Positions 1-9,884 of a stretch of 9,884 nucleotides of DNA are shown piece by piece. The stretch is taken from NCBI GenBank assembly GCA_023136205.1, contig JAGLRQ010000134.1, forward strand, positions 1 through 9,884, written 5' to 3'. The notes below the pieces were generated by a model, which did no database searches, was not told the origin of the DNA, and saw nothing but the letters and a program-made list of their open reading frames with translations. Source of the DNA: Candidatus Auribacterota bacterium. GTDB taxonomy: Bacteria; Auribacterota; UBA6266. Made by a program: the position numbers and the translations under genes. Positions within the stretch are counted from its first letter, which is position 1. Each line of letters starts with the position of its first letter.

Positions 1-584
1 AGTATGCAATCAAATAACTGTCTTCTTCTGTAGAGTAACACGGTATAGATAATACCGGTTGCGATTGCCGCAGGCCATTCCCATAAATTATGACCCAGTG
101 TGAAGAGAATCACGCTTCCTATGAGCGAAAACATGGTAAATTTGCCGACAGGAACAGAATCAAAATTGTCAGGGTTTATAAGCAGCCTTATTACAAATGA
201 GCGCATAAAAAGTTCCTCGAAGAGCGGGACAACAAGAACAGCCCCGCCAAGGCGGAAAAATATTAAGAAAGCTGTTGTAAAGGGAGTATTCCTGATGGGG
301 TTATATCCTGTATCTGGTGGATGAAACATTTTGAAAGGCATATGTTCTGTAAGGCCTATCCATATAAAGAAAACTATAATTCCTGTTATGCAGGCTATCG
401 GGGAAAACGAGAATTTTATCTCTTTATAAATCTTCCGCCAGTAGAGGAGAAGAATAAATGTTACAGTTGTTTTAAACGGATAGGTTAAATAAGCATAGTC
501 CCCGAAAAATTGTGATGTTGACCCGATTAAAATAAATATGAAGTACGGGGCAATATATGGGATAATGGCTTTCCAATTTTTCAT
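1..584 (-). CDS. CPBP-family intramembrane glutamic endopeptidase (CAAX-protease-like), partial; C-terminus runs off the window start
   Basis: Absent from the ORF track because it has no in-window stop. My translation of the minus strand from the ATG (complement of 582-584) is open for 194 codons to position 1: MKNWKAIIPYIAPYFIFILIG...VVPLFEELFMRSFVIRLL...VILFTLGHNLWEWPAAIATGIIY... It has several hydrophobic helices plus the two CPBP hallmarks: EExxxR (EELFMR, complement of about 201-218) and FxxxH (FTLGH). No clear SD lies upstream, so the start is provisional (an in-frame TTG lies at complement of 618-620). Confidence 0.75.
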   Translation of the reverse strand, partial: MKNWKAIIPYIAPYFIFILIGSTSQFFGDYAYLTYPFKTTVTFILLLYWRKIYKEIKFSFSPIACITGIIVFFIWIGLTEHMPFKMFHPPDTGYNPIRNTPFTTAFLIFFRLGGAVLVVPLFEELFMRSFVIRLLINPDNFDSVPVGKFTMFSLIGSVILFTLGHNLWEWPAAIATGIIYTVLLYRRRQLFDCI

Positions 585-651
585 TAAGAAAAAGATAGCA
601 GAAAAACAGCTAAAAATCAAAAAAGATAAAATAATATTCTGCAGGATTGTT

Positions 652-2235
652 ATGCTTGATATTCTGATTAAAGGCGCGAGAGTTTTTGACGGGGAGATTT
701 TTCTTGTCGGAGATATATGTGTGGGAGTAAGAGAGGGGAAGATTATCAGCGTTGGGAAAACCTGTGGGAAAGCGAAAAGAGTAATTGATGCCGCGGGGCT
801 TGTTCTGGCACCGGGTTTTATAGATATCCATTCACATTCCGAATTTACGGTTTTATTTAATCCTGAATCTGAGAGTAAAATTTGTCAGGGCGTGACAACT
901 GAACTTGTCGCGAACTGCGGGTTTGGGCCGTGGCCATGTGAAAATGCTGCCGGTAAACGCCTTAAAGAGAGGCTGGAATGTTTCGGACTTAAACTGGAAT
1001 GGAATTCACTTCAGGGGTATTTTGATTTTCTCGCGAAAGTTCGGCCTTCGGTAAATATAGGTGTTTTTATCGGACACGGCAATGTAAGAGCTTCAGTTAT
1101 TGGCTATGAGAACAGGGCTCCCGATGAGAAAGAAATGAAACATATGCGCGGTTTGGTTGAAGGGGGGATGAAACAGGGAGCTTTTGGACTTTCAACCGGC
1201 CTTATGTATCCTCCTGGGGTTTATGCGAAAAAGCCGGAATTGATAGAATGCGCGAAGGCAGCATCTTCTTTTGGGGGGATTTATGTAACTCATATGAGGA
1301 ATGAATCCGGTGACATCATTAATTCAATTCAAGAAGCGCTAAAAATAGGATATGAGGCAAACATAAAAGTACAAATTTCTCATTTGAAAGTAGCGGGAAG
1401 ACAGAACTGGGATAAAATAGACGAGGTCTTTTCTCTTATAGAAGGTGCAAGAAAAAGCGGTATGGATGTTACATGTGACAGATATCCTTATTCCGCCTCT
1501 TTTACGAGCCTTGATATTGTCCTTCCCTCATGGGTATATGAGGGAGGGAATGCTGAAGAGATAAAAAGGTTAAGAAATCCTGAGACCAGGAGAAAACTGG
1601 CTGAGCAGCTTAGAAAAGAAAAAAGTGACGAATATTGGGATAGAGTTAAGATTGCGTCGGTATCCACAGATAAAAACAAACCCTTTGAAGGAAAGTCTGT
1701 TCTGGAAATTGCTAACTTTAAAAATAGCAATCCAGTGGAAGTGTTTTTTGACCTTCTTCTTGAAGAATCTCTTGGTGTTTATGCTATTTTTTTTAATATG
1801 AGTGAAAAAAACCTTTTTAAAATTCTCGGGAAAACCTATTGCATGGTAGGTTCTGACGCAGCATCCAGGGTTGATTATGGTAAGCTTAGGCAATCAATGG
1901 TCCATCCCCGCGCGTACGGAACTTTTCCCCGCGCGGCAGGAAGATTTGTAAGAGATGGTAAATTGAATTTAGAAGACGCGCTATATAAAATGACAGGGCA
2001 GCCATCAAGAAAGCTGAAGCTGAAAGATAGAGGTTTTATCAGGAAAGGATTGGCGGCGGATTTAGTCCTTTTTGATCCCGGCAGCTTGGCAGATACGGCA
2101 ACATTCGATTGTCCTCACAAGTATCCTGGCGGGATAAAGCATGTTATTATTAATGGCACTGTGACTGTCGAAGAAGGTGAGCATACCGGAGCTCGGGCAG
2201 GAACGGTTGTGAAATCAATAAGCAGAAAACAATAA
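652..2235 (+). CDS. N-acyl-D-amino-acid deacylase (D-aminoacylase) family amidohydrolase
   Basis: The track ORF is 538..2235; I trim it to ATG 652 (Met39). Three reasons: 538-584 would overlap the divergent CPBP gene; AGGA at 643-646 sits 5 nt upstream of ATG 652; and the product then starts MLDILIKGARVFDG, a typical N-terminus for this family. Family motifs seen: GFIDIHSHSE (HxH metal site), GIYVTHMRNES, QISHLKVAG, CDRYPY, GSDAAS..VHPRAYGTFPR, ADLVLFDP. Confidence 0.85.
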   Translation: MLDILIKGARVFDGEIFLVGDICVGVREGKIISVGKTCGKAKRVIDAAGLVLAPGFIDIHSHSEFTVLFNPESESKICQGVTTELVANCGFGPWPCENAAGKRLKERLECFGLKLEWNSLQGYFDFLAKVRPSVNIGVFIGHGNVRASVIGYENRAPDEKEMKHMRGLVEGGMKQGAFGLSTGLMYPPGVYAKKPELIECAKAASSFGGIYVTHMRNESGDIINSIQEALKIGYEANIKVQISHLKVAGRQNWDKIDEVFSLIEGARKSGMDVTCDRYPYSASFTSLDIVLPSWVYEGGNAEEIKRLRNPETRRKLAEQLRKEKSDEYWDRVKIASVSTDKNKPFEGKSVLEIANFKNSNPVEVFFDLLLEESLGVYAIFFNMSEKNLFKILGKTYCMVGSDAASRVDYGKLRQSMVHPRAYGTFPRAAGRFVRDGKLNLEDALYKMTGQPSRKLKLKDRGFIRKGLAADLVLFDPGSLADTATFDCPHKYPGGIKHVIINGTVTVEEGEHTGARAGTVVKSISRKQ

Positions 2236-2263
2236 ATAAGTTAAACATAATGGATGTTATTTT

Positions 2264-3766
2264 ATGAAATCAAAAACTTTTATTTTTATTATAATAATTA
2301 ATTTTGTATTTTTAACAGGGTGTGCCCAAAAAAGAACCGATTACAAAACACTGTATTTACGCCTGCCTGAGCAACCGTCGACGCTTGATCCAGCCCTTAC
2401 AGTAGATGTTTATTCCGGAGGGATACTTTCTAAAATCTATTCCACCCTTGTGAAATTTGATGAAAATCTCGCGATTCTTCCCGATGCAGCGGAAAAATGG
2501 GCAGTTTCCCGGGATGGCAGGAACTACGTTTTTTATATTGATGAAAATTTAAGGTTTAGTGATGGAACATCTGTTACTTCGCGTGATGTCAAAAAGTCTT
2601 TCCAGAGAATACTGTCTCCTGGTTCCCTCTCATCGAGAAAATGGATGTTTGAGAATGTCAGGGGAGCAGTAGCTTTTATGGACGGGAGGGAAAAGGATGT
2701 AAGCGGGTTTAAAATTATTGGTGAAAAAACCTTAGGGATAGAATTGATAAAACCTTTTGCCCCTTTTTTAGGCCTTCTTGCTATGCCTAATGCCGCTATT
2801 GTAAAAGAAGGCGTCAATAGTCTTCTGGGGTCGGGGGCTTTTAAACTGGAAAAATGGAAAAGAGGAGAGAAAATACTGCTGTCAAAAAACAGGGAGTATT
2901 TAAAGGGAAACTCTTTTCTTGAGAACATATGCTATCGTATTATACCTCAGGATTTTACAGCGCTTTCTGAATTCAAACAGGGGAATTTGGATATTTTGGG
3001 GCTTTCTAATTCTATGGTTGATTCTTTTAAAGCTGTCGAATACGAAAAAAATGTTTACTCCAAAATAGGGCTTAATATTTATTACATAGGCTTTAATTGT
3101 CAAAGAGAGCCTTTCAATAATATTGCTGTAAGGCGGGCTCTTGTTTCAACAATTGATAAAGAAAGAATAGTAAATACAATCCTTGCCTCGAGGGCTGAAC
3201 CGGCGTTTTCTCCTGTTCCTCCCGTTCTTCTGGATGTGGAGCATTATGAAGTAGATAAAGATGTGGTGTTTCCGAAGGAAAGGGTTCTTAAACTACTTAT
3301 AAATACTAGCGATGAAATGCAGGCAATCGCGGAGGTATGCCAGCATTTCTGGAAGGAAAAAGATGTTAAAGTTGATATTATTCAGAGAGAGTGGAATGGT
3401 TTTAAAGAAGCTTTAAATAACGGCGAATTTGATATGTTTATTCTTTCGTGGTGGGCGGATTATCCTGATGCCGAAAATTTTTTATATCCCGTGTTTTATT
3501 CCGGCAACTGGGGCTCAAAGGGAAACAGAGCCAGGTACTCAAACAAAAATTTTGATAAAATTATTTTAGAGGCTCGCTCAGAGCTGGATTTGAACAAAAG
3601 AGAAAATTTATACAGACAGGCTGTGAAAATTGTTGTAAGAGACTGTCCTTGGGCTTTTCTTTGGCATAAAAAGGATTATTCTGTTATTCAACCGTGGGTA
3701 GTAAATTTTAAAATTTATCCATTGTATTATTCTGACAAGGGTGTGGATGTAAAGCTGGAGTACTAG
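2264..3766 (+). CDS. ABC transporter substrate-binding lipoprotein, family 5 (peptide/nickel, DppA/OppA-like)
   Basis: 500-aa ORF with a signal peptide and lipobox (FVFLTGC, Cys20). Family-5 SBP-like features: STLDPALT near the N-terminus, YYIGFNC, SWWADYPDAENFLYPVF. It is followed directly by two permease genes. Confidence 0.85.
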   Translation: MKSKTFIFIIIINFVFLTGCAQKRTDYKTLYLRLPEQPSTLDPALTVDVYSGGILSKIYSTLVKFDENLAILPDAAEKWAVSRDGRNYVFYIDENLRFSDGTSVTSRDVKKSFQRILSPGSLSSRKWMFENVRGAVAFMDGREKDVSGFKIIGEKTLGIELIKPFAPFLGLLAMPNAAIVKEGVNSLLGSGAFKLEKWKRGEKILLSKNREYLKGNSFLENICYRIIPQDFTALSEFKQGNLDILGLSNSMVDSFKAVEYEKNVYSKIGLNIYYIGFNCQREPFNNIAVRRALVSTIDKERIVNTILASRAEPAFSPVPPVLLDVEHYEVDKDVVFPKERVLKLLINTSDEMQAIAEVCQHFWKEKDVKVDIIQREWNGFKEALNNGEFDMFILSWWADYPDAENFLYPVFYSGNWGSKGNRARYSNKNFDKIILEARSELDLNKRENLYRQAVKIVVRDCPWAFLWHKKDYSVIQPWVVNFKIYPLYYSDKGVDVKLEY

Positions 3767-4701
3767 TGAATAAACAAAAAGTCTTTGTGATAAAAAGATG
3801 TCTTCTTGCCATACCCACCATAATTGGTGTTGTAGTCCTTATTTTTGTTCTTACGCGGTTTGTTCCTGGAGACCCTGTTAATAGTTTTGTCGGTAGAAGA
3901 GCTGATGCCCGAATAATTGAAAAGGTAAGAGAAGAATTCGGACTTGATAAACCTTTTTTTGTGCAGTTCTTTTATTATGTTAAATCTCTTGCCAGGGGCG
4001 ATATGGGATATTCCTATGTATCGGGACAGCCGGTGAGTAGTATGATTGCTAAAAGATTCCCGAATACACTCAAACTTGCCTGTACAGCTATGGTACTTGC
4101 GGTTTTGTCAGGGATTGCCATGGGCTTTTTATCTGTTCTAAAACCCGGAGGCTTTATTGATAGAGCCTGTATGTTTCTTTCTGTTTCAGGAATATCAATT
4201 CCGGTTTTCTGGTTTGGACTCATACTTATAATTGTTTTTTCAAATATGCTCGGATGGTTTCCGGCCTCAGGGATGGGGGGCCCCTCTTATATTATTCTTC
4301 CCGCCCTGACACTCGCGACGCGCTCTTCCGCTTATATAGCTAGGATAACCAGATCCAGTGTTTTAGAAGTCCTTGGGGAAAATTTTGTTGTTACCGCAAG
4401 GGCAAAAGGATTAAGCCGGACAAAAGTTTTAATGAAGCACGTTCTTAAAAATGCGCTTATTCCTGTAGTAACCTTAATAGGAATTGATCTTGGGAGTTAC
4501 CTGAACGGTTCTGTGCTGACAGAATCTATTTTTGGTTGGAATGGCATAGGCAATCTTGCTTTAAATGGAATAATGAACAGGGATTACCCTGTAATAATGG
4601 GGACGGTTCTTTTTGGATCGGTAATTTTTATTTTCGCTAATATTCTCGTGGATGTTTCATATTCGATTTTCAATCCGAGGATAAGCTATGAGAGAAAATA
4701 A
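3766..4701 (+). CDS. ABC transporter permease, DppB/OppB-type
   Basis: The GTG start overlaps the SBP stop by 1 nt (TAGTG), with GGAG (3757-3760) 5 nt upstream. The N-terminus RCLLAIPTIIGVVVLIFVLTRFVPGDP and the EAA-type loop TARAKGLSRTKVLMKHVLKNALIP are typical of this permease class. Multiple TM helices. Confidence 0.88.
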   Translation: MNKQKVFVIKRCLLAIPTIIGVVVLIFVLTRFVPGDPVNSFVGRRADARIIEKVREEFGLDKPFFVQFFYYVKSLARGDMGYSYVSGQPVSSMIAKRFPNTLKLACTAMVLAVLSGIAMGFLSVLKPGGFIDRACMFLSVSGISIPVFWFGLILIIVFSNMLGWFPASGMGGPSYIILPALTLATRSSAYIARITRSSVLEVLGENFVVTARAKGLSRTKVLMKHVLKNALIPVVTLIGIDLGSYLNGSVLTESIFGWNGIGNLALNGIMNRDYPVIMGTVLFGSVIFIFANILVDVSYSIFNPRISYERK

Positions 4702-4752
4702 TTACGAAAAAACTAATTCTATCTGTGTCACCAAAACAGGTTTTTAGCTCTT

Positions 4753-5568
4753 ATGAATATAATTAAACAGCACAAATCAGTTAAAATTATAGCAGGCATA
4801 CTTGCTGCCATATTTTTATCCGCGGCATTTGCTCCTTTGATTACCCCGCATGATCCTGTTCACATCAACCTTGATGATGTGAAACAGCCTCCCTCTTTGA
4901 AATACCCTTTTGGAACTGATACAAAAGGGAGATGTGTTTTTAGCAGGGTTGTTTATGGCGCAAGGGTGTCTCTTCTTGTAGGACTTACAGCAACAGTCTG
5001 TGCTTTTTTCTTTGGAGTATTTTTGGGGTCTGTTGCCGGATATTTCGGGGGATTAATTGATAAAATAGTAACTTTTCTTGTTGATATTACCCTTTCTGTT
5101 CCAGGCCTTCTCCTGGCAATTGCTATAACGGTGGTATTTGAACCTGGCATTGTTACGGTGCTTATAGCATTGTGTACTATAGGCTGGGCAAGTTTTGCCC
5201 GTCTTGCCCGCTCAAGCATCATATCCATAAAAGAAAAAGATTTTGTAGTGTCGGCGATTGCGATGGGCAGTTCAAGAAGGAGGGTCCTGATAAGGCACCT
5301 TATACCCAATATAATTCCCCTGATGCTTGTCGCGGCAACTCTCAGGATTGGAGGATTTATCCTCGGGGAAGCTTCATTGTCTTTTCTCGGACTGGGTGTG
5401 CGTCCGCCCCAACCTACATGGGGAGGGATGATTTCTTCAAGTGTAAACTATATCCAGTCTGCCCCCTGGATAGCAATATTTCCGGGTGTTGCTATTGCAA
5501 TTACGATTTTGTGCTTTAATTTGCTGGGGGATATTGTGAGAGACTATTGTGACCCTAAGATGAAGTAA
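4753..5568 (+). CDS. ABC transporter permease, DppC/OppC-type
   Basis: N-terminal AAFAPLITPHDP and the EAA-type loop SAIAMGSSRRRVLIRHLIPNIIP are typical of the second permease of Dpp/Opp-type importers. Multiple TM helices. Confidence 0.88.
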   Translation: MNIIKQHKSVKIIAGILAAIFLSAAFAPLITPHDPVHINLDDVKQPPSLKYPFGTDTKGRCVFSRVVYGARVSLLVGLTATVCAFFFGVFLGSVAGYFGGLIDKIVTFLVDITLSVPGLLLAIAITVVFEPGIVTVLIALCTIGWASFARLARSSIISIKEKDFVVSAIAMGSSRRRVLIRHLIPNIIPLMLVAATLRIGGFILGEASLSFLGLGVRPPQPTWGGMISSSVNYIQSAPWIAIFPGVAIAITILCFNLLGDIVRDYCDPKMK

Positions 5569-5653
5569 AAAGCCGGAAATGCCCGCATCTGCGGCGTTAT
5601 TGCTCCCTCAGAAATCCTCGATGTACTATAAAGTACGCCTGCGTCATTCTTCG

Positions 5654-5692
5654 GTCGCAATGCCTTGCATATACAGGCATTTGCGGCTTTTT
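5654..5692 (+). terminator. Rho-independent terminator candidate for the deacylase/ABC cluster
   Basis: The stem GGTCGCAATGCCT (5654-5665) pairs with AGGCATT(T)GCGGC (5675-5687). That is about 12 bp with one bulged T and one G-U pair. The loop is 9 nt (TGCATATAC) and is followed immediately by TTTTT (5688-5692), with a second TTTTT at 5696-5700. Confidence 0.6.
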
Positions 5693-5848
5693 GGATTTTT
5701 CTGGGATAACACTTTTTTGCAATCTCTGCATCACAAACCCGATACATCCCAAGCACATACAACATCACTTTACTACAGCTAACATCAGTTATCACCACAC
5801 ATAAAGTAACGTTTTTTGCTCGATTATGTGGTGGCGCTAAAGAAAATG

Positions 5849-5896
5849 GGGAAAGTCCCAAGCAAGCGAAGCGAGCGCGTGGACTGTCCCTTTTTT
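5849..5896. terminator. Hairpin plus T-run; possible bidirectional terminator
   Basis: GGGAAAGTCC (5849-5858) pairs with GGACTGTCCC (5881-5890), 10 bp with one A/G mismatch. TTTTTT (5891-5896) follows on the plus strand and ATTTTCT follows on the minus strand. The 22-nt loop is unusually large, which lowers confidence. Confidence 0.4.
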
Positions 5897-5901
5897 CTTG
5901 A

Positions 5902-6120
5902 ACGGAGTTAACACTATATGGACCTTTAGTATTTATAAGCTCTTATATCCAAAACCAAGTTAGAATACTCCACGAAACTGAAAAGGCTGTTTTGGTTGAA
6001 AATGTAGAAAAGATCTGGATTCCAAAATCCCAAATACAAAAGATAAGGTTGGGGAATAATATTTTTGAGGTTTATGTTAGAAAAGGGATGTTTAGGTGGT
6101 GGGATAGTGTGTCGCTGTAA
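5902..6120 (+). pseudogene. Degenerate or frameshifted small ORF with a phage/plasmid-like small-protein motif
   Basis: The frame is open for 72 codons after TGA 5899-5901 and ends at TAA 6118-6120: TELTLYGPLVFISSYIQNQVRILHETEKAVLVENVEKIWIPKSQIQKIRLGNNIFEVYVRKGMFRWWDSVSL. It has no canonical start apart from TTG 5992 and a late ATG. An ATG at 5918, with GGAG (5904-5907) 10 nt upstream, is out of frame by one base and stops after 3 codons (ATG GAC CTT TAG). That pattern fits a frameshifted gene or a sequencing error. Confidence 0.35.
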
Positions 6121-6134
6121 CTTTTAAAATGGCC

Positions 6135-6365
6135 CTATATTTTTTTTGCAAATTTTTTCTTTGCTTCTCTCCTGACTATGTTAAGCTCCTTCTTGAGACG
6201 ATTAACTTGTTCCTCGATTTCTCCCTCACAACAACAGTCTGGTGTTAAAAATATGTTGCCCTCTTTATCTCTTGTATGAGTCTTTACATAAATTTTCGCA
6301 GCATTGCAATCAAGAAGCGCGCCTTTTGAAGGTTTATGAAACATTAACTCGATTGAATAGGTCAT
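6135..6365 (-). CDS. Small hypothetical protein (76 aa) with a CCC triplet and a basic helical tail
   Basis: A consensus SD precedes the start: complement of 6371-6376 is AGGAGG, 5 nt upstream of the ATG (complement of 6363-6365). The composition looks protein-like: a predicted beta-rich N-terminal half, then EGEIEEQVNRLKKELNIVRREAKKKFAKKI (amphipathic, basic helix). Cysteines are C20 and C44-C45-C46 (complement of 6228-6236). Confidence 0.7.
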   Translation of the reverse strand: MTYSIELMFHKPSKGALLDCNAAKIYVKTHTRDKEGNIFLTPDCCCEGEIEEQVNRLKKELNIVRREAKKKFAKKI

Positions 6366-6707
6366 TGTTACCTCCTAATTTTATGTTCGTATAAGTTCTC
6401 ACCAAAAATTCACAGCTTCACTTTTTTATAACTAATTTTCGAACCAAGCAATAAAAAAGGCCCTAAGTTTACAGAACATACTCCTGTAAAATCAGCGCCT
6501 ATCGCCGGCATCCTGATTAAAAATAGTTTATCCACCAAAAAACTAAAGAAATTATTGCACATAAATTTCTTTTTGTCAATAGGAGTTTTTATTTTTTTCG
6601 ACGACAAAATCCTATAATTATTCATTCGTTATGAAAAAAAGTACCAATAATTCTAATACAATATAAGCTCTTAACGGGATTCAACTTACAATTTTTTAGA
6701 GCGTTAT

Positions 6708-6736
6708 CTGAAAAATTATCATAAGCAATCTATAAT
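6708..6736 (+). promoter_or_regulatory. Sigma-70-like promoter candidate for the 6850 gene
   Basis: CTGAAA (6708-6713, 4/6 match to TTGACA), a 17-nt spacer, then a perfect TATAAT (6731-6736). It lies about 115 nt upstream of ATG 6850. This is a pattern match only, in AT-rich DNA. Confidence 0.3.
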
Positions 6737-6849
6737 GAGAAAGGGGCGCAAGCTTATGGGTTGGGTTTCGAGGAAAGTCGCTGGTGATAAAAGCTGTTGA
6801 AGAAAACCCCAGATTATTTTATCATGAATAAAAATCGAGGGTAGCTCCG

Positions 6850-7950
6850 ATGTCAGAAGAAAAAAACAACGTCAAAGTACTTTTTTCCATTAAAAAAATA
6901 TGTAACTATCTGTTCATCCTTATTGATTGGGTTATAGAAAAGCGCAAATTTTTCTTTATCCTCATCTCAATTCTATTTTTAATTCTGTCCTATATGTTTG
7001 TACTTCAATATTCCTATTCTAATAGAAGCTTGGGTTTTCTATTTGCAACTTTATTACCTATTATATACCTTTTTTATTTTGCAATCAAAAAAGAAAGAGC
7101 AATATCAAGTGTAGAAGGGGTTCTTATACTTTTTTTAACAATTTTAATAGGGGTTGGACCCACATATCTAAAAGGAGAAACTAAAGCTTGGAACGAGCTA
7201 ATAAAAAGTAAAATTAAACGGATGAGTGAAGGAGGCGCTGGGAAAAAAGGTATTTATGGTATTTTTGACACAGATTCTGCGGCAACACCAGGGATTATGG
7301 TGGGAACAATCACCCCAAAGATAGACAAAGAAGCAGACTCTAAAACTAATATAGAAATAACAGAAAGTGTTATACAGTCAATAGTATTACAGGAAGCAAC
7401 AAACAATCTTATTAGAAACGGCAATTTTCAAATTCCTTTAGCGAATAACTTAAGTCACTGGGGTCATGGATACTACTCGGATAGAATAAGGAAACAATAT
7501 CCGGAAACTAGTATAATTTGGATTAATTTTTTAAACGCAGGCATAAATATTTCAAGAGAAGAAACAGAAATTGGAAATGCTCTTAAAATAGTCCGTAAAT
7601 CTCCAAGGGAAGACCATGTAGTTGGAATAATGGAACAATCCATAAAAGTTGTCCCAGGGGAATACAATCTTTCATTTATGGCAAAGGCAAAAGATTTAGA
7701 AGAACGTGCCTTACAAATTCGCACAACAAATGACTGGAGAAGAACTCAGACAAATGGATATGTAAGAGGATATGATTTTGAAGCAACCGGAACTTTTGGA
7801 TGGCAGTCTTTCTTTGAAAATCTCACAATTGCTGAATCTGGAGAGATAACTTTCACCATAGTATCTACGGGAAAAGGAACTTTATATTTAAGAGATATCT
7901 CTCTTATTAAAATTTCTGACCTAGTTGTAGAAAACGATAGTTCAGAATAA
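6850..7950 (+). CDS. Membrane-anchored protein with a C-terminal CBM_4_9-like / galactose-binding-like beta-sandwich domain
   Basis: GAGGG lies 8-12 nt upstream of the ATG. Three to four hydrophobic helices fall within aa 34-105 (FFFILISILFLILSYMFVL, LGFLFATLLPIIYLFYFAI, VEGVLILFLTILIGVGPTYL). A linker follows, then, from aa 185 (nt 7402), NLIRNGNFQIPL..LSHWG...VVPGEYNLSFMAKA...GWQSFFENLTI...GTLYLRDISLI. That is the N-x-hydrophobic-x-NG-x-F ... W ... G-x-Y-x-hydrophobic-S-F ... hydrophobic-x-hydrophobic-D-D/x-hydrophobic-S-hydrophobic pattern I associate with CBM4/9-type jelly rolls. Confidence 0.65.
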   Translation: MSEEKNNVKVLFSIKKICNYLFILIDWVIEKRKFFFILISILFLILSYMFVLQYSYSNRSLGFLFATLLPIIYLFYFAIKKERAISSVEGVLILFLTILIGVGPTYLKGETKAWNELIKSKIKRMSEGGAGKKGIYGIFDTDSAATPGIMVGTITPKIDKEADSKTNIEITESVIQSIVLQEATNNLIRNGNFQIPLANNLSHWGHGYYSDRIRKQYPETSIIWINFLNAGINISREETEIGNALKIVRKSPREDHVVGIMEQSIKVVPGEYNLSFMAKAKDLEERALQIRTTNDWRRTQTNGYVRGYDFEATGTFGWQSFFENLTIAESGEITFTIVSTGKGTLYLRDISLIKISDLVVENDSSE

Positions 7951-7971
7951 TAAAAATGGTCTCAATATACC

Positions 7972-7995
7972 GAAAAGGGGTCTGGCCCCCTTTTC
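7972..7995. terminator. Short A-tract/T-tract hairpin; weak, possibly bidirectional terminator or attenuator
   Basis: GAAAAGGGG (7972-7980) pairs perfectly with CCCCTTTTC (7987-7995) across a 6-nt loop (TCTGGC). The GC core is only 4 bp and the U-run lies within the 3-prime arm, so some read-through into 8028 is likely. Confidence 0.45.
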
Positions 7996-8027
7996 CTAAA
8001 AGTTAAAATTCGGGAGCTATTTTAATA

Positions 8028-8837
8028 ATGGAAAAGCCCAAGTTAGATATAATTGGTGATTGGTCAGAATATAAACTGCAAATTTTGAAGAAGTATGCAG
8101 AAGCTTACGTTAAAATTGTTAAATCACGCTTTAAGTATATATATATAGATGCGTTTGCGGGTGCTGGGATGCATATATCAAAGACAACGGGAGATATTGT
8201 GTCGGGTAGCCCTCTAAATGCGCTGAATATTGAATTTCCGTTCGATGAATATCATTTTATTGATTTGGATGGAGTTAAAGTAGAACTATTGAAAGATTTA
8301 AGCAAAGATAAGTCTAGTGTGTATATTTATCAAGGTGATTGTAATGAGATTTTACTGGATAAAGTATTTCCAAGAGTAAAATATGAAGATTATCGGAGGG
8401 GTTTGTGCCTGCTAGACCCTTATGGGTTACACTTAAATTGGAGCGTTATAAAAAAAGCTGGTGAGATGAAGTCAGTAGAAATATTTTTAAACTTTCCAAT
8501 TATGGATATAAATATGAATGCGATAAAACGGAATCCTGAGAAAGTTACTTCTGAGCAGGCTATGAGAATGACTAGATATTGGGGAGATGAAAGTTGGAAA
8601 GATGTTGCGTATTCTAGCAATGGAATGCTTTTTGAAGATATGAAGGGGAAAACGGATAATGAGACATTGGCAGAGGCTTTTAGAAAGAGATTGATCAATG
8701 ATGCAGGATTTAAAATTGTCCCTAAGCCAATTGCGCTGAAAAACACAACAGGTGCTACCCTATATTATTTGTATTTTGCATCACAGGCTAATGTCGCAGG
8801 TAAAATTGTTGGAGACATTTTTAAAAGTCACAATTAA
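8028..8837 (+). CDS. tcmP: TcmP-like protein (three-Cys-motif partner protein family) with a Rossmann-fold methyltransferase-like motif order
   Basis: The N-terminus DWSEYKLQILKKYAEAYVKIV...YIYIDAFAGAGMH......SGSPLNAL matches my memory of the TcmP family signature (W..K...L..Y...... hydrophobic-YIDxFAGxG ... GSPhydrophobic-xAL). The family is defined by its pairing with a three-Cys protein, and such a protein follows here. MTase-like motifs appear in order: motif I DAFAGAG (from nt 8148), an acidic strand end HFIDLD, GDCNEIL, and a motif IV-like LLDPYG (D130 at nt 8415). GGGAG lies 12 nt upstream of the ATG. Confidence 0.7.
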   Translation: MEKPKLDIIGDWSEYKLQILKKYAEAYVKIVKSRFKYIYIDAFAGAGMHISKTTGDIVSGSPLNALNIEFPFDEYHFIDLDGVKVELLKDLSKDKSSVYIYQGDCNEILLDKVFPRVKYEDYRRGLCLLDPYGLHLNWSVIKKAGEMKSVEIFLNFPIMDINMNAIKRNPEKVTSEQAMRMTRYWGDESWKDVAYSSNGMLFEDMKGKTDNETLAEAFRKRLINDAGFKIVPKPIALKNTTGATLYYLYFASQANVAGKIVGDIFKSHN

Positions 8838-9671
8838 ATGACAATGAAAACCATAGCAAAAAATAATTTTGATAATAGTAAAACAAATTGTGTTTTTGGT
8901 ACATACGAATGGGCTAATGAAACAGTTAATATTATAGATGGCTGTAAGCATGATTGTAAATATTGCTATAGCAAAGCAATGGCAATTAGATTTAAGAGAA
9001 AAACACCTGCAAATTGGAAAGAAGAAAAAATCAGGAATAATGGTTCGTTAAACTATTCAAAAAAGGTTGATGGAACTATAATGTTTCCGTCTTCTCATGA
9101 TATTCATCCGGAGCATTTGAGTTATCATATAGATTTTATTGAGAGATTATTAGAGCACGGAAACAGGCTTTTAATAGTTACAAAACCTCATTTTGATTCT
9201 ATAAAAACAATTTGTGAGCAATTTATTGATTATAGAGACAAAATCCTATTTCGATTTACTATTGGCTCTATCAATTCAGATATACTGAAATTTTGGGAGC
9301 CAGGAGCTCCTGATTTCAATGAGAGATTAAAGGTTTTAAAATATGCATTCAATAAAAACTTTCAAACCAGTGTTTCTTGTGAGCCAATGCTGGATAATAA
9401 CATAGTGGGTGTTATTGATGCTGTTTATCCTTTTATTACGGATTCAATATGGTTGGGAAAAGCGAATTATCTAATTAAGAGATTAAAATTTAATAAAGCG
9501 GACGATCATTTAACAATGAAAAAAGCATTGCAATTATTAAATTGGCAGTCAGATGATAATATCCAAGATTTATATGATATATATAAAGATGATGCTAAGA
9601 TCAAGTGGAAAGAAAGTATAAAAAGTATTGTGGGAATAAAAATACCTATTCAAAGCGGATTAGACATATAA
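8838..9671 (+). CDS. Small radical SAM enzyme (three-Cys partner; DUF5131/Gp37-Gp68-like N-terminus, SplB/COG1533-like core)
   Basis: The ATG abuts the tcmP stop (TAAATG at 8835-8840), indicating translational coupling. A canonical CX3CX2C motif, GCKHDCKYCY (Cys36/40/43), lies at nt 8943-8966. Downstream elements resemble photolyase-like radical SAM cores: LLIVTKP, FRFTIGSINSDILKFWEPGAPDFNERLKVLKYAF, TSVSCEPML. An alternative start is Met3 (8844). Confidence 0.75.
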   Translation: MTMKTIAKNNFDNSKTNCVFGTYEWANETVNIIDGCKHDCKYCYSKAMAIRFKRKTPANWKEEKIRNNGSLNYSKKVDGTIMFPSSHDIHPEHLSYHIDFIERLLEHGNRLLIVTKPHFDSIKTICEQFIDYRDKILFRFTIGSINSDILKFWEPGAPDFNERLKVLKYAFNKNFQTSVSCEPMLDNNIVGVIDAVYPFITDSIWLGKANYLIKRLKFNKADDHLTMKKALQLLNWQSDDNIQDLYDIYKDDAKIKWKESIKSIVGIKIPIQSGLDI

Positions 9672-9779
9672 AGACCATTTTCAATATATTGCTTTTAAAA
9701 GATTGGATATCTAATGCCAGTCTGAATTAAGTGCGTTAGTCAGTAAAAGTATTTACGATTCTATTTCGGGAAAGATTTT

Positions 9780-9884
9780 TTAAACCGTTTTATCCAAAGA
9801 TTTATCATTCTGCAAATATAGTGTCTGTGAAGGAAACGCAAACTCTATACTTTCTTTTTCAAAAGACTCTTTTATTTGGAAGTT
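9780..9884 (-). CDS. C-terminal fragment of a mechanosensitive (MscS-family) channel-like protein; the rest lies beyond the window end
   Basis: My minus-strand translation from 9884 gives NFQIKESFEKESIEFAFPSQTLYLQNDKSLDKTV, ending at a stop (complement of 9780-9782). The pattern (E/K)xxI(E)hydrophobic-xFPxQThydrophobic-xhydrophobic resembles the conserved MscS C-terminal GIEIPFPQR-hydrophobic-V-x-hydrophobic segment. Only 34 codons are visible. Confidence 0.45.
   Translation of the reverse strand, partial: NFQIKESFEKESIEFAFPSQTLYLQNDKSLDKTV

Follow-up and report, generated by a model that had tools for sequence, protein, structure and literature searches.

[quoted passage not shown] Both open reading frames lie where an earlier note on this DNA had placed them, with the TAA of tcmP followed directly by an ATG. 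The same note described the junction as a stop-to-start fusion. The TAAATG is indeed present and the tight spacing is conserved; however, public gene calls of an identical radical SAM protein take the second ATG as the start (8844, 275 aa), and most homologues align from this Met, so that the exact fusion may instead be a 6-nt gap. The spacing between the two genes is 0 nt in one related locus (L088) and -4 nt in another (L089), and mostly falls between -32 and +21 nt across 42 pairs; close spacing is thus kept whichever start is used.

The hairpin upstream of tcmP is the sole terminator-like site within positions 5500-9884, which suggests that the pair forms its own transcription unit. Direct reading of the sequence also revealed a Shine-Dalgarno-like site before tcmP and no comparable site upstream of the radical SAM start, an arrangement that would fit translational coupling of the second gene to the first. 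The AT-rich setting pointed out previously was confirmed, with a GC content of 0.30-0.35 over positions 6250-9750 versus 0.38-0.47 in the upstream ABC-transporter genes. The "degenerate phage-like ORF" said to lie nearby found no such backing: neither PHROG nor PADLOC has a family that matches the 366-aa or the 76-aa neighbour, and their Pfam and NCBIfam matches are all below threshold. The protein of 366 aa encoded upstream does not accompany the pair in L088, L089 or a further related locus (L091). A phage origin of the window was rejected, there being no tRNA genes or Rfam matches and no PHROG matches for the neighbours, and searches with Pfam, NCBIfam, PADLOC and PHROG detected no defence or phage genes in the window. 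Imperfect inverted repeats bracketing the cassette were considered as a signature of mobility and rejected: L088 has a similar repeat with another sequence at its flanks, L089 and L091 have none, and the repeats are compatible with chance, as about ten 10-mer matches of this kind are expected in so AT-rich a stretch by our own estimate.

Table 1. Features of the tcmP-radical SAM cassette and its flanks, in window coordinates
Feature	Position	Strand	Remarks
Inverted repeat, left arm	7947..7968	.	22 nt, imperfect, 82% complementary; brackets the two-gene cassette
Terminator-like hairpin (GGGGTCTGGCCCC) and T-run	7977..7999	+	Separates tcmP from the 366-aa gene upstream
Shine-Dalgarno-like GGGAG	8012..8016	+	11 nt 5' of the tcmP ATG; direct sequence reading
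tcmP (ORF1)	8028..8837	+	269 aa; ATG start, stop TAA at 8835-8837
Lys16, N-terminal helix	8073..8075	+	Candidate equivalent of RlmJ motif-X Lys18, by position and not by alignment
Motif I, SAM-binding loop D41-A-F-A-G-A-G47	8148..8168	+	D41, F43, G45 and G47 invariant
Motif IV D130-P-Y-G133	8415..8426	+	D130, P131 and G133 invariant
Junction TAA-ATG-ACA-ATG	8835..8846	+	tcmP stop, then two candidate radical SAM starts (8838, 8844)
Radical SAM gene (ORF2)	8838..9671	+	277 aa, or 275 aa with start at 8844
C36-x3-C40-x2-C43 (GCKHDCKYCY)	8943..8966	+	Predicted [4Fe-4S]/SAM cluster motif; invariant in 30 homologues
P84-S-S-H-D-I89	9087..9104	+	Opposite the SPL segment with H-atom-donor Cys140; Ser85 at that position
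F138-R-F-T-I-G-S144	9249..9269	+	Also in SPL (FRFSINS), followed by a common "EPG...RL" segment
S180-C181-E182-P183	9375..9386	+	Cys nearly invariant
Inverted repeat, right arm	9666..9687	.	Overlaps the radical SAM stop codon

The first gene product belongs to the TcmP family, as had been proposed: TIGR04474 matches it at 189.9 bits (cut-off 53) and from end to end, with residues 11-268 covering profile positions 1-262 of 263. The PADLOC models PDC-M41A and PDC-M30A score 230.8 and 29.7 bits, respectively. Single-sequence searches of solved structures returned no match for either protein; however, a Foldseek search with the predicted TcmP model (pLDDT 91.6) placed the rRNA methyltransferase RlmJ or its homologue LPL1258 (2oo3) in all of the top 14 positions (best E 6.7e-8, TM-score 0.54), at sequence identities of 12-16%, and hhalign paired TcmP with E. 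coli RlmJ at 86% probability (E 4.7e-6). By predicted fold and profile homology, TcmP is thus a remote RlmJ homologue with a class I SAM-methyltransferase fold, in keeping with the methyltransferase-like character assigned to it earlier.

RlmJ methylates rRNA and does not act on single-stranded DNA, yet its active site resembles that of DNA m6A methyltransferases; Lys18 of motif X is catalytic, and the D164A substitution abolishes activity (PMC3814359). TcmP shares the Rossmann methyltransferase fold and N-terminal helix of this enzyme, and its motif I "D-x-x-A-G-A-G", "GSPL" element and motif IV Asp stand in the same register. In the hhalign alignment, TcmP "RRGLCLLDP-YGLH" lies opposite RlmJ "RRGLILIDPPYEMK" and "GSPLNAL" opposite "GSPLIAR"; motif I was aligned to RlmJ "LDTHAGAG" in a low-probability local alignment. 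Asp130, already singled out in the earlier note, is invariant and falls opposite the catalytic Asp164, and Lys16, placed where RlmJ has its catalytic Lys18 and putatively equivalent to it, is invariant in homologue alignments and at least 90% conserved even in a mixed set. Motif IV, DPYG, corresponds to the (D/N)PP(Y/F) of N6-adenine methyltransferases with one Pro fewer, which sets TcmP apart from RlmJ and the DNA m6A enzymes, and its aromatic residue is not conserved in a TcmP subfamily of about 315 aa. Column identity in the TcmP alignment averages 66% across phyla, an unusually uniform value, and no variable target-recognition or specificity region is obvious in that alignment. Unlike RlmJ, TcmP is not a housekeeping protein and always accompanies a radical SAM-type partner; the sporadic distribution of the pair argues against orthology with RlmJ.

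The second protein passes the Radical_SAM model PF04055 (36.2 vs 29.5 bits, residues 30-177), in agreement with the canonical CX3CX2C site recognized earlier; like the TIGR04474 match of the first gene, this family assignment is too strong to be a chance result. The top 37 Foldseek matches of its predicted model (pLDDT 86.8) are all radical SAM-fold proteins, including SkfB, spore photoproduct lyase (SPL), LipA and SuiB; SPL gives the best TM-score (0.51) and is the sole match at E <= 0.1 in a profile search of PDB sequences. Like SPL (SplB, COG1533), the window protein carries its CX3CX2C motif near the N-terminus, followed in the same order by "S-x-D-I", "FRF-x-I-x-S" and "EPG...RL" elements. 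It differs in being about 60 residues shorter and in having Ser85, part of the conserved P-S-S-H-D-I motif, at the position of the catalytic Cys140, as judged from alignments with the C140S and C140A mutant chains of SPL. SPL models score far below threshold (PF20903, 15.5 vs 27 bits; TIGR04070, 17.5 vs 400 bits). The nearly invariant Cys181 is a candidate radical-quenching or substrate-contact residue. The family comprises 856 clusters at E <= 1e-30, and JGI annotates its members as "DNA repair photolyase". In further contrast to SPL, it occurs in non-sporulating anaerobes and predicted viral contigs and is coupled to methyltransferases.

TIGR04474 is, we take it from the TIGRFAM description, defined by genomic pairing with an adjacent three-Cys-motif gene of PF07505 (DUF5131). 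The earlier note did not regard the radical SAM protein as this partner; instead, sequence comparisons indicate that it is a sister of DUF5131 with a canonical motif, occupying the usual "three-Cys" position rather than being an extra component. TIGR04474 and PF04055 exceed their cut-offs and PF07505 does not, reaching 22.6 vs 28.9 bits with residues 24-62 on profile positions 5-46 of 243, whereas true DUF5131 members score 311-345 bits. The cluster spacing likewise differs, C-x3-C-x2-C against C-x6-C-x2-C in a Nitrospira DUF5131 member, and hhalign requires a 3-residue gap. An iterated DUF5131 HMM nevertheless takes in the whole radical SAM family. The PADLOC partner models PDC-M41B and PDC-M30B barely register the protein, at 24.5 and 21.1 bits, respectively, in matches confined to residues 23-105. 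Unlike DUF5131, the window partner scores above the PF04055 threshold, and over its core it lies nearer to SPL.

The pair can thus be compared with the TcmP/three-Cys pair (TIGR04474 plus PF07505, "phage Gp37/Gp68"). As there, a full-length TcmP stands beside a same-strand gene of the DUF5131 superfamily in a small, mobile and sporadic cassette; the differences lie in a partner that falls below the PF07505 threshold and carries CX3CX2C rather than CX6CX2C. PADLOC lists this pair type as candidates PDC-M41 and PDC-M30, and a literature search returned annotation mentions only, with no functional study of TcmP, DUF5131 or the pair and, in the library covered, no paper that assays the candidates for anti-phage activity. 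To call the locus an undescribed system, as the note did, is therefore too broad, since the pairing itself defines TIGR04474 and is already catalogued; what is new is the subfamily to which the partner belongs, together with the inferred function.

Every TcmP locus examined has a DUF5131-superfamily gene next to it. Conversely, TIGR04474 matches 42 of the 52 ORFs that neighbour genes of the radical SAM family. The module as a whole is widespread. The figure of 42 paired loci among 80 is a lower bound because the narrow TcmP HMM missed divergent forms, such as a 387-aa neighbour at L048 with a GMT-wHTH tail like that of PDC-M30A-type TcmPs. Distances among the TcmPs correlate with those among their radical SAM partners (Mantel p <= 0.0005, r = 0.32). 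Partners are exchanged freely: the closest radical SAM relative, 85% identical, is paired with a TcmP of only 23% identity. Canonical TcmPs of 46-58% identity have DUF5131 as their partner; besides the window, only two loci combine a canonical TcmP (66% and 72% identity) with a CX3CX2C protein. A pattern scan through 185,579 species genomes located the radical SAM family at 191 sites (about 0.1%), and the hosts are largely anaerobes. Contexts are unrelated between loci, the L089 copy lying within a glycine-cleavage/lipoate cluster. Among PLSDB plasmids, TcmP was found in 15 and the radical SAM family in none. The cassette is small, mobile and sporadic, and the window looks like a horizontally acquired low-GC island.

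Additional evidence for the substrate comes from gene fusions. At L061 the radical SAM domain is fused to a D12 Dam-type methyltransferase and a second D12 gene follows, and in two other proteins (P0265, P0280) it is fused to N6_N4 methyltransferases; these fused domains score 200-350 bits with the window-family HMM. Further fusions, likewise related to DNA, involve AAA+/clamp-loader/RuvB-type ATPases, a DnaG zinc ribbon, ParB, and inteins that are inserted just C-terminal to the cluster motif. The link between methyltransferase and radical SAM protein has thus arisen repeatedly, by TcmP adjacency, D12 fusion and N6_N4 fusion, and the joining to DNA amino-methyltransferases and replication-type domains points to DNA as the substrate. 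Together with the SPL relationship, it supports the nucleic-acid chemistry suggested in the note.

Many genomic members of the radical SAM family lack TcmP, as do all 44 of the 44 IMG/VR loci; the radical SAM enzyme is thus not strictly dependent on TcmP. These TcmP-less members adjoin DnaB, primase, helicase and recombinase genes, and at two Ignavibacteria loci a true SPL-family gene adjoins a family member. No INPHARED phage genome contains the family at E <= 1e-3, whereas IMG/VR predicted viral contigs do, so that the description "phage-encoded" depends on contigs predicted to be viral. A weak ASCH-like extension is present at the C-terminus of one viral member.

Among the genes nearest to 40 paired loci are type I restriction-modification subunits, AbiLi, AAA_21, ResIII and Schlafen. 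On a Leisingera plasmid, the pair adjoins two Abi genes. The TcmP-like gp42 of Gordonia phage BaxterFox immediately follows the immunity repressor, where prophages typically carry defence genes, and a DUF5131-like ORF is convergent to it. The TcmP of S. meliloti is listed together with the defence gene Hna as part of one putative transcription unit (PMC12445080). A "controller"-like HTH_3 gene overlaps the TcmP-like start at L007 and L008; it was rejected as a conserved component because no similar small ORF occurs at the other 41 pairs. Related pairs thus often lie near restriction or Abi genes and the window copy does not; the phage-host conflict setting envisaged for this locus is supported by its relatives and by the PADLOC listing, but not by genes of the window itself.

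From the observed family memberships, folds, conserved catalytic motifs, TcmP/DUF5131-superfamily pairing, fusions and genomic contexts, we tentatively propose, at somewhat less than an even chance, that the pair is a small, horizontally mobile, two-enzyme DNA-modification cassette. We infer DNA rather than RNA as the probable substrate, and the target atom, order of reactions and biological role would be as follows. TcmP would act as an RlmJ/Dam-type SAM-dependent amino-methyltransferase, most likely on an exocyclic amino group, with adenine N6 as the prime candidate. The co-translated radical SAM protein would bind a [4Fe-4S] cluster through C36, C40 and C43, cleave SAM to the 5'-deoxyadenosyl radical and perform hydrogen abstraction on a base flipped out of the DNA, at the methyl mark or beside it, whereby the simple mark would be converted into, or combined with, a more elaborate modification. 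The product would serve as an epigenetic self-mark in conflicts with phages or mobile elements. A more novel reading, in which SPL-like radical chemistry on DNA is gated by or built on the partner's N6-methyladenine or N4-methylcytosine mark and yields a hypermodified base or a radical-based, restriction-like immunity, we consider rather unlikely. The DNA-modification cassette is favoured because TcmP resembles RlmJ and DNA m6A enzymes, its partner resembles the DNA-acting SPL, and relatives are fused to DNA methyltransferases. Against it stand the activity of RlmJ on rRNA and not on single-stranded DNA (PMC3814359), the uniformity of TcmP, which is atypical of sequence-specific DNA methyltransferases, the missing Pro of motif IV and its non-conserved aromatic residue in the subfamily of about 315 aa, the TcmP-less radical SAM members, including every IMG/VR locus, and the lack of defence or phage genes in the window.

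Much of the same context could suit a restriction-modification-like arrangement, in which TcmP protects host DNA and the radical SAM protein is an effector that damages unmethylated DNA (by a break, lesion or crosslink) without a nuclease. The module of methyltransferase and partner is tightly coupled, homologous TcmP/DUF5131 pairs are PADLOC defence candidates, related loci have restriction-modification and Abi neighbours, gp42 of BaxterFox sits beside an immunity repressor with the convergent DUF5131-like ORF, the S. meliloti TcmP is listed with Hna (PMC12445080), and a controller-like gene overlaps the TcmP-like start at L007 and L008. The methyltransferase-radical SAM fusions moreover resemble type IIG enzymes. 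By analogy only, type IIG/IIL and other fused restriction-modification enzymes also couple or fuse a methyltransferase to a second DNA-acting domain, and the related loci share their defence-island neighbourhoods; unlike them, the pair has neither a nuclease nor a variable specificity domain, and its second enzyme is a radical SAM protein. Indeed, Pfam, NCBIfam and PADLOC detect no nuclease domain in either protein, TcmP lacks the variable specificity regions of restriction-modification methyltransferases, and the HTH gene is not conserved at other loci. Radical SAM enzymes are also slow and oxygen-labile, which counts against such an effector. Finally, TcmP-less radical SAM genes are common, and at none of the IMG/VR loci, where they lie in replication modules, was a TcmP found; a free-standing toxic effector should not persist in this way. 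We judge this arrangement improbable.

A role in DNA repair or mark erasure, with an SPL-like enzyme reversing a lesion or removing an alkyl or methyl adduct anaerobically and the methyltransferase as an accessory (for example, writer plus eraser), seems more doubtful still. Among solved proteins, SPL alone is related by sequence profile, and it also yields the best TM-score; the JGI label names a repair photolyase, TcmP-less members lie among replication and recombination genes, and true SPL-family genes stand next door at the two Ignavibacteria loci; the hosts are largely anaerobes, in which O2-dependent AlkB-type repair would be unavailable. Yet the H-donor Cys140 of SPL is replaced by Ser85, SPL models stay far below threshold, and repair leaves unexplained both the recruitment of three methyltransferase families by adjacency or fusion and the defence-island neighbours. 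Least probable, with only a slim chance, is an RNA-modification pair, in which an RlmJ-like rRNA or tRNA adenine methyltransferase cooperates with an RNA-acting radical SAM enzyme in housekeeping or translation reprogramming. Among solved proteins, TcmP has its closest relative in RlmJ, the methyltransferase that forms m6A2030 in helix 72 of 23S rRNA, many radical SAM enzymes modify RNA (RlmN/Cfr, MiaB), the uniformity of TcmP would suit a conserved RNA target, and the weak ASCH-like extension of the one viral member could be read in this direction. The sporadic distribution in unrelated contexts and the resemblance of the window to an acquired low-GC island argue otherwise, as do fusions whose partners are DNA methyltransferases or DNA-replication domains rather than RNA-binding ones, and a radical SAM protein related to SPL rather than to RlmN or MiaB.

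Annotations of TcmP and its three-Cys partner in bacteria, archaea, plasmids and phages go back more than a decade but assign no function, and in PADLOC the two appear as candidates only. The DNA-modification cassette proposed here offers a testable identity for them, namely an RlmJ/Dam-type amino-methyltransferase and an SPL-related, DNA-directed radical SAM enzyme. If radical chemistry built on or gated by the methyl mark does take place, it could give rise to a hypermodified DNA base not known before; the other outcome would be the inactivation of unmarked foreign DNA by a 5'-deoxyadenosyl radical instead of a nuclease. The whole DUF5131/"three-Cys" superfamily, including its many phage copies, would then form a clade of DNA-directed radical SAM enzymes that have one reaction in common. 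Confirmation of the chemistry would add to bacterial immunity either a DNA modification or an effector principle that is new, and would provide a substrate class for about 850 clusters of orphan radical SAM proteins as well as for DUF5131.

The first gene of the pair (tcmP) falls in the three-Cys-motif partner protein family, as the earlier note had proposed: its product matches TIGR04474 over its full length with 189.9 bits (cut-off 53) and the PADLOC model PDC-M41A with 230.8 bits, while neither Pfam nor PHROG offers a family for it. The methyltransferase character read from its motif order was likewise borne out. An AlphaFold model (pLDDT 91.6) adopts a class I methyltransferase fold, and its best 14 PDB matches are all RlmJ, the 23S rRNA m6A2030 methyltransferase, or the Legionella homologue LPL1258 (best E 6.7e-8, TM ~0.54). 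For a profile built from 29 TcmPs, hhalign gave a match to E. coli RlmJ at a probability of 86% (E 4.7e-6), aligning TcmP GSPLNAL with RlmJ GSPLIAR and TcmP RRGLCLLDP-YGLH with RlmJ RRGLILIDPPYEMK. By this alignment, the invariant Asp130 of TcmP corresponds to RlmJ Asp164, mutation of which abolishes activity; the same study stressed the resemblance of the RlmJ active site to that of DNA m6A methyltransferases (PMC3814359). Motif I (YIDAFAGAG in TcmP, YLDTHAGAG in RlmJ) is matched in a low-probability local alignment supported by its invariance among TcmPs, and the invariant Lys16 of the first helix is likely the counterpart of RlmJ Lys18, an equivalence inferred rather than aligned.

The second gene (ORF2) encodes a radical SAM protein with the CX3CX2C motif previously described. 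It matches Pfam Radical_SAM at 36.2 bits (threshold 29.5), C36, C40, and C43 are invariant among its homologues, and structural matches to its model (pLDDT 86.8) are exclusively radical SAM enzymes, the best TM-score (0.51) being to spore photoproduct lyase (SPL). Sub-threshold Pfam matches were to DUF5131 (N-terminal 40 residues) and SPL, and no NCBIfam or PADLOC model came near its cut-off. Among all PDB sequences, SPL was the sole match to the family profile at E <= 0.1 (best E 0.008); the two share the segments S-x-D-I, FRF-x-I-x-S, and EPG...RL, although the position of Cys140, the H donor of SPL, is occupied by Ser85 in ORF2. In hhalign, the N-terminal block EW...N...GC...C..CY...A.R aligned with the TcmP partner of Nitrospira japonica, a genuine DUF5131 protein, at the cost of a 3-residue gap (CX3CX2C in ORF2, CX6CX2C in DUF5131). 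An iterated DUF5131 HMM takes in the entire ORF2 family, and RadicalSAM.org places DUF5131 in megacluster 5-2, adjoining SPL in 5-3 (PMC9477430). On the basis of these matches, alignments, and placement, ORF2 is a canonical-motif sister of the "three-Cys" partner and not an unrelated addition.

The TAA stop of tcmP directly abuts an ATG of ORF2, but the literal TAAATG fusion of the earlier note is uncertain, because in public gene calls the identical protein begins at 8844, two codons further on (275 aa), and the alignments of most homologues start at this Met. The tcmP ATG is preceded, at a distance of 11 nt, by GGGAG, and the sequence holds no comparable site before ORF2, a pattern that fits putative translational coupling. 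Either way the two genes stay close together: the spacing is 0 nt in locus L088 and -4 nt in L089, and for the 42 pairs compared it mostly falls between -32 and +21 nt. The cassette and the gene just upstream of it have a GC content of 0.30-0.35; for the more distant ABC-transporter genes the values are 0.38-0.47. The inverted repeat around the cassette may be a remnant of cassette mobility or, in DNA this AT-rich, a coincidence; a different 22-nt inverted repeat occupies the equivalent flanks in L088, and none flanks the pair in L089 or L091. The neighboring 366-aa gene is GC-poor like the cassette and was not found beside the pair elsewhere. Further upstream, a second inverted repeat lies where the higher-GC operon gives way to 1.3 kb with no listed ORF longer than 105 aa; the one ORF searched there, of 76 aa, had no family-library match.

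Features of the window and of compared loci
Locus	Feature	Position	Strand	Details
Window	ORF1 (tcmP)	8028-8837	+	269 aa
Window	ORF2 (radical SAM)	8838-9671	+	277 aa from first ATG
Window	Terminator-like hairpin + T-run	7977-7989 (hairpin)		Between 366-aa gene and pair
Window	Imperfect inverted repeat, 22 nt	7947-7968 + 9666-9687		Exactly brackets cassette; perfect core AAAATGGTCT/AGACCATTTT
Window	366-aa protein gene	6850-7950		N-terminal membrane region; weak C-terminal BT4411 hyaluronic-acid-binding similarity (E 5e-4, far below cut-off)
Window	Inverted repeat, 26 nt	5567-5692		85% complementary; arms 74 nt apart; starts at ABC permease stop codon
Window	Short-ORF stretch	5570-6850
L061 (Lentisphaerae MAG MHBM01000019.1)	D12 (Dam-type) N6-adenine DNA methyltransferase-radical SAM fusion	3217-5091		625 aa
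L061	Second D12 methyltransferase gene	5091-5927		Immediately after fusion gene
L025; L048	TcmP-like, PDC-M30A-type partner	6782-7954; 4801-5961		~390 aa; C-terminal GMT-like wHTH (PF22560); also L028, L035, L049
L093 (Gordonia phage BaxterFox KU963263.1)	DUF5131-like ORF	3963-4973	-	337 aa; 270 bits, DUF5131 HMM
L008 (= L007)	HTH_3 (XRE-type) gene	587-799		70 aa; overlaps TcmP-like start
L081; L083 (Ignavibacteriaceae MAGs)	SPL-family radical SAM gene (PF20903)	4329-5735; 4298-5728		469-477 aa; E 1e-36 to 6e-41
L142 (IMG/VR contig)	Radical SAM member, C-terminal extension	5001-6257		Weak ASCH match (E 0.0014, below cut-off)

An adjacent same-strand TcmP-family gene occurs in at least 42 of the 80 best radical SAM genome loci, usually upstream; in four it lies downstream, in a version of ~390 aa that ends in a GMT-like wHTH domain. 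TIGR04474 is matched by 42 of 52 candidate neighbor ORFs, and PDC-M30A strongly by 15 of these 52. Pairing is concentrated in the members nearest to the window protein, with no TcmP beside more distant members or beside any of the 44 on IMG/VR contigs. A DUF5131-superfamily gene neighbors every TcmP locus examined (Nitrospira, seven IMG/VR contigs, Synechococcus and Gordonia phages, and a Leisingera plasmid), in convergent orientation in the phages. It is concluded that the dependence runs one way, from TcmP to its DUF5131-superfamily partner. Partners are also exchanged: the TcmP that accompanies the nearest radical SAM relative (L008, 85% identical) has 302 aa, a Cys-rich N-terminus, and only 23% identity to the TcmP of the window. 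The window TcmP sits in the canonical TcmP clade, where proteins 46-58% identical to it partner DUF5131, and its own combination recurs only with the TcmPs of L088 (72%) and L089 (66%). Overall, the two families co-vary (Mantel r = 0.32, p <= 0.0005). The HTH_3 gene of L008 resembles a restriction-modification controller protein but is not kept in other pairs. In BaxterFox, the DUF5131-like ORF is convergent to the TcmP-like gp42, which directly follows the immunity repressor gp43; because it overlaps the opposite-strand gp39-41, three annotated "hypothetical" genes, their deposited annotation may be wrong.

The radical SAM family comprises 2,023 matches at 90% clustering; in a set of 1.84 billion 50% representatives, 856 clusters match it at E <= 1e-30. 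TcmP has >7,685 matches. In 185,579 species genomes, a pattern scan located the radical SAM family at 191 places, mostly in uncultured anaerobes (Cloacimonadota, Bacteroidales, Ignavibacteria, Syntrophaceae), and in one Aenigmatarchaeota archaeal MAG. The window pair is flanked by a peptide ABC-transporter operon plus an uncharacterised membrane protein on one side and by an MscS channel on the other, whereas other pairs follow smpB (L088), sit within a glycine-cleavage/lipoate cluster (L089), or separate peptidase and Leu/Phe-tRNA-protein transferase genes (Nitrospira). The phage-host conflict setting once suggested found no support within the window itself, where Pfam, NCBIfam, PADLOC, and PHROG recognized no defence or phage gene. 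Across 40 paired loci, the two nearest genes per side include type I restriction-modification M, S, and R subunits, AbiLi, AAA_21/AAA_15 ATPases, ResIII, SWI2/SNF2, and Schlafen-AlbA_2. TcmP-less loci adjoin resolvases, integrases, DnaB, primase, DEAD helicases, C5 methyltransferases, and HNH, and TcmP occurs on 15 PLSDB plasmids, nine of them conjugative. In L081 and L083, the SPL-family gene lies ~240 bp upstream of a TcmP-less member of the radical SAM family to which ORF2 belongs.

Fusion proteins retain the radical SAM domain nearly full length (200-350 bits with the window-family HMM). Besides D12, its partners include N6_N4 DNA methyltransferases (proteins P0265, P0280), AAA+/DNA-polymerase-III-delta'/RuvB/MgsA-type ATPases, a DnaG zinc ribbon, and a ParB-like domain. 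Three unrelated amino-methyltransferase families (TcmP, D12, N6_N4) are linked to this enzyme, and the remaining fusion partners are DNA-metabolism domains; these links are the main grounds for proposing that the enzyme acts on DNA and that the reaction coupled to it is amino-methylation. Inteins (Intein_splicing, LAGLIDADG_3) repeatedly interrupt the domain shortly after CX3CX2C, in P0246, P0264, P0276, P0289, P0320, and P0323 (model positions ~48-60). The ASCH domain, weakly matched in L142, is part of a fold that reads modified bases.

As to novelty, the supposedly undescribed system is of a type already catalogued (the TIGR04474 definition, PDC-M41/M30) and routinely annotated by NCBI, but no functional study of it was found in the literature. 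New here are the CX3CX2C/SPL-like partner subfamily, modelled by none of the libraries searched, the demonstration that TcmP is homologous to RlmJ-type methyltransferases and that its Asp130 aligns with their catalytic Asp, and the fusion evidence pointing to DNA.

Several functions can be weighed against this evidence. In a restriction-like system, the radical SAM enzyme would be the effector; this would suit the defence context and the fusions, yet the many stand-alone copies make it rather unlikely. Somewhat less probable still is a repair or erasing enzyme: kinship with SPL and the replication-module context speak for it, the Ser at the Cys140 position speaks against it, and it does not account for the link to methyltransferases. 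RNA modification, to which kinship with RlmJ points, is improbable in view of the fusions and the sporadic distribution. The best-supported reading, tentative as it is and somewhat short of an even chance, is that the pair constitutes a mobile two-enzyme DNA-modification cassette: the amino-methyltransferase TcmP and an SPL-like radical SAM enzyme would jointly modify DNA, and the modification would probably serve as a self-mark in genetic conflict.

Follow-up and report, generated by a model that had tools for sequence, protein, structure and literature searches.

Background

The two-gene system closest to the locus described here is the TcmP/DUF5131 pair (TIGR04474 plus PF07505), which PADLOC lists as the defence candidate PDC-M41. 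PDC systems are candidates chosen by their embedding in BREX, DISARM or type I restriction-modification (R-M) loci (bioRxiv 10.1101/2024.01.29.577857). TcmP/DUF5131 pairs are very widespread: one homologue search returned >7,685 TcmP proteins, and an exhaustive search (E <= 0.001) yielded 3,281 clusters at 50% identity. In the searched literature TcmP is present solely as an annotation label, mentioned beside Hna, a defence gene of S. meliloti, and among the cargo of prophages, and no functional study of TcmP, DUF5131, PDC-M41, PDC-M30 or GMT-wHTH was found there.

The best structural and profile match to TcmP is RlmJ (YhiR, DUF519; PF04378; PDB 4BLU, 6QDX, 7P8Q and 2OO3), the 23S rRNA m6A2030 methyltransferase. 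RlmJ methylates a base within RNA, and its active site resembles that of DNA m6A methyltransferases (PMC3814359). H42 stacks on the adenine of SAM and D143 contacts it, E118 binds the ribose, and the amino-acid moiety is bound by D164 and, through a hydrogen bond, by S100. D164 and K18 are essential for catalysis, and the target base is stacked by W195 of motif VI, not by Y167 of the DPPY motif (PMC3814359). A shortened motif IV is found in two active base-amino N-methyltransferases: Trm1, which methylates the exocyclic amine of G26 in tRNA (m2,2G26) with a D-P-F motif (Asp138, Phe140), and MnmC2, which uses D-A-F (PMC3527978).

As the TcmP family already has a name, the present locus does not represent a new type of system. 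Useful, and apparently so far unpublished, are the placement of TcmP with RlmJ, the predictions for individual residues and the partner variant that bears the canonical motif.

The TcmP gene

The window, i.e. the whole stretch of 9,884 nucleotides analysed here (contig JAGLRQ010000134.1 of a Candidatus Auribacterota bacterium, assembly GCA_023136205.1), carries a gene for a TcmP protein followed by a radical SAM gene (Table 1). The NCBIfam profile TIGR04474 (TcmP) matches the window protein with 189.9 bits (cutoff 53), and the alignment connects residues 11-268 with positions 1-262 of the 263-position profile. The PADLOC component PDC-M41A matches with 230.8 bits (E 5e-69). No Pfam family is matched by the window protein, PF04378 (RlmJ) included. 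These profile matches identify the window protein as a genuine TcmP.

Table 1. Features of the TcmP cassette and its borders, in window coordinates.
Feature	Position	Strand	Basis or remark
Inverted repeat, left arm, bracketing the cassette	7947..7968	.	repeat also in L005
Terminator-like hairpin separating TcmP from the upstream 366-aa ORF	7977..7989	+	consensus scan only
TcmP coding sequence, 269 aa, ATG start, TAA stop	8028..8837	+	RlmJ-like class I SAM-dependent methyltransferase fold
W12-x3-K16, N-terminal helix at the place of the RlmJ motif X helix	8061..8075	+	conservation, model
Motif I DAFAGAG, SAM-binding glycine loop, residues 41-47	8148..8168	+	aligns to RlmJ 40-DTHAGAG-46
G60-S61-P62	8205..8213	+	aligns to RlmJ G99-S100-P101
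Motif II FIDLD, residues 77-81	8256..8270	+	D79 aligns to RlmJ E118
Motif III GDCNEIL, residues 103-109	8334..8354	+	D104 aligns to RlmJ D143
Motif IV LLDPYG, residues 128-133	8409..8426	+	D130 aligns to RlmJ D164; one Pro fewer
Motif VI N155-F156-P157, end of strand 5	8490..8498	+	aligns to RlmJ W195-Y196-P197
Helical insert, residues 158-230, between strands 5 and 6	8499..8717	+	family-specific, mostly helical; model, conservation
Strands 6-7 and C-terminal helix, completing the Rossmann-like sheet	8718..8834	+	model, RlmJ alignment
Partner gene, 277-aa radical SAM protein	8838..9671	+	start abuts TcmP stop (TAA/ATG)
GCKHDCKYCY, canonical CX3CX2C cluster motif	8940..8969	+	aligns to DUF5131 motif GCTKISPGCKxCY, 3-residue gap
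Inverted repeat, right arm, overlapping the radical SAM stop codon	9666..9687	.	repeat also in L005

Predicted fold and relation to RlmJ

The AF2 model of the window TcmP (pLDDT 96.5, pTM 0.92) has the seven-stranded alpha/beta fold of class I methyltransferases, with a glycine-rich motif I and an acidic residue ending strand 2. The best 13 PDB matches in Foldseek are all RlmJ/DUF519 (E 7.5e-8, TM 0.53-0.58) and are followed by generic class I methyltransferases. At E <= 0.001 the model has 116 PDB matches, and the matches listed are methyltransferases. A search of BFVD returned solely generic methyltransferases (TM <= 0.44).

Profile comparisons lead to the same relative. With the TcmP family profile as query, the PDB search reaches RlmJ at E 2.3e-4, and 13 of 89 family members match PF04378 weakly on their own (best E 6e-7). 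Alignment of TcmP with E. coli RlmJ by hhalign gives a probability of 90.7%, which rises to 96% (E 4.7e-9, 215 columns) when a few aligned RlmJ sequences and permissive parameters are used; the homologue search behind that alignment brought in close relatives alone (83-99% identity) and scarcely improved the profile. Identity between the two proteins in the structural alignment is about 12-14%, and a profile search is required to reach RlmJ: the 5LTE entry found with the single TcmP sequence in the PDB (E 0.45) is a chance match.

TcmP is thus homologous to RlmJ, shares its fold and keeps its conserved cofactor and catalytic residues. Both proteins have an N-terminal helix before strand 1 and the motif order X-I-II-III-IV-VI, with a D-x-(F/H)-A-G-x-G loop, the serine of GSP, an acid in motif II, an Asp in motif III, the catalytic Asp-Pro in motif IV and, in motif VI, an aromatic residue followed by Pro. 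In the hhalign alignment D41 and F43 of TcmP are paired with D40 and H42 of RlmJ, S61 with S100, D79 with E118, D104 with D143, D130-P131 with D164-P165 and N155-F156-P157 with W195-Y196-P197. As these RlmJ residues have assigned functions, the mapping yields a complete conserved SAM site and a catalytic Asp-Pro in TcmP. For motif X (Y4, H6 and K18 in RlmJ, all needed there for catalysis; W12-x3-K16 on the corresponding helix of TcmP) hhalign is unreliable, and K16 is a plausible equivalent of K18 by position.

The two proteins also differ in several respects. The helical subdomain that follows motif I in RlmJ (~45 residues, about 52-95) is a gap in TcmP, where residues 48-59 of the model form a short beta-hairpin in its place, and the Y4/H6 tail of RlmJ has no identifiable counterpart. 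The insert between strands 5 and 6 (residues 158-230) is TcmP's own, motif IV reads D-P-Y instead of D-P-P-Y, and TcmP, unlike RlmJ, is mobile, patchily distributed and accompanied by a gene for a radical SAM or DUF5131 protein.

A first-pass annotation of the window, made from the sequence, had recognised the layout of RsmD-like amino-methyltransferases. The amino-methyltransferase part of that description and its motif order agree with the RlmJ alignment, as does the class I fold that it proposed to check by structure prediction and Foldseek; the nearest relative, however, is RlmJ/DUF519 and not RsmD according to profile search, Foldseek and hhalign alike. The same annotation regarded the C-terminal 130 residues as devoid of a recognisable motif and possibly as the target-recognition part. 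They contain instead strand 5 with the NFP of motif VI (150-157), the insert (158-230), strands 6-7 (235-252) and the terminal helix, most of which complete the core fold, and the family-specific part is confined to about 158-230. W185-G186-x3-W190 and R221-L222 are conserved inside this insert, the prime candidate for a lid over the bound substrate.

Motif conservation and the single-proline motif IV

DAFAGAG, FIDLD, GDCNEIL and LLDPYG occur in this order in the window protein, as first annotated, and are conserved in about 90-150 diverse homologues. In a set of 93 full-length proteins, each representing a cluster at 50% identity, W12 is kept in 87 and K16 likewise in 87; D41 is present in 82 (plus 6 E), F43 in 84 (plus 6 Y), G45 in 76 and G47 in 85. 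Position 79 is acidic in 92 of the 93; D104 occurs in 87 (plus 5 N), N106 in 84, D130 in 90, P131 in 91, Y132 in 78 (plus 3 F) and G133 in 62. Near-invariant positions further include, besides W12 and K16, Y23, Y39, F72, L88, R124, W138, G186, W190, R221 and L222, and all near-invariant family positions are retained in the window TcmP. The TIGR04474 score and this family-wide conservation place the motifs beyond chance matches.

Motif IV was compared across 146 representatives. It reads DPYG in 88, DPYx in 39 and DP(F/W)x in 5, i.e. D-P-aromatic in 132, and about 14 have no aromatic residue. DPPY is found in none of the 146, so that the tetrapeptide (D/N/S)PP(Y/F/W) is absent and the single-proline motif IV is a signature of the family. 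The initial interpretation of DPYG as a tetrapeptide with one Pro replaced and the aromatic residue shifted by one position gives way to another: the only hhalign gap at this site lies at P166 of RlmJ (LLDP-YG vs LIDPPYE), as expected for DPPY with the second Pro deleted. Nor does DPYG give reason to suppose lost activity or a non-methylating role, as had been suggested, given that Trm1 with D-P-F and MnmC2 with D-A-F are active and that the corresponding Tyr of RlmJ does not stack the target base. Trm1 and MnmC2 serve here as a precedent for the motif and not as a family assignment, since a sequence relationship with TcmP was not detected; the Trm1 profile PF02005 matches neither the window TcmP nor any of 89 relatives.

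More variation is seen in distant TcmP-like proteins, whose motif IV reads FIDPTDC (loci L052, L054 and L055), VDPFGYKG (L053) or FLDPFGPDN (L057). Among the distant TcmP-like proteins paired with the radical SAM clade of the window partner, some have Asn in place of the motif III Asp. Judging from these variants, Asp-Pro is the constant core of motif IV, and some clades can do without the aromatic residue. The distant partners that lack the aromatic residue or carry Asn in motif III also indicate that this residue, and perhaps methyl transfer itself, may be inessential to the pair.

The radical SAM partner

The partner protein matches PF04055 with 36.2 bits (cutoff 29.5), and its cluster cysteines C36-x3-C40-x2-C43 are invariant in 54 homologues. 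PF07505 (DUF5131) reaches 22.6 bits, below its cutoff of 28.9, and covers residues 24-62 alone. The match of PDC-M41B is likewise weak (24.5 bits, E 3.7e-6, residues 23-105). Compared by hhalign with the DUF5131 partners of other TcmPs, however, the protein aligns with a probability of 91.4% (E 9e-7), and a 3-residue gap falls exactly into the Cys loop (GCK---HDCKYCY vs GCTKISPGCKHCY). DUF5131 partners display CX6CX2C, whereas the window partner has CX3CX2C in a Cys loop three residues shorter. On this alignment the partner is a homologue of DUF5131, namely a radical SAM protein with the canonical motif.

The AF2 model of the partner (pLDDT 88.8) is a radical SAM partial TIM-barrel whose top fold matches are all radical SAM enzymes, with SkfB, SPL, SuiB, DesII, PFL-AE and viperin matched about equally well. 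Resemblance to SPL (spore photoproduct lyase) and the COG1533 'DNA repair photolyase' group is seen in weak profile matches (PF20903, E 0.0083; TIGR04070; the Rv2578c and PA0069 families), all of them far below the family cutoffs, and homologues of the partner are labelled 'DNA repair photolyase' in source annotations. Unrelated radical SAM enzymes match the partner fold at least as well as SPL does (4FHF, TM 0.47). A structural argument of the kind 'SPL-like, therefore DNA' was rejected, as the fold search did not single out SPL, and with SkfB, SuiB, PFL-AE and viperin matched equally well the partner fold gives no clue to the substrate.

Conservation of the gene pair

The two genes of the window form an operon with abutting stop and start codons. 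In 38 genome loci from many phyla, DUF5131 adjoins TcmP in 32, and in three others its place is taken by a radical SAM protein of PF04055 (window, L005 and L030). Gene order is reversed in Verrucomicrobia with adjacency kept. Seen from the other side, five homologues of the window partner were sampled and each has a TcmP-like gene immediately upstream, and one of these TcmP-like relatives carries a C-terminal 'GMT-like wHTH' winged-helix domain and matches PDC-M30A.

The window pair shares the two-gene architecture of the PDC-M41-type TcmP/DUF5131 pair, but its partner passes PF04055 and not PF07505, and the closest relatives of this partner normally stand beside TcmP-like proteins of much greater divergence. 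A canonical TcmP, for which DUF5131 is the usual partner, is thus joined in the window to a radical SAM clade usually found beside divergent TcmP-like proteins. This combination fits modular partner exchange and functional equivalence of both radical SAM types. It shows that DUF5131 (CX6CX2C) and the canonical CX3CX2C clade can replace each other as partners of TcmP, and this interchangeability supports real radical SAM chemistry for DUF5131. Two fusions are not reliable Rosetta-stone evidence: P0184, a TcmP fragment joined to the N-terminus of DUF5131, is probably a frameshift or read-through, and the glycosyltransferase-domain fusion P0246 is probably unrelated.

Genomic context

The pair is flanked in the window by a peptide ABC transporter (opp genes), a membrane protein and an mscS channel gene; no defence gene lies beside it in this window. 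It is located in a low-GC islet (6135-9671) with a GC content of 0.29-0.355, vs 0.39-0.43 in the flanks, and the terminator-like hairpin upstream of TcmP suggests that it is a separate transcription unit. In L005 the cassette is found near smpB and tRNA-Leu; a tmRNA integration site was not found near this smpB, the tRNA-Leu alone being present. The cassette of L056 is inserted inside a glycine-cleavage/lipoate cluster. From the TcmP start codon onwards, but not before it, the DNA sequences of the window and L005 are similar. Some loci adjoin type I R-M, ResIII, McrBC or DpdF genes. TcmP occurs patchily in many phyla. The pair, a mobile and self-contained cassette of two genes, is found in unrelated neighbourhoods, sometimes inside restriction-modification loci.

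The inverted repeat bracketing the cassette is present in the window and in L005. It is not general among 28 DUF5131-type loci nor in L052-L057 and has for this reason been left out of the proposed mechanism.

Proposed function and alternatives

By analogy with RlmJ, SAM would be bound by the motif I loop DAFAGAG, the GSP serine, D79 and D104 of TcmP, and the amino group of the substrate would be presented to D130 and P131 of the single-proline D-P-Y, in a pocket probably formed by F156 of motif VI and the insert 158-230. TcmP and the co-translated radical SAM enzyme would form an obligate pair, and both together would most likely perform a two-step modification of a nucleic-acid base. In the synthesis of wybutosine, the N-methyltransferase Trm5 and then the radical SAM enzyme TYW1 act on one base, the latter at the newly installed N-methyl group. 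A plausible order for the TcmP pair would be the same: N-methylation first, then radical chemistry at the methylated position or beside it. Trm5 and TYW1 are encoded by unlinked housekeeping genes of other families, and their likeness to the TcmP pair is mechanistic alone.

The reading as a whole, i.e. a SAM-binding and most probably active N-methyltransferase of the RlmJ-like class I branch in an obligate radical SAM pair, carried as a mobile cassette and likely dedicated to a two-step base modification, is given a probability of roughly 0.55. A nucleic acid is the most likely substrate, with DNA favoured over RNA; this leaning derives from the winged-helix domain of one TcmP-like relative, the R-M-type neighbours, the PDC embedding, the 'DNA repair photolyase' name of the partner's homologues and the weak profile matches to SPL. 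Any role of the pair in defence would be a candidate function. More speculatively, and with little likelihood as a complete scenario, the cassette might install an undescribed hypermodified DNA or RNA base: TcmP would N-methylate an exocyclic amine, the radical SAM enzyme would elaborate or cross-link the methyl group in a TYW1-like manner, and the resulting mark could serve as a self/non-self label or as an anti-restriction or anti-phage device on a mobile unit of 1.7 kb.

The obligate association with a radical SAM or DUF5131 protein could also mean that TcmP binds SAM or the substrate without methylating, an alternative already raised in the first-pass annotation. It would then be a subunit that targets the radical SAM enzyme or presents the base to it, or else regulate this enzyme in a SAM-dependent manner. 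Sister clades with the same radical SAM family, where motif IV reads DPTD without an aromatic residue and motif III is in one case GNSN, suggest that the TcmP pocket can drift, and the missing counterpart of the RlmJ tail would suit such a role. Yet the SAM contacts and the catalytic Asp of RlmJ all have conserved counterparts in TcmP, D130 and P131 are among its best-kept positions (90/93 and 91/93), a single-Pro motif IV is active in Trm1, and even RlmJ does not use its motif IV Tyr to stack the base, which makes a non-methylating TcmP unlikely. Still more doubtful is a free nucleotide or small molecule as the substrate, e.g. a modified antiviral or signalling nucleotide of the viperin kind. 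The listing of the pair as a candidate defence system, a cassette without nuclease or other effector and the viperins among the fold matches of the partner are consistent with such a substrate; the viperin matches (TM about 0.47), however, are no better than those of many other radical SAM enzymes, the nearest relative of TcmP methylates a base in RNA with an active site like that of DNA m6A methyltransferases, and one TcmP-like relative bears the winged-helix domain. That TcmP is simply a divergent RlmJ orthologue, a housekeeping rRNA m6A methyltransferase beside an unrelated radical SAM gene, is very improbable even with RlmJ as its closest solved structure and closest Pfam family. It is contradicted by the patchy distribution over many phyla with cassettes in unrelated contexts, by the lack of the RlmJ helical subdomain and of a PF04378 match in the window protein, and by the conserved pairing, with radical SAM/DUF5131 adjacency kept in either gene order in 35 of 38 loci and abutting stop and start codons in the window.

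For an active, paired N-methyltransferase, the placement beside RlmJ and the residue map of the SAM site and catalytic Asp turn an anonymous 'partner protein' of very widespread pairs, flagged as defence candidates, into an enzyme with a testable substrate class and testable mutants (D130A, D79A, D104A and K16A).

Occurrence in phages

The radical SAM defence system Ophion was considered for comparison and set aside, its architecture being different from that of the TcmP cassette. No TcmP relatives were found among viral contigs at the sensitivity of a single-protein scan, and they are rare in sequenced phages, with 5 records of 23-24% identity. Gordonia phage BaxterFox carries a distant TcmP homologue between its immunity repressor and integrase genes.

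Inverted repeats and base composition around the cassette

The TcmP-radical SAM cassette of the window is bracketed almost exactly by an imperfect inverted repeat with 18 of 22 positions complementary, a complementarity that no shuffled version of the flanking sequence reached in 300 trials. The related two-gene cassette of locus L005 (72%-related) is likewise bracketed, by a different inverted repeat (19/22, z 5.2). No comparable bracketing repeat is present in 28 loci pairing TcmP with a DUF5131 gene, nor in L052-L057. The bracketing repeats could be leftovers of terminal repeats, or could reflect pairing of the 5' and 3' ends of the mRNA.

The cassette lies in a low-GC islet (6135-9671, GC 0.29-0.355), which it shares with a 76-aa minus-strand ORF and an ORF encoding a 366-aa membrane protein. 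Because the genes on either side have a GC content of 0.39-0.43, the composition of the islet suggests horizontal acquisition. The C-terminal region of the 366-aa ORF weakly matches a BT4411-family hyaluronic-acid-binding model (E 5e-4). The ORF is found beside the cassette in L001-L004 and is missing beside it in L005 and L056, so it is probably not a component of the TcmP-radical SAM system. A further inverted repeat, of 26 nt, starts where the OppC-like permease gene ends, at its stop codon, and positions 5569-6134 contain no convincing ORF.

Coordinates of repeats, genes and cassettes
Feature	Location	Strand	Remarks
Cassette-bracketing inverted repeat, left arm	window 7947-7968		imperfect repeat
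Cassette-bracketing inverted repeat, right arm	window 9666-9687		imperfect repeat
Inverted-repeat arms around cassette	L005 7740-7763 and 9656-9679		
366-aa ORF	window 6850-7950	+	N-terminal transmembrane-like segments
26-nt inverted repeat	window 5567-5592 and 5667-5692		85% complementary, 74-nt loop
TcmP-radical SAM cassette	L056 4001-5649		
TcmP-like protein, PDC-M30A type	L053 2891-3985		motif IV VDPFGYKG

Related loci in other genomes

The proteins of the L056 cassette are 67% (TcmP) and 66% (radical SAM) identical to those of the window. This cassette is located between gcvP genes on one side and lplA/lipA/lpdA on the other; its insertion breaks an otherwise coherent glycine-cleavage/lipoate cluster.

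Divergent TcmP-like proteins of 302-316 aa are encoded upstream of the radical SAM gene in L052, L054, L055 and L057. They possess a Cys-rich N-terminal extension (e.g. CKKQNCEFEKKNGNCH), absent from TcmP proper, which may be a zinc ribbon. The pair in L057 is preceded by a 70-aa HTH_3 gene. The L053 protein matches PDC-M30A, a component of a PADLOC candidate system, and carries a C-terminal Pfam domain PF22560 ('GMT-like wHTH'); Mrr_cat, ThiF and a UPF0020/N6_N4 methylase are encoded in its neighbourhood.

Gordonia phage BaxterFox (L050) has a distant TcmP-like gene, gp42 (23% identity), near which no DUF5131 gene is annotated. It directly follows the immunity repressor and precedes the integrase, a location typical for genes expressed from a prophage.

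Follow-up and report, generated by a model that had tools for sequence, protein, structure and literature searches.

The window that we analysed is a 9,884-nucleotide stretch of DNA from a Candidatus Auribacterota (Aureabacteria) MAG. It carries a pair of genes on the + strand: TcmP (8028-8837), whose 269-residue product is a class I methyltransferase-fold partner recognized by TIGR04474, PADLOC, an AF2 model and a fold match, and a radical SAM (rSAM) protein gene (8838-9671), whose 277-residue product is supported by the ORF list, PF04055, homologues, an AF2 model and Foldseek. The TAA stop of TcmP abuts the ATG start of the rSAM gene; the second ATG, at 8844, is an alternative start used by gene callers on identical metagenome contigs, and yields a protein of 275 residues. 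Upstream of the pair lies an operon for a D-aminoacylase and a peptide ABC transporter, followed by an orphan ORF for a 366-residue membrane protein, while a convergent MscS gene is found downstream of the rSAM gene. The pair itself occupies a low-GC patch (0.30-0.35 vs ~0.40 upstream). Between the 366-residue ORF and the pair, a consensus scan found a terminator-like hairpin followed by a T-run (7977-7989, + strand); by itself this site carries little weight, since one was found against 2.4 expected by chance. Promoter-like sites in the window were not above chance, no tRNA or Rfam element was found in it as an island border, and no recognizable defence island was seen around its TcmP-rSAM pair.

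The rSAM ORF and the segment YEWANETVNIIDGCKHDCKYCYSKAMA (residues 23-49 of the 277-residue protein) are present exactly as an earlier note on this DNA had described them. Within this region, C36-x3-C40-x2-C43 and the following Y44 (codons at 8943-8966, + strand) are predicted from the sequence and alignments to form the [4Fe-4S]/SAM-binding loop. All four residues are invariant in an alignment of 32 close homologues, in keeping with the canonical CX3CX2C spacing proposed in that note, and the motifs that it had quoted from the rest of the protein (VTKPH, FRFTIGS, WEPGAP, ERL and SCEPML) are conserved family motifs in the same 32 sequences. The close homologues additionally share the following invariant patterns: FG..EWA, PSSHDI.P, V.KPH, FRF.IGS, WE..A, ER, TS.S.EP.LD, W.GK.N and KWK.S.K. 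Among 72 diverse representatives of the family, the invariant residues are C36, C40, H87, D88, K116, R163, E182, P183 and G207, with C43 retained in at least 90%. E182 and P183 fall in the strand-5 motif TSVSCEPMLD (9366-9395, + strand), delineated by alignments and hhalign, the latter of which places it collinear with the ‘RF(I/L)S.EPLL’ motif of DUF5131. Neither C126 nor C181 is conserved across the 72 diverse representatives; hence, the family lacks an auxiliary cluster, which agrees with the description of the protein as minimal and devoid of an auxiliary-cluster domain. C181, which lies in SCEPML, was also considered as a fourth catalytic Cys and rejected, as it is conserved among close relatives alone and not in the diverse set.

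The Pfam Radical_SAM profile PF04055 matches residues 30-177 above threshold (36.2 bits vs a cut-off of 29.5), and the profile also hits 69 of the 72 representatives. A word-indexed search recovered 2023 homologues, the best 120 of which are 55-100% identical to the window protein and 260-300 residues long; many of these 120 bear the JGI label ‘DNA repair photolyase’ (COG1533). At a clustering level of 50% identity, an exhaustive HMM search yielded 2751 clusters with E<=1e-3, of which 862 reach E<=1e-30. The AF2 model (pLDDT 88, pTM 0.85) displays six β/α units and a helical C-terminus, i.e. the partial (β/α)6 TIM barrel. In a Foldseek comparison of this model with the PDB all significant matches were rSAM enzymes, none of them close (TM 0.45-0.50), and spore photoproduct lyase (SPL) was not set apart from the others (TM ~0.5 for SkfB, SuiB, SPL and LipA); viperins (TM 0.40-0.46) were among the weaker matches and MiaB was also present. 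A search of BFVD returned generic phage rSAMs only, and a single-sequence search of the PDB gave no relevant match. Together, homology supports the ORF at 8838-9671 as encoding a minimal canonical rSAM enzyme.

A profile of the diverse family, when run against all PDB sequences, recovered SPL as the sole rSAM match (E 1.1e-5 over 160 residues), the next being HydE (E 0.26); this bears out the SPL-like character that had been claimed for the remainder of the protein. The window protein resembles SplB (PF20903, TIGR04070; PDB 4FHC) in having CX3CX2C followed by a Tyr (Tyr98 in SPL and Y44 here, with Y31 as the conserved equivalent in DUF5131), in the pattern FRF.I.S..FEPG...F..RL, and in being a single-cluster enzyme. 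One could accordingly view it as a DNA-repair lyase of the radical type that works on its own, in the manner of SPL and the COG1533 ‘DNA repair photolyase’ group, with the adjacency to TcmP being secondary; the JGI labels, the features shared with SPL and the many family members without TcmP are all compatible with this. We nevertheless consider it unlikely. The curated SPL models are far from reached: PF20903 matches residues 27-170 below threshold (E 0.008, 15.5 bits vs 27), TIGR04070 scores 17.5 bits against a cut-off of 400, and the protein is ~90 residues shorter than SPL. The H-donor Cys140 of SPL is essential and its C140S mutant is repair-defective (PMC3467042). In the window protein, the corresponding residue is Ser85, within the PSSHD motif; the protein is hence not an SP lyase. 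Moreover, close relatives are tightly operon-coupled to TcmP, and carriage by phages suits modification more than spore-type repair.

The likeness to DUF5131 is first apparent in an N-terminal segment (EW..N..GC...C..CY..MA.RF, residues 24-62; 8907-9023, + strand) detected by PF07505, PADLOC and hhalign. The PF07505 match (E 8.4e-5, 22.6 bits, below the cut-off of 28.9) is confined to these residues, corresponding to profile positions 5-46 of 243, whereas the DUF5131-type PADLOC profile PDC-M41B, which has 241 positions, gives a weak match to residues 23-105 (24.5 bits, E 3.7e-6), as does PDC-M30B. We collected DUF5131 sequences from the annotated neighbours of TcmP on plasmids and through homologue searches. 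A shallow hhalign comparison (32 family vs 15 DUF5131 sequences) aligned 31 N-terminal columns at 62%. Deeper alignments, of 142 family and 78 DUF5131 sequences, then took its place and give 149 aligned columns with a probability of 96.5% (E 7e-10), pairing residues 21-187 of the window protein with residues 5-168 of DUF5131, while a reversed-sequence control gave 0.6%. The collinear elements include EW..N..GC / C..CY, and the pairs PSSHD and NSMSD, VTKPH and LTKR, ERL and RI.HL, and S.EPML and S.EPLL. The alignment ends ahead of the GGESG and F.FKQWG motifs, which are invariant in the DUF5131 alignment and absent from both the 32-sequence and the 72-sequence family alignments. Judged by these profile comparisons, the homology between the rSAM family and DUF5131 spans the core, and the DUF5131-like N-terminus discerned by eye in the earlier note is part of this larger relationship. 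The profile comparison that had been put forward there as a check thus finds the relationships to both DUF5131 and SPL, with the three Cys conserved in homologues. Across the 72 representatives, PF07505 touches 36 (best E 5e-8) and PF20903 touches 24 (best E 4e-8), and together with the PDB profile search these matches place the family between DUF5131 and the SPL-like proteins.

Further forms were recovered in a scan of IMG/VR, which yielded 114 relatives of the rSAM family; a tblastn search of INPHARED phage genomes gave no match. Five of the viral proteins (L234, L245, L251, L254 and L255) are best matched by the DUF5131 model built here, and Pfam confirms three of these (L234, L254 and L251) as genuine members of PF07505, with 119-147 bits over profile positions 1-214 of 243. 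The motif GC.H(D/N)CKYCYA is present in each of the five, giving CX3CX2C, reached through a clean deletion of three residues in the loop. Two other proteins, L225 and L244, exceed both Pfam cut-offs (PF04055 with 50 and 35 bits and PF07505 with 40 and 39 bits, respectively), and their close relative L258 has a similar dual pattern by the HMMs built here. These viral intermediates show that the loop toggles between CX3 and CX6 within DUF5131 itself, and that a graded series connects it to the family of the window protein. The proposal that the latter might bridge DUF5131 and bona fide rSAM enzymes hence stands in part: the graded series exists, but the CX3CX2C DUF5131 proteins and the dual-Pfam proteins are better intermediates than the window protein. 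Further, RadicalSAM.org has DUF5131 as Megacluster-5-2, with CX6CX2C, beside SPL (Megacluster-5-3) and the MJ0683-like proteins (5-1) (PMC9477430); as DUF5131 is already an SFLD/RadicalSAM.org subgroup beside SPL, there is no gap left to bridge.

The upstream gene is a clear member of the TcmP family, with 189.9 bits to TIGR04474 (cut-off 53) and 230.8 bits to PADLOC PDC-M41A, and the window's gene already bears the name TcmP in GenBank (MCK4948258.1). Its YIDAFAGAG (residues 39-47; 8142-8168, + strand), with Y39, D41, F43, G45 and G47 invariant in the TcmP alignment, we take to be SAM-binding motif I (D.F.G.G) in light of established knowledge of class I methyltransferases. The tetrapeptide DPYG (residues 130-133; 8415-8426, + strand) is assigned as a variant catalytic motif IV from the alignment and the RlmJ-like fold: D130, P131 and G133 are invariant, Y132 is retained in at least 90%, and the motif may represent the (D/N)PP(Y/F) motif IV of amino-methyltransferases shortened by one residue. 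DPYG is part of the conserved LDPYG; other conserved motifs are the acidic ID.D and GDCN. A TcmP profile detected no chain among PDB sequences. The AF2 model (pLDDT 91.4) has its best PDB fold match in RlmJ, the 23S rRNA m6A2030 methyltransferase (E 1e-8, TM 0.54-0.57), followed by DUF519 and Trm1; going by this model, the nearest solved folds are RNA, not DNA, methyltransferases. TcmP shares with RlmJ the class I fold, motif I and, as motif IV, D-P-(P)-Y, and differs from it in being mobile and operon-linked to three-Cys proteins and in having DPYG rather than DPPY. Given this last difference, methyl transfer by TcmP is not assured.

The structural matches of TcmP raise an alternative in which the two genes form an RNA-modification pair, with TcmP being an rRNA or tRNA amino-methyltransferase like RlmJ and Trm1 and the rSAM protein modifying the same RNA. 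RNA is the substrate of many rSAM enzymes, and one of these, MiaB, is among the fold matches of the rSAM protein. We regard this alternative as unlikely: the distribution is patchy and mobile, whereas housekeeping RNA modifiers are usually inherited vertically; ParB and DnaX-like DNA-associated modules are fused to family members; and the nearest relative of the rSAM protein by sequence, SPL, is a DNA enzyme.

We then considered how consistently the two genes are coupled. A genome scan covered 80 loci, 70 of them informative and 10 at contig edges. An adjacent TcmP was found at 47 of the 80 (upstream of the rSAM gene in 42 and downstream in five) and was not present at 23. The coupling tracks similarity to the window protein: adjacent TcmP is seen in 32 of 35 informative loci at >=55% identity, in 14 of 29 at 45-55%, and in one of six below 45%. 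None of 45 viral family members has an adjacent TcmP. The hosts of the loci include Cloacimonadota, Bacteroidota, Desulfobacterota, Verrucomicrobiota, Chloroflexota, Actinomycetota and one Aenigmatarchaeote. TcmP is hence not obligatory, and the rSAM protein can presumably act alone, as judged by the 23 of 70 informative loci and the 45 viral copies without it; no recurrent neighbour of the rSAM gene was found in the genomic loci lacking TcmP or in the viral loci. As TcmP is missing at a third of the genomic loci and beside every viral copy, the two genes might be taken for neighbours without functional coupling, the rSAM protein having an unrelated, metabolic role. This appears highly improbable to us, because at the 47 paired genome loci, in distant phyla, the genes are almost always on the same strand and abutting or overlapping, because at least three TcmP subtypes in the TcmP tree pair with the rSAM family, and because, as set out below, a homologous protein fills the same slot elsewhere. 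On RefSeq plasmids, TcmP also lies beside other genes annotated as ‘radical SAM protein’ in Nostoc, Halopiger and Halocatena, so that existing annotation already reveals TcmP combined with a canonical rSAM.

The strongest clue to the place of the window protein comes from the partners of the closest relatives of its TcmP. Considering all TcmPs that are 52-61% identical to that of the window, a DUF5131 protein is the downstream partner in 74 of 78 loci whose partner could be read. Most of these derive from a metagenome set of 80 loci whose TcmPs share 52-60% identity with that of the window, of which 74 are readable and six truncated: here, the partner is DUF5131 in 71 of the 74, in 70 directly downstream and on the same strand. 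The remainder comprises one locus without a partner and two with other three-Cys partners, namely L124, a further CX3CX2C rSAM with 23% identity, and L127, a three-Cys protein with GCSHGCKYPCY. The TcmPs from Nitrospira japonica (L092), Acidobacteria (L094/L095) and L096, which are 59-61% identical to the window's, likewise have a DUF5131 partner. By contrast, the TcmP of L093, at 72% identity, is partnered by the window's own rSAM family. In a neighbour-joining tree, the TcmPs of the window and L093 nest within the DUF5131-partnered clade, while all other rSAM-partnered TcmPs fall in separate and distant clades. The histories of the two components are correspondingly discordant: between the window and another paired locus (L002) the TcmPs are 23% identical and the rSAMs 85% identical, whereas between the window and L093 the TcmPs are 72% and the rSAMs just 56% identical. 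We conclude from the nesting of the window's TcmP within the DUF5131-partnered clade that, in this lineage, a canonical rSAM took over the slot of DUF5131 in situ, and from this swap we infer that the two are functionally interchangeable.

The family at large is found patchily across Archaea, many bacterial phyla, plasmids and phages, and its associations point towards nucleic acids. N-terminal extensions occur in 35 of the best 150 family representatives. The possibility that the resulting members of 480-580 residues are TcmP-rSAM fusions was rejected, since none of the 35 extensions matches a TcmP HMM. Twenty of the 35 share a module of ~200 residues with weak ParB-HTH signals: PF17762 is seen in four of 10 members (best E 2.9e-4, sub-threshold), and the best PDB match is ParB (E 0.09). 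In the longer fusions, ParB_N and an AAA+ module resembling the DnaX clamp loader are present as well. The identifiable neighbours of the viral copies are mostly concerned with DNA metabolism and include four DNA methyltransferases, DnaB, a replisome organiser, a beta-clamp, HNH nucleases and terminases, with no neighbour recurring. The TcmP pairs on plasmids, in turn, adjoin McrBC, BREX, DUF262, GIY-YIG, PIN and Hna helicase genes.

The presence of TcmP pairs among the PADLOC defence candidates, the minimal single-cluster architecture of the rSAM protein and the viperins among its weaker fold matches bring to mind a viperin-like antiviral synthase, in which the rSAM protein would turn a free nucleotide into a toxic analogue and TcmP would methylate the analogue or a precursor. 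Yet the rSAM protein shows no sequence similarity specific to viperins, phages themselves carry the family, the ParB/DnaX-like fusions favour a polymer-bound enzyme, and no kinase or nucleotide-handling partner is present. We therefore hold such an activity to be very unlikely. It is plausible, on circumstantial grounds, that the working context of the pair is a nucleic acid, most likely DNA, in view of the affinity of the rSAM protein to SPL, the RlmJ-like partner, the ParB/DnaX-like fusions and the viral and plasmid neighbours; the similarity of TcmP to RlmJ and Trm1 keeps RNA as a possible substrate.

Accordingly, the reading that we favour, if by a modest degree over its negation, is that a minimal rSAM of the DUF5131/SPL clade and an RlmJ-like TcmP constitute a mobile nucleic-acid modification module, in which the rSAM has here replaced DUF5131. 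The two genes would act as a translationally abutting two-gene unit: C36, C40 and C43 would bind a [4Fe-4S] cluster, by which SAM would be reductively cleaved to yield a 5'-deoxyadenosyl radical; TcmP would recognize and/or methylate a base; and the rSAM partner would perform radical H-abstraction on the same target. As it takes the place of DUF5131 beside a DUF5131-type TcmP subtype, the rSAM most likely shares the job of DUF5131. The role of the module could be defence-associated or epigenetic.

A more far-reaching form of this proposal, which we offer tentatively and with more doubt than belief, is that TcmP with an rSAM of the DUF5131 clade is a widespread mobile system laying down a novel rSAM-dependent DNA mark for epigenetic, self-marking or anti-phage purposes, and that phages, which have the rSAM without TcmP, use it as a counter-measure or to protect themselves. 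If so, the canonical-motif family would provide a biochemically tractable entry to the DUF5131/TcmP world, whose members are abundant (>8000 clusters at 90% identity for DUF5131 and >7600 for TcmP), mobile and often found beside defence genes. The swap and the graded intermediates furnish genomic evidence that DUF5131 proteins work as rSAM enzymes; the window protein offers experimenters a conventional rSAM to purify; and the search for its substrate is narrowed to nucleic acids by the ParB/DnaX-like fusions together with the RlmJ-like fold of its partner.

Several known systems can be compared with the pair. The COG1533/Megacluster-5 relatives (MJ0683-like, PA0069 NF033668, Rv2578c NF038135 and DUF1848) match weakly over the Cys loop and core, with 20-26 bits against cut-offs of 360-430, indicating that the window protein belongs to a separate family without a curated model of its own. 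In NCBIfam, the matches are solely far-sub-threshold, comprising rSAM mobile pair B, Rv2578c, PA0069 and SPL. The first of these, TIGR04470 (radical SAM mobile pair protein B), gives the best full-length NCBIfam alignment (residues 29-210 vs profile positions 21-202) and is likewise a mobile, paired rSAM; it differs in score (23 bits vs 410) and in that its partner is another rSAM (pair protein A) rather than TcmP. Unlike SPL, the window family is paired with TcmP and borne by mobile elements. With DUF5131 (phage Gp37/Gp68, PF07505) it shares the three-Cys character, the EW..N..GC...C..CY N-terminus and the collinear core motifs S..D, TK, R..L and S.EP.L; the two differ in the spacing of the Cys (CX6CX2C in DUF5131 vs CX3CX2C) and in the C-terminal third, where DUF5131 has GGESG and FKQWG and the window protein instead has W.GK.N and KWKESIK. 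The closest counterparts of the pair as a whole are the TcmP + DUF5131 pairs of PADLOC, PDC-M41 and PDC-M30, with which it has in common the TcmP subtype PDC-M41A, the gene order and the abutment. PDC entries in PADLOC are candidate systems (10.1101/2024.01.29.577857), and TcmP + DUF5131 is listed there as candidate PDC-M41; we found no functional study of TcmP, DUF5131, PDC-M41 or PDC-M30 in the literature. Since DUF5131 already stands in the rSAM superfamily beside SPL and GenBank names TcmP, the pair reported here is best seen as a variant of a known one: its novelty lies in the in-situ exchange of partners and in the CX3/CX6 intermediates, both of which make the function of DUF5131/TcmP approachable, and it refines the current classification without founding a new one.

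Three IMG/VR viral contigs encode proteins that combine features of the radical SAM and DUF5131 families. Two of these (L225, 5920-6690; L244, 5929-6717) pass the Pfam cut-offs for both Radical_SAM and DUF5131, and the third (L258, 5929-6723) has the same appearance by custom HMMs. In each, an N-terminus of the form EWTD.N.N..GC.HNCKYCYAR is joined to a body resembling the window's radical SAM (rSAM) family. The canonical CX3CX2C loop is also found in viral DUF5131 proteins from the same source, a family typically showing CX6CX2C: those of L234 (6037-6831), L251 (5965-7020) and L254 (5869-7029) are confirmed by Pfam at 119-147 bits, while those of L245 (5866-7023) and L255 (5869-7029) are recognized by the custom DUF5131 HMM. 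The DUF5131 proteins of L245, L251 and L254 additionally possess a Cys-rich C-terminal tail of ~90 aa (CAECK...FMCKDCF), which may be a zinc ribbon.

Beside TcmPs of the window's subtype, the DUF5131 position is occupied by further three-Cys partners on two metagenomic contigs: a protein with the motif GCSHGCKYPCY (CX3CX3C) on the truncated L127 (1515-1730), and a CX3CX2C rSAM protein on L124 (841-1761) that is distinct from the window's, with 23% identity. The rSAM domain of the window's family is itself fused to a module resembling a ParB HTH, a sub-threshold assignment (best E 2.9e-4), in P0278, P0352, P0373, P0306 and 16 further cluster representatives among the best 150; the longer of these fusions, reaching 1170 aa, also contain ParB_N together with an AAA+ clamp-loader domain of the DnaX-like kind.

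Upstream of the pair, the window carries on the forward strand an orphan 366-aa ORF (6850-7950) with N-terminal transmembrane helices and a C-terminal part that shows weak similarity (E 5e-4) to the hyaluronic-acid-binding family of BT4411. The ORF belongs to a cluster of only two members and accompanies the TcmP-rSAM pair on every identical contig, with a terminator-like hairpin (7977-7989) between it and TcmP. In the preceding ~5570-6850 GC content drops from ~0.45 to 0.31 and convincing ORFs are scarce, a 76-aa reverse-strand ORF (6135-6365) being a gene call on contigs L177-L180. This region may be the edge of an acquired patch; no tRNA, repeat or Rfam element was found there as a border mark. 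The forward-strand operon at 538-5568, in which genes for a D-aminoacylase-like amidohydrolase and a peptide-binding protein of family 5 accompany those for two ABC permeases, is an ordinary one with no apparent relation to the TcmP-rSAM finding.

The window's combination of a DUF5131-type TcmP with its rSAM family recurs in a sole other pair (L093, 3183-5653; GCA_043811795.1), with smpB directly upstream; the region downstream of smpB is a classic integration hot-spot. A separate clade of long TcmPs (~370-400 aa; L005, L012, L013, L019, L022, L024, L028, L037, L038, L039 and L044) also pairs with this rSAM family, which in some lies upstream of TcmP; the L038 member (4801-5964) has a C-terminal GMT-like wHTH domain. 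On plasmids of Burkholderia, Paraburkholderia, Acidovorax and Agrobacterium (L084, L087, L088, L090), DUF5131 forms three-gene sets with two TcmPs, one long (~423 aa) and one short, adjoined by DUF262, GIY-YIG, PIN or Hna DEAD-box helicase genes.
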